Origin: Candidatus Daviesbacteria bacterium
GTDB lineage: Bacteria > Patescibacteriota > Microgenomatia > Daviesbacterales > UBA10151
Length of the DNA stretch: 64,000 bases
Assembly (NCBI GenBank): GCA_016176465.1
Contig: JACOXD010000005.1
Coordinates: forward strand, 3,741 to 67,740
Direction: 5' to 3'
Positions within the stretch are counted from its first letter, which is position 1. Every line of letters begins with the position of its first letter. The position numbers and the translations under genes are program-made. This document shows, one piece after another, positions 1-64,000 of the stretch. The notes under the pieces were generated by a model. It had not been told where the DNA came from, did no database searches, and saw nothing but the letters and a program-made list of their open reading frames with translations.

Positions 1-111
1 ACTCGCCAATCAAAAATATTAAGTGCCAGAAAAGTTCCTAAAGGAATGAGAGCAGGAGAGCTCTTAATGGGTGCAGAGAACCCAAGCCACTTTACCAAAG
101 CTTTAGGTTAA
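1..111 (+). CDS. 3' end of an upstream gene (partial, C-terminal fragment)
   Basis: An open frame runs from the window edge to TAA at 109-111 (…KVPKGMRAGELLMGAENPSHFTKALG*). No recognisable motif. Confidence 0.25.
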   Translation, partial: TRQSKILSARKVPKGMRAGELLMGAENPSHFTKALG

Positions 112-247
112 TCCTTTTCTTGCAACAGACTTAACTTTCAATTAGAATTTGTGTCTAATCCAAAATTGCGTAGCAATTTTGAGAGGAGGGGTAGGCGTAA
201 ACTGGAGCAATTTAGAAATTATGGAAGTTGAAGCCTTGACCCGACGA

Positions 248-323
248 GGGCAGTTAGCTCAGTTGGTAGAGCGTCCGCTTGACGTGCGGAAGGTTTTCAT
301 AGGTTCGAATCCTATACTGCCCA
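248..323 (+). tRNA. tRNA-Val (anticodon GAC)
   Basis: Hand-folded cloverleaf. Acceptor GGGCAGT/ACTGCCC, D-stem GCTC/GAGC, anticodon stem TCCGC/GCGGA with loop TTGACGT, T-loop TTCGAAT, discriminator A. The variable region is an unusual 8 nt. No encoded CCA. Confidence 0.6.
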
Positions 324-442
324 CAAGCGAAGCGCAGTGGACAGTTCAAGCTCTGCTTATACTGCCCACCCAACTCATTTTACATTCTTCAACCTATAGT
401 TTGAATTTACCAACTGTTTTAGATTATAATTAAGAATCACTT

Positions 443-1396
443 ATGTCTAAACCAGATGGTGGAGAAGAAATCAGACGTACTCCAAGCAGAGAGAATCTTA
501 CTAAAAAGCTAGCCAGGCATGCACTGAGGGGTGAATTTGATTGGGGCACTGTTAAAAGAGGGCTTGCCGAAATCTATGATCTGACTGTTTTAAGAGATGA
601 GCCTCAAAGAAGATTAAGCAGAGTAACTCAAAGAGAAAACTATTTAGGAATAAATGATTTGGACTTTGTGGAATATAAATTTTTAGTTCCAAATACACTT
701 GCGGGATTTTTTGGTGAAAGTATGGTCAAAGCATTAGTATTTGGTCTTCCAGTTGATTCTCAAGTTAAGATTCTCCTAACTGGACTTAGTACTCTCAGGG
801 ATAGCACTGAAAAACTCCACCCCCATGCTGTGGCAGCTTTTTCAGGCCCTACAACATCAGGCTATGCGAAGTTGCCAAATAACGGTTTTTACTCCAGATT
901 CCACGGAGGAGAGAACGTTAAGTTTGAAGATACTAAACCTTCTGGATTAAGACGAGGAGCTTTTGGTATTACTGAATCAGGAGAGTTAAAACTTTTGACC
1001 GATGCTGAAAAATGGATTGCTGTTAGGGCCGGATTTCCAGGGTGGCAATATTTAATCGGAACACCATATTATCTGGATGCTAATTCAGATATGAGCACTG
1101 AAGTTCCCAGCGAAGGTAAATCGCATCTTTCTTATCTAATGCAATATCAAATGGCTGATGGTGGGTTAAAAACAGTATACGCAGTGATAAATCGAATGGT
1201 TTCAAGGCTAGTAATGGAAGAAGTTTTAATGGGCTTTTGCCAAAGGATGAATGGCACTTTTTATAGGGCAGTAGAACTTGAGTATTCAGGTTCTCATTTT
1301 ACGGTCTATCCACCATCAGGTAGAATTGTAAACCGTGGGGGTGGGGGATTTCAGGATTCTAGGCGAGATCATTACTTTGTTGTCCCCAAAAGATAA
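443..1396 (+). CDS. hypothetical protein (317 aa) immediately downstream of tRNA-Val, visibly higher G+C than its surroundings
   Basis: Long ORF with protein-like composition. No motif I recognise. Confidence 0.5.
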   Translation: MSKPDGGEEIRRTPSRENLTKKLARHALRGEFDWGTVKRGLAEIYDLTVLRDEPQRRLSRVTQRENYLGINDLDFVEYKFLVPNTLAGFFGESMVKALVFGLPVDSQVKILLTGLSTLRDSTEKLHPHAVAAFSGPTTSGYAKLPNNGFYSRFHGGENVKFEDTKPSGLRRGAFGITESGELKLLTDAEKWIAVRAGFPGWQYLIGTPYYLDANSDMSTEVPSEGKSHLSYLMQYQMADGGLKTVYAVINRMVSRLVMEEVLMGFCQRMNGTFYRAVELEYSGSHFTVYPPSGRIVNRGGGGFQDSRRDHYFVVPKR

Positions 1397-1440
1397 GTTT
1401 ACTCTTTACATAAACTTTCCTTTTCAATATTATTTAATAA

Positions 1441-1677
1441 GTGTCCACAAAACAAATTGAAAACCACTTAAGCGCTAATGCAAATATGAGAAAAAAAGAT
1501 ATTTTAATTGGCAATTTTTTAGGAGGGTTAGCTTGGGGGTTTGGGACAGTGATTGGGGCAACTATAGTTGCTGCACTTTTAATAGCAATACTTCGCAGTG
1601 TTAATGTTCTACCTGTGATTGGTGTGATAACCAATACTGTTTTAGAAACAGTTGAGCAAAGACAAAACAAAGATTAA
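1441..1677 (+). CDS. small membrane protein (78 aa, one C-terminal TM helix GGLAWGFGTVIGATIVAALLIAIL)
   Basis: Preferred over the antisense ORF 1434..1670, which is S/L/T-rich like a shadow frame. Confidence 0.45.
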   Translation: MSTKQIENHLSANANMRKKDILIGNFLGGLAWGFGTVIGATIVAALLIAILRSVNVLPVIGVITNTVLETVEQRQNKD

Positions 1678-1678
1678 T

Positions 1679-1856
1679 TTGACAAGCAACTGTGATAATT
1701 ATAAAATTAAATTGCAAGCGTTGATAGAGACTCACCAACTCTGGAGTTTGCAGAGTGATTGTCTTAAAAGATCAAAGAGAATAATTAAGGGTGGAACCAT
1801 CCTGAGCAAGTCGAAGGGTCCCTAATTCGCATTTTTGCGAAGAAGGGATTTTTTTT
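1679..1856 (+). promoter_or_regulatory. thrS promoter (TTGACA-N17-TAAAAT at 1679-1707) plus a T-box-like leader with an intrinsic terminator
   Basis: AATTAAGGGTGGAACCATCC at 1783-1802 closely matches the T-box consensus AAUUAGGGUGGUACCGCGG. A hairpin GGGTCCCT…AGGGA followed by a T8 tract ends directly at the ATG. An ACC-A triplet (Thr codon plus purine) at about 1753 could be the specifier. Confidence 0.4.
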
Positions 1857-3641
1857 ATGGATTCTAATGACAAAGATACCTTAAACAATTTGCGCCATAG
1901 CGCTGCCCACCTTTTAGCAGCTGCAGTGATGCAGCTTTATCCGAACGCCAAAAGAACGATAGGTCCAGCCATAGAAGATGGATTTTATTATGACTTCGAT
2001 TTTGGAGAGACCAAAATTTCAGAAGAGGATTTTTCAAAAATTGAGAGAAAAATGGCAGAAATTTTGCCAAGCTGGAGTGGTTTTGAAAGGCATGAATTGT
2101 CTGCAGATGAAGCAAAGAAAGAATATCCAAATAATGAGTATAAACAGGAGTTAATAGATGAATTCACTCAAAATGGAGAAAAAGTAACTTTCTATAAATC
2201 AGGTGAATATTGGGACTTATGTAAAGGAGGTCATGTAGAGAATCCTTCTAAAGAAATTGGTGCATTTAAACTTCTATCTATTGCTGGTGCCTACTGGAGA
2301 GGTTCAGAAAAAAATAAGCAGAGCTTGGCCTCCAATGCTGCTCGCATGAAGGCTAAAATGTTAACTAGAATTTATGGTACAGCTTTCCCAACTCAGAAGG
2401 AGCTGGATGACTATCTCAAAATGCTGGAGGAAGCTAAAAGAAGAGATCATCGAAAACTGGGTAAAGAGTTAGATCTATTTGTTTTCTCCGATTTAGTTGG
2501 TGCTGGTTTACCTTTATTTACTCCTAAAGGAACTATTCTAAGAGATAAGCTTTTTGAGTTCTCTGAAAGTTTACAACTTGCAGAAGGATATCAAAAGGTA
2601 TGGATCCCACATATTACTAAAACTGAACTTTATAAAAAGAGTGGCCACTGGGATAAATTTGGTTCGGAGTTATTTTTAGTTAAATCCCAAGAAACTGATG
2701 ATCAATTTGTCCTAAAACCTATGAACTGTCCGCATCATATTCAAATCTATGCATCTAGAAAAAGAAGCTATAAAGATTTACCAATTAGATATATGGAAAC
2801 AACTGTCCAATATAGAGATGAAAAAGCAGGAGAAATGTTAGGACTCTCTCGAGTTAGATCCATTTCTATTGATGATGCTCATATTTTTGTAAAGCCAGAT
2901 CAAATTGAGGAGGAATTTAGAAAAATTATGAATATGGTAAAACAAATGTATGAAGCTTTAAATATGAAGTTTAAAGCTAGATTATCTTTCCGGGATGACT
3001 CGGATAAGTATTTAGGCGATAAAAAAGATTGGGAAAATGCTCAGAGTGTATTAGAGGATGTGGCAAAAAAATTAAAGATAAACTATTTTCTAGCAGAAGG
3101 AGAGGCAGCATTTTATGGACCAAAAATAGATATTATGGTAACTGACTCTTTAGGTAGAGAGTGGCAGTGTGCAACAGAACAGTTAGACTTTGTCCAACCT
3201 GCCAGGTTTGGAATCACCTATACTGATGAGGATGGGAAGGAGAAAACTCCATATTTAATTCACAAGGCACTACTTGGCTCAATAGAGCGATTTTTATCAG
3301 TTTATATTGAACATACAGGGGGTGCTTTTCCTGTCTGGTTATCACCAGTACAAGTAAAAATTATACCTATCTCAGATAAAAACTTAGAATACTCTAGGAA
3401 AGTTATGGAACAATTAAGAGAAAAAAATATCAGAGTAGAACTGGATGATAGAGCAGAAACAATGCAATCTAAAATTAGAGCTGCGCAAATGCAAAAGGTT
3501 CCTTATATGTTAATTATTGGAGGAAGGGAAGAAGAAGCTAAAAAGGTTGCTGTAAGAAAAAGAAATGGTGAAGATTTAGGGGCACTAGATTTAGAAGAAT
3601 TTGTTAATAAATTACAGGCTGAGATTGAATCTAAAAGTTGA
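1857..3641 (+). CDS. thrS: threonine--tRNA ligase
   Basis: 594 aa with the class II ThrRS signatures (…RDHRKLGKELDLF…, HR/GxxxG catalytic core) and a C-terminal anticodon-binding domain. Confidence 0.9.
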   Translation: MDSNDKDTLNNLRHSAAHLLAAAVMQLYPNAKRTIGPAIEDGFYYDFDFGETKISEEDFSKIERKMAEILPSWSGFERHELSADEAKKEYPNNEYKQELIDEFTQNGEKVTFYKSGEYWDLCKGGHVENPSKEIGAFKLLSIAGAYWRGSEKNKQSLASNAARMKAKMLTRIYGTAFPTQKELDDYLKMLEEAKRRDHRKLGKELDLFVFSDLVGAGLPLFTPKGTILRDKLFEFSESLQLAEGYQKVWIPHITKTELYKKSGHWDKFGSELFLVKSQETDDQFVLKPMNCPHHIQIYASRKRSYKDLPIRYMETTVQYRDEKAGEMLGLSRVRSISIDDAHIFVKPDQIEEEFRKIMNMVKQMYEALNMKFKARLSFRDDSDKYLGDKKDWENAQSVLEDVAKKLKINYFLAEGEAAFYGPKIDIMVTDSLGREWQCATEQLDFVQPARFGITYTDEDGKEKTPYLIHKALLGSIERFLSVYIEHTGGAFPVWLSPVQVKIIPISDKNLEYSRKVMEQLREKNIRVELDDRAETMQSKIRAAQMQKVPYMLIIGGREEEAKKVAVRKRNGEDLGALDLEEFVNKLQAEIESKS

Positions 3642-3661
3642 TTATGTTAAGATTGCGCTAA

Positions 3662-3730
3662 TGTCATTCTGAATGTAGTGAAGAATCTAGAGATCCTTCT
3701 CCCCTCCGGGGTCCCGCACTCAGGATGACA
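3662..3730. repeat. family-1 palindromic element, intergenic copy between thrS and infC
   Basis: TGTCATTCTGAATG…GAAGAATCTAGAGATCCTTC…CCCCTCCGGGG…CTCAGGATGACA. The termini are inverted repeats. See copies at 21141, 21902, 25105 and 63342. Confidence 0.8.
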
Positions 3731-3754
3731 ATTTTTTAGGAGGTATAAAAAAAA

Positions 3755-4300
3755 ATAGGTAAATACTATCGCCTTAATGAGCGAATTCAAGCAGCTAAAC
3801 TTTTAGTAATTGATGCGAGTGATGGTCCACTTGGTGAACTCACTAAAGAAGAAGCATTAGCAAAAGCAAAGATGAAAGGCTTGGATTTAGTAGAAATTGC
3901 CCCAAATGCTAATCCACCCGTTGCTAAAATCCTTGATTTTCAAAAATTTAAGTATGATGAAAATAAAAAAGAACAAGCTGCCAAAAAGCACGCTAAAAGC
4001 GTTGAGGTAAAAGAGCTTTGGCTTTCACCTAGAATTGCAGATCATGATCTAGAGACCAGGCTAAAAAGGGCAGAAGAGTTTTTAGCAGAGGGAAATAAGA
4101 TATTGTTTAGGGTTAAATTTAGAGGTAGAGAAATGGCGCATCAGGAGTTTGGTTACCAACTTTTAGATAAAGTAGTTGCGTCTTTAAAAGATAAGGCTGC
4201 GATTGAGCGAGAACCTAAAATGGAAGGAAGAAGCCTAACTATCATTTTAGGCAAGTCTAAAGGAGGACATAGTGAAAAGACAGAAAAAATACAAGCTTAA
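3755..4300 (+). CDS. infC: translation initiation factor IF-3, probable non-AUG (AUA) start
   Basis: The ORF track begins at ATG 3872 (MKGLDLVEIAPNANPPV…), but the frame is open back to a stop at 3746-3748. The upstream stretch encodes the conserved IF3 N-domain (IGKYYRLNERIQAAKLLVIDASDGPLGELTKEEAL…). AGGAGG at 3738-3743 sits 11 nt before ATA 3755. Non-AUG infC starts are a known autoregulatory feature. Confidence 0.5.
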   Translation: MGKYYRLNERIQAAKLLVIDASDGPLGELTKEEALAKAKMKGLDLVEIAPNANPPVAKILDFQKFKYDENKKEQAAKKHAKSVEVKELWLSPRIADHDLETRLKRAEEFLAEGNKILFRVKFRGREMAHQEFGYQLLDKVVASLKDKAAIEREPKMEGRSLTIILGKSKGGHSEKTEKIQA

Positions 4301-4487
4301 GACCAAAAAATCAGTTATCAAAAGAATAAAGATCACCGGTACCGGTAAGTTAATGCGTTCTCATCAAATGAGAACCAGCCATTTAAAAAGGCATAAGTCT
4401 AAAAGCGCACTAAGGCGCCATGCCAAACCTATGCAAGTTCATAAGACAAATGTTAGACAATTAAAAAGACTATTGGGGATGAATTAA
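4272..4487 (+). CDS. rpmI: 50S ribosomal protein L35 (GTG start)
   Basis: 71 aa and strongly basic (…KRHKSKSALRRHAKP…). AGGAGG at 4261-4266. The start overlaps the infC stop. Confidence 0.8.
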   Translation: MKRQKKYKLKTKKSVIKRIKITGTGKLMRSHQMRTSHLKRHKSKSALRRHAKPMQVHKTNVRQLKRLLGMN

Positions 4488-4721
4488 AACATAAGAACCT
4501 GCAAAGCAGAACCTTGCCTTTTAAATTTAGGCATTTGAAAAAGAAAGGATAATTTAAAAAGTGGGAAAAAGTACTAAAAATTTTAGACAATCAAACAAGT
4601 CTCAATCTGGAAATATGGGTGCCAGGAACTTTGCTAAAAATCAGAGGATTCCTTGGCATTCTAAAATAATGAATTTTATCAAGGTTCGTGGTAAAAACAA
4701 TTTTTAAAGGAGGTAAAAATA

Positions 4722-5069
4722 GTGGCTAGAGTTAAAAGAGGGTTGGCATCACATGCTAAACATACTAAATTAAGAAAATTAGTCAAAGGCCATCGTGGCG
4801 GAAGAAGCAAGCTTATTAAACAAGCTAAAGAATCTTTTCTACATGCTGGTCAGTATGCTTTTGCTGGAAGAAAGCTTCGTAAAAGAGATATGAGAAAGCT
4901 TTGGATAACTCAAATTAATAATGCTATAAGGCTTGAAGGTCTATCCTACTCTAAATTTATTACCTCACTAAAGAGTAAAAAAATTAACTTGGATAGGAAA
5001 ATTTTAGCAGAGCTTGCTGTGAATCACCCAGAAGATTTTAAACAAATAGTTTCCAAAGTAAAGAACTAG
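4722..5069 (+). CDS. rplT: 50S ribosomal protein L20 (GTG start)
   Basis: MARVKRG…HRGGRSKL…; completes the canonical infC-rpmI-rplT order. Confidence 0.9.
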   Translation: MARVKRGLASHAKHTKLRKLVKGHRGGRSKLIKQAKESFLHAGQYAFAGRKLRKRDMRKLWITQINNAIRLEGLSYSKFITSLKSKKINLDRKILAELAVNHPEDFKQIVSKVKN

Positions 5070-5078
5070 TTGTGGTTA

Positions 5079-6572
5079 TTAGTACACAGTAACATTTACT
5101 CCAGTTATTGGATTCCAGGTCATATAACCTCCCTGGAAGTTTTGTCTAACACCCAAGCCTGAGGAAAACTCATCGGAAGTTGGGAATCTTAACTTATTGT
5201 GGTTGTTATTTTGTAGATATTCACTCCAAAAACCTAGCTGAACTCTATATCCTGTATCAAAAATAGCTAAAGGACCAAATTCTCCACCTTTAAAGTCCTG
5301 GACATATCCGAAGTCCCAAGTATGAGCGTAAACACTCCCACCATTATCATAAGGTGAGCCAAAGGCTTTTAAGCCTCCTTTATTTTTAAAATAACTACTT
5401 ATTTTAGTAACCGTAGTACCATTAGATTTCTTACCTTCATAAGTATTAGCAGTTTTAAATTTGGAATAAGAGGGCTTCTGGGTTCCATCAGCTCGATACA
5501 GTCCAAAGTATAAACCAGCTTTTGGATCCTCCTCTAATTTAAACCAGAGAGCACTATCTACAACACCCTTTCCTTTTATAATTTTAAATGCCTTTTCTAA
5601 ATTAGAGGCTTGTTGGGATTCACTCATGTTATTGGTTGCCCAACCAAATTCTGTTATCCAAATTTTTTTATTTGAGAAGACCCCCTCCCATTTTTTAATC
5701 ACATCTTGGTAATAGTTAATGTAGTTTAAGAAAGCTGTTGTATCTAAAACAGAGTTAGATGGCCATTGGTTAATATAAATATGCTGTCCAATTGCGTCCA
5801 AAGGATAAGTTCCATAGGTAGCTTTAGCCCAAGCAAACTTACCTGTTTGATTAATTCCCATATTATAAGTATCAGATAAATAATCTGCACCTGCAGGTCC
5901 TGGTGCAAAACCGGAAATATCATGTCCGAAAATTCCACCAGATATAATTTGAACATCAATTTTATTGTAATAGTGGACTTGAGAGTGGGCGTGGGTTAAC
6001 ATAGCAGCGAAATTGGATGGATAAATAAAGCTTCCTCCTGGACTATCTGGATTTTGATTAGGGTCCTGGGAATAGGCATTTGGCTCATTCCAAATCTCCC
6101 AATATTTTATCTTACCTTCCCAGTGCTTAGCCATTCTGGCAAATGCATAACCATATTTATCTATATAGGTGTTATAACCATCCCCACCTCTTTTTTCATT
6201 ATTATTAGCAACCCAATCTTGCTGAGAACCGGGCCAAGACTCATTAGACATAAGCCCCACGATTTGTAAACCTCTACTTCTTAATCTATTAACAATGCCA
6301 TCATAAACTGAGTAAAACTCGCTGTTGTCAGAACCATATGGGCTAACTATAAAATTAAGTCTGACCCAGCCTGCGCCTGATTTTGCTAATTGATCTGCAA
6401 CTGCATCGGTTAAGTAAAGCTGCTTGGTTGTTCCATCAATAGGAGCACCAAATTGGACACCCATTGGCCCTGCTGCTAAAGTGGTTGCAGGTAAAGAAAG
6501 AAAAGTAAATAATAAAAATATTATCAGAAAGTAGAGAATTTTCTTGAAATTTAAAGTTACTTTTAAAAACAC
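5079..6572 (-). CDS. secreted glycoside hydrolase, clan GH-A (GH5-like)
   Basis: N-terminal signal/TM segment, WEIWNEPN (acid/base Glu) and KIWITEFGW (nucleophile Glu) motifs. Confidence 0.7.
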   Translation of the reverse strand: MFLKVTLNFKKILYFLIIFLLFTFLSLPATTLAAGPMGVQFGAPIDGTTKQLYLTDAVADQLAKSGAGWVRLNFIVSPYGSDNSEFYSVYDGIVNRLRSRGLQIVGLMSNESWPGSQQDWVANNNEKRGGDGYNTYIDKYGYAFARMAKHWEGKIKYWEIWNEPNAYSQDPNQNPDSPGGSFIYPSNFAAMLTHAHSQVHYYNKIDVQIISGGIFGHDISGFAPGPAGADYLSDTYNMGINQTGKFAWAKATYGTYPLDAIGQHIYINQWPSNSVLDTTAFLNYINYYQDVIKKWEGVFSNKKIWITEFGWATNNMSESQQASNLEKAFKIIKGKGVVDSALWFKLEEDPKAGLYFGLYRADGTQKPSYSKFKTANTYEGKKSNGTTVTKISSYFKNKGGLKAFGSPYDNGGSVYAHTWDFGYVQDFKGGEFGPLAIFDTGYRVQLGFWSEYLQNNNHNKLRFPTSDEFSSGLGVRQNFQGGYMTWNPITGVNVTVY

Positions 6573-6676
6573 TTAAAATTTATTTTCTCTGCTCTAAATA
6601 CATTTTGGGGAGTTTTAAAGTTGCTGTCAATACCTCAATAGTTTATTAAAGTCTATTATGTTAAAATTTTTCAACT

Positions 6677-7720
6677 ATGGATTGGAAGATTTTAAATATC
6701 AAAAATAGCTACTTAGAAAAAATTTCTCGAGCAAAATCCTTAAATGAATTGGATGAAATTTACCTTACTCTTTTTGGAAAATCAGGGGAAATTACATTAC
6801 TCCCTAAAAATTTCTCAGAGCTTTCCAAAGAAGATCTATCTAAAATTGGGCCACTGTTTAATAGGGTAAAAACTGAATTAGAAAAAGCAATAGATGATAG
6901 AAGGGAAAAGGTAAGAGAGAGTGTTTATAAGCAGCTTAAAGACGAGGAACTGGAACTAGAAGAAGGAAGCATTAAAAAAAGAAAAGGACATCTCCATCCG
7001 ATAACTGCTTTAAATGAAGAAATCGCTAATTTGGGAAAAAAGATTGGCTTTCAGCAATTTAGCGCTCCTCATATAGACAGCGATTATTATAATTTTGAAG
7101 GCTTAAATATTCCCTATGGTCATCCTGCCAGAGATCTCTGGGACACTTTATATATTGATCATCCAGAAAAATATGGATTCAAAGAGGGACAACTACTGTT
7201 GAGAACCCACACTTCAAACGCTCAGATTAGGATTATGAAAGAGTTAAAGCTTCCCATTAGGATTATGGTTATTGATAGACTATTCCGCTTTGAAAATTTA
7301 GATGCCAGACATGAGCATACTTTTGACCAATTTGAAATTGTTTACGTGGATAAAGGTGTGAGTATGGCAAATTTACAATATTTATCAGAATATTTCTTGA
7401 AACATATTTTTGGCAAAGATATTAAGGTAAGACTCCGTCCAAAATACTATCCTTTTGTGGAGCCAGGAGCAGGGGTGGATGGAGAGTGTATTTTCTGCAA
7501 AGGTAAAGGGTGTAAGATTTGTGGGGGAGTTGGCTGGTTAGAATTGGCAGGGGCAGGAATGATTCATCCTTTTGTCTTAAACATGGGTGGAATTGATCCA
7601 GAAAAATACTCAGGATTAGCCTGGGGATTTGGACCATTCAGAATGGCGATGCTTAAGTATGGAGTAGAAGATATCAGACTTTTCAATAGCGGGGACTTAA
7701 GGTTCCTAGAAAGGTTTTAA
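6677..7720 (+). CDS. pheS: phenylalanine--tRNA ligase alpha subunit
   Basis: FRFENLDARHEHTFDQFE class II motif, C4 zinc knuckle (CIFCKGKGCKICGG), …GAGMIHP…GFGPFRMAM. Confidence 0.9.
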   Translation: MDWKILNIKNSYLEKISRAKSLNELDEIYLTLFGKSGEITLLPKNFSELSKEDLSKIGPLFNRVKTELEKAIDDRREKVRESVYKQLKDEELELEEGSIKKRKGHLHPITALNEEIANLGKKIGFQQFSAPHIDSDYYNFEGLNIPYGHPARDLWDTLYIDHPEKYGFKEGQLLLRTHTSNAQIRIMKELKLPIRIMVIDRLFRFENLDARHEHTFDQFEIVYVDKGVSMANLQYLSEYFLKHIFGKDIKVRLRPKYYPFVEPGAGVDGECIFCKGKGCKICGGVGWLELAGAGMIHPFVLNMGGIDPEKYSGLAWGFGPFRMAMLKYGVEDIRLFNSGDLRFLERF

Positions 7721-7733
7721 AGGGAATATAAGA

Positions 7734-9455
7734 ATGAAAGTATCTTTTAACTGGCTAAGAGAGTTTGTTGATTTAAATATTTCTAATGAGGAGTTAACTA
7801 AACTTCTACCTTTGCGGACTATTGGTGTTAAGGAAGTTACACAAGATTTTGTAGAGTTAGATATGAAGGGCTACAACAGAGCAGACCTCTTATCATTAAG
7901 GGGTGTTGCGTATGAGGTAGCTGCCATAACTGGTTCAAAGCTAAAGTTTATTGAGATAGACATCAGTGGGGACAAAATCATGCTCGAGCATAAAGATATC
8001 CTTGAATTTAGGACAAAAGTTGAGGATCCACAAAGGGCTCCTTTATATACCTTGGTAAAAATAGAAGGCTTAAGGGTAGGTAAGTCAACCGAAAGTTGGA
8101 TAAAAAAGTTAAAAGACTCAGGAATAAGGTCAATTAATAACATTGCAGATGTTACAAACTTAGTAATGGTGGAGTATGGTCAACCCATGCATGCTTTTGA
8201 TGGAGATAAGATAGATGAGGAGATAGTTGTCAGAATTGCCAACAAGGGGGAAAGGATAAAAACTTTAGATGGAAAAGAGAGAGTCTTAAGTTCTGAGGAC
8301 TTATTAATAACTGATCCACAAAGAGCTGTAGGAATTGCGGGGGTAATGGGAGGAGAAAATAGCGAAGTAACAGATTCAACAACTACTATTTTTTTAGAAG
8401 CAGCAATTTTTGACTCACAAACTATTAGGAAAACTTCAACCAGGCTAGGATTAGTTTCCGAGGCATCAAAAAGATTTGTTCATGGGTTAACCCAAAGAAG
8501 GTTATTCCAAGCTTTAGATGCTGCTATAAAAATGTATGAAGATTTGGGTGGGAAACTTAAAGCTATAACTATGGAGGGCACTACATTTGATCCAATAAAA
8601 AGGATTCCTTTAACTTTAGAGAAAGTAAGATCTTTAATAGGTGTTGAGATCTCTCCTAAAGACACTGAAAATTACTTAAAAAAACTAAACTTTAAACTTC
8701 AAAGAAGAGGTGTGAACGTAAATCACCCGGAGGGTGTAATTGATAATTGGGAAATTATCCCACCATATTTTAGATTAGATATAGAAATAGAAGAAGATGT
8801 AGTAGAGGAAGTTGCTAGGATGTACGGCTATGAAAAAATCCCATCACAAGAATTAAAGGGATCGCTACCCTCCAAAATTGACCAAACTCAGTTTGAATTA
8901 ATTTCTAAACTTAAAAAAACTTTAGTGGATTTAGGCTTAACTGAGGTTCAAACCTACTCTTTTTATTCAACTGATGTTTTAAGAAACTTAGGCTGGATGG
9001 ATCATCTTGATAAACTAATTAAAGTAGCTAACCCAATATCTTCTGAAACAGAGTTTTTAAGACAAAACATCTGGTCAAATCTTTTAGAAGTAGCTGCAAA
9101 GAATTCAAAAAGAGGCTTTAGGGATATAGTAATTTTTGAAGTGGGCAAAATCTATTGGATAAACCAAGAGGGAGAATATAATGAGAAATATTCTTTAGCA
9201 ATTTTACTGGTAAACAATACAGATAACCCTATCCAAGAATTGTATAATATCTTCCAAGGTGTAAAGCTATCACACCTCCGAGGTGTTAGTATGTTGAAGA
9301 TGGATAGACAAGCAAATTTCCATCCTACTCGTTTTGCTTTTTTGCAGAAAAATGATAAAACCACTGGTTTCTTAGCTGAGTTACACCCAAGAGTAGTTAA
9401 TAAGTTTGGGGTTGAGCAAAGAGTAGCAGCTTTAGAGATTGACATTAACCTATAA
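7734..9455 (+). CDS. pheT: phenylalanine--tRNA ligase beta subunit (short form, 573 aa)
   Basis: B3/B4 and B5 domain signatures (…IEEDVVEEVARMYGYEKIP…) directly downstream of pheS. Confidence 0.85.
   Translation: MKVSFNWLREFVDLNISNEELTKLLPLRTIGVKEVTQDFVELDMKGYNRADLLSLRGVAYEVAAITGSKLKFIEIDISGDKIMLEHKDILEFRTKVEDPQRAPLYTLVKIEGLRVGKSTESWIKKLKDSGIRSINNIADVTNLVMVEYGQPMHAFDGDKIDEEIVVRIANKGERIKTLDGKERVLSSEDLLITDPQRAVGIAGVMGGENSEVTDSTTTIFLEAAIFDSQTIRKTSTRLGLVSEASKRFVHGLTQRRLFQALDAAIKMYEDLGGKLKAITMEGTTFDPIKRIPLTLEKVRSLIGVEISPKDTENYLKKLNFKLQRRGVNVNHPEGVIDNWEIIPPYFRLDIEIEEDVVEEVARMYGYEKIPSQELKGSLPSKIDQTQFELISKLKKTLVDLGLTEVQTYSFYSTDVLRNLGWMDHLDKLIKVANPISSETEFLRQNIWSNLLEVAAKNSKRGFRDIVIFEVGKIYWINQEGEYNEKYSLAILLVNNTDNPIQELYNIFQGVKLSHLRGVSMLKMDRQANFHPTRFAFLQKNDKTTGFLAELHPRVVNKFGVEQRVAALEIDINL
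8715..8738. repeat. family-2 REP-like hairpin (AACGTAAATCACCCGGAGGGTGTA) inside the pheT coding sequence
   Basis: Shares the 16-nt core TCACCCGGAGGGTGTA, plus the flank, with the hairpins flanking the RayT-like gene at 33184-33199 and 33940-33955. Encodes …VNVNHPEGVIDN…, which is longer than the corresponding E. coli/B. subtilis loop. Confidence 0.6.
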
Positions 9456-9475
9456 ATATACTAATCTTCAAGCAA

Positions 9476-10051
9476 ATGAGTGAAGTTTTACGAGAACTTG
9501 GACAAATTAGACCAGAAGATGTGCCGCCTGCAGCCCAAGGAGCAGTTGCTTCTTTATTACTTTTAAGAGGAGATGGGCCTGCCGATCCCACTACAGCCAT
9601 AAAAGATGCTCTTTTCCCTGGATGGCGACGCTACCAGGGACGCAAAGATCTTTCGCCGGATTTACTTCCAAGGTATCGAGTGTATTGTGACATACCACAA
9701 CAAGTCCATCTTGCAGAAGTACTAAAACCAAACATTGGTCACGTAGAAATAGTTCTTAAACAGCCACCTCAAGAAAGTGAGGCTCAAACAGTGCATCCTT
9801 CCATGGAAAGGTTGAGGAATATCACATCAAGTCATGGTGCAGAGCTAGCATTTGCTGGCTTTACAGCTGCTATATATGGTTCAGTACTGATCGTAAATAA
9901 TGCCTTTGCTGGCGCTATACTTCGCGGGTACATAACTCAGAACCCTGCAGTAATGAATGAGGCTATGCTTGAAAATTATATAGGATTGGGGTTAATTGCA
10001 GCTGGAGCAGCAACAGCGGCAATCATAGGTGCAGTTCAGAGTAGAAAATAG
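9476..10051 (+). CDS. hypothetical protein with a C-terminal double-TM anchor; GC-rich
   Basis: 191 aa. The soluble N-terminal part is followed by a hydrophobic tail (…GLGLIAAGAATAAIIGAV). G+C is visibly about 10 points above the flanking genes. Confidence 0.45.
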   Translation: MSEVLRELGQIRPEDVPPAAQGAVASLLLLRGDGPADPTTAIKDALFPGWRRYQGRKDLSPDLLPRYRVYCDIPQQVHLAEVLKPNIGHVEIVLKQPPQESEAQTVHPSMERLRNITSSHGAELAFAGFTAAIYGSVLIVNNAFAGAILRGYITQNPAVMNEAMLENYIGLGLIAAGAATAAIIGAVQSRK

Positions 10052-10108
10052 AGTAGCTGTTTTAGAAATATATTTAAAAACTTTTATGGGGGGCAAGGAC
10101 AACGGCCA

Positions 10109-10528
10109 TTACCTTCGTGGTGATCTACCTGTAGTAGTTTTCCTCGGGGGAGGTAAAATTGCATTTCTCATTTGCATTAAAGGTTTAAGATGAGTCTCAT
10201 CCTGGGTTGTTAGCCAATCAAAAACATCTGGATATTTCTTTTCAACCCAATTCATATATATACTAATTTTACTTAGAGCCTCTTTTAATGGCCTTCTTCC
10301 TGAAGCAGCCTGATGCATATATGTTTCAATTCTAGCTGGAACTCTAATCCAGGGATCTGTGATGTCTCTTTGGGTGACAACATCAAGGAGATCTCCGTAT
10401 GAGCGTACTCCAATTTTATATCTACTTCTGAAAGTCCGTATTGGTAACGAAGTATCTGATGTCTCTCCTGCCCCATTACCTAGTGATTCTGTTCTAGCTT
10501 CTGCTGCCTCTCTTGTCATATAGTACAT
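10109..10528 (-). CDS. hypothetical protein (139 aa), GC-rich, convergent with 9476..10051
   Basis: Protein-like composition. The nested ORF 10285..10476 is rejected as a shadow. Confidence 0.4.
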   Translation of the reverse strand: MYYMTREAAEARTESLGNGAGETSDTSLPIRTFRSRYKIGVRSYGDLLDVVTQRDITDPWIRVPARIETYMHQAASGRRPLKEALSKISIYMNWVEKKYPDVFDWLTTQDETHLKPLMQMRNAILPPPRKTTTGRSPRR

Positions 10529-10575
10529 GCGAGCATCATCCTAGCAGAACCAGAAACTAAAAGCAATAGTTTATC

Positions 10576-13140
10576 TTATAGTGCTACAGTTACCCCTATA
10601 GAGGAAGAAAAGGAAGCTCCATTATTATCCTCTAAAGTTACAGTTATTGTATGAGACCCTTTATCTCCCTCAGGAAATTCTACATGAAGGGCAAATGGCT
10701 GGGAAGTTTGGGTTGCCTTTTGAGCTCCATCTATTGCCCAGGTGACTTTTTTAACACCATTTGGTGAATTAGTTCCTGCTAATACATCAAACACTCTTGG
10801 AACATTTGCACCATTACTTACATTAATTATAGAAATGATACCACCAGTAGCGCCAGCTCCAGAAAACCCCGGGATTCCTGCACATCCCTTAGTTGCTCCA
10901 ACTAATTTGGCATCTGGGGCAGTTAATACCCACGCATCTATTCCAGCCTGCCATTTATCAGCACCTGTTGGATCATCCTCCTTTAATACTATGACGTCTT
11001 TATCTTCTGAATCTTCTCCATCATTTGCCAATCTGTGAGGATTTACCTTACAAACTTTGGCCTTCTGATAAGCGTTTGACTGAGAGTTTGGCTCTGTTCC
11101 TTTAACAAAATATTCTTTCCTTTGAGGTGATCCATCCTTAGGTTGCCCTCCCATTAGGCCATCTATATCTACATAGGATAAATTCCCCGGTTGATTTAAT
11201 CTTTCATCCTCTTTTTCTTTTAATGCCTCTAGAATAATTTTTTGCCAGATTGGGGAGGCTCCTGTTATACCAGAAGCAATAGCCGGGTTCATTGGAGTAT
11301 TATTATTATTTCCTACCCACACCCCTACAACAGTACTTTGCGTAAAACCAATGGTCCAATTATCTTTTTTCAAATCTGTTGTTCCTGTTTTGACAGAGAC
11401 TGTTTTACCAGGAATATTTAATATTGAGTTTGAACCAAAAGCAGCTGAGCGAGCACCATTATCAGCCAAAATATTAGCAATAATAAAAGATATTCCCTCA
11501 TCCAAAACTCTAACTCCGTCACCTTTAGGTGCCTCATAAATTATCTTGCCTTTTGAATCAGTAACTTTTAGAATTGGGTTTGGGTCTTGTCTTTTACCAC
11601 TATTAGCAAAAACTCCAAAAGCACCTGTTAAATCAAGCAACCTTAGCTCTCTTCCACCTAAAGGTAGGGATAGTCCAACAGAATTAACATTTTCATCAGT
11701 TGGCTCCCAGTTAGCAATTCCCATTTTAAACCCAAGCTCCAAGATGTTTTTAACTCCAACCAAAGCTGCCATTTTAACTGCAGGGATATTATATGAGTTT
11801 CCCAAAGCATATCTAACTTGGGTAGGACCATGGAATTGCCCATCATAATTAACAGGAATGTAATTTGGTTTATCTCCTCCTGGAAACTCGGTTTTTGCAT
11901 CCATTAACAAAGTAGCAGCTGTATATCCTTTTTGCATCCCAGCTGCATAAGCAATAGGTTTGGAGGCGGATCCAGGTTGCCTTAGTGAGGTTGCAGCATT
12001 AACATTTGGCTCAAAAACGCAAGTTAAACCTTCAATACAACCCTCTGGTTCTGATTTAGCAAAGTAATCTTTAGATCCAACCATAGCTAGAATCTGACCT
12101 GTTTTAGGATCTAAGACTAGCGCAGCGCCGTTACCTACTTTATAATCTTTTAGTTTCGAAACCTCATCCGCCACTATTTTTTGAGCTTTTTCCTGAAGCT
12201 TATAATCCAAAGAAGTAGTTACTTTTAATCCACCTTTCTCTACAGTGCTCTCCGGAAAAAGATCAGTTAATATTTTTTTGACATACAAAACAAAGTGTGG
12301 GGCTTTGAAACCTAACTCGTTTGTCGTAGTTCTATAAGACAGCGGTGTTTTATAAGCATCATCAGCTTCCTTTTGGGTAATGTATTTATCATCTACCATT
12401 CGTCTCAAAACCTGCTCCTGGCGAACTTTAGCCAATTCAGGATTAGATCCATAAGGGGAATACACTGAAGGACGCTGTGGTAATCCGGCAAGTAAAGATG
12501 CTTCTGCTAAGTTCAGATCCTTCGCATGCTTGCCAAAATATAAATTGGCTGCTGCTTCTATTCCATAAGCTGTTCCACCATATGGAATTTCATTTAAATA
12601 CATCTCTAAAATTTGATCTTTAGGAAATGTTCTCTCAACCTGAATAGCCAGGATAAGTTCCTTAATTTTTCGCACCACTGATTGATCTGCTGTAAGCAAT
12701 GCATTTTTAACTAACTGTTGTGTGAGCGTTGATCCTCCTCCTTCGACTCGTCTATAGATGATTAGTTTAAAAAAGGATCTACTAATACCAAAAATATCAA
12801 ACCCGCCGTGCTTATAAAAATCTTTATCTTCAATAGCAATTGTGGCTTTTTTTACCGAATCAGGAATCTCGCTTAAGGGAATCGCTGTCCTATTTTGGTT
12901 TTGAAAAATATCATAAAGTAACTCTCCATCCCTATCAAAAATTTTAGTAGACTGGGCAACAAATCTATTTTGCAAATCTGTGGGTGAGGGAACTTGAGTA
13001 AAGAAAAAAATAACAACTGCAAAGACTCCTAATATTCCTATTAGGAGTAAAAATAAGGCAAAAGTAGAAAGATGGGATAATATTTTTACTTTTCTTAAAC
13101 CTGAGTAGTCAGGATATCTTCTTAGTCTTTTAAAAGACAT
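10576..13140 (-). CDS. class A penicillin-binding protein (glycosyltransferase GT51 + transpeptidase) with a C-terminal extension
   Basis: N-terminal TM helix, EDKDFYKHGGFD and GGSTLTQQL (GT51), SxxK/KTG transpeptidase region, and an extra C-terminal domain of about 150 aa. Confidence 0.85.
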   Translation of the reverse strand: MSFKRLRRYPDYSGLRKVKILSHLSTFALFLLLIGILGVFAVVIFFFTQVPSPTDLQNRFVAQSTKIFDRDGELLYDIFQNQNRTAIPLSEIPDSVKKATIAIEDKDFYKHGGFDIFGISRSFFKLIIYRRVEGGGSTLTQQLVKNALLTADQSVVRKIKELILAIQVERTFPKDQILEMYLNEIPYGGTAYGIEAAANLYFGKHAKDLNLAEASLLAGLPQRPSVYSPYGSNPELAKVRQEQVLRRMVDDKYITQKEADDAYKTPLSYRTTTNELGFKAPHFVLYVKKILTDLFPESTVEKGGLKVTTSLDYKLQEKAQKIVADEVSKLKDYKVGNGAALVLDPKTGQILAMVGSKDYFAKSEPEGCIEGLTCVFEPNVNAATSLRQPGSASKPIAYAAGMQKGYTAATLLMDAKTEFPGGDKPNYIPVNYDGQFHGPTQVRYALGNSYNIPAVKMAALVGVKNILELGFKMGIANWEPTDENVNSVGLSLPLGGRELRLLDLTGAFGVFANSGKRQDPNPILKVTDSKGKIIYEAPKGDGVRVLDEGISFIIANILADNGARSAAFGSNSILNIPGKTVSVKTGTTDLKKDNWTIGFTQSTVVGVWVGNNNNTPMNPAIASGITGASPIWQKIILEALKEKEDERLNQPGNLSYVDIDGLMGGQPKDGSPQRKEYFVKGTEPNSQSNAYQKAKVCKVNPHRLANDGEDSEDKDVIVLKEDDPTGADKWQAGIDAWVLTAPDAKLVGATKGCAGIPGFSGAGATGGIISIINVSNGANVPRVFDVLAGTNSPNGVKKVTWAIDGAQKATQTSQPFALHVEFPEGDKGSHTITVTLEDNNGASFSSSIGVTVAL

Positions 13141-13222
13141 ATTATTTTCTAATTATATGAGATTTTCTATCTTGTTTCCAATCAGGGGCTTTGTTAAAGT
13201 GGAAATATGATAATATTAGCCT

Positions 13223-13498
13223 ATGAATAAGCTAATTACCCAGGATCCAGATATATTGGGCGGGAAGCCCATTATAAAAGGAACTAGGATGTCTGTGGAA
13301 TCAATTCTAGAGCTTTTAGCGTCGGGGATGGAGATTAATGAGATATTAGAAGATTACCCTATCCTAAAAAAAGAGCATGTTTTGGCTGCTATTAAGTATG
13401 CCTCAAAGCTAGTAGGAAAAACCGAGAGCTATCTTTTTAACACTGCTAAGACTGCTAACTCACAAGCCACAGCACATGAAGTTTCTCGCAGACGTTAA
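13223..13498 (+). CDS. DUF433-family antitoxin-like protein
   Basis: …ILGGKPIIKGTRMSVESILELLASG… is the DUF433 signature. It overlaps the downstream DUF5615 gene. Confidence 0.7.
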   Translation: MNKLITQDPDILGGKPIIKGTRMSVESILELLASGMEINEILEDYPILKKEHVLAAIKYASKLVGKTESYLFNTAKTANSQATAHEVSRRR

Positions 13499-13835
13499 TA
13501 TCCCACTCCCTCTAATTAATTTACTTAGGAAAAATGGTCATGAAGTCTGTGATGCCAAAGTAGAGTATCCTAAAGCTAAAGATATTCAACTTATCAAGAT
13601 TGCAAAAGAGAATAATCTGGTTATTTTAACCAGGGATAAGGACTTTCTCGAACTTACTAAATACCCTAAGTATAAAATTCCCTTAATTGCAATCCGTCTT
13701 ACCAATCAGCAAACTATTAATATATTGGGTCATCTAGAGGATTTACTGAACAATCAATCTGAAGATATATTAATGCACTCTATAACTGTAATAAATGAGG
13801 CGATTGCTGACTCCTTCCCACTTGAAGAAAAATAA
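13476..13835 (+). CDS. DUF5615 (PIN-like / Mut7-C) toxin-like protein
   Basis: …ILTRDKDF… core. This is the conserved partner of DUF433 in predicted type II TA pairs. Confidence 0.65.
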   Translation: MKFLADVNIPLPLINLLRKNGHEVCDAKVEYPKAKDIQLIKIAKENNLVILTRDKDFLELTKYPKYKIPLIAIRLTNQQTINILGHLEDLLNNQSEDILMHSITVINEAIADSFPLEEK

Positions 13836-13837
13836 AG

Positions 13838-13910
13838 TCCAAGGCCCAAGAGTCGAACTTGGCTAAACTGGTTTTACAGACCAGCGCATCAACCGCTCTG
13901 CCAGCCTTGG
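13838..13910 (-). tRNA. tRNA-Tyr (anticodon GUA), class-I architecture with C1:G72
   Basis: Hand fold of the minus strand. Acceptor CCAAGGC/GCCTTGG, anticodon stem CTGGT/ACCAG with loop CTGTAAA, 5-nt variable loop, T-arm CCAAG-TTCGACT-CTTGG, discriminator A. Confidence 0.6.
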
Positions 13911-13950
13911 GTTAACAGATGTAAATTATACCAATATTAATGTTGTGTTT

Positions 13951-15108
13951 CTAGCTATGCGCCTTAAAAATTCTCCAATAGATAAATAAGATTATAAATT
14001 GTAAAAGATTAATCATGATTAAAGCTTGGGCAGGAGTTAATTTATCTGCTACTAACCCAACTATTGGCGCAAAACCAGCAAAAAATAAACTCCCAGCTAA
14101 AGAATTTAGCGACGCCATAGTTGCCCTTTGTTCTTGCGTAAACTCCTTTTGCATTAAAGCATTTTTAGAGACTTGAGCAACACCATAAAAAATTGATGTA
14201 GTAGACATTAGAGCAGGAGAAACAATACTTGGAAAAAGCAAAGCAGTTAAATTAGCTAATCTTGAGTAAAGGTTAGCAGATATCAACATTTTAATTTCAG
14301 AAAACTTTTTTATAAGGAAACCACTAAAGACAAAGCTAAGTGTTGCTCCTACATAAGATCCTACTTTGGCAAAACCTATTGCCCAAATTGGCCAAACAGT
14401 TTGGTAAAAAGCAGATTGGAAATGGAAAGCAGACTCTCCAAATCCTTCTGCTAAAATTGCAGATAAACTAAGCAGCCTTAATTTTTTATTAGTTATAAAT
14501 AATTTAATGGCCTGTTTTAGGTGACTGTAAATATTTCCTGTTTCCTTCTTAATAACTTGTGGTTCTATTAAAAATAAGCTAATTATTAAACAAATAACTT
14601 GGGGAATTACAGATAACCACATTATTAATTGGAAAGAATAACTTCCTAAGATACCTCCAAGTAGTGCTGAGAGTCCTAGAGCAAACTGCCCATAAGCACT
14701 TGTTTTCCCCAAGAACTTAGCATAAGTTTCAGTTTTGTTATCCGCAGCTAAAGTATCATGAAGCAGTGCATTATTATTACCTGAATAAAAGGCCCTAGAC
14801 AGTCCTTCAAAGATGGCCCCAACTGCTAAGATATAAAAATTTCCACCCAAGGCATAAAAAATTGCCATTAAAGTTGCTGCCAAAGCCCCCAAAATTACGG
14901 TTTTTTTCCTGCCGATTTTGTCTGAGTAAATTCCTGTTGGGATTTCAAATATTGCAGATGAAAGTTGGACCAGAGAAAAAACACTCATTCCCAGTAAAAA
15001 AGAACCTGTTACCTCTGCAAAATATAAAATTGCAAAGGCAGAATAAAGTTTGAAATCTGTAAAGAAATTAAATAAAGATAGTAAGCGGATATTTCGCTTA
15101 AGTTGCAT
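13951..15108 (-). CDS. MFS-type transporter (12 TM)
   Basis: 385 aa, hydrophobic throughout, with the D-K-I-G-R-K-K motif after TM2 that is typical of MFS. Confidence 0.7.
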   Translation of the reverse strand: MQLKRNIRLLSLFNFFTDFKLYSAFAILYFAEVTGSFLLGMSVFSLVQLSSAIFEIPTGIYSDKIGRKKTVILGALAATLMAIFYALGGNFYILAVGAIFEGLSRAFYSGNNNALLHDTLAADNKTETYAKFLGKTSAYGQFALGLSALLGGILGSYSFQLIMWLSVIPQVICLIISLFLIEPQVIKKETGNIYSHLKQAIKLFITNKKLRLLSLSAILAEGFGESAFHFQSAFYQTVWPIWAIGFAKVGSYVGATLSFVFSGFLIKKFSEIKMLISANLYSRLANLTALLFPSIVSPALMSTTSIFYGVAQVSKNALMQKEFTQEQRATMASLNSLAGSLFFAGFAPIVGLVADKLTPAQALIMINLLQFIILFIYWRIFKAHS

Positions 15109-15151
15109 GAATCAATAATAGCAAGCAAACTAGAGAATTAGTAGGAGAAAA

Positions 15152-15631
15152 TTAAGATTCTAAGTTACCACAAGCAACGTAAGTTTTAATATCAGCAGCT
15201 GATTTGTGAACATTAACAGCTAATGGAAGTTCGGATAAAAGCTTGGTTAAAGTTGTATTAAGGGTGGTTTCGGATTTGCCATCAACCACATTGGTTAGCG
15301 GATATTTAACATCCCCAGGTGTTGGGCAAGCACCAATATGGATATGTGCAGGTTGAGATACACCTTTTGGGACATTAGAAAGATCCACTGAAACTTTTAC
15401 TTTCCCATTTTCCTCAAGCAACATAACTGTCCCTGACTGAGAAGATTCATTTTGTTCATCCAAATCTATAACCATCTCTAGCTGTGCAGAAGGTGAGGGG
15501 GTGGGGGTAGTAGAAATTAATGGTGTGGGAGAAGCTTGAGTTCCTAAAAAGTTTGGACTCCTAGCTAACAAAAAGACACCCAATAATGCAATAATAATAA
15601 TTATTGCAATTATGATCCAAGGCTGTTTCAT
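15152..15631 (-). CDS. secreted protein, possibly CHRD-domain
   Basis: Signal/TM N-terminus followed by …PAHIHIGACPTPGDV…, which resembles the CHRD-domain motif. Confidence 0.4.
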   Translation of the reverse strand: MKQPWIIIAIIIIIALLGVFLLARSPNFLGTQASPTPLISTTPTPSPSAQLEMVIDLDEQNESSQSGTVMLLEENGKVKVSVDLSNVPKGVSQPAHIHIGACPTPGDVKYPLTNVVDGKSETTLNTTLTKLLSELPLAVNVHKSAADIKTYVACGNLES

Positions 15632-15673
15632 TCACCCTACAATACTATTACACAATATTAATTGTCAATAGGA

Positions 15674-16093
15674 TCAATAGTTTTTGCGGTGTCTTCTTTT
15701 AATTTTAAGTTGGGCTGCTGACTTTTCTATAATTGCCAATGTAGTTGCATATTCTTCATCAGATAAGGTTTGTTTTTGTTTTAATGCTTCCTGAGCGCGT
15801 TTTAATGCTTCCTCAACCGCTTTCTCATTTATATTTTCCTCAGAAACTGCCAAATCAGTCATGATAGTTAAGTTATTATCAACCATCTGTAAAAACCCAC
15901 CTCCTGATGCTAATCTATCCTCTTTGGAGCCTTTTTTAATTCTAAGCTCGCCAGGGGAAAGTCTGGCCATTAAATTAGCATGATGGGGAAGTATGCCCAA
16001 TTCCCCCTCGGAGGTTTGGACATTTACCGCCTCTACATCCTCTTCTAAAAATAATTGTTCAGGAGTCACAATTTTTAAATGCAGCGTTGCCAT
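15674..16093 (-). CDS. atpC: F0F1 ATP synthase epsilon subunit
   Basis: 139 aa, MATLHLKIVTPEQ…GILPHHANL… Separated from atpD by 3.8 kb of inserted DNA. Confidence 0.8.
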   Translation of the reverse strand: MATLHLKIVTPEQLFLEEDVEAVNVQTSEGELGILPHHANLMARLSPGELRIKKGSKEDRLASGGGFLQMVDNNLTIMTDLAVSEENINEKAVEEALKRAQEALKQKQTLSDEEYATTLAIIEKSAAQLKIKRRHRKNY

Positions 16094-16147
16094 ATTTATT
16101 TGCTATTATACAAGATTAAATAATCACTTCAAAATATTCATTAACAA

Positions 16148-16182
16148 TCCCTAGGTGTCTAGCTATTCCACCTCCCAGGTGG
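16148..16182. repeat. family-3 repeat TCCCTAGGTGTCTAGCTA…CCCAGGTGG (second copy at 46747)
   Basis: About 35 nt, roughly 85% identical to 46747-46782. Both copies lie just 3' of converging genes. Confidence 0.6.
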
Positions 16183-16245
16183 AAGAAGTGGAAGACATAT
16201 CAGTAATCTTGAGAAAGATGTTTTATTTGTAGTAACATTGCGCTT

Positions 16246-16611
16246 ATGGAAAACCATCAAGCAGAGGCAATAGTGGTAACTTGCATAGATTTTAGGTTGC
16301 AAGAATATATAAATGAGTGGTTATCTCAAAAATTTAGCGCTAAAACTTTTGACAGGGTTGCTTTTGCTGGTGGAGTTAAAAACATAGATACAATCTTAAC
16401 TCAAATTGAAATTGCCAATAAATTACATCATATTAAAAAAGCAGTATTAATAAACCATGAAGACTGTGGGGCTTATGGAGAATTGGGGACAGTAAAAAAA
16501 CATACCCAGGATTTAAGGAATGCTGCAGCAAAAATTAAAGAGCAATTTCCTAATTTAGAAGTAGACACTTATTATCTTCACCTTGATGGAAGGTTTGAAC
16601 CTATAACCTAA
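16246..16611 (+). CDS. small beta-carbonic-anhydrase-like protein (CxDxR … HxxC motifs)
   Basis: CIDFR at residue 13 and HEDCG at residue 71. At 121 aa it is much shorter than canonical beta-CAs. Confidence 0.35.
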   Translation: MENHQAEAIVVTCIDFRLQEYINEWLSQKFSAKTFDRVAFAGGVKNIDTILTQIEIANKLHHIKKAVLINHEDCGAYGELGTVKKHTQDLRNAAAKIKEQFPNLEVDTYYLHLDGRFEPIT

Positions 16612-16643
16612 CTTCTTAAGAATAAATATTTAAAATACCTAAG

Positions 16644-16958
16644 ATGAACCTTAAAAAATACTTAATAGAAAAAAGTAAAACTCACCTAATTTTTGATTTT
16701 GATGAGACCCTAATTTATCTTCAACTTCCTTGGTATAGATGGGAAGAGAGGATTAAAAAGGAACTAATAAGCATGGATAAAAGTATCTATCAGGAATATA
16801 AGAAAAGAAAAATTACCCTCTCAGAGTTAATGAATAAATATGTAGAAAAATTTGGAGTAAAATCAAGAGATTTATTTATAAAAAATGCTAAAAGTTTTGA
16901 GAATGCAAATTTGGAAGGTATATTACTTTATAAAGATGGGAGAGGTTTCCAAAGATGA
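16644..16958 (+). pseudogene. N-terminal fragment of a HAD-superfamily hydrolase
   Basis: HAD motif I (HLIFDFDETL) in a 104-aa ORF that stops early and is followed by 190 bp of non-coding DNA. Confidence 0.4.
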
Positions 16959-17148
16959 GGTATTTTAAAGTTAGGCCTAGATGGATTAGATATTCTGATT
17001 TAAGGGTTCATCCATGGAAAGAAGTAGAAATAAAAAATTTCTAAAAAGAAAGTTAAAGCGTTTAGTAGGAACCTGCAATGAATCTACAATTTCAGGATTG
17101 GAAACTAATTGACTAAGTTTTTATTTTTGCACTTAAATTATATATAAT

Positions 17149-17694
17149 TTGAGAATGTCATCTGAACAATTCTTTAGTTATGAAGAGGTCCTTGAAACAT
17201 ATCCTCACCTGAGAGAGTGGTTTGAAACTAATAATATTACTCAATTAAGAGGTACAGAAAGACTCCCTTCAGCAGATGAAAAAATAGAAAGGCTTGGAGG
17301 CTTAGAAAGCGTTAGATCAAATCTGGAAAAGTCTTTTGAAAGAGCTGGACCAATCCCAGGGATTTTGCAGGCTTGCAGATTTACTCCTATGGTTGGCATA
17401 GAGATTATCCGGTTTTTTGAAATACTTGGTAAAAAATTAGATCCATCTGCATTATGGTATTCAGTCATGAGAATTGAAGAAGATAAGCATGATGAAATTG
17501 GATCTTTGGAAATGGTAGAAGGTTTAACTTTAATCCTAAGACTTCCAGCAAGAAGTGATCGATGGAGAATTGTAGAACGAACAGGTTTATTAACTGTATA
17601 TGGTGGCCTACGTGTTAGAGACCCAAGATTAACTGAGTTAAGAAGAGTCCCTAGACTTTCTTTATTCCCAAAACCTGCAACCACTGCAGCATAG
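17149..17694 (+). CDS. hypothetical protein (181 aa)
   Basis: Preferred over the fully overlapping antisense ORF 17241..17717, which is S/L-rich with low complexity. Confidence 0.45.
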   Translation: MRMSSEQFFSYEEVLETYPHLREWFETNNITQLRGTERLPSADEKIERLGGLESVRSNLEKSFERAGPIPGILQACRFTPMVGIEIIRFFEILGKKLDPSALWYSVMRIEEDKHDEIGSLEMVEGLTLILRLPARSDRWRIVERTGLLTVYGGLRVRDPRLTELRRVPRLSLFPKPATTAA

Positions 17695-17759
17695 TTAAGC
17701 TTGCAATTTTTTTTCACAAAAATCAGATTCCACTTAAGTTGCTTTGCGATAATTAACTT

Positions 17760-18059
17760 ATGGGTGAAACAGTTTCCTTACCTCAAAGTCGGGGATTGCT
17801 TTCAAGAGTGTTAATAGCAAGAATAGCCACACTGGGTGGAAGCTTTGTTGCAGGCCTCGAAATGGGACCTGATGCAGCAAGAATTCTAGAAGAAAGTGGC
17901 ATAGATCTTTATGAACAAAGACCACCCTTTGAGATCACTCCGGAGCAAATTATTCAGGCGGTGAGAGAAGGGAAATTAATAACCCACTTTCCAACTGTGG
18001 AAGACTATACAAGCAACGCTAATAATTCTAGATTTAACTCTTTACCAAGACTACAATAA
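17760..18059 (+). CDS. hypothetical protein (99 aa)
   Basis: Reasonable composition. No recognisable motif. Confidence 0.35.
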   Translation: MGETVSLPQSRGLLSRVLIARIATLGGSFVAGLEMGPDAARILEESGIDLYEQRPPFEITPEQIIQAVREGKLITHFPTVEDYTSNANNSRFNSLPRLQ

Positions 18060-18095
18060 AAATGAAAACTTTCTCAAATAATCACTTAAACCTTA

Positions 18096-18146
18096 CCTAA
18101 ATCCTCAACTCCACCTATCATATAGAAAGCTTGTTCTAGTTTGAAG
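18096..18146. repeat. duplicated copy of the atpD 3' end (pseudo-terminus)
   Basis: 18098-18150 matches 19889-19941. 27/27 nt are identical (TAAATCCTCAACTCCACCTATCATATA) and about 45/51 overall. On the minus strand it reads …[18 protein letters not shown] versus the genuine atpD C-terminus …[19 protein letters not shown]. Confidence 0.75.
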
Positions 18147-18155
18147 TTTTTAACT

Positions 18156-18479
18156 TTAATCTCTAATCCTAGTAAACTTCCTTTTAAAATCTTTACCTGA
18201 TTTTAATTCTCTTAAGAGCACTTTCTTTTTATTTTCTACTGACTCATCTTTTAGGCGAAGAAGTATCACGCCTTCATGAACTAACTTTTCTTTGAAAACT
18301 AGCTCACCAAAATCTTTATCTGAAGTTACAAGAATTCTATTTTCTTTATTTGCTAAATTTAAAATATCAATATCAGGTTTGCTAAGAGCTACTTCTGTTG
18401 CAGAGATAACATCATAACCTAAACTCCTTAAAAACTCGGGTACTTTAACTCCTAAATTTTCATCTGTTATGAATCTCAT
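18156..18479 (-). CDS. DUF5615 (PIN-like) toxin-like protein; probable start at the internal Met (MRFITDENLG…)
   Basis: ITDENLG…VTSDKDFGEL… is the DUF5615 core. The ORF track extends to 18530, but the upstream part overlaps the DUF433 partner gene. Confidence 0.65.
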   Translation of the reverse strand: MRFITDENLGVKVPEFLRSLGYDVISATEVALSKPDIDILNLANKENRILVTSDKDFGELVFKEKLVHEGVILLRLKDESVENKKKVLLRELKSGKDFKRKFTRIRD

Positions 18480-18702
18480 GAAGGTAGGAAGCGGCTTGTG
18501 GTTTTGGTTTGGAAACTTTTTTCGCAGCATATTCTATAGCTGCTTTGATATCAGCCTCCTTCAGCTGGGGAAAATCTTCCAAAATATCCTTGATAGTCAG
18601 TTTCTGAGCTAAAAGCCTAAGAATTTGTTCAACAGTTATCCTAGTTCCTTCAACAACTGGTTTCCCTAACATAATTTTAGGATCAATAATAATCTTCGCC
18701 AT
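18460..18702 (-). CDS. DUF433-family antitoxin-like protein
   Basis: …MLGKPVVEGTRITVEQILRLLAQ…, paralogous to 13223..13498. Confidence 0.7.
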   Translation of the reverse strand: MAKIIIDPKIMLGKPVVEGTRITVEQILRLLAQKLTIKDILEDFPQLKEADIKAAIEYAAKKVSKPKPQAASYLHEIHNR

Positions 18703-18915
18703 ATATACATTTTACCATAATCACTATTGCAATTTTTCTTTAAAAGCAAATGCTTGCATTATGCATTGTGATGGTTTATGAGTGATACACTCAGCTGCTA
18801 TAGCATTTTTGTGTATCATTAATTTAACAATTTATAGCACCTAGGATAATTTTTTAAATAAATCTTTCTCAAAAGTAGCTTGCAATTTTCTGATAAAAGA
18901 GAATAATACTACTTT

Positions 18916-22288
<3,373 letters not shown>

Positions 22289-22594
22289 TTATTTTTTAAG
22301 AGAATGTGTTGTAGTTGTAACCTCTAAATTTTTCAAACGTTTATCGTGTTCAGCTAATTTTTCATCTATTCTCTGATGTGACCCTACATGCATAACCTGT
22401 TCTTCTCTCATAGCCTTAACTTCACCAAGAACTGAATCAACAGCGTTTAGAATCTTATTACCAACCTCTTTGGTCATCATTTCCTCTCTAATATTTTCTT
22501 CCATTTGCCTCATCTCTTCTTTTGTAGCAAAAACCTCAGTCAGGTTAACAATATCATCTGGAGTTAAAATAGTTTTTCCTTTATTTTTTTTCAT
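22289..22594 (-). CDS. hypothetical coiled-coil protein (101 aa) embedded between atpA and atpG
   Basis: Stop-start abutment with atpG and overlap with the atpA stop. K/E-rich helical composition. Confidence 0.5.
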
Positions 22595-24090
22595 TTTTTA
22601 CTTATATTAAACCTTTTAGCAAATTCTTTTGTAACTCCTTCTAATCTCTTAATTACTTTTTCATCTAACTCTTTTTTATCAGCAACCTCACTCATAAGTT
22701 TTTTCTCTCTTAATCTTAAATACTGAATATACTCACTTTCAAACTCTTTAACTTTCTCTGGAGGAACCTCATCCATTAGCCCATTTGATACTGCCCAAAT
22801 AGCTAGTACTTGTTCCTCTAGTGGTACAGGAGAAAATGGTAGTTGCTTTAAAATTTCTGTAATTCTTCTACCTCGCTCTATTTGAGCTTTAGTCCCTGGA
22901 TCTAGATCAGATGAAAATTGTGCAAAAGCAGCTAACTCTCTAAATTGTGCTAAATCAAGTTTTAATCTTCCAGCAACAGATTTCATGGCTTTAGTCTGGG
23001 CAGCACCACCAACCCTTGAAACAGAGATACCAACGTTTAGCGCCGGTCTTACTCCTGCAAAAAATAAATCTGGTTCCAAAAAAATCTGCCCATCAGTGAT
23101 AGATATAACATTAGTAGGAATATAGGCTGAAACATCATTAGCTTGGGTTTCGATGATAGGTAGGGCAGTTAAAGACCCACCACCGAAATCCTCATTCAGC
23201 TTAGCTGCTCGCTCAAGGAGTCTTGAATGCAAATAAAATACATCTCCGGGATATGCCTCCCTTCCTGATGGCCTTCTCAAAAGTAGGGACATCTGTCTAT
23301 AAGCATTAGCATGTTTGGATAAGTCATCATAGATAATTAGTGCATCCTTACCTGCATCCATAAAATATTCTCCTAAAGCACATCCAGAGTAGGGAGCAAG
23401 ATACTGCATGGGAGCTGGGTCTGAGGCTGATGCTACTACAACTATAGTATGTTTCATTGCTCCTTGCTCTTCTAATTTAGCAACTAGTTGAGCAACTTTA
23501 GAAACTTTTTGACCAATTGCAACATAAATACAAAAAACATCTTTTTGATTAATAATTGTATCTATGGCTATTGTTGTTTTACCGGTGTTTCTATCACCTA
23601 TTATTAATTCCCGCTGACCTCTTCCTATAGGTATTAGCGCATCTATAGCTTTAATTCCTGTTTGTACAGGCTGATTAACAGCTTCTCTTTTAATAACTCC
23701 AGGAGCTATTTTTTCAACAGGATATCTTTTTGTAGCTTTAACAGGACCTTTACCATCAATTGGGTTGCCCAAAGCATCAACTACTCTTCCCAAAAATCCC
23801 TCTCCAACTGGAACTTGTAAAACTTGACCCGTGGTTTTAACCTGATCGCCTTCCTTAATTTTGGTAAAATCTCCTAAAATAACAGCTCCTACATTATATT
23901 GTTCCAAATTTAGCGCCAAGCCATATATATTGTTAGGAAATGAGATTAACTCTGAAGCTTTTACATCAGATAGTCCTTCAATTCTCGCAATCCCATCTCC
24001 GACTTCTACAATTGTCCCTACGTTCTCTCTACGAGCTTTCAACTTTAGACCAGCTATTTCTTTTTCAATTGTTGTTAGTAGGTCACTCAT
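22591..24090 (-). CDS. atpA: F0F1 ATP synthase alpha subunit
   Basis: [18 protein letters not shown] (Walker A) and 499 aa. Confidence 0.9.
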
Positions 24091-24166
24091 ATTGATTCTT
24101 CGACTGAAGTGGAGAAGTACAATATTTCTTATAGTTCTCGATTCGCTTCGCCCACTCGAACAATAA

Positions 24167-24565
24167 TCAACTTGCTATTGCTCTTCCAACCTCCTTTATT
24201 TTACTAATTAAAGAATTATCTAAAATAACATCTCCCAATTTAACTTTAATACCACCAAGGATAGTTAGATTAATCACTTGTTTTGTTTGGGACACTTTAA
24301 AATCTTTAGAGATTTCTTTCTTAATTTTACTAAGATCTGGACTTGATAGGGAAATTGCGCTTTCTACTATTAAAGTGTTTTTATTTACCATTCTTTTTAA
24401 CCCTCTTAGATACTCTTTTAATGCAAAAATAGCTTGGGCCTTATCTAATTTTTTAAAATCAACTATTAAATCCTTAGCTTTTTTTTCTTGTAGTTTTCCA
24501 TCCTTAAAAGATGCATCCACTGCTTTTCTAACTAAATTTAAGAGTCTTTTGTTTTTTTTAATCAT
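24167..24565 (-). CDS. atpH: F0F1 ATP synthase delta subunit (short, 132 aa)
   Basis: Position between atpF and atpA, and an OSCP-like C-terminus. Confidence 0.6.
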
Positions 24566-24572
24566 TTTTAAT

Positions 24573-24592
24573 TGTCATTCCAGAAATGACAT
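24573..24592. repeat. mini palindrome TGTCATTCCAGAAATGACAT (termini of family-1)
   Basis: Lies between the atpF stop and the atpH start. Confidence 0.5.
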
Positions 24593-24595
24593 TCC

Positions 24596-25090
24596 TTACA
24601 TTTCTTTAATAGATTTATTTATCATCTCTTTTTGATCTTTTTTGTTCAAAACCTTACCTACTATTTTTTGTAAGGATACTACTACCAAATCTCCTAACTC
24701 TTCCCTTATCTCTTGCTGCATCCTCATTTTTTCCAGTCTAATAGTCTCCTCACCTTTTTTCAAAATTCCCTGCATATCTAAAGCTGCTTTTTGATGAGCC
24801 TGTGAAATTATTTCATCAGCAGATTTAGAAGCCAGCGCTATTAATTGCTTTGCCTCAATGCCTGCCTGATTCAAAATTTTTTCCCTATCTTCCTCAGTTT
24901 TTAATAAATTTTTCTCAATTTGTGCTGCTTCTTCTAAGCTTTGGGCAATTTTAGACTTTCTCTCATCTAAAACTCTAAGTATTGGTTTATATAAAAATTT
25001 TTTTAAAATTAAAAGAAGAATCAAAAAATTAACAACTTGAGCAGCAAGCAAAAATGGTTGTATACCAAAATCTTTTAAAATTTGTTCCAT
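24596..25090 (-). CDS. atpF: F0F1 ATP synthase subunit b
   Basis: N-terminal TM followed by a long charged helix. Confidence 0.75.
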   Translation of the reverse strand: MEQILKDFGIQPFLLAAQVVNFLILLLILKKFLYKPILRVLDERKSKIAQSLEEAAQIEKNLLKTEEDREKILNQAGIEAKQLIALASKSADEIISQAHQKAALDMQGILKKGEETIRLEKMRMQQEIREELGDLVVVSLQKIVGKVLNKKDQKEMINKSIKEM

Positions 25091-25104
25091 GATAAAAAAT
25101 CGCC

Positions 25105-25180
25105 TATGTCATTCTGAGCGTTAGCGAAGAATCTAAAGATTTAAAAATCGTGAGATCCTTCGGCTAGAGCCTCAGGATGA
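25105..25180. repeat. family-1 palindromic element, intergenic copy between atpE and atpF (within the operon transcript)
   Basis: TGTCATTCTGAGCGTTAGCGAAGAATCT…GAGATCCTTCGGCTAGAGCCTCAGGATGACA. Confidence 0.8.
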
Positions 25181-25194
25181 CAACGTGGGCCTAG

Positions 25195-25401
<207 letters not shown>

Positions 25402-26154
25402 TCAATGACCTCCTTTCTCAGTAAGTAATACCATAAACACTAGTGTTAGCATCATGAATACAGCAGCCTGTACAAATCCCACGATTATCTCTAAAAATAA
25501 AAAGGGCAGCGGTACAAAAAATGCTGTCCATTTTGAGATCGTTGCAACAGTTACAAGTACAACCTCACCTGCAAATATATTACCAAAAAGCCTAAAAGAA
25601 AGCGAGACCACTTTTGTAAATTCTGAGATAACTTCTAAAAAACCAACAAATAAGAAAACTGGAAACATCTGCAGGGAAAACCATCTTTTTAAATATCCCA
25701 TTAAACCCAAAAATTTAATAGCTAAAATATGAGTTGTAATTGCTGAGACTAGAGCCAAACTTAGAGTCATATTCAAATCTGAGTTTATGGATCTTAAAAG
25801 AGGAACAAAAACTTCTTTGCCATCTTGGTGTTCCCAAAACCCAACTGTTCCAAATCCAGGAAAAAGTCCAAGCCAGTTAGCAGTAATTATAAATAGAAAA
25901 AAAGTCATCACCCAAGGGAAAAAAACTTTTGCCTTAAGGTGAGCCAACTCTTCTACCTGAGTGTAACCTACTTCAATTATTACTTCCAAAAAGTTTTGCA
26001 AACCTGAGGGAACTAATTTAACTTTAAGTGTTGCCAGAATAGAAACAATAGTTAATAAAAAAGTTACCATTAAACTCACCATTAGAGTATTAGTTAAAGG
26101 TATGGGGCCCAATTGGGCAATTTTTTCTGAAGCTAGTATTATTGTGTGTTCCAT
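25402..26154 (-). CDS. atpB: F0F1 ATP synthase subunit a
   Basis: 250 aa polytopic protein, with …FRLFGNIFAGE… containing the conserved Arg. Confidence 0.85.
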   Translation of the reverse strand: MEHTIILASEKIAQLGPIPLTNTLMVSLMVTFLLTIVSILATLKVKLVPSGLQNFLEVIIEVGYTQVEELAHLKAKVFFPWVMTFFLFIITANWLGLFPGFGTVGFWEHQDGKEVFVPLLRSINSDLNMTLSLALVSAITTHILAIKFLGLMGYLKRWFSLQMFPVFLFVGFLEVISEFTKVVSLSFRLFGNIFAGEVVLVTVATISKWTAFFVPLPFLFLEIIVGFVQAAVFMMLTLVFMVLLTEKGGH

Positions 26155-26166
26155 TTCTATACTTAA

Positions 26167-26195
26167 ATTTTAGACTAAAGCAATTAGTGCGTCAA
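26167..26195 (-). promoter_or_regulatory. candidate atp operon promoter (minus strand: TTGACG-N17-TAAAAT)
   Basis: The reverse complement of 26167-26195 reads TTGACGcactaattgctttagtcTAAAAT. The -10 lies only about 13 nt upstream of the annotated atpB start. Confidence 0.35.
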
Positions 26196-26331
26196 TTGAA
26201 AGTTTTACAAAATTCACACACTTTTATAAACCAATCCTCACAAAACAGGACTAGAATTTTTATAATGCCCAATATCTTGGAGTTACAACCACATCAAAAA
26301 GCTCATCCACCGCCTCAAGTTTTAACATCTA

Positions 26332-27906
26332 CTAATCCAATTTTTCTCTTTGGGTTCTTAAAAATAAAAACCATTGTTCAAAAAAGGAAAATAATGCTTT
26401 AAAAGGAGTCTCAATAAAAATATCAAAAAAAAGTAAAAAAACATTTAATTGAGAAATTCCTAAAGTTAGATGCCTTCCTATTTGAATGAAAGGAACAAAG
26501 AAAAAATCCAAAAATATGGATAAAACATTTTGCTTTTCTTCCCCCGTAATAAACATAGAGCCAATTTGATTTATTCTATATGCTAAAAATGAAACTATGG
26601 CAATAAAAAATAAAAATACTGCTTGGGAAATGATATTAAAATGAAACATTCTTAAAACAAAAATTATTGTCCCAAATCCCAAAACAAAAGCAGCAAACCA
26701 CAAAATTGTAAAAATAGTACTCATTAATAAATTAACCTTTGAGTGTTTTCTTAAGGAAAGAGGGGTCTTAATAAATTTTTCCGGCGTGTATAAAACTGCG
26801 TTAATTTTTTCTAAAATTCTCATGGAATTTTCTTTATCAGGAATTCTAATAAAGAAACTTACAACCACCATTAATACAGGCGGAATAAACGTGTTAAGGG
26901 CTAAAGTGTTCCATAAAACTCTACCATATAAATATTTTTCGAAAGCCCCCTCAATAGTCAGAGCAAAAATTGCTTTAGTGAAAAGCAAAAAAATAACACT
27001 TCTGATTATTGAGCGTCTAATTCTTTTAAAAATATCTTGATATTTATTATTACAAGTTCTTAAAACCAACAAACTAAAATTGTCACTGTCTAAAACTAGC
27101 TCTTTTAATCTTCCCCGGTGTTTTCTAAAAATATCTTCTAGAACCAAAAAGGGAGCAGTTTGTGATTTAACAAAAGTATAAAATCTATCTTTGAGTGAAT
27201 AATTTAAATCTGAATCTATCTTTTTTTGACCCTTGGGAAAGTGTACTGCAATTTTTTCTAAATTTTTGTGATTTAACTTATCAAAAAATTGATTAAAAAG
27301 GTGGTAGCGGATATAGGCAACATCGGATTTATTAAAGGTACGTCTTATGGCAATAAAAACTTGAGTATCTCTTACCTCCTCAGTGTCATCTTCAATCCTT
27401 ACTTTATCTTTTAATATCTGATACATAAAACTACTCAGCATCTCTTCTTCTTTATTAGGGTTTAATAAATACGAAATATCGACAGACATAAGTTGGAGAA
27501 TCCATTGATGTAATTTGTTTCTATCTATTTTGTGGTGTATTAGAACTTTTTTTTCTAAATGTAAATAAAGATCTATTTTTTCAGCTACTTTTTTGATTAT
27601 AGATTCAGGAACGGAAGAATCAGGGAAGTACCTTGCCCAAACTAACTCTCTTACTAAAGGCTCCGCAATATTTATCCCACTTCCTCCCAAAAGCAACCTT
27701 CGCTTTAAAATTCTCTCAATTGCCAGCCTTAAAATAACTTCATCTTCTCCATAATCAAGCGCATTCCTTAATTTCTCATACCAATGAGCAACCTCAGAAA
27801 CAACAGGATTTACCGAGATTCGCTCCTCATCTATGACTACTTCTTTTTTCTCAAGGTAAGTTATTAAACTTTCAGCCAGGGGGGATAGTTTTCTAAATTC
27901 ATCCAT
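26332..27906 (-). CDS. hypothetical membrane protein (524 aa: soluble N-terminal half, about 6 C-terminal TM helices)
   Basis: Long ORF with no motif I recognise, divergent from tyrS. Confidence 0.5.
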   Translation of the reverse strand: MDEFRKLSPLAESLITYLEKKEVVIDEERISVNPVVSEVAHWYEKLRNALDYGEDEVILRLAIERILKRRLLLGGSGINIAEPLVRELVWARYFPDSSVPESIIKKVAEKIDLYLHLEKKVLIHHKIDRNKLHQWILQLMSVDISYLLNPNKEEEMLSSFMYQILKDKVRIEDDTEEVRDTQVFIAIRRTFNKSDVAYIRYHLFNQFFDKLNHKNLEKIAVHFPKGQKKIDSDLNYSLKDRFYTFVKSQTAPFLVLEDIFRKHRGRLKELVLDSDNFSLLVLRTCNNKYQDIFKRIRRSIIRSVIFLLFTKAIFALTIEGAFEKYLYGRVLWNTLALNTFIPPVLMVVVSFFIRIPDKENSMRILEKINAVLYTPEKFIKTPLSLRKHSKVNLLMSTIFTILWFAAFVLGFGTIIFVLRMFHFNIISQAVFLFFIAIVSFLAYRINQIGSMFITGEEKQNVLSIFLDFFFVPFIQIGRHLTLGISQLNVFLLFFDIFIETPFKALFSFFEQWFLFLRTQREKLD

Positions 27907-27981
27907 AAGATTTTATTTTCTAATAGTCTATCTTTTTAGTTAGCTTATTTCAAACTGCACAAGCCCCTGTTCAAATTAAGC

Positions 27982-29118
27982 GTGTTATGGAATAATCTAA
28001 GTGTAATGGAAGATGTAGAGCGTAATGAAAAATATAAATTAATTACCAGAAATTTAGAGGAGGTTTTAACTGAGGATGAATTAAAACAACTTTTAGAATC
28101 CGGCAGACCACTAAGGCATTATATAGGACTAGAAATCTCCGGTAAAGCTCATGTTGGTTGGGTTTATATGATGAGGATAATTAAGGACTTTCAAGAAGCA
28201 GGAGTGGAAGCAAATATATTACTGGCAGATTGGCATACTTGGTTAAATAAAAAATTAGATGGAAGATTAGAAACTGCCAAAAGATTAGGGAGAGATTATT
28301 TTGAGCAAGCTTTAAAAGCTGCAGCGCTTTGCGTGGGGACTGATCCAGAGAAAATTAATTTTATTTTAGGATCAGAGTTTTACGAAAAAATGGGGAATGA
28401 TTATTGGGCCTTGGTTGTAAAAGTTGCTAAAGCTACAACTATCGCTAGGATGCTTCGCTCAACCACAATCATGGGTAGAAAAGAAACCGAGATTTCAGAT
28501 ACCGCAATGTTAATATATCCTGCTATGCAATCTGCAGATATTTTTGCACTTGGTATAAATTTAGCCCATGCTGGTATGGATCAGCGCAATGTTCATGTTG
28601 TAACCAGGGATGCTGCTAAAGAGCTAGGGTTTGAAAAACCAATTGCAGTCCATCATCATTTATTACAAGGTTTACTACCACCTGTATTAGTTAATGATCC
28701 CAAAACAGGTAAAAAAATTATGGATATTGAGGCAGCTAAGATGAGTAAGTCTAAACCTGATTCTGCTATTTTTATTCATGATGATCCAGAGGAGATAAAA
28801 AGAAAAATTAATAAAGCTTACTGCCCTGAGGGGGTTGTAGAATTTAATCCAATTCTAGATTGGGTTAAACATTTAATTTTCTTTAGTGAAGGTGAAACCT
28901 TAGAAGTCAGAAGACATGCAAAATTTGGTGGAGATATAACTTACACTTCATACGAAGAACTAGAGAAGGATTATGCTAATAAAAAGTTACATCCTTTGGA
29001 TCTAAAAGCAGCGGTTGCAGAATGGTTAATCAAAACATTGGAACCTGCCAGAAAATACTTTGATGAACCAAACAGAAAAGCTGCCTTAGATGAGATTGAA
29101 AGGCTAACTTCCCATTAA
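27982..29118 (+). CDS. tyrS: tyrosine--tRNA ligase, archaeal/eukaryal type
   Basis: HIGH-region variant GLEISGKAHVG, and KMSKSK…FIHDDPEEIKRKINKAYCPEGVVEFNPI… matches the archaeal TyrRS C-terminal block (KMSSSK…DSPEEIR.KI.KAYCPAG in M. jannaschii), not the bacterial TyrRS/TrpRS. Confidence 0.7.
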   Translation: MLWNNLSVMEDVERNEKYKLITRNLEEVLTEDELKQLLESGRPLRHYIGLEISGKAHVGWVYMMRIIKDFQEAGVEANILLADWHTWLNKKLDGRLETAKRLGRDYFEQALKAAALCVGTDPEKINFILGSEFYEKMGNDYWALVVKVAKATTIARMLRSTTIMGRKETEISDTAMLIYPAMQSADIFALGINLAHAGMDQRNVHVVTRDAAKELGFEKPIAVHHHLLQGLLPPVLVNDPKTGKKIMDIEAAKMSKSKPDSAIFIHDDPEEIKRKINKAYCPEGVVEFNPILDWVKHLIFFSEGETLEVRRHAKFGGDITYTSYEELEKDYANKKLHPLDLKAAVAEWLIKTLEPARKYFDEPNRKAALDEIERLTSH

Positions 29119-29420
29119 GCAGTAGCATAAATAAGGGCTAAACCCACAGCAGCCAAAATAGCAGTCACAGTCCATCTGCCACTACCAAGAGTAAGAAAAC
29201 GTTTTACCGGACTCATCTTTTCATTACTTGTTAACAGTTCATTTTTGGCCATAACTGGAATTATACTAAAATTATCTGTAAAATAAACTTTAATGGATCG
29301 TTTTTCCAAGAAGTTTAGAATCCTTTGGATTATTTTAACAGCAGTAGGAACTATTGCTATTCTAATTTTTTCCCTGCTTCCACTTTTTTCTGCTTTTTAA
29401 TATTCTGGTAAAATCCATTC

Positions 29421-31502
29421 ATGGATTTGAACTCTTCTTTATATAGCATCTTAGGTATTGGTGGAGCTTTTGCAAAAAAATTAGAAAAGTTGGAAATTTT
29501 TACTTTAAAGGATTTAATTTATCACTTTCCTTTTAGGTATGATGATTTTTCTAAGCAAACAAGCGCGCTGGATGCCCAAATAGGGGAAAAAGTAACTTTA
29601 ATGGGTGAGGTTTGGTCTATTAAAAATGTTTACACAAGATTTGGGAAAGTTTTAACTCAAGCAATCTTTAATGATGGTTCATCTCCCATAACTCTAACTT
29701 GGTTTAATCAATCCTGGCTTACCAAACAAATAAACTCAGGAGATAGGTTACAGGTTTCAGGGAAAATAAAAAAGTATAAAAATAAGTTATCAATTGTTGC
29801 ACCAGTTTGGGAAAAGATCGCATCTTTTGATGTGTCAAGCTATTCCACCTCCGATGTGTCAATTCAATCCTTGCACACTGGAAGGTTAGTCCCAGTTTAT
29901 CCGGAAACTTTTGGTTTAACTTCCAAATGGATTAGGACTAAAATTTCCAGAATTTTACCTATGTTTGTAGATTCAATCAAAGATCCACTTCCAGATGATG
30001 TAAAAAATAAGATGCTTACTTTAAATGAAGCTCTCTTAAAAATTCATTTCCCTGAAAATTGGGAAGATATAGATAAAGCAAGAGAAAGGTTAGGTTTTGA
30101 TGAGTTATTTTTTATACAACTTTTTACCCAAAAAATAAGAAGACAGTGGAAAAACAAAAGGCTAGTTTCTCCCTTAAAAATAAACATGGGAAAACTAAAA
30201 GAGTTAGTTGAAAGCCTTCCTTTCAAGCTAACCAGCGCCCAAGATAAAGTACTAAGAGAAATCATGGATGATTTAGAGCAAGCTTCCCCAATGAATAGAC
30301 TGTTACAAGGTGAGGTGGGTTCAGGAAAAACAGTGGTGGCAGCTATTATAAGTTATTTAGTCTTTCTCAATAACTTAAAAGTTTTATATATGGCCCCAAC
30401 AGAAATCTTGGCATTCCAGCACTTTGATACATTTCAAAGGTTATTGCAGCCATTTGGAGTAGAGGTGGGGATATATACTGGGTCAAGGAAATATACAAAG
30501 GGGAAAGGGAGAAACGTTAAGGGTAAAGACGAAAAACTTCACCCTGATATCATTATTGGAACCCATGCGCTACTTTCTGAAAAGTTATTAGCAGGTGATG
30601 TAGGTTTGGTAATAATTGATGAGCAGCAAAGATTTGGTGTGGAGCAAAGAAGTATTTTAAGATCCAAAGCTAAAGTTCCCCACTTTTTAACCATGACAGC
30701 TACTCCTATTCCTAGAACTGTTGCACTTACTCTTTATGGGGATTTGGATTTATCAATTATTTATGAAATGCCAAAGGGTAGAAAATTGGTTAAAACTTTT
30801 GTGGTTCCATCTAAAAAAAGAGCTGATGCATATAAGTTTATTGAGAAAAAGGTAATGATGGGGGATCAAGTCTATATCATTACTCCTTTAATTGAGCCGT
30901 CAGAAACCTTAACTACAGTTAAAGCTGCCAAGGAAGAATTTGAAAGGTTGAGTAAAAAAGTATTTGTTAATCTTAAACTGGGGTTACTGCATGGAAGATT
31001 AAAATCAAAAGAAAAAGAGGAGGTCTTAAATAAATTTAAAAGCAAAGATTTAGATATTTTGGTTTCAACATCTGTTGTAGAAGTAGGGGTAGATGTGCCA
31101 AACGCTACTATAATGGTAATTGAAGGTGCCGAGAGATTTGGACTGGCCCAGCTTCATCAGTTAAGAGGAAGAGTAGGCAGAGGGGAGAAAGAGTCATTTG
31201 CATTGCTTTTCCCGGGAATAGAGGAACCTAGTTTAGTTTCCAGGTTGAAAAATTTAGAAAAAAATTTTAATGGGTTAGAGCTAGCTGAACTAGATCTAAA
31301 AGTAAGAGGATCAGGTGAAATATTTGGAACCAAACAATCTGGTAGATTTAACTTAAAAATAGCTTCTTTAACAGATCTACCAACTTTAGAAAAAGCAAAA
31401 GAGGCAGCTCACTCAGTATTACAAGTTGACCCTACGCTTGACAAATACCCGCTCCTCAAGGCACAATTAGCAGATAATCAGGCTGCAATAATGCCAGATT
31501 GA
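29421..31502 (+). CDS. recG: ATP-dependent DNA helicase RecG
   Basis: Wedge/OB N-terminus, LQGEVGSGKTVVA (motif I) and DEQQRFGV (motif II). Confidence 0.85.
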   Translation: MDLNSSLYSILGIGGAFAKKLEKLEIFTLKDLIYHFPFRYDDFSKQTSALDAQIGEKVTLMGEVWSIKNVYTRFGKVLTQAIFNDGSSPITLTWFNQSWLTKQINSGDRLQVSGKIKKYKNKLSIVAPVWEKIASFDVSSYSTSDVSIQSLHTGRLVPVYPETFGLTSKWIRTKISRILPMFVDSIKDPLPDDVKNKMLTLNEALLKIHFPENWEDIDKARERLGFDELFFIQLFTQKIRRQWKNKRLVSPLKINMGKLKELVESLPFKLTSAQDKVLREIMDDLEQASPMNRLLQGEVGSGKTVVAAIISYLVFLNNLKVLYMAPTEILAFQHFDTFQRLLQPFGVEVGIYTGSRKYTKGKGRNVKGKDEKLHPDIIIGTHALLSEKLLAGDVGLVIIDEQQRFGVEQRSILRSKAKVPHFLTMTATPIPRTVALTLYGDLDLSIIYEMPKGRKLVKTFVVPSKKRADAYKFIEKKVMMGDQVYIITPLIEPSETLTTVKAAKEEFERLSKKVFVNLKLGLLHGRLKSKEKEEVLNKFKSKDLDILVSTSVVEVGVDVPNATIMVIEGAERFGLAQLHQLRGRVGRGEKESFALLFPGIEEPSLVSRLKNLEKNFNGLELAELDLKVRGSGEIFGTKQSGRFNLKIASLTDLPTLEKAKEAAHSVLQVDPTLDKYPLLKAQLADNQAAIMPD

Positions 31503-31618
31503 TTTTGGGGGTCCTGCCAGCTCGGTATCTCGTCGTACCTCCTCGCTTTGTAACAACTGCGCTGCGGGGGTGCGCCAAGACCTCTCCTCGCTGTCACCCT
31601 CCAAAAGGGAGTTTATTT
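31503..31618. other. GC-rich, structured non-coding segment upstream of rpmF
   Basis: About 65% G+C in a roughly 35% genome. Contains direct repeats CCTCCTCGCT / TCTCCTCGCTG and a GGGTG…CACCC hairpin. The ORF-track reading through it (MILGVLPARYLVVPPRF…) is not credible as protein. Confidence 0.4.
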
Positions 31619-31822
31619 ATGCCGCATGAACCAAAGAAAAGACATAGTAAAAGTGCAAAAAGGATTAGACGAGGATCTATAAGTTTAAAAGCCGCAAATA
31701 TAATTATTTGTGCTAACTGTAATGCCAAAACCCTAGCTCATATGGCTTGTAGAAGCTGTGGGTTTTACTCAGGCAAAGCTGTTACAAACTCCAAACAACA
31801 AGTAACTGTCACTAAAACTTAA
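31619..31822 (+). CDS. rpmF: 50S ribosomal protein L32
   Basis: MPHEPKKRHSKSAKRIRR… plus a CxxC…CxxC zinc ribbon. SD GGGAG lies 8 nt upstream. This is the internal Met of the longer ORF-track entry. Confidence 0.8.
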   Translation: MPHEPKKRHSKSAKRIRRGSISLKAANIIICANCNAKTLAHMACRSCGFYSGKAVTNSKQQVTVTKT

Positions 31823-31880
31823 TTTCCTCCCAACTTATAGTTTGACTTTCAATAATTATAGGAGTAAACTCCTCCGATCT

Positions 31881-33203
31881 ATGACAAAAGCACGTGTTGA
31901 ACCACGCATGGCAGCACATCTTGCTAAATTAGATAAATATAGGCAAGCACAATTAAGTAAGGATGATCAACGGAGTAATGAATCCTCAAAACGCAAACTA
32001 GCAGCCTTGCATGGCGCAGCAAGTGAAATAGAAAGATTTCTAAACAGCACTGGTGAATATCTCAGGAATGTTACTTCCAGAACAAGAAGAATGTTGAGTG
32101 AAGGATTGGGAGGTGAACCCCAATATTTTGGTTACGCCGAAGATACTTTTCCGATATCTTTAAAACCAGAAGCAACCAGATTATTAAAAAAAGCCATGCA
32201 AATAATGGATGAGAAAGGTTTTAGATTTGGACCAGCATTACTTACACCAAGAGAACATAAGGAGATAGGAAGCTCAGGTTATGGAGGAATTTTCTGGGAC
32301 TATGATCCGGATATGCCGGTTCCTTTGATACAAACTATTCTTGTTGCGGAAGGGAAAAAAGATGTTCCGGATAGTGCTGAGGTTTATACCCAAGATGAAA
32401 TAGATAGAGCCCGTCGCTTAACAGGCGAAACTGCACTTGATCCTCAAACAGGAAGAGTTACAAAACTTGTAGATTCTGAAGCAGCAAATGATTCATATTA
32501 TTTCCTTTCTCCTCAAAGACGTGAGGAGATTATGAGAGAAGAAGAGGATTTACTTACTTCCTTAGAACAACTGGCTAATACAGGATTTAGAAGACATCAT
32601 AAAGTTGCAACTTTATTAGCTGATTTAGAAGCTGTAGCCGAAGGCCAAATTACAACTCCTGGATTAAAAAGAAGGTTCAGAAGTGTTCTAAAAGAGGTTC
32701 CTTCACGCCACCCAATAAGTTTGGAAGGTTACGTACGTGATTTAAGAAAAATAGCTTTTGAAACAGGAAAATGGGATTTAATTTTAACACCTCAAGAAGT
32801 TTTGCTAAGGGCAGGAGGAAGGGTAGATCTCCTATATTTAACAAGACCTTATACTCCGCTAGCAATACAGGATGGAACACCAATTGCTGATATTGCAAAA
32901 ATAAGAAAAGGGGAAAGATCAATGGTAGTAAATACAGACTTAATGGATTATGAGATGCCTTTTGGATTTAGACTAGAAAGATTAGATGCAAAGGGTAATA
33001 CTGTACGAAGCCCTACATTTTTAAATCATAATGATGGAGTAACCCCTTTAACCGACAGAATTAAAGAGTTTTATGCAGGACAAGTTAATGTTCCTTTTGC
33101 AAGACCTGAAGACTGGCATTATGAAGGAAGAGATGATAAAAAAACCCACCCTTTAGAAAAATTAGCTCAGTCTATACTAAACTACACCCTCCGGGTGAGT
33201 TAG
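31881..33203 (+). CDS. hypothetical protein (about 440 aa), conspicuously GC-rich; probable ATG start at 31881 (the track starts at TTG 31842)
   Basis: Uniform protein-like composition with no recognised domain. The C-terminal codons …YTLRVS* are formed by the family-2 REP hairpin. Confidence 0.5.
   Translation: MTKARVEPRMAAHLAKLDKYRQAQLSKDDQRSNESSKRKLAALHGAASEIERFLNSTGEYLRNVTSRTRRMLSEGLGGEPQYFGYAEDTFPISLKPEATRLLKKAMQIMDEKGFRFGPALLTPREHKEIGSSGYGGIFWDYDPDMPVPLIQTILVAEGKKDVPDSAEVYTQDEIDRARRLTGETALDPQTGRVTKLVDSEAANDSYYFLSPQRREEIMREEEDLLTSLEQLANTGFRRHHKVATLLADLEAVAEGQITTPGLKRRFRSVLKEVPSRHPISLEGYVRDLRKIAFETGKWDLILTPQEVLLRAGGRVDLLYLTRPYTPLAIQDGTPIADIAKIRKGERSMVVNTDLMDYEMPFGFRLERLDAKGNTVRSPTFLNHNDGVTPLTDRIKEFYAGQVNVPFARPEDWHYEGRDDKKTHPLEKLAQSILNYTLRVS
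33184..33199. repeat. family-2 REP-like hairpin (TACACCCTCCGGGTGA), left flank of the RayT-like gene, inverted relative to the right flank
   Basis: Reverse complement equals the TCACCCGGAGGGTGTA core. Confidence 0.65.
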
Positions 33204-33247
33204 CTTCACATCTTTTCTTTTAAATTTCATTTTGTTACTCTGTTGTT

Positions 33248-33919
33248 GTGGCAACTAAGAGAAAAATAGTTTTTATTAACAATGGTTTCTATCATGTTTT
33301 CAACAGGGGAATAGAGAAAAGACCAATATTTACTAATCAATGGGAATTAAAAAGAGCCGAAGAGCTAATGAAATTTTACCAATATCAAAATACACCCATT
33401 AGATTCTCTCAGTTTAACCTTCTTTCAAAAGAAAGGCAGCAAGAAATTTGGGAAATTATTTCTACAAGCAAAAAATTAATTGAAATAATCTGTTTCTGCT
33501 TCATGCCCAATCATTTTCACTTTTTATTAAAACAATTAGAAGATAAAGGTGTCGCTACCTTTATAGCAAATTTTACAAATGCTTATACCAAATATTTTAA
33601 TACTAGATACCAAAGAATAGGTCCTTTATTTGAAGGAGTGTTCAAAGCAGTATATGTAGAAACTGATGAGCAACTAATTCACCTTTCTCGATATATCCAC
33701 CTTAACCCAGTCTCATCGAGTCTAATTGAAACTAGTAAGCTCGAAAACTATGTTTGGTCTTCCTATCCCAACTATTTAACTAACAAAAATGATAATATTA
33801 TTGAAAGAAAACTTATCTTAAGCTTCTTTAAATCTGTGGCTGAATATAAACGATTTGTTCTTGACCAAGCCAGTTATGCTAGAGAATTAAATAAAATTAA
33901 GCATAAAATACTAGAATAG
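33248..33919 (+). mobile_element. IS200-like / REP-associated tyrosine transposase (RayT-like, HUH Y1 family)
   Basis: GFYHVFNRG, the HUH motif MPNHFHFLL, and the catalytic Tyr in RYIHLNP. It is flanked by inverted copies of a GC-rich hairpin rather than by IS200/605 ends plus tnpB. Confidence 0.7.
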
Positions 33920-33939
33920 AGAAGACGTGTAAACGTATT

Positions 33940-33955
33940 TCACCCGGAGGGTGTA
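33940..33955. repeat. family-2 REP-like hairpin (TCACCCGGAGGGTGTA), right flank of the RayT-like gene
   Basis: Identical core to the pheT copy; the flank AACGTATT matches AACGTAAA. Confidence 0.65.
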
Positions 33956-33963
33956 AAGGATAA

Positions 33964-34341
33964 ATGAAAACAGCTAAGGACCCAAGACATTTGCAAAGAA
34001 TTAGAGTTGTTCAAAATCTTTATGCTAAGGATATGAACAAACAGCATGAGGAAGATACATCTATTTCAGACATTGTCAGTAATGTGGAGGGGACAAGAGA
34101 AAAGATTGATAAAGAAGTCTTGGATGCGGCTCCCACTTGGCCTCTGGAGAAAATAAATAAGATAGACTTGGCTATTTTGAGGCTGGCTATTTTTGAGCTT
34201 TTAATAGAAGGTAAAACCCCACCAAAGGTTATTGTAGATGAAGCTGTCGAGATTGCTAAAGAATATGGTTCTGACTCATCAGCTTCTTTTATTAATGGAG
34301 TTTTAGGTAAAGTGATAGAGACTCATCAAATAAAAATTTAA
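33964..34341 (+). CDS. nusB: transcription antitermination factor NusB
   Basis: …DLAILRLAIFELL…EAVEIAKEYG…. Confidence 0.8.
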   Translation: MKTAKDPRHLQRIRVVQNLYAKDMNKQHEEDTSISDIVSNVEGTREKIDKEVLDAAPTWPLEKINKIDLAILRLAIFELLIEGKTPPKVIVDEAVEIAKEYGSDSSASFINGVLGKVIETHQIKI

Positions 34342-34413
34342 TTTTCCCACCCTTGACATAATCCGTTTTATTAGATAATTTGGATTAATAGCAAAATAAA
34401 AAAGAAAGGTTAT

Positions 34414-34478
34414 ACTGGACAATTTTGCAATGCTGACTGTACTAAAAACGAAAGTTACGTCAAAATTTGTCCAAAAAA
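34414..34478. repeat. family-4 palindromic upstream element, copy A (ACTGGACAATTTTGCA…GTCAAAATTTGTCCAAAAAAA) abutting a start codon
   Basis: About 80% identical to 35974-36039. The termini are inverted repeats (TGGACAATTTTG / CAAAATTTGTCCA). Confidence 0.65.
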
Positions 34479-34715
34479 ATGAACACTCAAAAAGAAGTCA
34501 TTGCTGCTATTGCCAAACATTTAGCTGTAACTCCTGCTGATATAGACATTAGTGCTTCTTTGGCCGAGGATTTAGGTTTAGGTCCATTGGAAAAAGCTGA
34601 TTTACTTTCCAACCTATCTTCACAATTTAAAGTGACATTTGATCCGCTTGAGGTAGAAAATATTGAGACAGTACATGACATTGTTGTAATGATTGAAGAT
34701 TTATTGATCGAGTAA
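34479..34715 (+). CDS. acyl-carrier-protein-like (PP-binding fold) protein lacking the phosphopantetheine Ser
   Basis: …EDLGLGPLEKADLL… aligns with the ACP DLGADSLDTVEL motif, with the Ser replaced by Pro. The ATG at 34479 is preferred over the TTG at 34467. Confidence 0.4.
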   Translation: MNTQKEVIAAIAKHLAVTPADIDISASLAEDLGLGPLEKADLLSNLSSQFKVTFDPLEVENIETVHDIVVMIEDLLIE

Positions 34716-34837
34716 CAACCTCAAACTTCGTTTGAGAACGTTGGTCCTTTTAAAGGAGTAAGTGGCAAGAGTCTAGAGTGAAGCGTCTAATATACATGCT
34801 CTTGATTCCAGACTCTAGCGACTAGACTCTAACTAGT

Positions 34838-35491
34838 ATGCTGGATAATACATTATTAAAAAAACCCATTTTCCAAACTGCATTTACCCATCGATCTTTT
34901 CTAAACGAAGCATCGGGAAATATTGAATCTAATGAACGGCTAGAATTTTTAGGTGATGCAATACTATCTTTTATAATTTCTTCGTATCTGTTTGATTCCA
35001 GGCTATCTGATACTGAAGGAGAACTTACCAATTTGCGCTCTTTTATTGTTAAAACAGCCTCTTTGGCCAAAGCTGCAGAAAATTTAAATCTAGGAAAATA
35101 CTTAAGAATGTCTAAAGGCGAAGAGATGACAGGCGGTAGAGAGAACACTCAGCTTTTGGCTAATACTTATGAGGCATTGTTGGGAGCTGTTTATGTAGAT
35201 CAAGGCTTAGAGGAAGCTAAAAAATTTGTTAAAAAAACACTAATACCACTTTTTGAGTCAGAGCTAAGGTCCGGTCCCCCAAAGGATGCCAAATCAAGGC
35301 TACAAGAGCTATCTCAAACATTAACCAAGCAATCCCCAAAATATAAAATTATTAAAACTACCGGTCCAGATCATGCCAAGACTTTTAGTGTAGGAGTTTA
35401 CCTGCAAGGGAAACAGCTGGGGGAGGGTTCTGGGGCTTCCAAGCAGGAAGCGGAAGGAGAAGCGGCTAAAATAGCTTTAAAAAAAATATAA
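34838..35491 (+). CDS. rnc: ribonuclease III
   Basis: ERLEFLGDAIL signature and a C-terminal dsRBD. Confidence 0.85.
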   Translation: MLDNTLLKKPIFQTAFTHRSFLNEASGNIESNERLEFLGDAILSFIISSYLFDSRLSDTEGELTNLRSFIVKTASLAKAAENLNLGKYLRMSKGEEMTGGRENTQLLANTYEALLGAVYVDQGLEEAKKFVKKTLIPLFESELRSGPPKDAKSRLQELSQTLTKQSPKYKIIKTTGPDHAKTFSVGVYLQGKQLGEGSGASKQEAEGEAAKIALKKI

Positions 35492-35547
35492 CACCTTGTA
35501 GTTGACTCTCACAAGCTCGATCCCGTATACTTACACAACTAATTTGT

Positions 35548-35973
35548 ATGCCAGTAAAAGTAAGATTAATGCGAATAGGTACTAAAAAACACCCATTTTA
35601 CAGGATAGTTGCAGTGGATGAAAGACATAAAAGAACAGGTGGATATTTGGAGCTTTTAGGCACATATAACCCTATTAGCAAACCTAAAGAGATTAAGCTG
35701 GATCAAAAAAAGATCGATGAGTGGATTAAAAAAGGAGCCCAAATGTCAGAGGGGTTTTTAAGAATAATTGGCAAGGCTCCAAAACACCCTCCTAAACCTC
35801 CAAAGAAACAAAAGAAAGAAGCAGCAGTTGAGGCTACTCCTGAAGCAGCGTCTACTGAAGTGCCAAAAGTTCAAGAGGTTTCAACAGAAGAGGTTAAACC
35901 TCAAGAAGAAATAGCACAAGAGTCTACACAACAAGAGGAATCCAAAACCACTGATAAAACAGAACAAAGCTAG
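35548..35973 (+). CDS. rpsP: 30S ribosomal protein S16 with a K/E-rich C-terminal extension
   Basis: MPVKVRLMRIGTKKHPFYRIVA…. Confidence 0.85.
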   Translation: MPVKVRLMRIGTKKHPFYRIVAVDERHKRTGGYLELLGTYNPISKPKEIKLDQKKIDEWIKKGAQMSEGFLRIIGKAPKHPPKPPKKQKKEAAVEATPEAASTEVPKVQEVSTEEVKPQEEIAQESTQQEESKTTDKTEQS

Positions 35974-36039
35974 ACTGGACGATTTTGCAGATTCGACTAT
36001 TTAAACTGAAAAAGTTAAGTCAAAATCTGTCCAAAAAAA
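35974..36039. repeat. family-4 palindromic upstream element, copy B
   Basis: ACTGGACGATTTTGCAG…AAGTTAAGTCAAAATCTGTCCAAAAAAAA, ending at the ATG of the KH-domain gene. Confidence 0.65.
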
Positions 36040-36297
36040 ATGAAAGATTTAATAGATTATATTGTTAAAAGTATTGTAACCAAGCCTGAAGCAGTATCAA
36101 TAGAAGAAATTAAAGATGAATCAGGAATTATTTTGAGACTAACAGTTGATCCAACTGATATGGGAATAGTAATTGGGAAAAGCGGACAAACTATCCAAGC
36201 CCTTAGAAAAATCTTAACTGTTAGGGCAATGGCAGAAAATTCAAAAGTAAATTTACAGCTTATAGAAACAGAACAACCTCAAAAAACTGAGGAATGA
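36040..36297 (+). CDS. KH-domain RNA-binding protein (YlqC/UPF0109-like)
   Basis: …GIVIGKSGQTIQALR… in the conserved rpsP-KH-(rimM)-trmD context. Confidence 0.7.
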   Translation: MKDLIDYIVKSIVTKPEAVSIEEIKDESGIILRLTVDPTDMGIVIGKSGQTIQALRKILTVRAMAENSKVNLQLIETEQPQKTEE

Positions 36298-36974
36298 AAA
36301 TTTCAGTCATTACTCTTTTCCCAGAAATCTTTCCCCAAGTATTAGATTCTAGTATTTTAGGCAGAGCTCAAAAAAAAGGTAAATTAGCTATTGAATATAT
36401 AAATTTAAGGAATTTTGGGGAAGGAGCTCATAAAGTAGTAGATGGAAGACCATATGGAGGGGGGGTTGGAATGGTTTTAAAGGCAGATATTTTAGCCAAA
36501 GCTTGGAAGTCCATTGTTCAAATAAAAGACTATCAACCATGGACCGCATTGATGTCGGCATCAGGGAGTCCTTTTTCTCAAAAAAAAGCCAAGCGCTTAT
36601 CCAAGCTTAAACATTTAATAATTGTTTGCGGACACTATGAGGGAGTGGATCAGCGTTTTATTGAAAACTACATTGATGAGGAAATATCAATTGGAGATTA
36701 CATATTGACTGGAGGAGAATTACCAGCAATGGTAGTTATCGATACCCTTGTAAGGTTAATTCCAGGAGTTTTGGAAAAAGAAGATGCAGTAAAGTTTGAA
36801 AGTTTTGAAAAAAATCTGCTGGAAGGACCACAATACACCAGACCAGAGGAATTTGAAAAATTAAAAGTTCCGAAAGTTTTATTATCAGGTAATCACCAAG
36901 AAATTGCTAAGTGGAGAAAAGAAAAATCTTTAGAGAAAACTAAAAAAATAAGACCTGATTTGTTAAAAAAATAA
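36294..36974 (+). CDS. trmD: tRNA (guanine37-N1)-methyltransferase
   Basis: MKISVITLFPE…, the SPOUT fold, and operon context. Confidence 0.85.
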   Translation: MKISVITLFPEIFPQVLDSSILGRAQKKGKLAIEYINLRNFGEGAHKVVDGRPYGGGVGMVLKADILAKAWKSIVQIKDYQPWTALMSASGSPFSQKKAKRLSKLKHLIIVCGHYEGVDQRFIENYIDEEISIGDYILTGGELPAMVVIDTLVRLIPGVLEKEDAVKFESFEKNLLEGPQYTRPEEFEKLKVPKVLLSGNHQEIAKWRKEKSLEKTKKIRPDLLKK

Positions 36975-36981
36975 TATTTTT

Positions 36982-37009
36982 TTGACAAATGTAGAAAATT
37001 TGATATAAT
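36982..37009 (+). promoter_or_regulatory. near-consensus sigma-70 promoter for the trp operon (TTGACA-N16-TGaTATAAT)
   Basis: TTGACA at 36982-36987 and an extended -10 TGATATAAT at 37001-37009. Confidence 0.6.
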
Positions 37010-37011
37010 AG

Positions 37012-37357
37012 TTATTACAATTTAATACTTAAATGCGTTGATCTGGATGGTTGGAACCAGGGAGCTGAGCAGCAAATCCCACTTCGTTAAAGCTACGAGG
37101 GATGAATATGCTACAGAGACGAAACTGTAAAAGAAAGTAACATGTGTCGAAGATTCGGAGCATGTCATGAATAAGGCTAATTATTCTGATAAGCTCGCAA
37201 AAGCGAGTTTTTTAATGGAAAATTAGCAGTACAAGGTGGCACAGTCATAAAAGGCCCTTGTTAGATCATCAAGTCTGGTGATTTAGCAAGGGCTTTTTAC
37301 GTCCGAAGGAGGCAAGGTTCTGGCAACAGACAGGTTCTTATTTTAAAAAGGAAATAT
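37012..37357 (+). promoter_or_regulatory. about 345-nt structured leader of the trp operon with two terminator-like hairpins (T-box-like or other riboswitch/attenuator)
   Basis: Hairpins CTCGCaaaaGCGAG+T6 (37194-37213) and AGGCCCTTG…CAAGGGCT+T5 (37252-37299). AATTAGCAGTACAAGGTGGCAC just 5' of the terminator resembles the T-box box. UGG-A triplets sit in the 5' stem region. No Trp-rich leader peptide is present. Confidence 0.4.
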
Positions 37358-38734
37358 ATGAATTTACCTAAAGTAGTCATTAAGGATAAACCAAAATACA
37401 TCAAGTTTGCAGAAAACTTAGATTTTTTTGAAGTTTTTAAAAAGATCGAGCAAAATTTTGATACATGTTTTATTTTCGAGTCCCTTGGTGAAGAGGGAAA
37501 GTTTTCTCGCTACTGCCTAATCGGTTTTAATCCTACTCATATTATTTCTGGCAGAGAAAATAATTTATTTATTGATGGCAAAAAATTTCCGGTTAAAAAT
37601 CCTTATTTTGCTTTGAGAGAAATTATGCCGACTAATGTAATTTCTAGAAATTATGCTGGAGGATTAATAGGATATCTAAGTTATGAGGCAGTTAACTTTT
37701 TTGAAAGTTCGCTAAATATTAAAATTCATGACTCATTTGACCAATTTATGTTTGGTGTTTATATGGATGGACTAATTTTAGACAAATTAACTAATGAGCT
37801 TTTTTATTTTTTTTATGAAAAAAATAGATTAGGGGATTTAGAAAAATCTATTAATTCAAAAATTAAAAAAATTAAATTAAAGGTAAAGTTCATAAAAGAT
37901 GACCTAACAAAAAAACAACACCAAAAAATTGTTGAAAAAGTTAAGATGCAAATTATTGCGGGCAATACTTTTCAATGCGAAGTGGGTTTTAAAAGTAAGT
38001 ATCAAATTGAGGGTGACAGCTTAGAAATTTATCAAAAACTAAGAGAAATGAATCCATCTCCTTTTATGTATTATTTAAAGTTCGCTGATGAGCGAAGCTC
38101 CTCTGCTATGCAGAGTAAAAAAATAATTGGTGCATCTCCTGAGCTACTTTTTTCTTTAAGAAGCGGCGAGATGGCAACTAGACCCTTAGCAGGTACCATC
38201 AAAAGAGGAGCAACAGAAAAAGAGGATCAAGAATTAGCAAGACAGTTATTAAATGACCCAAAGGAAATTGCAGAACATAATATGTTGGTGGATCTCCATC
38301 GAAATGATATTGGCAGAGTAGCTAAATTTGGCACTGTACGAATTAGGGATCTAATGACTATAAAGAAATTTTCTCATGTCCAGCACATCTCTTCGGAAAT
38401 AAATGGCCTTATTTCCCCAAAAGAAGATATGTTTACATCCCTAGCCAGTAACTTTCCTATGGGTACAGTTTGTGGAACTCCTAAAGTAGAAACTATTAAG
38501 ATCATTGATTCAAATGAAAGAGAGGCAAGAGGGCCTTATGGAGGCGGGGTTGGACATTTTGGCTTTAACGGGGATTGTACCTTTGCCCTCGCTTTGCGTT
38601 CATTATTTATTAGTGGAAACTTAGCTTTCACCCAAACATCTGGTGGAATAGTTTATGATTCAAAACCGGAAAAAGAGTATGAAGAGATTGAAAGAAAGTT
38701 AGCAGCAATGAAAAAGGTTTTAAATAGTTTATGA
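37358..38734 (+). CDS. trpE: anthranilate synthase component I
   Basis: Chorismate-binding C-terminal block (…LAGTIKRGAT…HNMLVDL…GPYGG…). Confidence 0.8.
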   Translation: MNLPKVVIKDKPKYIKFAENLDFFEVFKKIEQNFDTCFIFESLGEEGKFSRYCLIGFNPTHIISGRENNLFIDGKKFPVKNPYFALREIMPTNVISRNYAGGLIGYLSYEAVNFFESSLNIKIHDSFDQFMFGVYMDGLILDKLTNELFYFFYEKNRLGDLEKSINSKIKKIKLKVKFIKDDLTKKQHQKIVEKVKMQIIAGNTFQCEVGFKSKYQIEGDSLEIYQKLREMNPSPFMYYLKFADERSSSAMQSKKIIGASPELLFSLRSGEMATRPLAGTIKRGATEKEDQELARQLLNDPKEIAEHNMLVDLHRNDIGRVAKFGTVRIRDLMTIKKFSHVQHISSEINGLISPKEDMFTSLASNFPMGTVCGTPKVETIKIIDSNEREARGPYGGGVGHFGFNGDCTFALALRSLFISGNLAFTQTSGGIVYDSKPEKEYEEIERKLAAMKKVLNSL

Positions 38735-39336
38735 GAATTTTACTAATTGATAATTATGATTCTTTTACTTTCAATCTTTACCAGTATCTGGGAGAGATTT
38801 TAACTGCTGCAAACTTAGATTTTCAAATTGATGTTATTAGAAATGATGAATTAACTCTTGATGAAATAAAAAGTAGGGACTATCAAAAAATTATTATCTC
38901 TCCTGGACCAGGAGATCCATCAATAAAAAAATATTTTGGTGTTTGTAGTGATGTTTTAGTTAACCTAAGCAAGGAGATTCCAATTTTAGGGGTATGTTTA
39001 GGAATGCAAGGAATGGCTCATTATTTTGGTGGCAAAGTAGTTCGGGCAAAACTTCCAATGCATGGAAAAGTAAGTTTAATTTCTCATGATAGGAAAGGGG
39101 TTTTTAGCAGCTTACCTCAAGGATTAGAAGTGATGAGATATCATTCTTTAGTTGTTGATAAAAACTCACTCCCAAAATGCTTTGAGATAACAGCAACATC
39201 AGAAGATACGAAAGAAATCATGGGCATTAGACATAAACTATATCCGCTTGAAGGCGTTCAATTTCATCCTGAATCTTTTGCCACAGAAGGAGGAAAAGAA
39301 ATCTTAAAAAATTTTTTATTAAATTATGGAAATTAA
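38731..39336 (+). CDS. trpG: anthranilate synthase component II (glutamine amidotransferase)
   Basis: Catalytic GVCLGMQ and the His/Glu pair. Confidence 0.8.
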   Translation: MRILLIDNYDSFTFNLYQYLGEILTAANLDFQIDVIRNDELTLDEIKSRDYQKIIISPGPGDPSIKKYFGVCSDVLVNLSKEIPILGVCLGMQGMAHYFGGKVVRAKLPMHGKVSLISHDRKGVFSSLPQGLEVMRYHSLVVDKNSLPKCFEITATSEDTKEIMGIRHKLYPLEGVQFHPESFATEGGKEILKNFLLNYGN

Positions 39337-40336
39337 AAATTCAATTAGCAAACTATTAAATAGAGAAGACCTATCAGAAAAAGAGGCAATCTTTTTTATA
39401 GATTCGCTAGCTTTGGGCAAAATTAACTCTTCTCAAATTGCAGCAGTATTAACTCTTTTAAAGATAAAAGGGGAAAGTACTGGTGAAGTTTTGGGGTTAA
39501 TTAAAGGGATGAGAAAGTATATGGTTTCTATAAATCATAGGGATCTCTGTATTGACACTTGTGGAACTGGAGGAGATGGGGCTAATACCTTTAATATTTC
39601 AACCATTACTGCCCTCGTAGTTGCAGGAGTTGGTGTTAAAGTAGCAAAGCATGGGAACAGAGCAGCATCGGGTAAATGTGGAAGTGCAGATATCTTGGAA
39701 GAATTAGGTGCAAACATTAGTTTAGATTCAAAAAAAGCAGAAGAGATTTTAAATGATTTAAATTTTACCTTTTTATTTGCTCCACTCTATCACCCAGTGA
39801 TGAAAATTCTTAGTCCAATAAGAAAAGATTTAAGTTTTCCAACAGTATTTAATTATATTGGTCCATTTTTAAATCCTGCAAAGGTAAAAAGACAAATAAT
39901 TGGAGTAGCTAGTATTTCAACAGCTAAAAAGTTAGCAGAAGCAGCTAAACATTTAGGTTACGAATATCTACTAATCATTAGCAGTAAGGATGGGTTGGAT
40001 GAAATTAGTTTAGGAGAAAAAACCGAAGGCTATGAAATTAAAGGAACTAAAATGAAAAAAATTATTATTGATCCATCAAGGTTGGGTTTTAAAAAAAGTC
40101 CTTTAAAGAATATCCAAACCAAAAGTATAGAGGAAAATAAAAAAATATTAACGGATATTTTAAATGGTAAACATGGTGATTGTCGTGATGTTGTTTTAGT
40201 AAATAGTGCTTATGCGTTATTGGTATCAGGTAAATCACAAACTCTAAAAGAAGCTTTGCAACTTGCTTCTGAGTCAATAGATTCAGGAAAAGCCCTAAAA
40301 GTTTTAAATAAATTTATACAAGGATCAAATCAATGA
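39326..40336 (+). CDS. trpD: anthranilate phosphoribosyltransferase
   Basis: …DTCGTGGDGANTFNIST…KHGNRAASGKCGSADILE…. Confidence 0.85.
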   Translation: MEIKNSISKLLNREDLSEKEAIFFIDSLALGKINSSQIAAVLTLLKIKGESTGEVLGLIKGMRKYMVSINHRDLCIDTCGTGGDGANTFNISTITALVVAGVGVKVAKHGNRAASGKCGSADILEELGANISLDSKKAEEILNDLNFTFLFAPLYHPVMKILSPIRKDLSFPTVFNYIGPFLNPAKVKRQIIGVASISTAKKLAEAAKHLGYEYLLIISSKDGLDEISLGEKTEGYEIKGTKMKKIIIDPSRLGFKKSPLKNIQTKSIEENKKILTDILNGKHGDCRDVVLVNSAYALLVSGKSQTLKEALQLASESIDSGKALKVLNKFIQGSNQ

Positions 40337-41745
40337 CTATTTTAGATCAAATTGTTATCAACAAATTAGAAGAGATCAAAGTTACTAAGAAAAAATATCC
40401 TTTGCATAAAGTTGCCGGCATATCTAATAAGGGGCGGCGATTTTTGAAATCGATAGAAAATCCCAAGGATGGAGATATTGCATTCATTGGGGAAATAAAA
40501 CTAGCATCTCCATCAGTCGGAGTGTTGGGAAAAAGAGGAGATATTATTAAAAAGGCAATCCAGTATGAAAATGCCAACCTTGATGCAATTTCTGTTGTTA
40601 CAGATAAAAAGTACTTTAAAGGGGAAGTAAGTTTTATTAAAAATATAAAATCAATTAGTAAAATCCCTATTTTAGCAAAAGACTTTATCCTAAACCCTTA
40701 CCAGATTTACCAAATGAAATTATCAGGAGCTGATGCGATCCTTTTAATAGTCAAGATTCTTAATGAAAAAACTTTAAATAACTTCGTAAACTTATCAATG
40801 AAACTAGGATTAGAGCCTGTTGTGGAAGTAAATGATAAGGAGGAACTCAAGGCTGCAGCGAAAACAAAGGCAAAATTAATTGCGATAAATTCAAGAAACT
40901 TGAATAATTTTAAAATTGATATTGATAAAGCTTGTAGGTTGGGAAAATTGATTCCTAAAGGTAGGTTATTTTTAGCATTTTCCGGTGTTAAAAGTAGAGA
41001 AGAGATAAAAAAATATAAAAAGTCCGGGGCAAAAGCCGTTTTAGTCGGAACAGCATTAATGAAAGCAACTAATCCGAAAGATTTGATACAAAGTTTAAAA
41101 GGGATACAAAAGCCAAAAATTAAAATTTGTGGAATTAAAACAATTAAAGAGGCCAAATTGGCGATCAGTGCAGGAGCAGACTATTTAGGCTTTATTTTTG
41201 TACCAAGCTCTAAAAGATTTATCAAACCAAGGAGGGCAAAACAAATTATAAAGAGGTTAAAAGGAGTAAAAATAGTTGGTGTTTTCCAAAATCAACCGCT
41301 AGATTATGTAAACTTTGTTGCAAAAGATTTAAATCTGGACTTTGTGCAACTCCATGGAAACGAAGATGGAGGCTATACTTCAAAGATAAATAAGAAGGTA
41401 ATCAAAGTTTTTGTAATTAAACCAGAGGATAATGCCAATAAATATGGTCCCATAATGAGAGCGTACAAAGTAGATTATTTTATGATTGATCGCCCAAAAA
41501 ATAAGGTAACCTTTTCTGCGAATAAAAAAACAATTTTTAATCCTCTGGATATTAAAAAATTACAAGAAAAAATTAAAACACCAATATTTTTATCAGGTGG
41601 ACTAAATTCTAATAATATACAAACTTTTCTTTCGGATTTTGTACCTTTTGCGCTAGATGTTTCATCTGGTGTTGAAACTGATGGAATTAAAGATCCAGTC
41701 AAAATTAATCAGTTCATAAAAAATGCCAAAGGAAAAGCAACATGA
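40333..41745 (+). CDS. trpCF: bifunctional indole-3-glycerol-phosphate synthase / phosphoribosylanthranilate isomerase
   Basis: N-terminal IGPS barrel (…[10 protein letters not shown]…) fused to a C-terminal PRAI (KIKICGIKT…GADYLGFIF). Confidence 0.75.
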
Positions 41746-42968
41746 GAAAAATTGGTCACTTTGGAAAATTTGGAGGAAGATATGTTCCGGAAATGCTAAT
41801 GCCGGCCTTAGAGGAGCTAGAAAGCACTTACGAGAGTGCAAAAAAAGACAAAGATTTTCAAAAAGAATTTAAAGAATTATTGAGAAACTTTTCCGGAAGA
41901 CCAACTCCTTTAACATATGCTGCAAATTTAACTGAAAAATTAGGGGGAGCAAAAATATATTTAAAAAATGAAGGGTTAAATATCACTGGTGCCCATAAAA
42001 TTACACACTGTATTGGTCAAGCAATGCTTGCTAAAAAAATGGGTAAGAAAAGATTGATTGCTGAAACAGGAGCAGGACAGCATGGGTTAGCAACTGCAAC
42101 TGTGGCAGCTAAATTTGGGTTTGAATGTAGTGTTTATATGGGTGAAGAGGATATTAAGAGACAACGACCTAATGTTTTTTTAATGGAGAGACTAGGAGCA
42201 AAAGTAATTCCAGTTAGTTTTGGTAGCAAAACCTTAAAAGACGCTGTTAATGCTGCATTAAAAGATTATATTGAAAATGTAAAAACTTCTCATTATCTTT
42301 TGGGTTCTGTTGTTGGTCCCCATCCTTATCCAACTATGACTAGAGATTTTCAATCTATAGTTGGTAAAGAAACGAAAAAACAAATTAAAAAGTTAGAGGG
42401 AAAATACCCTGATGTTATTATTGCTTGCGTAGGTGGGGGGAGTAATGCCATGGGAATTTTCTATGATTTTATTAAAGAAAAAGAGGTCAATTTAATTGGT
42501 GTTGAAGCAGGAGGAGTTGGTGATAAAATTGGTGAGCACTCAGCTAGATTTAAAGGGGGATCCATTGGGGTAGTTGAAGGATTTAAGTCGTATTTTTTAC
42601 AAGATAAAGATGGACAATTACAAAAGACTCATTCTATTTCAGCCGGTTTAGATTATGCTGGAGTTGGACCAGAACTTGCTTATCTGCAAGAAACTAAAAG
42701 AGTACAGTTTCAATCCATTACCGATCAAGAAGCACTAAACGCTTTTGATTTACTCGCAAGAGTTGAGGGAATTATACCAGCTTTGGAATCTGCTCATGCA
42801 CTTGCCTTTGCAATAAAAATTGCTCCAAGGCTAGAAAAGCAAAAAATTATTGTGGTTAACTTATCAGGAAGAGGGGATAAAGATTTATTTATTGTAGCCA
42901 AAGCATTCAAAGATAAAACCTTTAAAGAGTTTTTACTAGATTACACTAAATTCTATGAACAATATTGA
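41742..42968 (+). CDS. trpB: tryptophan synthase beta chain
   Basis: PLP-lysine motif …[10 protein letters not shown]… and GGGSNAMG. Confidence 0.9.
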
Positions 42969-43740
42969 TAAAAAAATAAATCAGCTTAAAAAGGAAAGCC
43001 GGATGGGTGTAATGACTCATGTAGTAGTAGGTTATCCAAGTTTAAAGGAAACCTCGCAATTAGTTTTATTGATGAGCAAGTGTGGAGTGGATTTTATAGA
43101 GCTACAAATTCCTTTTTCAGATCCCTTGGCTGATGGTCCAACTATTATGAAAGCCTGTGAGAAATCCCTACATAATGGAACAAAAATAAAGGATGCAATG
43201 AGAATTGCCAAGGATATCTCCAGTAAAATTAATAATCCACTAATATTTATGGCTTATTTTAATAATATTTTTAAATATGGCGTTAAGAAGTTTTGTCAGG
43301 ATGCTAAAAGTGCAGGGATATCTGGGTTGATTGTTCCTGATATACCTCCTGAAGAGGAAGAGTGCGAGTGCTTGAGGCATTTTGCGAAAAAGATGGGTCT
43401 TTATTTTATACCTGTTCTATCACCGGTCTCAACTATAAAGCGAATTAAAAAAAACTTAAAAAAAGGTGAGGGATTTGTTTATTGTACTGCCAAGCAAGGA
43501 ACGACCGGAGTTTCGCAAACATTGAATTTAGAAAGCTTACAATACTTAAAAAAGGTCAAGAAAATCTCAAAGGTTCCTATTGCGCTAGGATTTGGAATCT
43601 CTTCAAGAAAACACTTGCAACAAATTAAAGGAAATGCTGATATAGCTGTGATTGGTAGTTTTCTAATTAATCTAATTGAAAATTCAGAAAATAACTATCA
43701 GAAAAAAATTGCAACATTTTTAAACTCTTTACAAGAATAG
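42955..43740 (+). CDS. trpA: tryptophan synthase alpha chain
   Basis: …[18 protein letters not shown]…. Confidence 0.85.
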
Positions 43741-43748
43741 ATTTTAAA

Positions 43749-44444
43749 TTATTCAAAAGGATTTGTTTTGCCTGGAGTAGTACTTCCGGTTACTGAAATA
43801 ATTGGTGTAATTTCAGTGAGTTGCTCAATTTTAGTTAAAAGTGTGATATCCGCTGCTGATAAACCTTCAACAGGTGTATCTATAGCTCCTAATGTTGTAG
43901 GTTGAGGAGAAAAAAAAGTAGTTAATTTAACAGATCCAGAATAAACGGATGAATCTTTTGAAGTAGTTAGTTCATATCCTGCAAGCCTTATAACCCTTGG
44001 AGCTTCATCAAAACGATTGAAAAATCTTTTTAAATCACTTAAAGTTCCAATTACTTCTAATTGAATGGAATAACTTAAAGCTCCATTAATAGCGGTACTC
44101 TCATTTGCAACATCAAGACCAACTATTTGCAAGTTTGTTGAAGCTGCTGCAAATTGAACTTGGCTGAGAGATTGGGGAATATCCTTATCAAAGGGTAGAG
44201 CAATTAACATTTGGTCAATATAAACTTTATACAAATCCCTATCTATTTGGTTTAAATTGTTTATTTTTTGAGTTAGACTAGTTATTTTCTTATTTGTCTC
44301 ATCCATTTTGGAGGAGAGATTAAATAAATTATAAATTTGAGGAATTATTACAAAAATTAAGATCAAAACTGAAAAAACTGTGACAATAATAGGAAATAGG
44401 AAAAATTTGTATTTTTCTAGACCTGGTGGAATTTCGATTTTCAT
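43749..44444 (-). CDS. pilO: type IV pilus assembly protein PilO-like
   Basis: N-terminal TM plus a coiled coil; position after PilN/PilM. Confidence 0.5.
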   Translation of the reverse strand: MKIEIPPGLEKYKFFLFPIIVTVFSVLILIFVIIPQIYNLFNLSSKMDETNKKITSLTQKINNLNQIDRDLYKVYIDQMLIALPFDKDIPQSLSQVQFAAASTNLQIVGLDVANESTAINGALSYSIQLEVIGTLSDLKRFFNRFDEAPRVIRLAGYELTTSKDSSVYSGSVKLTTFFSPQPTTLGAIDTPVEGLSAADITLLTKIEQLTEITPIISVTGSTTPGKTNPFE

Positions 44445-44998
44445 TTTAATGTTACAATCATATCTACTCTAATTGCATCTTTGAGTTTATTTATATTTTC
44501 AATTCTAACTTTAGTAACTTTTCCTCTATTTGTATTTGTATCAATTAAATTGTTAAGCAAATTCCTAAGAGAGTTCGTTGAATTTGCTTCTATAGTAATC
44601 CCAATTTGAACGCTTCGCTCAGAATTAATGCTGAGTAAGCTCACACCGGCTGGAATTAAAGACGTAATGAGATTTGCGCCGTCTAGAGTAGGATTAGGCA
44701 GGGAAATTAACCCATTAATTAAACTTAAGCGTTGCTTAAGTAAGAATAAGTATCCTTCCTGATCCTTTAAATCATTTATTTGGTTTTGAATATTTGCTAT
44801 CTTGCTATTTAATTTTTCTAACTCTTGATTTTTAACCAAGCTATACCCTAAAACTGAAGCAGTAACGGTAATTGCAATAGATAAGCAAACAATTGTAATT
44901 TTGTTGATGAAACTTATATATTCTTTTCTTTTCTGGATTTGAGCTAGCTCCGGGGGGAGCAAATTAATTGAGATTTTATCCATGTTACTTTGGACCAA
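44441..44998 (-). CDS. pilN: type IV pilus assembly protein PilN-like
   Basis: Single TM and coiled coil; translationally coupled to pilM/pilO. Confidence 0.5.
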   Translation of the reverse strand: MVQSNMDKISINLLPPELAQIQKRKEYISFINKITIVCLSIAITVTASVLGYSLVKNQELEKLNSKIANIQNQINDLKDQEGYLFLLKQRLSLINGLISLPNPTLDGANLITSLIPAGVSLLSINSERSVQIGITIEANSTNSLRNLLNNLIDTNTNRGKVTKVRIENINKLKDAIRVDMIVTLK

Positions 44999-45096
44999 AT
45001 CGGACTAAACTTTGTCCGTTCAAAAACTTTATTCTGCCGATTTGTCCATCACTTAACTCCGATATATTAAAAAGTCTGCTTTTTATTTTATTCATA

Positions 45097-46137
45097 TTAA
45101 TTTTCTCTTAGAGCCAATCCTACTGCTACCGTATAGGCAGGGGCGTCTACTGCCAACTTAGTCTTTAAATTGGCATCTTTATTAATATAATACCAAGGAT
45201 CAGCTTGTTGAACTTCTAAACCCAAAACATTAGCAAAATAAATAACTACTCCTGGAAGCAGAGCACCACCTCCGCCCAAAACTACTCTTTTAATTGGGCG
45301 CTGGGGATTTTGCATCTCGTGAGCTTGAATAACTCTTTTTACCTCAGACAAAATAATATCTGCAATTGGTTTTAAAACCTGAAATACTTTGCCTTCTAAT
45401 TGATCCTCAAGTAATCCATATACTTTTTTATATTCCTCAGCTTGAATTAGTTCAAAATTAAAAGCTTGAGCTATAGCCCGAGTTAGTGCCATACCACCTG
45501 TTGCAATCGAGCGAGTCATTAAAATTACACCTTCGGAAACAACAGCAAAATCAGAGGTTGTTGCTGAAAGTTGAATTAAAAGCGTGGTTGGAGAGTAAGG
45601 ATTTATCCCTAAAAGTGCCCTGGATGCAGCAATTAATTCTGTTTCAACTGCTACTGGTTTTAACGCTGCCATATTTAAAACTTTTAAATATTTCTCAACT
45701 ATATTTTTTGGAGAAGCAACGACAAAAACAACTGTTCTGCTTTTGGGACCTTTTTCGCTGCTGCGAAAAATTATTTGATAGTTTAAATTAACATCTGCAA
45801 TGGGCATCGGTACAAATTCTTCTGAGGCATATCTGATAGCTTGAGCCAATTCTTCATTAGTTAAATAGGGAAGATCATATATTACTCTAGTAAAAATTCT
45901 TGACTCAGGCAGTGCAACTACAACATCTTTTGTGGGAGGATTTACCTCATTTATCAAGTGCTTAATAGAGTTTGCGACTACTTCCAAATCCAAATCAGCA
46001 TCAGAGATTATGCCAGGTTGAGGAGAAGCAATATGACCTAAAGACACTAATTTCGCTTCCTTTTCTTTGTGGGATAAAACAACTAGCTTAATTGAAGATT
46101 GACCAATGTCTAAACCAATTCTATATTGGGCAGCCAT
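45097..46137 (-). CDS. pilM: type IV pilus assembly ATPase-like protein PilM (actin fold)
   Basis: …IGLDIGQSSIKLVVL… and …VVLGGGGA…. Confidence 0.75.
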   Translation of the reverse strand: MAAQYRIGLDIGQSSIKLVVLSHKEKEAKLVSLGHIASPQPGIISDADLDLEVVANSIKHLINEVNPPTKDVVVALPESRIFTRVIYDLPYLTNEELAQAIRYASEEFVPMPIADVNLNYQIIFRSSEKGPKSRTVVFVVASPKNIVEKYLKVLNMAALKPVAVETELIAASRALLGINPYSPTTLLIQLSATTSDFAVVSEGVILMTRSIATGGMALTRAIAQAFNFELIQAEEYKKVYGLLEDQLEGKVFQVLKPIADIILSEVKRVIQAHEMQNPQRPIKRVVLGGGGALLPGVVIYFANVLGLEVQQADPWYYINKDANLKTKLAVDAPAYTVAVGLALREN

Positions 46138-46229
46138 AATTCAAGTATAAGCGAAGCTTGAAATAATCGCTATGCTTTTATTTTAAAGTATAAAGTATAA
46201 AGTATAAAGAGTTTTGATATACTCATCTT

Positions 46230-46753
46230 GTGGACAAGATAGAGATTATTAAACTCAATCCCAATCGGTGGGAAGAATATAAAGAGTTGCGATTACAGGC
46301 TCTAAAAGAAAATCCGGAAGCTTTTGGGTCAACTTATGAAGAAGCTGCAGATAAACCAGATAAGGAATGGAAATCCCGACTTGAGAAGGTACAGAAATTA
46401 AAGAATTATTGGATGTTTTTGCAAAATTAAGTGGGGAGTTAATAGGGTTGTTAGGCACCAGAGAAACTAATCCTCCGGATACTTTGCCTACTATAAAAAT
46501 AAGTGGAGTTTATATTGCCTCGAAGGCAAGAGGGAGAGGAATTGGTAAAAAACTTATGCTTCATTTATTAAAAGAAGTAGTAAGAAACCCTAGATGGAAA
46601 AAAGTTAAAATAAAAGTTTTCCCTACTCAAGAAATAGCAATTAATTTATACAAAAGCCTGGGGTTTGAAGTTATAGAAAAAGTTACTGAAGATTTTCCAA
46701 GCGGAATAAAAAGAGAGACTTTTGTAATGGAAAAATCCTTAATAAATCCCTAG
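46230..46753 (+). pseudogene. GNAT N-acetyltransferase split by a frameshift near a T5 run (about 46416-46420)
   Basis: ORF 46230..46430 carries the GNAT N-terminal region; ORF 46409..46753 in the +1 frame carries motif A (RGRGIGKKLM) and the C-terminus. Confidence 0.5.
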
Positions 46754-46782
46754 GTGTCTAGCTAGTCAACCCCCCCAGGTTG
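46747..46782. repeat. family-3 repeat, copy 2
   Basis: TCCCTAGGTGTCTAGCTAGTCAACCCCCCCAGGTTG. See 16148. Confidence 0.6.
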
Positions 46783-46812
46783 AATTTCGGTGTATACAGG
46801 ATTGTATAGGAA

Positions 46813-48579
46813 TTACTTCTCCTGATAAGTTCCTTTAACAACCGAGTAAGATCCTCCTGGTCCTGAGGAGAAGAATGCTCCTGCTAAACCCTGATCATAT
46901 GTTATATCTATTTGCTGTCCAAGAGAAATTTTCCACGCTGTTATTTCTGTAAAATCATTCTGCTGCTCAACCCTTATTGTGCCTAAATTTGAGTATAAGA
47001 CACCAGTGTTACCTTGCTGCTGAACGTGTATTGCATAATCACCCTCAGGATCATCCCTTGAGTTAAATTCAGAAATTAAAAATAAATAGCTGCCGTTTGT
47101 ACAGGTATCCTGCCAGCAGCTCCCTTGAATGTGATTCTGCTGTTCCATGGTTATGGTTCCATCGGTAATAAACACACCGCTGGAAGCCCCGTATGAACTG
47201 TCTAACCTTATTTTACTTTGCTGATCCATATAAAAATTTCCTGTTATCCAGACAGGTGAATAGACTGTAACACTGCATAAATCTGGCAAAGTAACATTTC
47301 CAACATATTTACCAGAGTTAAGAACTGAAGGGCAGTTTGTAATATCTCCTGTATAAATATTTTCATCCGCTTGATCCTTCCATTCATCAATATTTCCTTG
47401 AGAGATAGGCATTGGTAGAGGTTGTGGGTCAGAGGAGCCTGGATGTAGACTTCCAGCAGTTATGTTTTGAGCACTTTGATAATAGGCACCACCACCAATA
47501 CCTAAATCAATTAGGGTGTTGGCATGTGCATCACCTGCAATTTTTACCATATTTGCTCCCTTTATGTAATTTATAACCCCTCCCATATAGACCTTAAAAC
47601 CTAAATCCCCTGAGATTGTATTCCAAGTCGAACTTCCTGTTGACCATTTGGCTAAACAGGGGGGAGTAGAGGAACAAGTGTATCCTGCTAGAGTGTCCAG
47701 CTCCCAAGCCCAATAATTACTGCTAGTATTTCCCGAGGTATCTATCATAATCCAATATGTTGTGCCTGCAGTTAGAGTTGGAGAGGAGGTAAAAGTTACA
47801 TCTATAAATGAGTATTGAGATGTTACTAGATTTGATTGAATTGTTCCTGATGCTAAAACATTATTTCTGTCTGGATTGTCACCAGAATCTGAAAGTATTT
47901 TAACAGTTGCTGTTTGAGGATTCCCAAACTTTTTAATTTTTAGCCCTACTTTATTTATAATTTGGGTTTGGGATGGTTTAAAACTTTGAGCTACGTCATA
48001 GATATTTTGACCGCTAAAATTTTTCCCAAACAGAAAATCAGAACAATTAGGTGGCACACATTCATGTTCTTGATCCGCAGTAGGCTGAGTACCTCCTGCA
48101 ACGTATACATCTCCTAAAATTTCAGACTGCTGATCTATAACAGCATTTCCATTTGAATAAAGACTTCCATCTATAGTGCCCTGCTGTTCCATATAAAGAC
48201 CTCCATCACCAACTTGCACTCCATAATTAAAAGCAACACCAACTCCTTTGGACATCTCAATTCTAATAGTTTTTTTGGATTTAGGATTTGTTTTATTAGG
48301 GATGTAACCCGTGGATTCAATGATGCTAGTGGTAGAATTTTTAGGAATAACAGAAACGATGTAGGTTCCATTACCTAAGTTAGTCTCTTCACCACTATAA
48401 GAGCCAGCTGAGGTATTCATACTTGCAACAGCCTTATCTATTCCAGCCTCAGCCAAGTTTAAAGCCTGAGTAGAATCAATGCTATAGCTAGCACTTTGTT
48501 TAAAGGTGAGCGCTCCGCCAATCAAAACAATTGAGTTAATTAAAACTAACATTAAAGCAATAACAGCTAAGATGAACAT
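46813..48579 (-). CDS. large PilX-like pilus-associated protein (N-terminal TM; internal beta-helix-like repeats with recurring …EQQ… motif)
   Basis: A hydrophobic N-terminal helix without a GFTLIE site. Repeated segments such as YMEQQGTIDGSLYSNG, ITMEQQNHIQGS and IRVEQQNDFTEI. Confidence 0.45.
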   Translation of the reverse strand: MFILAVIALMLVLINSIVLIGGALTFKQSASYSIDSTQALNLAEAGIDKAVASMNTSAGSYSGEETNLGNGTYIVSVIPKNSTTSIIESTGYIPNKTNPKSKKTIRIEMSKGVGVAFNYGVQVGDGGLYMEQQGTIDGSLYSNGNAVIDQQSEILGDVYVAGGTQPTADQEHECVPPNCSDFLFGKNFSGQNIYDVAQSFKPSQTQIINKVGLKIKKFGNPQTATVKILSDSGDNPDRNNVLASGTIQSNLVTSQYSFIDVTFTSSPTLTAGTTYWIMIDTSGNTSSNYWAWELDTLAGYTCSSTPPCLAKWSTGSSTWNTISGDLGFKVYMGGVINYIKGANMVKIAGDAHANTLIDLGIGGGAYYQSAQNITAGSLHPGSSDPQPLPMPISQGNIDEWKDQADENIYTGDITNCPSVLNSGKYVGNVTLPDLCSVTVYSPVWITGNFYMDQQSKIRLDSSYGASSGVFITDGTITMEQQNHIQGSCWQDTCTNGSYLFLISEFNSRDDPEGDYAIHVQQQGNTGVLYSNLGTIRVEQQNDFTEITAWKISLGQQIDITYDQGLAGAFFSSGPGGSYSVVKGTYQEK

Positions 48580-48581
48580 CT

Positions 48582-49157
48582 TTAATTATTTCTAAAGTTA
48601 ATTTCTCCGCTTGTACTACTTTGGTAATTGTTTAAACCAGATTTATTTAATAAATTAACAATATAATTTATTTTACTTGCATTAGTTGGGGTAGTAGATA
48701 CCCCTGTTGAGTCCAAATAACTAAATTTAATTAAGCTTAGCGAACTGGTTAAAACCCGATTGTTTGAGGGACGAGAACTTTGCTCCGATGGAATTGTGAT
48801 TCTACGTAAAACTTTCTGATTGGCACTATCTGCTGCCACGACTATATGGTCGAAAATATCGGGGATTACATCTTCATCTTGATTTATTGATGGAATTTTA
48901 ATTATTAAAGTATTATCTGATGTTATATAGATGGGATTGGAATCCGGATACTCCGCTACAACACCGGCAGAGGATTTTATATCGTTTTCAATAATTGATG
49001 AAATATCATTTAAATTTAGACCATGACTAATTTTGAATGATTGATCAACAACTAAGCTGTTATTATTGACTAATACTTGCAAAAGCAGCACTCCGGCAAT
49101 TGCTGAAACAGCCATAACGATTAAGAGCTCAACTAAGGTAAAACCTTTGGTTTTCAT
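48582..49157 (-). CDS. prepilin-type (type IV pilin / pseudopilin) protein
   Basis: N-terminal MKTKGFTLVELLIVMAV, the class III signal peptide (prepilin-type cleavage/methylation site) followed by a hydrophobic helix. Confidence 0.7.
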   Translation of the reverse strand: MKTKGFTLVELLIVMAVSAIAGVLLLQVLVNNNSLVVDQSFKISHGLNLNDISSIIENDIKSSAGVVAEYPDSNPIYITSDNTLIIKIPSINQDEDVIPDIFDHIVVAADSANQKVLRRITIPSEQSSRPSNNRVLTSSLSLIKFSYLDSTGVSTTPTNASKINYIVNLLNKSGLNNYQSSTSGEINFRNN

Positions 49158-49663
49158 TTTAAGCCGCCCTCGGAAATTAGTGTATCTATTGTAAGATCTT
49201 TATTTGCATTATTTTCCCTCCAGGAAACTTTCACTTTAGCTACTTTAATTTTGATGTTGCCATCTATTTCTGCTTGAGTGCAAATTGAAACCGGGCAATC
49301 TTCAATAATAACCGTGCCTGATGAGGAGGGTAGTTTGGATAATCGAGAATCAACTAAGGTTGTTTGTCCGGTGACTAAGTTTTCAAACCCACTACTTCTT
49401 AAATTTTCTATTTTTGCAGAGGCTATCTCTTTTGCTAAGGATGAATTTTTACTAACCCCGATAAGTTGAATTGAAGATGGAAGATTAACAATCATTAATA
49501 CTATCAATCCAAATATTAAAAGTACCAAAACCATCTCTATTAGAGAAAAACCTTTTTGGTTTTGGACAGATCTGGACAAACTAAATATATTTAATGGATC
49601 CCTACAGCCAGATCGTCCACTACGAGCTTTTACTTTTCTAAGAGTTGTGCTTATTAATTCCAT
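49154..49663 (-). CDS. prepilin-type protein with an unusually long leader
   Basis: QKGFSLIEMVLVLLIF at residues 36-52. Confidence 0.55.
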   Translation of the reverse strand: MELISTTLRKVKARSGRSGCRDPLNIFSLSRSVQNQKGFSLIEMVLVLLIFGLIVLMIVNLPSSIQLIGVSKNSSLAKEIASAKIENLRSSGFENLVTGQTTLVDSRLSKLPSSSGTVIIEDCPVSICTQAEIDGNIKIKVAKVKVSWRENNANKDLTIDTLISEGGLK

Positions 49664-49666
49664 TAT

Positions 49667-50518
49667 TTACTCCTTCTTTATTTCACCTGCTGAGAAAATG
49701 GCAAAGTCAAAAAAGTAGGGAACTACATCTTGAACTCTAAAAATAGTTATTTTTCTTTGGATATTACCTGCACTTCCTGTTGCTTTATAAATTGCTGCTT
49801 GTGGGGGGAGGGCTTTATTTGCGCTTGGTAAAACAGCAAGTTTTTGGAATTGATCTGAATATAAAATTCTAACTCTAGCCAATATGGGTACACCAATATA
49901 ACCATTGATTGTTGCTTTACAATAAAATATGCTACTTGAAGAGGTAGTTGTATTAATCGGTGATTGACCACTGTTTGAACAAGTTGCCAACTGAAAATTA
50001 TTAGGAGGGGTTCTTAAGTTCTGGGAGTCAAAATAATATTTAAAAGATCTATAGCTACTTGCCTGCTCTGTTATCACATTGACCTCAATAGCCGGTTTGC
50101 TTGCAACCGCAAGACAAGTGGGAGTAGTTAAATCGCAGTTTCCAAAATATACCGTAAAACTATTATCAGTATAAAAACCTACTAAATTATTATTAGGATC
50201 AGCCAGCCAAAAATGGGCAAAATCAAGTTTTCCTATGGGAGGATATTCCAATCCTTGATTACTTAATGGCAAATTATTATTAACCAAAACAGTAGCACTT
50301 GATTCATTTCCAAGGCTAAAGGAAGCGACATTGGTTTGAGTAAGTAGCGCTTTTTCAATACCTGCCTCCGCAGCAGAAAAAGCCCGGGAAGATTGTTCGG
50401 TTTTGGTAGAGCTGGCAATATCGTTGATGGAATTTTGAACAATAGATAACCCAATGGTTAGTGCAACTAACATTACAAGCAGCAAAATTATGACAACTTG
50501 ACCTTTTTGATTTCTCAT
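49667..50518 (-). CDS. PilX-like pilus assembly protein (N-terminal TM, no Gly-Phe cleavage site)
   Basis: MRNQKGQVVIILLLVMLVALTIGLS…. Confidence 0.5.
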   Translation of the reverse strand: MRNQKGQVVIILLLVMLVALTIGLSIVQNSINDIASSTKTEQSSRAFSAAEAGIEKALLTQTNVASFSLGNESSATVLVNNNLPLSNQGLEYPPIGKLDFAHFWLADPNNNLVGFYTDNSFTVYFGNCDLTTPTCLAVASKPAIEVNVITEQASSYRSFKYYFDSQNLRTPPNNFQLATCSNSGQSPINTTTSSSSIFYCKATINGYIGVPILARVRILYSDQFQKLAVLPSANKALPPQAAIYKATGSAGNIQRKITIFRVQDVVPYFFDFAIFSAGEIKKE

Positions 50519-51090
50519 CTTAAATTTATACTTGTTTGGAATGGCACATTTTCTATTCTGGCGAAAAATTTATTTCCGGAATTTATTTCCTGACCTAACT
50601 TAAATTCAACAGTAACGACTGTAGTAAAACCAGATGCAAAGTTGACCACAAATGATCCGCTTTTTAAACTAATTTGGGAATTTTTATTGGTAATAAAAGT
50701 TTCATTCTCTGGAGGGTTGATTGTTGTATCACAAACATTACCCTTTTCATTCTCAGTCTCTGGAGTTGGGGTATCTGAGACTATATATCCATTAGTGTCA
50801 CTTGTTTCAGGAATAAGTCTTACTCTTGTATAAACTCCATCTTTTAGTATGCCTATTACTGAAGAGGGGTTGCTACTTGTTGGACAGACAACTGAATTGG
50901 AATTTAAAATTACTCTCTCAATTGAGTTAAGAGCTACCTGGCCATTTTGTTTAACTCTGGCAATCAATGAAGCTTTAGTGTTCCCTTGAAAAGTCCTGGC
51001 CAATAAATCAACTGTAATTAGACCAATAATTCCAAAGATAGTGGCTGCGACCAAAGCCTCAATTAAAGTGAAACCTTTGCCATTTAACAT
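50515..51090 (-). CDS. prepilin-type protein
   Basis: MLNGKGFTLIEALVAATIFGII…. Confidence 0.7.
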   Translation of the reverse strand: MLNGKGFTLIEALVAATIFGIIGLITVDLLARTFQGNTKASLIARVKQNGQVALNSIERVILNSNSVVCPTSSNPSSVIGILKDGVYTRVRLIPETSDTNGYIVSDTPTPETENEKGNVCDTTINPPENETFITNKNSQISLKSGSFVVNFASGFTTVVTVEFKLGQEINSGNKFFARIENVPFQTSINLR

Positions 51091-51091
51091 A

Positions 51092-51637
51092 TTAATAATT
51101 AGTTAAAATTGTTATTAGTTCTGATTTATGCGAACCTGATGGATCATCCCAGTAAACTTGGGCAGTGAATTTTTTTTGCATCTGCTCACCATTAATATTT
51201 TCAACAAAAATCTTTCGGTGAAATATGCCACTAAGCTGGGTTTCAGAGGTATTTAGTGCATTTTTTAACTCGCAATTACCTTGAGTGGGAATGAAATAAT
51301 AAGCACTTGATGTTCCAACAGGTAAGTTTTGCCAAATATTTGCGGTGGGTGCTTCATCAATTTTCCAGGAATAATTTGTTCCATCTTCGCTGCAAATATA
51401 AGTATTGCGGTTCCGCATCTGTTTTATTTTTTCCAAACCCTCCTGGGCTAACTTAGTCGCCTGCACCTGATTTTGAGAAAACTGGCTATTTCGCAAACCG
51501 ATAAGGGTAGTAACAGTTAAGGCCGTTATGACCAATACTGCCACACCTAAAGCAATGGTAATTTCCAAAAGGGATTGGCCCTTGTTATTAAGGTGAAGGT
51601 GATGGCATATTTTCATAAATGGCCCCTCCTTTATCAA
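51092..51637 (-). CDS. prepilin-type protein (variant GQSLLE site)
   Basis: …NKGQSLLEITIALGVAVLV…. Confidence 0.55.
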   Translation of the reverse strand: MIKEGPFMKICHHLHLNNKGQSLLEITIALGVAVLVITALTVTTLIGLRNSQFSQNQVQATKLAQEGLEKIKQMRNRNTYICSEDGTNYSWKIDEAPTANIWQNLPVGTSSAYYFIPTQGNCELKNALNTSETQLSGIFHRKIFVENINGEQMQKKFTAQVYWDDPSGSHKSELITILTNY

Positions 51638-52133
51638 TATTTAAAATATAATTTTTTGTTGAATCAGATAAAGTAACTGCAAAAATTTGATTTCCTAAAG
51701 AGGGACAACTGGAACTGTCGGGATAAATGACTCCATTTTGATTAAACTTCAAAACACTAGGATACGCTCCACAGTTTGTTGACAAAGTTATATTTGGCGT
51801 ACTTACCGCATTACCAGTGTAGTTTGAACCCTCACATGTAGCAATAAGCTCATATGAGCTGTTAGCTAAAAAATTAATTCCCCACGTCACTGATGGGTTT
51901 CCATCAGGGCACTTAACACCTGACTGAGCATTAATTTGAGCTTTACGCAAGTTATAAATTAAATCTGTTGCAAAGTTTCTCAAGAGTTGTTCTTTATTAA
52001 ATTTTCTGAAATTTGGAATTGCGATTAGTGTCAAAATACCAATTATGGTTATGGTAATTAATATTTCTACAATAGTGAAACCATTTTTTTTGGGCATTAA
52101 TTTAAAGTTAGCACATTTTTTAGCACAAGTCAC
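51588..52133 (-). CDS. prepilin-type protein (start probably at the internal Met near 52097)
   Basis: …MPKKNGFTIVEILITITIIGIL…. Confidence 0.65.
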   Translation of the reverse strand: MTCAKKCANFKLMPKKNGFTIVEILITITIIGILTLIAIPNFRKFNKEQLLRNFATDLIYNLRKAQINAQSGVKCPDGNPSVTWGINFLANSSYELIATCEGSNYTGNAVSTPNITLSTNCGAYPSVLKFNQNGVIYPDSSSCPSLGNQIFAVTLSDSTKNYILNIDKGGAIYENMPSPSP

Positions 52134-52140
52134 TTTAAAT

Positions 52141-52710
52141 TTAGGGTTGGGTTACATAATAATTAAAGCCAGATGGGATTGGTTGACACTGAGTAGCGGA
52201 TGTTGTAGCAATGTTTTCCAATTTAGCAAATAAGCAGTATTTAAGGCATTTATTAATCCCTGATGAATCACAGACGCTTTCATCTAGCTTTAAAGACGTG
52301 TACCCGTAACTATCTCCGCTTTGCGGATCTTTTGGAATACTTTGTAGATAGGTAATAGTACCTACAGGGTTTTTTAAAGCATTTCCAGGAGAAGGAAGAG
52401 GGCTTAAGGGAAAATAATTTTGGTCGGCATAGTATTGCTGGAGAGCAGACTGGATTGATTTCAAATCAGCGTGACGTTGTGTATCGCGGGCAGATTTTCT
52501 AATTCCTGTAGCTGAGGTAATGACAATTCCAAAAACCATAGCTATTATAGCTATTGCAACCAATAGCTCAACAAGAGTAAACCCACGAGATTGCATTTTT
52601 TCTTTAGTTTTGTGAACTGCCCAAGCAAAAGACTTGACCATCTCCTTCTTTAAGAGTACAGACTTTAAAATAGGCAAAAGGAAGGCTGGAATTGGCAGGA
52701 ATATTAACAT
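52141..52710 (-). CDS. prepilin-type protein (start probably at the internal Met near 52596)
   Basis: …MQSRGFTLVELLVAIAIIAMV…. Confidence 0.65.
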   Translation of the reverse strand: MLIFLPIPAFLLPILKSVLLKKEMVKSFAWAVHKTKEKMQSRGFTLVELLVAIAIIAMVFGIVITSATGIRKSARDTQRHADLKSIQSALQQYYADQNYFPLSPLPSPGNALKNPVGTITYLQSIPKDPQSGDSYGYTSLKLDESVCDSSGINKCLKYCLFAKLENIATTSATQCQPIPSGFNYYVTQP

Positions 52711-53107
52711 TGGCTGCTACATATGGAGATGCGCATGAGCCAGCAGTAGCCCAGGTTGAAGTTGTAGCATTTGATGGCATAGCAGTATTATCTACGGCTA
52801 TACAATAAGGAGTAAGGGATTCTTTAGGATCCTTAGGAACTCCGGATACTCCTGCAGATGCAAACCAATTGTTTTGCAAAGGGCAATAGGTCGGGGAAGT
52901 GGAAGTACCTGCTGATTCGCAAGTTCCTCCACTTGAAAGGTAGTGGGATTCCATGGCCTTAATGATGGATTGTACTTCCTGGATACGACGGGAGTCACGG
53001 GCTGTTTTTTGAACTCCAGAGTATATGGTAACTCCAATAACCGAGAGGATTGCAATAATCGAAATGGTTACAATAAGTTCAATGAGAGTAAAACCGCTTT
53101 TGGGCAT
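52604..53107 (-). CDS. prepilin-type protein (candidate major pilin)
   Basis: MPKSGFTLIELIVTISIIAIL…. Confidence 0.7.
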   Translation of the reverse strand: MPKSGFTLIELIVTISIIAILSVIGVTIYSGVQKTARDSRRIQEVQSIIKAMESHYLSSGGTCESAGTSTSPTYCPLQNNWFASAGVSGVPKDPKESLTPYCIAVDNTAMPSNATTSTWATAGSCASPYVAANVNIPANSSLPFAYFKVCTLKEGDGQVFCLGSSQN

Positions 53108-53146
53108 TAGTTAAATCTTAAAACTTAAAAAAAACTAATGCAAGAA

Positions 53147-54073
53147 TTAAAACAATTTAAACTTAAAATACCCTTCTATAAGCTTTGTACCCCAAAATAA
53201 ACTTAGTAACCCTCCTAAAGCCAAAAATGGTCCAAAGGGAATAGTTTGACCAAAGTGTTTTTTACCGCTAAGTAAAAGTAATACTCCAACTATTGAGCCT
53301 GCTAAAAAAGCCAAAATAATAGCTAAAAAAGAGTCAGGGAAACCCAAAGCTAAGCCTAAAAAGATACCAAGTTTTAAATCTCCTCCCCCCATACCTTTCC
53401 CTCTTGTAAAAAAAATTAACCCTCCAAAAAAAAGGGCAATAGTGAGGGCAGAGAACAAACCTTGAACTAAAGGCAACGCGTTTAGTAAAGCGTGTCTTGT
53501 AAAGTAGTCTGAATGGGGAGGGAGTAGATATCTTCCTATTCCTGTTTGGCTCAAGGATAGGTATAAAACTCCTATTTTAGTTAAAGTGATTACCAGTAGA
53601 TAAGCAATTGAAAAGGCAATTGCAGGATAAGTAATTCTATCAGGTATTAAGCCTATCTTTAGATCCGTCAAAACCAACGCAACAAGCACTGATATCACAA
53701 ATACCTTAAAAAGCGCTTCAAGAGCTAAAATTACTTGAAACAGTATCGGGCTTGAGAAAAAATTGCTGTTAAATGTAATATAAAAAAGCAAAGCTACTGA
53801 AAACCCCATCAGCACTTCAACGAGTAAATATTCTAAAGACAACTTTTGCTTACAATAGCGACACTTTCCTTGTAAAAAAAGATATGAGAAAACTGGAAAA
53901 AGGTCGTACCATGCAAGTTTTCTTTTACAAAACTCGCAGTACGACCTTCCCCAAAACGCTCTATTAGTTACAGCTCTATCTGCTAACGCTTTAACAAAAC
54001 TCCCAAGTATTGATCCTAAGATAAAACCAAATAAACTAAATACTTCCACGTTAACAAATTTTAATACGTACAA
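53147..54073 (-). CDS. pilD: prepilin peptidase (A24 family)
   Basis: N-terminal CxxC…CxxC zinc finger, polytopic membrane protein, and a conserved Asp-containing C-terminal half. Confidence 0.8.
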   Translation of the reverse strand: MYVLKFVNVEVFSLFGFILGSILGSFVKALADRAVTNRAFWGRSYCEFCKRKLAWYDLFPVFSYLFLQGKCRYCKQKLSLEYLLVEVLMGFSVALLFYITFNSNFFSSPILFQVILALEALFKVFVISVLVALVLTDLKIGLIPDRITYPAIAFSIAYLLVITLTKIGVLYLSLSQTGIGRYLLPPHSDYFTRHALLNALPLVQGLFSALTIALFFGGLIFFTRGKGMGGGDLKLGIFLGLALGFPDSFLAIILAFLAGSIVGVLLLLSGKKHFGQTIPFGPFLALGGLLSLFWGTKLIEGYFKFKLF

Positions 54074-54618
54074 CTTCCGCCTGAAGCTGCGATCAGAGTC
54101 AAGTCAGAACCAACCTCATACCTTCCTGTTGTATCTGTGGCGTTTTCATTTCCACCATCTGCTGACATTCTTCCTTTTTGTTGTTCAGATTCTAACACAG
54201 TATCTATTTCCCATGCATCACTGGCTGCACAATAAGTATAGTGATAAGTAGTGCTGTTTGTCGGATCAACCGGCAATGTTGGCACTGATACACTTTTTTG
54301 TGTACCCAAATTAACTCTTACCCAACCAGAACCATTTGTAGCCCTTGAGCTAGTATCAGTACTTTTTCCTGTACAAGGAAAAGAGGTATCCGTATCAGTT
54401 ACACACAAAATTTCATAAGCTGAAACTGAGGCTTCCTGAACAGCAACATTGATTGCTTGTTGTAAATTATGAAGGTCAGCTAAGCGGGCGCTATCCCTTC
54501 CTCTTCGTGTCAATTCCAGTGGATTAATGATAAGTACCACTACTGCAGCTAATATGGCAATAATTGCGATTACGACTAAGAGTTCAACTAATGTGAACCC
54601 TTGGGCAGTTTTTCTCAA
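54061..54618 (-). CDS. prepilin-type protein (pilin)
   Basis: MRKTAQGFTLVELLVVIAIIAIL…. Confidence 0.7.
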   Translation of the reverse strand: MRKTAQGFTLVELLVVIAIIAILAAVVVLIINPLELTRRGRDSARLADLHNLQQAINVAVQEASVSAYEILCVTDTDTSFPCTGKSTDTSSRATNGSGWVRVNLGTQKSVSVPTLPVDPTNSTTYHYTYCAASDAWEIDTVLESEQQKGRMSADGGNENATDTTGRYEVGSDLTLIAASGGSCTY

Positions 54619-54770
54619 TCCTTTTTCACCCCCTTCAAAATAGGGAATAGTATCTAGCGTCTAGAGTATAGTTTTAAACTAAACGCTAAACGCTTTACGC
54701 TATACCCTAACTCCATTGTAGTCATACCAACCAATTTTAAGTCAAGAGGGTATTTTTGTAAGAAATAAAT

Positions 54771-55976
54771 TTATGAGAAGGACGTAGTCAACTTATAGAT
54801 GGGTAAGATTATTGAAAGAACTAAAAACGCAACTCCAATTCCTAACATAACTAAAATTACGGGTTCAATGATGACTGTTAAGTTTTTTACTAAATGGTCT
54901 GCTTCGGTTTCAAAATATTCTGCCATCTTAAAAGAGATCTCATCTACTTTACCTGTTTCCTCACCAACACGATACATTTGGGGAATAATTTTAGGAAAGA
55001 TACTCTGTTGCTCAAGTTGTGCAGAAAATGTCAATCCTCGCTCTACCCCTTGCGCACATTGCTCCAAAGCCTTTTTATAAACACCATTGCTCATAACTTC
55101 GGTTACCAAGTTAAGTGAATCTAAAATAGGGATCCCGGCTGATATTAAAAGTCCGAAAGTTCGAGTAAAATTAGTTAAAGCTGCGCCAGTAATAATCTTT
55201 CCGACAACAGGAATTTTGAGCAAAAAAACATCAAAGCTATACTTTCCAACTGGTGTTTTAACCCACCTTCGAAAAATGATTAAACTAATTACAAAGATTA
55301 TTATCATTAACCACCAGTAACCCAAAAAGATGTTGGATGTCGTAATCAGTATTTTAGTGGGAAGAGGCAGGTCAATATTTGATTGGGAATAAAGTGAGGT
55401 CAATCTTGGTATAACAAAAAACATCATTATTGCAATAACTACTACCATCATCACTAAAATCATGATGGGGTAAATCATTGCTCCTCTGATTCTTGATTGA
55501 AACTCTCTTTCTTTCTCTAAATTTTCTGCCATTTGAATTAAAACAGTGTCTAATTTTCCTGAAGATTCACCAGCTTTAATTAAATTTGAATACAAAGTCG
55601 GGAAAACTTGTGGGTGTTTTCTTAAGGCAGATGCCAAGTCCATACCCGATTTAACATCCCTTGATACCTCTCCTAAAACTTCTTTAAATCTTTTATTATC
55701 TTGCTGGCTTTCCAAAATATCTAAAGCCTCTGACAATACTAGGCCAGCTTGAATCATGGTAGCCAGTTGCCTGGTCATTATAACAAGCTCGGAAAAAGAA
55801 ACATGGGAAAAAATTTTAGAGAAAAAGTTTTGACCCTTAGATTTAGCTGAAACAGAGATAACAACTAATCCCTTTTTCCCAAGGAGCGAAGCGGCTGATC
55901 TGGTATCGCCGGTTTCAATAGTTCCACTATGCAAAACTCCTTGTCGATCTTTAGCTTTATAAACAAACGTTGGCAT
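54771..55976 (-). CDS. pilC: type IV pilus platform protein PilC (GspF family)
   Basis: Two GspF repeats and 3 TM segments. Confidence 0.8.
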   Translation of the reverse strand: MPTFVYKAKDRQGVLHSGTIETGDTRSAASLLGKKGLVVISVSAKSKGQNFFSKIFSHVSFSELVIMTRQLATMIQAGLVLSEALDILESQQDNKRFKEVLGEVSRDVKSGMDLASALRKHPQVFPTLYSNLIKAGESSGKLDTVLIQMAENLEKEREFQSRIRGAMIYPIMILVMMVVVIAIMMFFVIPRLTSLYSQSNIDLPLPTKILITTSNIFLGYWWLMIIIFVISLIIFRRWVKTPVGKYSFDVFLLKIPVVGKIITGAALTNFTRTFGLLISAGIPILDSLNLVTEVMSNGVYKKALEQCAQGVERGLTFSAQLEQQSIFPKIIPQMYRVGEETGKVDEISFKMAEYFETEADHLVKNLTVIIEPVILVMLGIGVAFLVLSIILPIYKLTTSFS

Positions 55977-56073
55977 CTTTTTATACTACTTTTTTAAAAC
56001 AATTAGGTCGTAATGGCTTTTCGCTTCTCTAAGTCCAATAACAGTAGTCGCTTGGTGCGAAAATGCCAAAAAT

Positions 56074-57132
56074 CTATTTATTTCCCAACAACTTACTGAG
56101 TAGTTGCGGTCTAATGGAGTAATTTAAGGCTGTTTGAGAAGTTATCAATCCTTGCCTAACTAAAGATGCTAAAATAGTATCTAAAGTTGCCATTCCTGCT
56201 TCCCCGGAAGTTTGAATTAAATTATCAATTAAGTGGGTTTTACCTTCTCGTATTAGAGACCTTAAAGCCGGAACTCCAAATACCAGTTCATAAGCTAAAA
56301 TTCTCCCAGGGTTAATTGTTGGAACTAATCTTTGAGAAATAATCGCTTCAAGCGTCGCTGCCAGTTGGGTTCTGATTTGCGGTTGTTGGTTTTCCGGAAA
56401 AACGTCAATTATCCTGTCTAGAGTTTGAGCTGCAGAATTTGTGTGTAGCGTGGCAAAGACCAAATGACCTGTCTCGGCAATTGTAATCGCCGCAGCTATA
56501 GTCTCATAATCTCTCATCTCTCCAATCAGTACAACATCCGGATCTTCCCTTAAAGCGCCGCGCAGTGCGTTGGCAAAACTTAAAGTATCGGTGTTCATTT
56601 CCCTCTGCGATATCAGAGCTTTTCCTTTCGGGTAAATAAACTCTATTGGATCTTCAACAGTTAATATATGGACAGCTCTGGTTAAATTAATCTGATTAGT
56701 AAGGGCTGCCAAAGTAGTAGATTTTCCATGTCCTGTCGGACCAGTAACCAAAACCAAACCCTGCTTAAGCTCGGTTAGTTTAGCCACAATTGGAGGCAAA
56801 CCAGTTTCTTCAATGGTCCTAATTTCTTTAGGGATTAAGCGGAAAGATGCTCCAATTGTTCCTCGCTGCCTGTAGATATTGACTCTAAATCTGGCTTTTT
56901 TCTCAAATTCAAACCCAAAATCCAACTCCCATTTTTCCTGAAAGACATTTTTTTGATTTAGGGATAACAAATTAATTAACATCCCCTCCAGAATTTCGCC
57001 ACTTAACACAAAAGTCCCGGGAACTGGAGAAAGCTCACCGTTGATCCTAAGTAGTGGCGGAAAATCAACGACTAAATGTAAATCAGAAGCTTTGTTACTT
57101 ACGGTTACATCTAGTAATTGCTGTATATTCAT
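56074..57132 (-). CDS. pilT: twitching-motility retraction ATPase PilT
   Basis: GPTGHGKSTTLAAL Walker A and 352 aa. Confidence 0.8.
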   Translation of the reverse strand: MNIQQLLDVTVSNKASDLHLVVDFPPLLRINGELSPVPGTFVLSGEILEGMLINLLSLNQKNVFQEKWELDFGFEFEKKARFRVNIYRQRGTIGASFRLIPKEIRTIEETGLPPIVAKLTELKQGLVLVTGPTGHGKSTTLAALTNQINLTRAVHILTVEDPIEFIYPKGKALISQREMNTDTLSFANALRGALREDPDVVLIGEMRDYETIAAAITIAETGHLVFATLHTNSAAQTLDRIIDVFPENQQPQIRTQLAATLEAIISQRLVPTINPGRILAYELVFGVPALRSLIREGKTHLIDNLIQTSGEAGMATLDTILASLVRQGLITSQTALNYSIRPQLLSKLLGNK

Positions 57133-58826
57133 TAATCCTGGGCGACTCTGAGTACTTCTTCTAGGGTGGTAATACCTTCAATCGCCTTTAAATAACCATC
57201 TTGTTTTAAAGTAATCATCCCATCGCTTCTACTTTGTTGCTCAATTTCTCCGGTTGATGAACGTTCTAAAATTAGTTTTGTAATTTTTTCATTAACCACT
57301 AAAACTTCATAAATTCCTGTCCTACCTGAATAACCGGTATGTCCGCACTCCTCACAACCTTGGCTTTTAAAAAGTTGAAAAGGTTTGTTTGGTAAAAGGT
57401 TGCCCAGGGTTTGTTTAATATTTTCCACAACTTCAACAGGTGGGGTATAGGTTAACTTACAATGTTCACAGATTTTTCTTAAAATTCGTTGACCAACAAT
57501 CCCATTTACCGCTGATGCCAGCAAAAATGGCTCTGTTCCCATATCCAAAAGTCTAGGCAGAGCTCCGGATGCTGAGTTTGTATGTAAAGTTGAAAAAACC
57601 TGGTGGCCTGTTAAAGCTGCTTGAATTGCTAACTCCGCTGTTTCAGTGTCTCGAATCTCTCCCACTAAAATAACATTAGGGTCTTGTCTTAAAAAAGAGC
57701 GTAAGGCTGATGCAAAAGTTAATCCAATGGTCGGGTTAACTTGGACTTGATTTACCCCTGGAATTTGGTATTCAACTGGATCCTCAATCGTTAATACATT
57801 CACCTTTGTGGTGGACGTTTTAGAAAGGATAGAATATAAGGTTGTAGTTTTTCCAGAACCTGTAGGTCCACAAATTAAAATTATCCCGTGCGGCCGTAAA
57901 ATTTGAGTTTGTAAACTTTTTAAGGCTCCACCTCGCAACCCCAACTCTGGCAAAGTGGGTGCTGTTTGGGATTTTGGTAACAACCTCAAGACTATTTTCT
58001 CACCGTAAACTGTTGGCAATGATGAGATACGCAAATCTATCTCTGTTCCAGCGAACTCAAATGAAAACCTACCATCTTGAGGCAAGCGTCTTTCATCAAT
58101 TTTTAGATGAGCTAAAATTTTGATCCTGGAGACAACCGCATCGTGAACTTTTTTGGGAAGAATTATTTTTTCATGCAAAATTCCATCTATGCGATACCTT
58201 ACCCGGGTTTGGTTTTCCATTGGTTCAACATGAATATCAGAGGCTTTGGATTTAACGGCATACTCAAGCAATTGAGTTACGATATTAGCAACAGGTGCTT
58301 CCCTTATAACCTCAGCCTGATCTAACTCTTGTTTTTGCTCAATTTGGGACGCAGCAACTTCCCTTAAAGCAGAGGTTACATCTGAGGTTAAATTTTGGGA
58401 GTATTGGGTTGTTATGGCTTTAAGAATATCTGAAACATCGGCCAAATAAGGTATAACTTTGTGGCCGGACTTTTTTTCAATGAATTGGATCACTTGTAGA
58501 TCAAAAGGGTCAGCCATAGCTACAAATAATTTATCCTGGCTTTTTTCAAATGGAATAAGTTTGTATCTTTTGGCAACAGGCTCCGGGATTAAATTAGAAA
58601 CCTCTGCGGAGATACCTTTTCCCTCCAGCTGGATAAAAGGAACTCCTAAAATAATTGAGCGGGCCCGAGCAATATTTTCCGGTGTAGCAAAGCGGTGCTC
58701 TAGAATAATTTTTTCAGTGGGCTGACCAGAATTAATACTTTCCAACTTAATGGCTGAAACCTGATCGGTCTTTAATAATCCCTGCTGAAATAAAACATCT
58801 TCAACTGCTAGTTGTGTAGTTGCCAT
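57132..58826 (-). CDS. pilB: type IV pilus assembly ATPase PilB (GspE family)
   Basis: GPTGSGKTTTLYS Walker A and a tetra-Cys zinc motif (CEHC…CEEC). Confidence 0.85.
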   Translation of the reverse strand: MATTQLAVEDVLFQQGLLKTDQVSAIKLESINSGQPTEKIILEHRFATPENIARARSIILGVPFIQLEGKGISAEVSNLIPEPVAKRYKLIPFEKSQDKLFVAMADPFDLQVIQFIEKKSGHKVIPYLADVSDILKAITTQYSQNLTSDVTSALREVAASQIEQKQELDQAEVIREAPVANIVTQLLEYAVKSKASDIHVEPMENQTRVRYRIDGILHEKIILPKKVHDAVVSRIKILAHLKIDERRLPQDGRFSFEFAGTEIDLRISSLPTVYGEKIVLRLLPKSQTAPTLPELGLRGGALKSLQTQILRPHGIILICGPTGSGKTTTLYSILSKTSTTKVNVLTIEDPVEYQIPGVNQVQVNPTIGLTFASALRSFLRQDPNVILVGEIRDTETAELAIQAALTGHQVFSTLHTNSASGALPRLLDMGTEPFLLASAVNGIVGQRILRKICEHCKLTYTPPVEVVENIKQTLGNLLPNKPFQLFKSQGCEECGHTGYSGRTGIYEVLVVNEKITKLILERSSTGEIEQQSRSDGMITLKQDGYLKAIEGITTLEEVLRVAQD

Positions 58827-58954
58827 GGACAGAATTAATTATTCGCAAAGTGGCGAATCTTTATTTATTATGGCGAATTAGTTCAAGCACGTCAATCCAT
58901 AAAAATTCTTTACTTTACTTAAACAAGAGAATAAACTCGTAATGCCGAAAAACA

Positions 58955-59584
58955 ATGATCGCAAAACTTCTAGTCTCTTCCGATTTAAGTTTAAGAATTA
59001 GAGAAATTGATAAGATTTTAAATATATCTAACTTAAGCAGAGGTCATCCTGATTTACTGTATTTGGGAGCCGATGAAAAGCTGGGGGTGGAAAAAGCAAA
59101 ACTTATTAGGGATCATTTTTCACTTAGACCATATTCTGCGAAGGGAAGGGCAGTTGCTTTAGAAAATGCCTCCAACTTGACCCTAGAAGCTCAAAATGGC
59201 TTATTAAAAACCCTTGAAGAGCCACCTTTAGGTGCTATTCTATTACTTGGAGTCCCCTCAGAGTTTGACCTTTTACCAACAATTGTCTCTCGTGCTCAGG
59301 TAATTTATTTAAATGCAGTGGGAGGGGAGCAAGTTGAAAAATTTGCGAAAGATATTGAGAAATTAATTACTCTAAACTTAGAAAAAAGGTTTGAATTTAT
59401 AGAAAAACTAGAAGAAAAGGAAGAATTCCTAAAAGCATTAACAATTCATTTCCGTAAAAAATTGCACAAAGATCCTAAATGGATAGATTTTGTAAAGGAA
59501 TTAGTGGATGCACAGCATTGGGCAAAGTCGAATGTAAATATTAGAGGAATTTTAGAGTACTTAATGCTTAAAATGCCTTCTTAG
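58955..59584 (+). CDS. holB: DNA polymerase III delta' subunit-like (N-terminally short)
   Basis: …LLKTLEEPP… and …IVSRAQ…. Confidence 0.55.
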   Translation: MIAKLLVSSDLSLRIREIDKILNISNLSRGHPDLLYLGADEKLGVEKAKLIRDHFSLRPYSAKGRAVALENASNLTLEAQNGLLKTLEEPPLGAILLLGVPSEFDLLPTIVSRAQVIYLNAVGGEQVEKFAKDIEKLITLNLEKRFEFIEKLEEKEEFLKALTIHFRKKLHKDPKWIDFVKELVDAQHWAKSNVNIRGILEYLMLKMPS

Positions 59585-60423
59585 GGCAAAGTTTCACAGG
59601 CTATCCCATCTTTATCTTGATCTAATTTATGAGGATCTGAAGTTGGACCTCCTTGGGAGATAAAAAAAGCTTGAGCTTCGCCGTGAGTTGAAAAATCTCC
59701 ACAATCTTTATCTCCTGAAACAGTCCCACTATTAGATGGAGTTCCATAGTTATTTGTTGTCGCAGAGCTAGTTAAGTTACAACTACCCCATAAACCTTTT
59801 TTATTTTTTTGTGCATCCTCCTGGGCAGCCCTAAATTTTTCTTGATATTTTACATCAGGTGGATAGGAAGAAGCCTGTGCAAATCCCTCTTTAACTAAAG
59901 TCTCATTTATCATCAGCTCACCTACATAAACATATCTTAGTAATCTACCAAACCTATCTGTTTCAGAAACATCTTTTTCCAACCTAACTTCTTTTCCTAA
60001 AACAAGCTCTTTATTCTTACTGGACGCTTCCTTGCCAAAACATTGAACACCCCTTCTTGGATCTACTGTTTCTGGGGTATCTATACCAATATAGCGAACA
60101 GTTTTACCTCCCTCAATTTGAATAGTATCTCCATCCACTACTTTTGTAACTTTAAGCAGTTGTGGGTTAGAACTTGCTGCTGGCGAAGAGGAGTTTATTG
60201 GGCTTGCTTGGGCACCAACTACTTCACCTGATGGGTTAGGGGAAGGTGATGGAGTTATACTAGAACCATTTGATCCTCCAATTGCTCCAATAAATCCAAG
60301 TAACAAAAAAGCTAATAACAAAATAACGATCCATCTTCTTTTCGAGCCAAAAAGCATTCTCATCTTAAATATTAATAGTCCCTTTAGCTTTATTTTGCAA
60401 TATCTAAAAAACAAACAAAACAC
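59581..60423 (-). CDS. secreted thermonuclease (SNase-like) with a C-terminal Excalibur Ca-binding domain
   Basis: Signal/TM N-terminus, KVVDGDTIQI…YIGIDTPE (SNase), and …DKDCGDF…DQDKDGIACE (Excalibur DxDxDGxxCE). Confidence 0.75.
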   Translation of the reverse strand: MFCLFFRYCKIKLKGLLIFKMRMLFGSKRRWIVILLLAFLLLGFIGAIGGSNGSSITPSPSPNPSGEVVGAQASPINSSSPAASSNPQLLKVTKVVDGDTIQIEGGKTVRYIGIDTPETVDPRRGVQCFGKEASSKNKELVLGKEVRLEKDVSETDRFGRLLRYVYVGELMINETLVKEGFAQASSYPPDVKYQEKFRAAQEDAQKNKKGLWGSCNLTSSATTNNYGTPSNSGTVSGDKDCGDFSTHGEAQAFFISQGGPTSDPHKLDQDKDGIACETLP

Positions 60424-60518
60424 AAAAATATAAGTTTTTCAGGCTATTACAACAATCTAATCAAGGGTATCTTGTTTGCAGAAGCGGGCTTAGTATGTTA
60501 AACTGAAAATCTCCATAA

Positions 60519-62561
<2,043 letters not shown>

Positions 62562-62608
62562 ATCCCATAGTTTGATTCTTAAGGACAGTTTGGCTATAAT
62601 TTGCTTCT

Positions 62609-63136
62609 ATGCCCGAGCGTATTAGTAAAATTTATGGTTTAGTGCATCCAGAATATTACTTTACTTTTTTTAATAGGGCAACGGCACTATATCCAAAATG
62701 GAGATACCTTAATCTTGCATGGAATAGTAAAGGCGTTACTGCAATTAACGACCCTAGAAGTTTGTGGCTCCACTATTCAGTTCTTTCTTATCGAAACTTG
62801 AGAGAGGTTTTAAGAAATCCTCATAGTTTCATGGATTCAGAGGAATGGGATGTTAGAAGAGTTGCAACACTGGCTGTAGGATTAGGACCAAGACTTTTTG
62901 CTTATCCATACTCAGAAAATCCTGGAAGGTTTGATGAAAGGGCAGATGTTGAGTCAAGAGGATTTACTTATGATCCGGCAAATACAGAAGGTTATTTTTT
63001 TGGAGAGTTGCTTGAATCTTCTGTTCCTTTCATTGGCCTTGCTGCAATTAGGAAATTAGGCCTCTCCTTAGAAAATTGTTACATTTTACCTGAATTATGT
63101 CTTGCAACCGAGGATACAAGGAGAATTAATACCTAA
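62609..63136 (+). CDS. hypothetical protein (175 aa)
   Basis: Protein-like ORF with no recognised motif. Confidence 0.4.
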   Translation: MPERISKIYGLVHPEYYFTFFNRATALYPKWRYLNLAWNSKGVTAINDPRSLWLHYSVLSYRNLREVLRNPHSFMDSEEWDVRRVATLAVGLGPRLFAYPYSENPGRFDERADVESRGFTYDPANTEGYFFGELLESSVPFIGLAAIRKLGLSLENCYILPELCLATEDTRRINT

Positions 63137-63153
63137 AGGATTTAAGTTATATA

Positions 63154-64000
63154 ATGACATTTATGAATCAAAAAGTACATTTTTTAGGAATTGCTGGTTC
63201 AGGAGCATCCGCAGTTGCTGCCATTGCTAAATCATGGGGATTTGAAATAACAGGTTGTGATTTAAATCCTTTTAATGAATTTACCTCTCAGTTTGAAAAA
63301 GAAATTTTAATGGAAGGGCATTCAAAAAACCACCTTTACACTCATCCTGAAGCGCGGGCCCCTCTAGGGAGGAAGGATCTAGAGGAGTTAGATTCTTCTC
63401 AGGCTTCGCCTAATCAGAATGACAGTTTAGTTGACCTCTTAGTAATTACCCCAGCAATCTTATCCCTAGATCCTAGTAATGAAGAGTTAAAAGAAGCTAA
63501 AGATAAAGGAGTCCCAGTTTTAACTTGGCAAGAGTTTTTAGGTAAAAATTTACTTAAAGATAAATTTGTTATAGCAGTTTGTGGGACTCATGGTAAAACA
63601 ACCACTACTGCTTTGATCGGATCTTTACTTGAGGATGCGGGGCTAGATCCTACAGTAGAACTTGGTTCTATTTTTCCTAAATGGGGGAAAAACTTTAGAG
63701 TTGGAAAATCAAAATATTTTGTGCTAGAAGCTGATGAGTTTAATGATAATTTTTTAAGTTACCCAACAGATATTGCAATTGTTACTAATATTGATTTTGA
63801 CCATCCAGAATTTTTTAAAGACTTAAATGCTTACAGAAAAAGTTTTATAAAGTTTTTATCACAGGTAAAAAAATTAATTATTGCTAATCTTTCTGATCTT
63901 GGAGTGTACGAGATTTTAGGTTTACACCTCGAAGGTGGGAAGCAAGAACAAAATGACATATTTAATCTTATAAAGGTAATTGATTATTCAGCTACAAAAA
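63154..64000 (+). CDS. murC: UDP-N-acetylmuramate--L-alanine ligase (5' part; runs off the window) carrying an in-frame family-1 element insertion
   Basis: Not in the ORF track because it has no stop. MTFMNQKVHFLGIAGSGASAVAA… and …VCGTHGKTTTTALIG… It contains a GC-rich block of about 28 aa (THPEARAPLGRKDLEELDSSQASPNQND). Confidence 0.75.
   Translation, partial: MTFMNQKVHFLGIAGSGASAVAAIAKSWGFEITGCDLNPFNEFTSQFEKEILMEGHSKNHLYTHPEARAPLGRKDLEELDSSQASPNQNDSLVDLLVITPAILSLDPSNEELKEAKDKGVPVLTWQEFLGKNLLKDKFVIAVCGTHGKTTTTALIGSLLEDAGLDPTVELGSIFPKWGKNFRVGKSKYFVLEADEFNDNFLSYPTDIAIVTNIDFDHPEFFKDLNAYRKSFIKFLSQVKKLIIANLSDLGVYEILGLHLEGGKQEQNDIFNLIKVIDYSATK
63342..63424. repeat. family-1 palindromic element inserted in frame in murC
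   Basis: TCATCCTGAAGCGCGGGCCCCTCTAGGGAGGAAGGATCTAGAGGAGTTAGATTCTTCTCAGGCTTCGCCTAATCAGAATGACA. Confidence 0.75.

What the first reader, a model, noticed from the sequence alone, without database searches (positions are those of the whole stretch)
33184..33955. RayT-like HUH transposase flanked by inverted GC-rich hairpins, with a third hairpin copy inside pheT
ORF 33248..33919 has the hallmarks of IS200-like / REP-associated tyrosine transposases (HUH motif HFHFL, catalytic Tyr in RYIHLNP). There is no tnpB and no IS ends. Instead it is bracketed by TACACCCTCCGGGTGA (33184-33199) and its reverse complement TCACCCGGAGGGTGTA (33940-33955). That is the REP-RAYT arrangement. The left hairpin forms the last codons of the neighbouring GC-rich gene. 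The same 16-nt core plus a flanking AACGTAAA occurs at 8715-8738 inside pheT, where the B5-domain loop is about 7 residues longer than in E. coli or B. subtilis. The family-1 elements contain related CCCCTCCGGGG / GCCCCTCTAGGG hairpins, so this enzyme is the prime candidate mobiliser of the in-frame elements.
Basis: partly seen in the sequence, partly recalled or inferred. Interest (0 to 1): 0.65.

Follow-up and report, generated by a model that had tools for sequence, protein, structure and literature searches.

The report
RAYT-like nuclease with its dispersed hairpin repeats
A candidate-phylum (Daviesbacteria) genome carries a single-strand-DNA "HUH/tyrosine" nuclease gene bracketed by inverted copies of a ~40-base hairpin repeat, and five more copies lie elsewhere in the window, three of them in frame inside essential genes; this is a new example of the known REP/RAYT and TIR/TIRYT kind of system.

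Summary
ORF 33248-33919 encodes a 223-aa Y1 HUH enzyme with an NHFH motif and catalytic Tyr149 in RYIHLNP. It is bracketed by inverted repeats. The exact 16-mer lies at 33183-33198 (+) and 33940-33955 (-), with a third copy at 8723-8738 inside pheT.

A covariance model finds exactly seven copies in the window: the two gene flanks, two in pheT, one in recG and two intergenic.

The protein is not an IS200 TnpA. Its best structural match is E. coli RAYT (4ER8). All 32 aligned homologues hit NCBIfam REP_Tyr_transpos, all below cutoff. Its motifs fit TnpAY1 subclass 2.1, the TIRYT group.

In most of 78 related Patescibacteria loci, lineage-specific palindromes bracket the gene. In 11 loci a copy also sits in frame inside the gene itself.

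The pheT and recG copies are in-frame insertions in variable loops. They are absent from many orthologues and use different reading frames.

The proposed link to the "family-1" repeats is not supported.

Verdict: a new member of a known kind, of moderate interest.

The parts
33248..33919 (+). Y1 HUH single-strand-DNA nuclease/transposase gene (223 aa). It is RAYT/TIRYT-like, with HUH = H89-F-H91 and catalytic Y149.
   Evidence: Pfam Y1_Tnp E=1.8e-8. NCBIfam REP_Tyr_transpos 39 bits, below the cutoff of 80. AF2 model pLDDT 88. Best PDB fold match is 4ER8, E. coli RAYT, E=7e-6. Invariant residues.
33176..33223 (-). Left flanking repeat, with the hairpin on the outer side and GGTGT-type foot plus AAGCTA on the inner side. 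It overlaps the last codons and the stop of ORF 31842..33203. Its inner end reads TTCACA, a -35-like hexamer, towards the gene.
   Evidence: I4; 48.3 bits, E=4.6e-11. DNA fold -5.5 kcal/mol, z=-2.7.
33915..33962 (+). Right flanking repeat. It starts 0-7 nt after the stop codon and ends just before the nusB ribosome-binding site.
   Evidence: I4, D7; 47 bits, E=1e-10. DNA fold -7.4 kcal/mol, z=-3.5.
8698..8745 (+). In-frame copy in pheT, in a B5-domain loop. It encodes ..QRRGVNVNHPEGV.. .
   Evidence: 51.7 bits. Ortholog alignment. An orthologous copy is present in the sister species (L005).
9247..9294 (+). Second in-frame copy in pheT. It encodes ..QGVKLSHLRGV.. and belongs to a different hairpin subfamily (ACACC TCCGA GGTGT).
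   Evidence: (47.8 bits). It is 92% nt-identical, with 100% third-position identity, to the L005 copy, against 69% for the whole gene.
29820..29867 (+). In-frame copy in recG. It encodes ..DVSSYSTSDVS.. in a different reading frame from the pheT copies.
   Evidence: (37 bits). The insertion is absent from the recG of L018 and L024 and present at the same site in L046.
16143..16190 (+). Intergenic copy between divergent genes (an atpC-like gene on - and ORF 16246.. on +).
   Evidence: D2/D3; 47.8 bits. A weak promoter-like site, TAGACA-17-AATATT, lies on the - strand.
46742..46789 (+). Copy abutting the stop codon of ORF 46409..46753. The stop TAG lies in the CCCTAG just 5' of GTGTC. The stem shows a compensatory variant, CAACC/GGTTG.
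   Evidence: D2/D3; 36.4 bits.

Best explanation
This is a REPtron/TIRtron-type unit in a Candidatus Daviesbacteria (Patescibacteria/CPR) genome.

The parts:
- A single-copy Y1 HUH enzyme of the RAYT/TIRYT lineage. Its motif set fits TnpAY1 class 2, subclass 2.1.
- Two inverted copies of its cognate ~40-nt repeat, which bracket the gene: AAAGArrr-GGTGT-nAAGCTAnnn-[CACC(C)-loop-(G)GGTG].
- A sparse family of the same repeat scattered in the genome.

Proposed mechanism, by homology with E. coli TnpA-REP and IS608/ISDra2 TnpA:
1. The enzyme binds the small hairpin when the DNA is single-stranded, for example at replication forks.
2. It reads the conserved linear 5' motif.
3. It cleaves and rejoins through a Tyr149 phosphotyrosine intermediate with HUH-bound metal.
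4. This copies or moves the ~40-nt units.

In this gene-dense genome, survivors lie at gene ends or, when the length keeps the frame, inside tolerant surface loops of essential proteins (pheT twice, recG; MurT in a relative). The inner end of the left repeat probably doubles as the -35 box of the gene's own promoter.

Shown:
- The fold and motifs of the enzyme.
- The conserved bracketing by lineage-specific palindromes.
- Stem covariation.
- Dispersal of the repeat.
- In-frame presence/absence polymorphism among orthologues.

Inferred:
- Cleavage chemistry.
- That this enzyme, rather than a paralog, moves these copies.
- Current activity.
- Promoter use.
For: Enzyme:
- Pfam Y1_Tnp hit.
- All 32 aligned homologues hit NCBIfam REP_Tyr_transpos (best 1.2e-15). 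Only 1 of 32 hits IS200, at E=0.024.
- The top Foldseek hit is 4ER8 (RAYT bound to a REP hairpin), E=7e-6 over 198 columns, ahead of ISDra2/IS608 TnpA at E>=5.8e-4.
- The motifs NHFH, LFEG/LFQG, YIHLNP and WSS match Table 1, subclass 2.1, of PMC6006769.

Layout:
- Inverted 30-44-nt repeats of the same design bracket the gene in L001, L002 and L004, at 60-74% aa identity and in three different contexts.
- Across the fetched loci, about 45 have flanking palindromes or inverted repeats scoring well above their shuffles, typically 10-40 nt upstream and 0-20 nt downstream.

Hairpin:
- 86.8% of cells are paired and 4 of 6 pairs show compensatory changes. 0 of 500 shuffles reach this.

Dispersal:
- There are 7 copies in 64 kb and nothing else scores.
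- There are 48 hits in 1.1 Mb of related loci.
- A metagenome scan found 25 loci, 24 with the full unit and only 3 next to Y1 genes.

Insertion nature:
- Both pheT sites are in length-variable loops.
- 11 of 121 orthologues carry the motif at site 1 and 14 of 121 at site 2, in a patchy pattern. For example, P0156 has it while its 80%-identical neighbour P0183 lacks it.
- The recG insertion is absent from L018 and L024.
- Three different reading frames are used.

Promoter:
- TTGACA-17-TAnnnT ends 5-9 nt before the start codon in 22 of 78 loci, against 3.1 expected.
Against: - No biochemical or population evidence of mobility exists.
- Only 5 non-flank copies were seen in 64 kb, and a whole-genome census could not be run.
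- The hairpins are weak: 5-6 bp stems, -4 to -7 kcal/mol, some with z-scores no better than shuffles.
- The canonical REP 5' GT[AG]G tag is absent.
- The protein scores below the NCBIfam RAYT cutoff (39 against 80 bits).
- Subclass 2.1 was reported as not REP-associated (PMC6006769).
- The pheT copies are orthologous in the sister species and one is unusually conserved. This fits ancient, fixed, possibly functional sequence as well as it fits mobility.
- Related genomes hold several divergent Y1 paralogs, so the cognate enzyme for each repeat subfamily is not proven.
- The promoter-like site in the window itself is weak.
Confidence: 0.75

Rival explanations
1. The unit is an autonomous, TIR-bounded, IS-like element (a 'TIRtron'). 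On this view the repeat-gene-repeat unit is what moves. The scattered ~40-nt copies are then solo ends, or MITE-like remnants left by excision, rather than independently mobilised REPs.
For: - The asymmetric part of the repeat (GGTGT-AAGCTA) is truly inverted around the gene, as terminal inverted repeats are.
- The gene sits in different contexts in L002 and L004.
- It sits at different positions and orientations within the same recG-L32-nusB-rnc-S16-KH-trmD cluster in L001, L009, L018 and L074.
- Bertels' Group 1 (= subclass 2.1) is the most IS-like RAYT group.
Against: - There is only one copy in the window.
- Paralogs within a genome are 35-45% identical rather than near-identical.
- Homologue clusters are almost all seen on a single contig.
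- The position is conserved between the window and the 74%-identical L001.
- Solo copies greatly outnumber gene copies.
- Some are complete 'double-foot' palindromes that are not IS ends (L005:2114-2175, -14.5 kcal/mol).
Confidence: 0.12
2. The repeats are host-selected functional motifs: promoter -35 modules, protein-binding sites or RNA hairpins. On this view the Y1 gene is regulated by them, or processes them for a host function, and mobility is not the point.
For: - The inner end of the repeat reads TTGACA, and promoter-like geometry is enriched upstream of the Y1 genes.
- The pheT copies persist at orthologous sites in a species with 66% aa identity, at 82-92% nt identity. Site 2 has 100% third-position identity, placing it in the top 2% of windows.
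- The same sites are occupied in several divergent orthologues.
Against: - Presence is patchy among close orthologues.
- Copies occur in three reading frames and in unrelated genes.
- The palindrome sequence changes with the Y1 lineage.
- Copies sit inside the Y1 gene itself.
- There is no Rfam family and no terminator-like tail.
- The promoter-like signal in the window is at chance level.
Confidence: 0.1
3. It is a canonical IS200/IS605 insertion sequence whose flanking hairpins are ordinary left and right IS ends.
For: The Pfam family name is 'Transposase IS200 like'. There are weak profile hits to ISDra2 TnpA (E=0.013).
Against: - The Y motif is Y---NP (class 2), not Y---Q.
- NCBIfam transpos_IS200 is hit by only 1 of 32 members, at E=0.024.
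- There is no tnpB.
- The ends are inverted, not in direct orientation on one strand.
- It is single-copy.
- The protein is 223 aa with extra N- and C-terminal parts, against about 150 aa.
Confidence: 0.02

Closest known systems
E. coli TnpA-REP / RAYT (YafM, PDB 4ER8) with REP/BIME sequences (TnpAY1 subclass 2.2)
   Same: - It shares the HUH + single-Tyr fold and is the best structural match.
- It has the Y---NP motif.
- The gene is bracketed by inverted copies of a hairpin repeat that is also dispersed in the genome.
- It is single-copy and has no tnpB.
   Different: - Sequence identity is only about 14%, and the NCBIfam score is 39 against a cutoff of 80.
- The protein is 223 aa against 165 aa, with an extra helical C-terminal part.
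- The repeat lacks the GT[AG]G tag and instead has GGTGT + AAGCTA 5' of a 5-6-bp stem.
- Copy density is low, about 1 per 9-13 kb in this window.
- The host is a CPR bacterium.
TIRYT / 'TIRtron' (Di Nocera et al. 2013, PMC3733652) = TnpAY1 subclass 2.1 (Quentin et al. 2018, PMC6006769) = Bertels Group 1
   Same: - The motif set matches: NH[YF]H, FQ, Y[IV]HLNP and the SS motif. The length is about 238 aa.
- The gene is flanked by long terminal inverted repeats, some self-complementary.
- Moderately abundant repeat families occur in some genomes.
- The inner TIR motif GGTGTCAA matches the published GGGGWSAS consensus at 6 of 8 positions (by eye).
- Several divergent paralogs occur per genome.
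   Different: - Subclass 2.1 was reported without REP-like hairpins near the gene. Here a hairpin with covariation is part of every flank.
- No Bac_DnaA_C or HTH Pfam hit was found in the C-terminus.
- Membership in subclass 2.1 rests on motifs, not on a phylogeny.
- The searched literature does not describe this for CPR.
TnpAY1 subclass 2.4 RAYTs (Cyanobacteria/Bacteroidetes) with 'double-foot' REPs and REPs inserted in frame inside the tnpA-REP gene
   Same: - Relatives of this gene carry their own flanking palindrome in frame inside the gene, in 11 loci and two loops.
- Some dispersed copies are double-foot long palindromes (L005:2114-2175).
   Different: - The motifs differ: subclass 2.4 has WQ and YIxNNP.
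- The window gene itself has no internal copy.
[quoted passage not shown]
IS200/IS605 TnpA (IS608, ISDra2)
   Same: It shares the catalytic fold and the likely chemistry on single-stranded hairpin DNA.
   Different: - IS200/IS605 TnpA has the Y---Q motif.
- It is about 150 aa.
- Its end hairpins are in direct orientation.
- It is often paired with tnpB.
- It is multi-copy and near-identical.
- None of these apply here.
Intragenic REPs and Rickettsia palindromic elements (in-frame insertions in protein genes)
   Same: Short palindromic repeats are inserted in frame in loops of housekeeping proteins. PMC3733652 reports such insertions in tRNA synthetases and in repair and helicase genes. Here the genes are pheT, recG and MurT.
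   Different: - The element here is shorter, at about 30-42 nt against about 100-150 nt for RPEs (my own knowledge).
- A candidate cognate enzyme is encoded next to two copies.
- In this small sample a large share of copies is intragenic: 3 of the 5 non-flank copies in the window.

Membership tests
RAYT (REP-associated tyrosine transposase; TnpAY1 class 2) | HUH motif plus a single catalytic Tyr in the Y1 transposase fold | tested here: met
   Pfam Y1_Tnp hit. H89, H91 and Y149 are invariant. The fold matches 4ER8, 2XO6 and 2A6M.
RAYT (REP-associated tyrosine transposase; TnpAY1 class 2) | Y motif Y---NP (class 2) rather than Y---Q (IS200) | tested here: met
   RYIHLNP, with Y149, N153 and P154 invariant. 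The criterion comes from PMC6006769.
RAYT (REP-associated tyrosine transposase; TnpAY1 class 2) | Passes the curated family model (NCBIfam NF047646 REP_Tyr_transpos, cutoff 80 bits) | tested here: not met
   It scores 39.3 bits. All 32 homologues hit the model but stay below the cutoff.
RAYT (REP-associated tyrosine transposase; TnpAY1 class 2) | Gene flanked by inverted copies of a hairpin repeat (REPtron layout) | tested here: met
   Window arms of 36 nt, 78% complementary. The same layout holds in L001, L002 and L004 and in most of the 78 loci.
RAYT (REP-associated tyrosine transposase; TnpAY1 class 2) | The same repeat dispersed in many copies in the genome | tested here: inconclusive
   Five further copies occur in 64 kb. 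Extras occur in related loci. A metagenome scan found 24 real loci. A whole-genome count was not obtainable.
RAYT (REP-associated tyrosine transposase; TnpAY1 class 2) | Canonical REP with a 5' GT[AG]G tetranucleotide at the foot of the hairpin | tested here: not met
   The consensus is ..GGTGTnAAGCTAnnn-CACC..GGTG, with no GTAG or GTGG at the stem foot.
RAYT (REP-associated tyrosine transposase; TnpAY1 class 2) | Single or low copy, not near-identical duplicates | tested here: met
   There is one copy in the window. Paralogs in related genomes are divergent, at 35-45% identity.
TIRYT / TnpAY1 subclass 2.1 | Motif set NH[YF]H, FQ, Y[IV]HLNP and a proximal SS motif, with length about 238 aa | tested here: met
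   NHFH, LFEG (family consensus LFQG), YIHLNP, W170-S171-S172, 223 aa, compared with Table 1.
TIRYT / TnpAY1 subclass 2.1 | Long terminal inverted repeats flanking the gene, with consensus GGGGWSAS | tested here: inconclusive
   TIRs are present. The inner motif GGTGTCAA fits 6 of 8 positions of the consensus. No alignment to published TIRs was possible.
TIRYT / TnpAY1 subclass 2.1 | C-terminal HTH-like domain (Bac_DnaA_C, HTH_23 or HTH_28) | tested here: inconclusive
   No Pfam hit at E<=0.01. The model shows a helical C-terminal part at residues 153-222. It was not compared with HTH folds.
TIRYT / TnpAY1 subclass 2.1 | Clusters with subclass 2.1 in a phylogeny or MCL network | not tested
IS200/IS605 TnpA | Y---Q motif, about 150 aa core only, passing the IS200 family model | tested here: not met
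   YIHLNP, 223 aa. NCBIfam transpos_IS200 is hit by 1 of 32 members at E=0.024.
IS200/IS605 TnpA | Subterminal hairpins in the same orientation on one strand, often with tnpB, and multi-copy | tested here: not met
   The ends are inverted. The neighbours are orf453 and nusB. There is a single copy.

The most novel reading that the evidence does not exclude
The repeats may not be merely selfish. On this reading Patescibacteria carry a phylum-wide, domesticated Y1 nuclease family whose cognate palindromes are kept under DNA-level selection. Three observations bear on it:
- The palindromes sit at orthologous loops inside essential genes (pheT, recG, murT).
- They sit inside the nuclease gene itself.
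- They occur at gene ends, where their inner arm supplies a TTGACA -35 box.

That would make a host-integrated REP-like system that seeds promoters or marks single-stranded DNA in some of the smallest bacterial genomes.
Probability: 0.15. Interest if true: 0.7.

Novelty: new member of a known kind. Interest (0 to 1): 0.42.

Why it matters
- It extends REP/RAYT-type (TIRYT-type) systems to the Candidate Phyla Radiation. None is described there in the literature I could search.
- Proteins with the subclass 2.1 motif set had been reported as not REP-associated. Here they are consistently bracketed by lineage-specific hairpins.
- In ultra-compact genomes these repeats persist largely as in-frame inserts in loops of essential proteins. 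That explains some of the odd loop insertions in CPR housekeeping genes.
- The repeat gives a marker for annotation: spurious ORF tails, stop codons donated by repeats, and a leaderless-type promoter.
- The chemistry and the general phenomenon are already known from Proteobacteria, Cyanobacteria and Rickettsia, so the advance is incremental.

Tried and rejected
- A single-sequence PDB search gave no relevant hit. A profile search gave only weak ISDra2 hits. Fold comparison was needed.
- Rfam at gathering threshold found only two tRNAs in the window, so the repeat is no known RNA family.
- I considered that the window's own Y1 gene holds an internal repeat copy, because 33666-33683 is a 3-mismatch match to a loose pattern. 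I rejected this as chance: the covariance model does not score it, and it encodes the conserved DEQLIHLSRY helix.
- The promoter and terminator scan around the gene was at chance level in the window, with no terminator-like site. The promoter idea rests on relatives.
- Phage and plasmid collections hold only distant relatives, at 25-37% identity.
- The GC-rich 115-nt insert upstream of L32 is not significantly structured and is unrelated to the repeat.
- A per-genome census was not possible.
Full report
**1. What is in the sequence**

The window is about 35% GC. It comes from a Candidatus Daviesbacteria (Patescibacteria/CPR) genome. The protein of ORF 33248..33919 is identical to an NCBI entry named transposase [Candidatus Daviesbacteria bacterium].

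The ORF starts with GTG, encodes 223 aa, and carries PNHFHFLL and RYIHLNP.

The 16-mer TACACCCTCCGGGTGA occurs exactly three times: 33183-33198 (+), 33940-33955 (-) and 8723-8738 (-). Even allowing up to 3 mismatches, shuffles give 0.08 matches. This includes the point that the left copy supplies the last codons (NYTLRVS) and the TAG stop of ORF 31842..33203.

**2. The repeat is longer and more numerous than reported**

The flanking arms are complementary over 36 nt (33183-33218 against 33920-33955, 78%). The pheT copy matches them over 47-48 nt at 83-85%.

A looser pattern found four more copies. Aligned with copies from relatives, the consensus is nnnAAAGAnnAGGTGTnAAGCTAnTTCACCCGGAGGGTGT (alignment A2).

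The unit has four parts:
- a purine-rich 5' extension;
- a GGTGT 'foot';
- AAGCTA;
- a 5-6-bp hairpin, CACC(C)-loop-(G)GGTG.

The hairpin is supported by covariation (ACACC/GGTGT, CCACC/GGTGG, CAACC/GGTTG). 86.8% of cells are paired, and 4 of 6 pairs have changes on both sides. 0 of 500 shuffles reach this, and slid controls give 32-59% paired.

A covariance model (R1), run with filters off, finds exactly seven members in the window and nothing else of note:
- 33176-33223 (-) and 33915-33962 (+), flanking the gene;
- 8698-8745 and 9247-9294, in pheT;
- 29820-29867, in recG;
- 16143-16190, intergenic;
- 46742-46789, abutting a stop codon.

As single-stranded DNA the hairpins are modest, at -4 to -7 kcal/mol. 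Some copies in a relative are long 'double-foot' palindromes (L005:2114-2175, -14.5 kcal/mol, z=-6.2). No Rfam family matches.

**3. What the protein is**

- Pfam: Y1_Tnp, E=1.8e-8.
- NCBIfam: only REP_Tyr_transpos, at 39 bits against a cutoff of 80.
- All 32 aligned homologues hit REP_Tyr_transpos (best 1.2e-15). One hits IS200, at E=0.024.
- The AlphaFold model from a 32-sequence alignment has pLDDT 88.4.
- Its best PDB match is 4ER8, the E. coli REP-associated tyrosine transposase bound to a REP hairpin (E=7e-6, 198 aligned columns). ISDra2 and IS608 TnpA follow at E>=5.8e-4.

The motif set is NHFH, LFEG (family consensus LFQG), YIHLNP and W170-S171-S172, at 223 aa. It corresponds to TnpAY1 class 2, subclass 2.1, in Quentin et al. 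2018 (PMC6006769, Table 1). That is Bertels' Group 1. The same paper equates it with the TIRYTs of Di Nocera et al. 2013 (PMC3733652).

It is not an IS200/IS605 TnpA:
- the Y motif is Y---NP, not Y---Q;
- there is no tnpB;
- the ends are inverted rather than direct;
- it is the only copy in the window.

**4. The bracketing is a property of the family**

The family is large, with 5731 clusters, nearly all 223-225 aa. A genome scan found 571 relatives, almost all in Patescibacteria MAGs, often with several divergent paralogs per genome.

In L001 (74% identity) the gene has the same recG-L32-Y1-nusB-rnc-S16 synteny as the window. In L002 and L004 (60-61% identity) the contexts are unrelated. In all three, 30-44-nt inverted repeats of the same design bracket the gene.

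Of the fetched loci, about 45 have flanking palindromes or inverted repeats scoring clearly above their own shuffles. These typically lie 10-40 nt before the start and 0-20 nt after the stop. Their sequence changes from lineage to lineage.

In 11 loci the same palindrome also sits in frame inside the Y1 gene, in two variable loops. This behaviour was previously described for subclass 2.4.

The gene occupies different positions and orientations within the same conserved gene cluster in L001, L009, L018 and L074.

**5. Dispersal**

- In 1.1 Mb of related loci the model finds 48 hits. These are the gene flanks plus extra copies, for example L001:7169, five in L005, three in L023 and L046:696.
- A scan of JGI metagenomes with AASSTANNNCACCCGGAGGGTGT returned 25 loci. 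24 carry the whole unit including the AAAGAA..GGTG extension. Only 3 are next to a Y1 gene, and most are intergenic.

So the 16-mer family is present well beyond the gene. A per-genome count could not be made.

**6. The intragenic copies are in-frame insertions**

*pheT.* The window gene was aligned with 120 orthologues.
- Both pheT sites are length-variable loops.
- The element-type peptide (G[VA][KN][LV]xH[LP]xG) occurs in 11 of 121 sequences at site 1 and 14 of 121 at site 2.
- The distribution is patchy. P0156 has it while its 80%-identical neighbour P0183 lacks about 20 residues there.
- The peptide variants GVKL and GANV correspond to the DNA variants GTAAAGCTA and GCGAACGTA seen next to Y1 genes.

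*recG.* The insert is absent from the recG of L018 and L024. It is present at the same site in L046.

*Other genes.* A relative has a copy in MurT.

*Frame and strand.* Three reading frames are used: GVKLxH in pheT and MurT, VSSY in recG, and RCQANPPGGC in L095. So this is a nucleotide element, not a protein motif. All intragenic copies lie on the coding strand.

*Conservation.* In the sister species (L005; PheT 66% aa and 69% nt identity) both pheT copies are at the orthologous sites. They are 82% and 92% nt-identical to the window copies. Site 2 has 100% third-position identity, in the top 2% of 12-codon windows. These copies are therefore old, and they are either constrained at the DNA level or homogenised.

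**7. Mechanism**

By homology with 4ER8 and the IS608/ISDra2 TnpA structures, the enzyme should work as follows:
- recognise the hairpin on single-stranded DNA together with a nearby linear motif;
- cut and rejoin through Tyr149 with HUH-bound metal.

This step is inferred, not shown.

The reverse complement of the repeat's inner end is TAGCTTGACACC. TTGACA-17-TAnnnT, ending 5-9 nt before the start codon, occurs in 22 of 78 loci against 3.1 expected. This suggests that the left repeat carries the -35 box of a near-leaderless promoter. In the window itself the match is weak (TTCACA / CATTTT), and the scan there is at chance level.

**8. The 'family-1' claim**

The family-1 repeats lie at 3663-3729, 21141-21199, 21905-21969, 25108-25181 and 63341-63423. 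They are a different long palindrome with conserved GTCATTCTGAG / GAAGAATCT / AGATCCTTC / CTCAGGATGAC blocks.
- CCCTCCGGG appears in the variable loop of only one of them.
- R1 does not hit them.
- In related loci only 3 of 46 motif hits are near Y1 genes.

Nothing ties them to this enzyme.

**9. Comparison and novelty**

The system works like a REPtron (RAYT + REP). Its motifs match the TIRYT/subclass 2.1 group.

It fails two RAYT criteria: the curated model cutoff and the GT[AG]G-tagged REP. It meets the structural, motif and layout criteria.

In-frame intragenic REPs, including in tRNA synthetases and repair helicases, are already documented (PMC3733652). REPs inside the transposase gene are also documented (PMC6006769).

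Searches of the paper library found no description of such systems in CPR/Patescibacteria.

I therefore class it as a new member of a known kind. It carries one useful correction: proteins with the subclass 2.1 motif set can be consistently hairpin-associated.

**10. Limits**

- No mobility or biochemistry has been shown.
- No whole-genome census was possible.
- No phylogeny against reference subclasses was built.
- With several paralogs per genome, the assignment of each repeat subfamily to an enzyme is unproven.

Noticed in passing
window 3663-3729, 21141-21199, 21905-21969, 25108-25181, 63341-63423: These are the 'family-1' long palindromic repeats (GTCATTCTGAG .. GAAGAATCT .. AGATCCTTC .. 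CTCAGGATGAC with variable inner hairpins). The same end motif occurs 46 times in the related Patescibacteria loci. Their mobiliser, if any, is unknown and is not the Y1 gene studied here.
   Followed up: partly
window 31503-31618: A GC-rich (58-63%) ~115-nt segment lies between the recG stop and the probable L32 start (ATG near 31620). It is absent from the syntenic site in L001, where L32 follows recG after 8 nt. It makes the mechanical L32 ORF look N-terminally extended. Its predicted fold is no better than shuffles (z=-0.9).
   Followed up: partly
window 31842-33203: A 453-aa ORF sits between L32 and the Y1 gene. It has no Pfam or NCBIfam hit and is absent from the syntenic locus L001. It belongs to a rare family with 40 representatives among 1.84 billion. 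Homologues end at about residues 428-439, so its C-terminal tail and stop codon come from the left repeat.
   Followed up: partly
L034, L044, L045, L052, L055, L067, L068, L074, L076, L080, L083 (inside the Y1 genes): In 11 related loci the palindrome that flanks the Y1 gene is also present in frame inside the gene, either near residues 51-65 or just after the catalytic Y motif. This was previously reported only for TnpAY1 subclass 2.4.
   Followed up: yes
78 Y1 loci, 110 nt upstream of the start codon (e.g. L002:5960-5992): TTGACA-17-TAnnnT ends 5-9 nt before the start codon in 22 of 78 loci, against 3.1 expected. This implies a near-leaderless transcript whose -35 box lies in the left repeat.
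   Followed up: partly
L005:14390-15088: A second, divergent Y1 paralog (232 aa, 39% identity to the family profile) lies in the sister genome near pheT. It has a tandem duplication (NAFLL..NAFLL) right after YIHRN and lacks the NP of the Y motif. It is preceded by a different palindrome (TTCCCACTTGACGAGTGGGAA).
   Followed up: partly
L001:955-986: There is a tandem duplication of 16 nt (GATTCCCTAACACCCT x2) that includes the outer half of the left hairpin of the Y1 flank.
   Followed up: no
window 34451-34479 and 36011-36039: A 29-nt direct repeat (AAAGTTAnGTCAAAATnTGTCCAAAAAAA, 93% identical) lies immediately upstream of two gene starts, the ACP-like ORF and the KH-domain ORF. It may be a shared leader or promoter motif.
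   Followed up: no
window 18098-18137 and 19890-19929: A 40-nt direct repeat, 95% identical, with copies 1.8 kb apart. Its nature is unknown.
   Followed up: no
window 9476-10051 (+) and 10109-10528 (-): Two ORFs with locally raised GC (islands at 9571-9640 and 10091-10150) and Ala/Pro/Arg-rich products lie directly after pheT. They were not examined.
   Followed up: no
loci L007, L008, L011, L014, L025 and others: Many record titles read 'uncultured Gammaproteobacteria bacterium (binchicken ...)', yet the contigs carry Patescibacteria-type genes. For example, L025 is from the same assembly as L001 and L005, which has Daviesbacteria-like synteny. The labels look unreliable.
   Followed up: no

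What the first reader, a model, noticed from the sequence alone, without database searches (positions are those of the whole stretch)
36982..43740. Complete trpEGD(CF)BA operon with a consensus promoter and a long terminator-containing leader in an otherwise biosynthesis-poor, CPR-like genome
Six contiguous, translationally coupled trp genes cover the whole chorismate-to-tryptophan pathway, which is unusual for a genome of this style. The operon is even more AT-rich than its surroundings. It starts with a near-perfect TTGACA-N16-TGaTATAAT promoter and a leader of about 345 nt containing two terminator-like hairpins and a T-box-like AAUUAG…GGUGGCAC segment. This suggests tRNA-Trp- or Trp-responsive attenuation, and the compositional difference suggests possible acquisition as a block.
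Basis: partly seen in the sequence, partly recalled or inferred. Interest (0 to 1): 0.55.

Follow-up and report, generated by a model that had tools for sequence, protein, structure and literature searches.

The report
Compact T-box riboswitch controlling trp operon
The long leader before a complete tryptophan-synthesis operon in this small-genome (CPR, Daviesbacteria) bacterium is a stripped-down T-box riboswitch, which most likely reads uncharged tRNA-Trp to decide whether transcription continues, and it belongs to a variant that the standard RNA-family model does not detect.

Summary
The six overlapping genes trpE-G-D-(CF)-B-A (37358-43740) follow a 12/12 consensus promoter (36982-37009) and a 342-nt leader that folds unusually well.

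Rfam finds no T-box here, even at E<=10. Comparison with 14 homologous leaders from CPR genomes and metagenomes still shows T-box anatomy:
- a K-turn;
- a short Stem I whose apical loop carries UGG followed by A;
- three covarying hairpins;
- the core AAGG-UGGCACA as a 7-nt bulge in an antiterminator (-5.6 kcal/mol);
- a competing 23-bp terminator with a U5 tract (-32 kcal/mol).

Across the family the loop triplet tracks the downstream pathway (UGG for trp, CGC for argB/argH-argG, CCC for a proB-like gene). The fourth bulge base changes with it (C, U, U).

A second, smaller T-box with an ACC triplet precedes thrS in the same window.

The leader lacks the elbow-binding platform of Stem I that reviews describe as generally required in transcriptional T-boxes. 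Ten of the 15 family members also lack Stem III.

The first "terminator" is part of a window-specific insertion at the Stem III position. The case for acquisition as a block is weak. Operon GC is 0.326 against 0.360 for the rest of the window, relatives show the same slight dip, and they carry the same operon.

Verdict: a new variant of a known kind. tRNA binding and regulation are inferred, not shown.

The parts
36982..37009 (+). Sigma-70-type promoter TTGACA-N16-(TG)TATAAT
   Evidence: It scores 12/12 with an extended -10 box. Promoters sit at the same place before the homologous leaders of L005, L006, L012, L016 and L023.
37016..37357 (+). trp operon leader (about 342 nt)
   Evidence: The fold z-score is -7.6. 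GC is 0.40 against 0.36 for the window.
37035..37065 (+). Stem I: K-turn (GC-GUU-GA ... GA-GC), 5-bp helix UCUGG/CCAGG and 10-nt apical loop AUGGUUGGAA
   Evidence: Parse. Five of the 6 helix pairs show compensatory changes across 15 leaders. The Rfam T-box model aligns this K-turn in relative L024.
37052..37054 (+). Specifier triplet UGG (Trp), followed by the conserved purine A37055
   Evidence: UGG plus a purine is found in all 10 Trp-type leaders. It is replaced by CGC before arg genes and by CCC before a proB-like gene.
37068..37112 (+). P2 hairpin (AGCA/UGCU) at the position of Stem II
   Evidence: Five of 6 pairs covary. It abuts P2a with no linker. No S-turn was recognised.
37077..37102 (+). 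Hairpin UCCCACUUCG-UUAAAGCUA-CGAGGGA inserted in the P2 loop
   Evidence: Fold. The same hairpin motif is inserted at other positions in the leaders of L012, L021 and L009. Its function is unknown.
37113..37128 (+). P2a hairpin ACAG-AGACGAAA-CUGU, followed by AAAA
   Evidence: Its 8-nt loop is identical in 12 of 15 leaders and differs at one base in the other three. Three of 4 pairs covary. In relative L024, Rfam aligns it to Stem IIA and the F-box (CCGUAA against CCGUUA).
37140..37165 (+). P3 hairpin with a conserved internal U.G / G.A / U.G motif (UGU opposite GAG)
   Evidence: Seven of 12 pairs covary. The central G.A is invariant and the two flanking U.G pairs are kept in 13-14 of 15 leaders. 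It has no counterpart in the Rfam T-box consensus.
37166..37175 (+). Purine-rich linker CAUGAAUAAG
   Evidence: GAAU.AG is nearly invariant. In L024, Rfam aligns it to the purine string before Stem III.
37176..37227 (+). Extended hairpin at the Stem III position (GCUAAUU...AAUUAGC). Its tip, 37191-37213, is the first terminator-like hairpin, with a U6 tract.
   Evidence: MFE -18.3 kcal/mol, z = -4.7; the tip alone is -10.2 kcal/mol. It is not conserved. Ten of 15 leaders have only a 6-7-nt linker here, and four others have unrelated hairpins.
37231..37261 (+). Antiterminator: A1 ACAAGG/CCUUGU, 7-nt T-box bulge UGGCACA (37237-37243), A2 GUC/GGC
   Evidence: Energy -5.6 kcal/mol. AAGGUGG.AC is invariant in all 15 leaders. 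A2 covaries (GUC/GGC, GCC/GGC, ACGG/CCGU).
37249..37298 (+). Intrinsic terminator: 23-bp hairpin plus U5. Its 5' arm contains the 3' strands of A2 and A1.
   Evidence: Energy -32.0 kcal/mol. All 15 leaders have an equivalent hairpin (-22 to -34 kcal/mol, U4-U8). Eighteen of 33 helix positions show compensatory changes.
37347..37360 (+). Shine-Dalgarno AAAGGA and the trpE start codon (37358)
   Evidence: Sequence. It lies 59 nt beyond the terminator, so the hairpin does not sequester it.
37358..38734 (+). trpE, anthranilate synthase component I
   Evidence: TIGR01820, 395 bits, residues 24-455 of 458.
38731..39336 (+). trpG, glutamine amidotransferase component II
   Evidence: TIGR00566, 208 bits, above the cut-off of 121.
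39326..40336 (+). trpD, anthranilate phosphoribosyltransferase
   Evidence: TIGR01245, 375 bits, above the cut-off of 199.
40333..41745 (+). Fused trpC-trpF (indole-3-glycerol-phosphate synthase and PRA isomerase)
   Evidence: NF006945, 334 bits, residues 2-466 of 470.
41742..42968 (+). trpB, tryptophan synthase beta
   Evidence: TIGR00263, 616 bits.
42955..43740 (+). trpA, tryptophan synthase alpha
   Evidence: TIGR00262, 216 bits.

Best explanation
The leader is a T-box riboswitch of a compact, uncatalogued architecture. It controls the trpEGD(CF)BA operon by transcription attenuation.

**Proposed mechanism.**
1. Transcription starts about 7 nt after the consensus promoter.
2. The nascent RNA folds a K-turn and a short Stem I, which presents UGG-A in its apical loop to the CCA anticodon of tRNA-Trp.
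3. Three downstream hairpins (P2, P2a, P3) and a purine-rich linker are inferred to hold the tRNA and orient its acceptor arm.
4. If the tRNA is uncharged, its 3' end G73-C-C-A pairs with UGGC in the 7-nt bulge. This stabilises the weak antiterminator (37231-37261), and RNA polymerase reads through into trpE.
5. If tRNA-Trp is charged, the antiterminator is not stabilised. The far more stable hairpin at 37249-37298 then forms, and its U5 tract ends the transcript.

**What is shown.** The sequence anatomy, the two exclusive folds, the covariation, and the match between triplet, bulge base and downstream pathway across the family.

**What is inferred.** tRNA binding, discrimination of charged from uncharged tRNA, and regulation in vivo.
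For: **Anatomy.** The K-turn, the apical specifier loop, AAGG-UGGCACA as a 7-nt bulge between helices A1 and A2, and a terminator that shares the 3' strands of A1 and A2 are all read directly from the sequence.

**Homologues.** Fourteen further distinct leaders came from CPR genomes and metagenomes. On the structural alignment:
- 95.2% of cells form standard pairs, against 76.7% in shuffles (0 of 500 reach it) and 26-46% when the partners are slid;
- 22 of 40 pairs have compensatory changes.

**Energetics.** In all 15 leaders the terminator (-22 to -34 kcal/mol, with a U tract) competes with an antiterminator of -1 to -9 kcal/mol. The terminator helices covary.

**Specifier matches pathway.**

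| Loop triplet | Bulge | Leaders | Downstream genes |
|---|---|---|---|
| UGG | UGGC | 10 | trpE operon in 8; L019 is cut; L024 has a small ORF plus a racemase |
| CGC | UGGU | 4 | argB, or argH-argG |
| CCC | UGGU | 1 | a proB-like start |

A second compact T-box in the same window carries ACC and UGGA before thrS, with compensatory changes in its closest relative.

**Rfam.** RF00230 gives full-length sub-threshold matches to relatives: L024 34.2 bits (E = 2.7e-6 in a local search), L021 30.8, L015 27.1, L027 26.0, L012 25.9 and L011 35.5. These matches align the K-turn, the IIA/F-box region, Stem III and the T-box core.

**Rivals excluded.** The leader has no ORF with tandem Trp codons and no array of (G/U)AG repeats.
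Against: - Rfam reports no T-box in the window at the gathering score or at E<=10.
- The Stem I distal platform is absent. No S-turn and no IIB pairing were found.
- The base of A2 is a Watson-Crick pair, not the G.U wobble that the review describes as the steric sensor.
- The tRNA-Trp gene is not in the window, so the UGGC:G73 match rests on established knowledge of bacterial tRNA-Trp.
- The structural alignment was made by hand with the structure in mind, and the sequences are related. The pair statistics therefore overstate independence.
- The terminator-like hairpin at 37191-37213 lies upstream of the T-box core. It could end transcripts whatever the state of the tRNA.
- There are no expression or binding data.
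Confidence: 0.85

Rival explanations
1. Ribosome-mediated attenuation of the E. coli type. A short leader peptide rich in Trp codons would couple ribosome stalling to the choice between two hairpins.
For: Two terminator-like hairpins are present. Rfam gives a very weak match to Trp_leader RF00513 (16.9 bits against a gathering score of 41, E = 1.1) at 37142-37216.
Against: The leader's small ORFs carry at most one Trp codon (a 30-codon TTG-started ORF at 37038). None has tandem Trp codons or a ribosome-binding site. The same architecture with a changed loop triplet precedes arg and pro genes. A peptide model does not explain that.
Confidence: 0.02
2. Protein-mediated attenuation or repression. 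Candidates are a TRAP-like protein binding triplet repeats, or a TrpR-type repressor. The RNA structure would then be only a protein-binding platform.
For: Sister lineages (L003, L004, L007) regulate the same operon differently. They have a small TrpR-like gene and CTAG-N4-CTAG palindromes over the promoter.
Against: The longest chain of (G/U)AG triplets with 2-3-nt spacers in the window's leader is 2. There is no TrpR-like ORF and no CTAG palindrome at the window's promoter. The covariation of loop triplet, bulge base and pathway points to a tRNA ligand.
Confidence: 0.03
3. A riboswitch that binds tryptophan or another small molecule, and only resembles a T-box.
For: The middle domain (the AGACGAAA loop, the UGU/GAG motif, CAUGAAUAAG) is highly conserved and of unknown function.
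Against: That domain is the same in the Trp, Arg and Pro leaders. What changes with the pathway is the apical triplet and the fourth bulge base. This is the signature of anticodon and acceptor-end reading, not of an amino-acid pocket.
Confidence: 0.03
4. A decayed or constitutive leader. It would be T-box-derived but no longer responsive, for example because the inserted hairpin at 37191-37213 terminates most transcripts, or because the two window-specific insertions disturb folding.
For: The window's leader carries two insertions that most relatives lack. The family model splits its match at the second insertion (73.6 + 28 bits). The tip hairpin looks like a real terminator (-10.2 kcal/mol, U6).
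Against: Every conserved element is intact: the K-turn, UGG-A, the P2a loop, the P3 motif, the T-box core and the terminator. The insertions sit in the P2 loop and at the Stem III position, where other members also tolerate hairpins (L008, L019, L021, L024, L009). The promoter is perfect and the six genes are intact.
Confidence: 0.07

Closest known systems
Class III T-box riboswitches (Nocardia farcinica and Mycobacterium tuberculosis ileS), as defined in PMC10482949
   Same: Both have a K-turn at the base of a short Stem I without the elbow-binding double T-loop platform, and both carry the Specifier in the apical loop. Helices after Stem I follow with little or no linker (P2 abuts P2a). Both have a T-box bulge UGGN in a two-helix discriminator.
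   Different: - The apical loop is 10 nt here (6-10 in relatives), against 5-6 nt.
- No S-turn-bearing long Stem II and no IIA/B pseudoknot could be identified. Instead there is a short P2, a P2a hairpin with a near-invariant AGACGAAA loop, and a P3 helix with a UGU/GAG motif.
- The output is an intrinsic terminator with the SD 50 nt further on, not SD sequestration.
- It regulates biosynthetic operons (trp, arg, pro) rather than ileS.
- The host is CPR, not Actinobacteria.
Class I transcriptional T-boxes (B. subtilis tyrS; the trp-operon T-boxes of Firmicutes); Rfam RF00230
   Same: The logic is the same: a Specifier followed by a purine, a K-turn, an F-box-like CCGUAA after a IIA-like hairpin, the T-box sequence, and antiterminator/terminator competition. 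Use before a trp operon with UGG is long known in Firmicutes (general knowledge).
   Different: - There is no long Stem I, no internal Specifier loop, and no AG bulge or distal loop.
- Stem III is missing in 10 of 15 family members.
- The base pair of A2 next to the bulge is G-C or A-U, not G.U.
- Scores are far below the Rfam gathering score (none in the window; 26-35 bits in relatives).
Class II glyQS T-box
   Same: Both are compact transcriptional T-boxes that dispense with the canonical Stem II domain.
   Different: glyQS keeps the long Stem I with the elbow platform and Stem III, and is glycine-specific. The present family has neither the platform nor, in most members, Stem III.
E. coli trp attenuator and B. 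subtilis TRAP system
   Same: All use leader-based premature termination to control a trp operon in response to tryptophan status.
   Different: There is no leader peptide with Trp codons and no TRAP-binding triplet array here. The inferred sensor is tRNA charging read by RNA.

Membership tests
T-box riboswitch (RF00230, broad family) | K-turn (GA motif) at the base of Stem I | tested here: met
   The motif reads GC-GUU-GA ... GA-GC at 37035-37041 and 37062-37065. Both flanking helices are kept, and the inner one covaries in 5 of 6 pairs. Rfam aligns it in L024. Four of 15 relatives have variant 3' dinucleotides (AA or UA).
T-box riboswitch (RF00230, broad family) | Specifier triplet that matches the amino acid of the regulated genes, followed by a purine | tested here: met
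   UGG-A lies at 37052-37055 before the trp operon. Across the family, UGG goes with trp, CGC-G with argB and argH-argG, CCC-A with a proB-like gene, and ACC-A with thrS.
T-box riboswitch (RF00230, broad family) | T-box sequence forming a 7-nt bulge (UGGN + ACC) between helices A1 and A2 | tested here: met
   The arrangement is ACAAGG-UGGCACA-GUC...GGC-CCUUGU at 37231-37261. AAGGUGG.AC is invariant in all 15 leaders and A2 covaries. The last bulge base is A rather than C here and in L024.
T-box riboswitch (RF00230, broad family) | The fourth bulge base pairs with the discriminator base of the cognate tRNA | tested here: inconclusive
   The base changes with the Specifier: C with UGG (10/10), U with CGC (4/4) and CCC (1/1), A with ACC (2/2). 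C fits G73, which is established for bacterial tRNA-Trp. No tRNA-Trp gene is present in the window or in any fetched locus.
T-box riboswitch (RF00230, broad family) | Mutually exclusive antiterminator and terminator (or sequestrator) | tested here: met
   The terminator's 5' arm (37249-37271) contains the 3' strands of A2 and A1. Energies are -32.0 against -5.6 kcal/mol. The same holds in all 15 leaders.
T-box riboswitch (RF00230, broad family) | Stem I distal platform (AG bulge plus distal loop, interdigitated T-loops) that stacks on the tRNA elbow | tested here: not met
   Stem I ends in a 10-nt loop after 5 bp. No distal elements are present in any of the 15 leaders. Rfam deletes 65 of the 75 Stem I positions in L024.
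T-box riboswitch (RF00230, broad family) | Stem II with an S-turn, and a Stem IIA/B pseudoknot with an F-box | tested here: inconclusive
   P2 sits at the place of Stem II but has no GAA/AGUA S-turn. P2a aligns to IIA, with CCGUAA in place of CCGUUA. No IIB partner was found. A possible pairing of GACG with UGUC is compatible with the data but shows no compensatory change.
T-box riboswitch (RF00230, broad family) | Stem III flanked by purines as part of the discriminator | tested here: inconclusive
   The window has a 52-nt hairpin at this position (37176-37227). It is not conserved, and 10 of 15 leaders have only a 6-7-nt linker. The purine-rich GAAUAAG before it is conserved.
T-box riboswitch (RF00230, broad family) | Score at or above the Rfam gathering threshold (93 bits) | tested here: not met
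   There is no hit in the window at the gathering score or at E<=10. Relatives score 25.9-35.5 bits.
T-box riboswitch (RF00230, broad family) | Binds its cognate tRNA and discriminates charged from uncharged tRNA | not testable with these tools
   This needs in vitro binding and antitermination assays.
Class III T-box (PMC10482949) | Short Stem I without the platform, and the Specifier in a 5-6-nt apical loop | tested here: inconclusive
   The short stem and the apical Specifier are met. Loop length is not: 10 nt here, and 6-10 nt in relatives.
Class III T-box (PMC10482949) | A long Stem II with an S-turn docks on the Specifier-anticodon duplex; the output is mostly translational | tested here: not met
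   No S-turn stem was recognised. The output is an intrinsic terminator with a U5 tract, and the SD lies about 50 nt downstream.
Complete tryptophan pathway operon | TrpE, G, D, C, F, B and A all present, contiguous and apparently intact | tested here: met
   NCBIfam matches are near full length. Start and stop codons overlap. The same order is found in L003-L008 and L011.

The most novel reading that the evidence does not exclude
These leaders represent a distinct fifth architecture of T-box riboswitch, found so far only in CPR bacteria. This architecture senses tRNA co-transcriptionally with no contact to the tRNA elbow and usually with no Stem III. It uses instead a conserved middle domain that is not described for other T-boxes: the AGACGAAA hairpin and a helix with a UGU/GAG motif. 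A recurrent add-on hairpin (YUAAAGCUA loop) may serve as an optional extra contact. If so, reduced-genome bacteria would have kept amino-acid-specific RNA regulation for trp, arg, pro and thrS in a minimal form, and the rule that transcriptional T-boxes need the Stem I platform would fall.
Probability: 0.4. Interest if true: 0.7.

Novelty: new variant of a known kind. Interest (0 to 1): 0.55.

Why it matters
Three reasons:

1. **Regulation in CPR bacteria.** These bacteria are known for minimal metabolism and few recognisable regulators. Here one of them (Daviesbacteria) carries a full tryptophan pathway under tRNA-sensing RNA control, plus a second such switch on thrS. Standard annotation sees neither.

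2. **A natural test of current T-box structural models.** The 2020 review (PMC7583486) states that transcriptional T-boxes generally require the long Stem I with the elbow platform, and that Stem III is indispensable for the discriminator. This family has a terminator output but lacks the platform. Most members also lack Stem III.

3. **Size.** The thrS version spans about 110 nt from the K-turn to the end of the antiterminator. That makes it attractive for structural work and for engineering tRNA-responsive switches.

The family model and alignment built here could be used to annotate T-boxes across Patescibacteria.

Tried and rejected
- **Rfam on the window.** The gathering-threshold scan found only two tRNAs. 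The E<=10 scan of 36900-37450 gave no T-box and only chance-level matches.
- **MAFFT on the raw leaders.** It misaligned Stem I and the insertions. I replaced it with a hand-segmented alignment padded with N, which MAFFT left ungapped.
- **Family model R1.** It found no further members in the window or in 26 loci beyond its own seeds. It barely sees the thrS leader (6.1 bits) and misses L011, so these are separate subtypes.
- **Leader peptide and TRAP models.** Both were rejected.
- **tRNA-Trp gene.** I searched the window and all loci and found none.
- **Pseudoknot.** I looked for one between the P2a loop (GACG) and P3 (UGUC). It is compatible with all sequences but has no compensatory change, and it conflicts with covarying P3 pairs. 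I do not claim it.
- **S-turn.** I tried to map one (AGUA/GAA) at the base of P3. The strands are out of register, so I rejected it.
- **Inserted hairpin as a dispersed repeat.** Only weak 3-mismatch matches occur elsewhere in the window (4 against 0.9 expected). None occurs outside leaders in about 300 kb of loci.
- **Synteny.** It was not informative about transfer, because the flanks differ in all relatives.
- **tyrS at 27982-29118.** It has no T-box; the intergenic spacer is only about 75 nt.
- **Literature.** Searches for T-box together with CPR or Patescibacteria returned nothing. Sherwood 2015 and Vitreschak 2008 are not held in the library.

Full report
**1. The observation**

The window carries six ORFs on the + strand at 37358-38734, 38731-39336, 39326-40336, 40333-41745, 41742-42968 and 42955-43740. 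Their ends overlap by 4 to 14 nt. NCBIfam names them TrpE, TrpG, TrpD, a fused TrpC-TrpF, TrpB and TrpA, all with near-full-length matches. The pathway from chorismate to tryptophan is therefore complete.

Upstream lies trmD (36294-36974). Downstream, on the other strand, a type IV pilus cluster begins.

The promoter TTGACA-N16-TGnTATAAT at 36982-37009 scores 12/12. It is the only perfect site in 9 kb, and weaker sites are no commoner than in shuffles.

The leader (about 37016-37357) folds to -108.9 kcal/mol, against -75.9 +/- 4.3 for shuffles (z = -7.6). It is more GC-rich (0.40) than the window (0.357).

**2. Rfam says no, comparison says yes**

Rfam finds no T-box in the window, neither at the gathering score nor at E<=10 on the leader alone. 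By eye, however, the 3' part has T-box anatomy:
- ACAAGG pairs with CCUUGU.
- These strands enclose a 7-nt bulge, UGGCACA, and a short helix, GUC/GGC.
- CCUUGU is also part of the 5' arm of a long hairpin that ends in U5.

To test this reading I collected relatives. A TrpE-based scan of GTDB species genomes gave ten loci. Eight are titled as CPR bacteria (Levy-, Roizman-, Davies-, Nomura- and Moranbacteria, and one Patescibacteria group bacterium). Three carry other names in their record titles: L005 Methylomirabilota, and L006 and L007 'uncultured Gammaproteobacteria'. Five of the ten carry a clearly homologous leader.

A pattern taken from three conserved blocks (AGACGAA...GAATAAG...AAGGTGGNAC) then retrieved 18 metagenome stretches. 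Thirteen are true homologues, nine of them distinct, and five are chance matches.

**3. Architecture**

I segmented 15 distinct leaders by hand, and each parse reproduces its sequence exactly. The elements, in order:
- a K-turn (GC-GUU-GA ... GA-GC);
- a 4-6-bp Stem I with a 6-10-nt apical loop;
- P2, a short hairpin;
- P2a, which abuts P2 and has the 8-nt loop AGACGAAA, identical in 12 of the 15 leaders and one base different in the other three;
- an A-rich joiner;
- P3, a 10-12-bp helix with a conserved internal U.G / G.A / U.G;
- the purine-rich CAUGAAUAAG;
- an optional hairpin at the Stem III position;
- the antiterminator, and then the terminator.

On this alignment (A4), 95.2% of cells form standard pairs. 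Shuffles give 76.7% (0 of 500 reach the observed value), and slid partners give 26-46%. Twenty-two of 40 pairs show compensatory changes: Stem I 5 of 6, P2 5 of 6, P2a 3 of 4, P3 7 of 12, A2 2 of 4. A1 is almost invariant, as expected for the T-box sequence.

Two caveats apply. The alignment was made with the structure in mind, and the sequences are related.

**4. The switch**

In all 15 leaders a hairpin of about 15-24 bp (-22 to -34 kcal/mol), followed by four to eight U, contains the 3' strands of A2 and A1 in its 5' arm. It therefore excludes the antiterminator, which is worth only -1 to -9 kcal/mol. Eighteen of 33 terminator positions show compensatory changes.

In the window the values are -32.0 and -5.6 kcal/mol. 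The trpE Shine-Dalgarno sequence (37347-37352) lies about 50 nt beyond the U tract. Control here is therefore at transcription termination. In several relatives the start codon follows the U tract within 2-18 nt, so sequestration of the ribosome-binding site may add to termination there.

**5. The ligand is a tRNA**

The apical loop always carries a triplet, followed by a purine, that fits the downstream genes. The fourth bulge base changes with it.

| Loop triplet | Bulge | Leaders | Downstream genes |
|---|---|---|---|
| UGG | UGGC | 10 | trpE operon in 8; L019 is cut; L024 has a small ORF plus an amino-acid racemase |
| CGC | UGGU | 4 | ArgB (TIGR00761, 186 bits), or ArgH (328 bits) followed by ArgG |
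| CCC | UGGU | 1 | an ORF starting MKKIIVIKIGSSVL, proB-like but cut |

The rest of the RNA is the same in all three groups. This argues against an amino-acid-binding pocket and for reading of the anticodon and the acceptor end. UGGC fits G73, the established discriminator of bacterial tRNA-Trp. The gene itself is not in the window or in any fetched locus.

Leader-peptide and TRAP mechanisms are excluded. No leader ORF has tandem Trp codons, and the longest (G/U)AG chain has two members.

**6. Relation to the known family**

The Rfam T-box model gives full-length but far sub-threshold matches to relatives, against a gathering score of 93 bits: L024 34.2, L021 30.8, L015 27.1, L027 26.0, L012 25.9, and L011 (Moranbacteria) 35.5. 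The alignment to L024 matches the K-turn, deletes most of Stem I and all of Stem II, aligns P2a to Stem IIA and the F-box, and matches Stem III and the T-box core.

The window's own leader is probably missed because of two extra insertions. One is a hairpin in the P2 loop (37077-37102). The other is a 52-nt hairpin at the Stem III position (37176-37227).

Published classes (PMC10482949):
- Class I: a long Stem I with the elbow platform and a Stem II domain.
- Class II: glyQS, with no Stem II.
- Class III: a short Stem I, the Specifier in a 5-6-nt apical loop, dependence on Stem II, and mostly translational output.
- Class IV: a Stem I of intermediate length.

The 2020 review says that transcriptional T-boxes generally require the long Stem I with the platform, and that Stem III is indispensable (PMC7583486). 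TBDB ran its short-Stem-I model only on Actinobacteria and on hits of the Rfam model (PMC7778990).

The present family is closest to class III in Stem I. It differs in these ways:
- the apical loop is longer;
- there is no recognisable S-turn stem or IIA/B pseudoknot;
- it has its own conserved middle domain;
- Stem III is absent in 10 of 15 members;
- the base of A2 is a Watson-Crick pair;
- the output is a terminator.

I found no paper in the held library that links T-boxes with CPR or Patescibacteria. That is weak evidence of novelty, because much of the literature is not held.

**7. The first terminator-like hairpin**

The hairpin at 37191-37213 (8 bp, -10.2 kcal/mol, U6) is the tip of the extended hairpin GCUAAUU...AAUUAGC (-18.3 kcal/mol). 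That hairpin occupies the Stem III position. It is unique to the window. Four relatives have unrelated hairpins there and ten have none.

It is therefore not a conserved second attenuator. Whether it ends some transcripts regardless of tRNA charging is open.

**8. Composition and origin**

The trp genes have GC 0.325, against 0.360 +/- 0.032 for 49 other ORFs (p = 0.005; GC3 p = 0.08). Seven other ORFs are as low or lower.

In six of the seven relatives with a complete operon, the operon also lies 0.9-5 GC points below one or both of its flanks. The same gene order occurs in L003-L008 and L011, with TrpE 54-74% and TrpB 65-76% identical to the window's proteins.

No flanking gene is shared. 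In the window the operon follows trmD, where rplS usually sits (general knowledge of the rpsP-rimM-trmD-rplS cluster). Recent acquisition by this genome is thus not supported. Older movement of the operon among CPR lineages remains possible.

The organism is a Candidatus Daviesbacteria bacterium. Its ThrRS is 100% identical to an NCBI protein of that name.

**9. A second T-box in the window**

A promoter-like site (1679-1705) precedes thrS (1857-3641; TIGR00418, 678 bits). It is followed by:
- GCGUUGA, a stem UAGAG/CUCUG, and the loop ACUCACCAA (ACC for Thr, then A);
- one hairpin (1756-1774);
- AAUUAAGGG-UGGAACC (bulge at 1792-1798);
- a terminator with U8 (1819-1856) that abuts the AUG.

Rfam gives it 14.4 bits and model R1 gives 6.1 bits. 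The closest ThrRS relative (74% identical, L031) has the same leader, with compensatory changes in both Stem I helices and in the terminator. Four more distant relatives have no such leader.

**10. Verdict**

The mechanism is a known kind, tRNA-dependent antitermination. The architecture is a variant that current models and reviews do not cover. The block-acquisition idea is not supported. tRNA binding and regulation are inferences that await experiment.

Noticed in passing
window 1679-1856 (leader) and 1857-3641 (thrS): A second, even smaller T-box-like leader precedes thrS. It has a K-turn, a short Stem I with the loop ACUCACCAA (ACC for Thr), a single middle hairpin, the bulge UGGAACC, and a terminator with U8 that abuts the start codon. 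Rfam gives only 14.4 bits. It is conserved, with compensatory changes, in the closest relative (L031) and absent before thrS in four more distant relatives.
   Followed up: partly
L003 6550-7000, L004 6480-7000, L007 6500-7000: In these CPR relatives the same trp operon has no T-box. Instead there is a small TrpR-like ORF (TIGR01321, 48-49 bits, below the cut-off) behind a promoter overlapped by CTAG-N4-CTAG palindromes, like the E. coli trp operator. Two similar hairpins and a U run follow. The regulatory mechanism has therefore been exchanged between sister lineages.
   Followed up: partly
window 37077-37102; L012 3689-3717; L021 ~653-680; L009 ~3345-3380 and ~3550-3580: A hairpin of the form CCUUCG-YUAAAGCUA-CGAAGG recurs inside these leaders at different insertion points: the P2 loop, the 3' strand of the K-turn, the Stem III position, and upstream of Stem I. 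It was not seen outside the leaders in about 300 kb of loci. Its function is unknown; it could be an optional tertiary or tRNA-contact module.
   Followed up: partly
L011 1055-1335: The Moranbacteria trp operon also has a T-box-like leader (GGUGGCACCGCG; Rfam 35.5 bits, below the gathering score). It has a longer Stem I and is a different subtype that the family model R1 does not detect.
   Followed up: partly
L024 1111-1310 (- strand) and downstream: A UGG/UGGC member of the family sits before a 52-aa ORF and an amino-acid racemase (TIGR00035, 144 bits), not before trp genes. This suggests a tryptophan-related role for those genes.
   Followed up: no
window 27982-29118: A tyrosyl-tRNA synthetase matching NF006330 (PRK08560; 424 bits). 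It has only about 75 nt of upstream spacer and no T-box.
   Followed up: partly
window 33248-33919: An ORF with a weak IS200-like (Y1 transposase) match (E = 1.8e-8) lies 3.4 kb upstream of the trp operon. It is separated from the operon by nusB, rnc, rpsP, a KH-domain gene and trmD, so it does not flank the operon.
   Followed up: no
window 35548-36974: The rpsP-KH-trmD cluster ends at trmD without the usual rplS. The trp promoter starts 8 nt after the trmD stop codon.
   Followed up: no
L001 and L002 (Logan contigs), equal to the window from 37155 onward: Two independent Logan assemblies that carry the identical TrpE both begin exactly at window position 37155, the start of the 3' strand of P3. 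This may be an assembly break at the hairpin or at a strain-variable upstream part.
   Followed up: no
L005, L006, L007 record titles: Three contigs with CPR-type TrpE (about 70% identical) are titled Methylomirabilota or 'uncultured Gammaproteobacteria'. L005 and L006 carry the CPR-type leader; L007 carries the TrpR-like arrangement instead. The labels are probably binning or naming errors.
   Followed up: no
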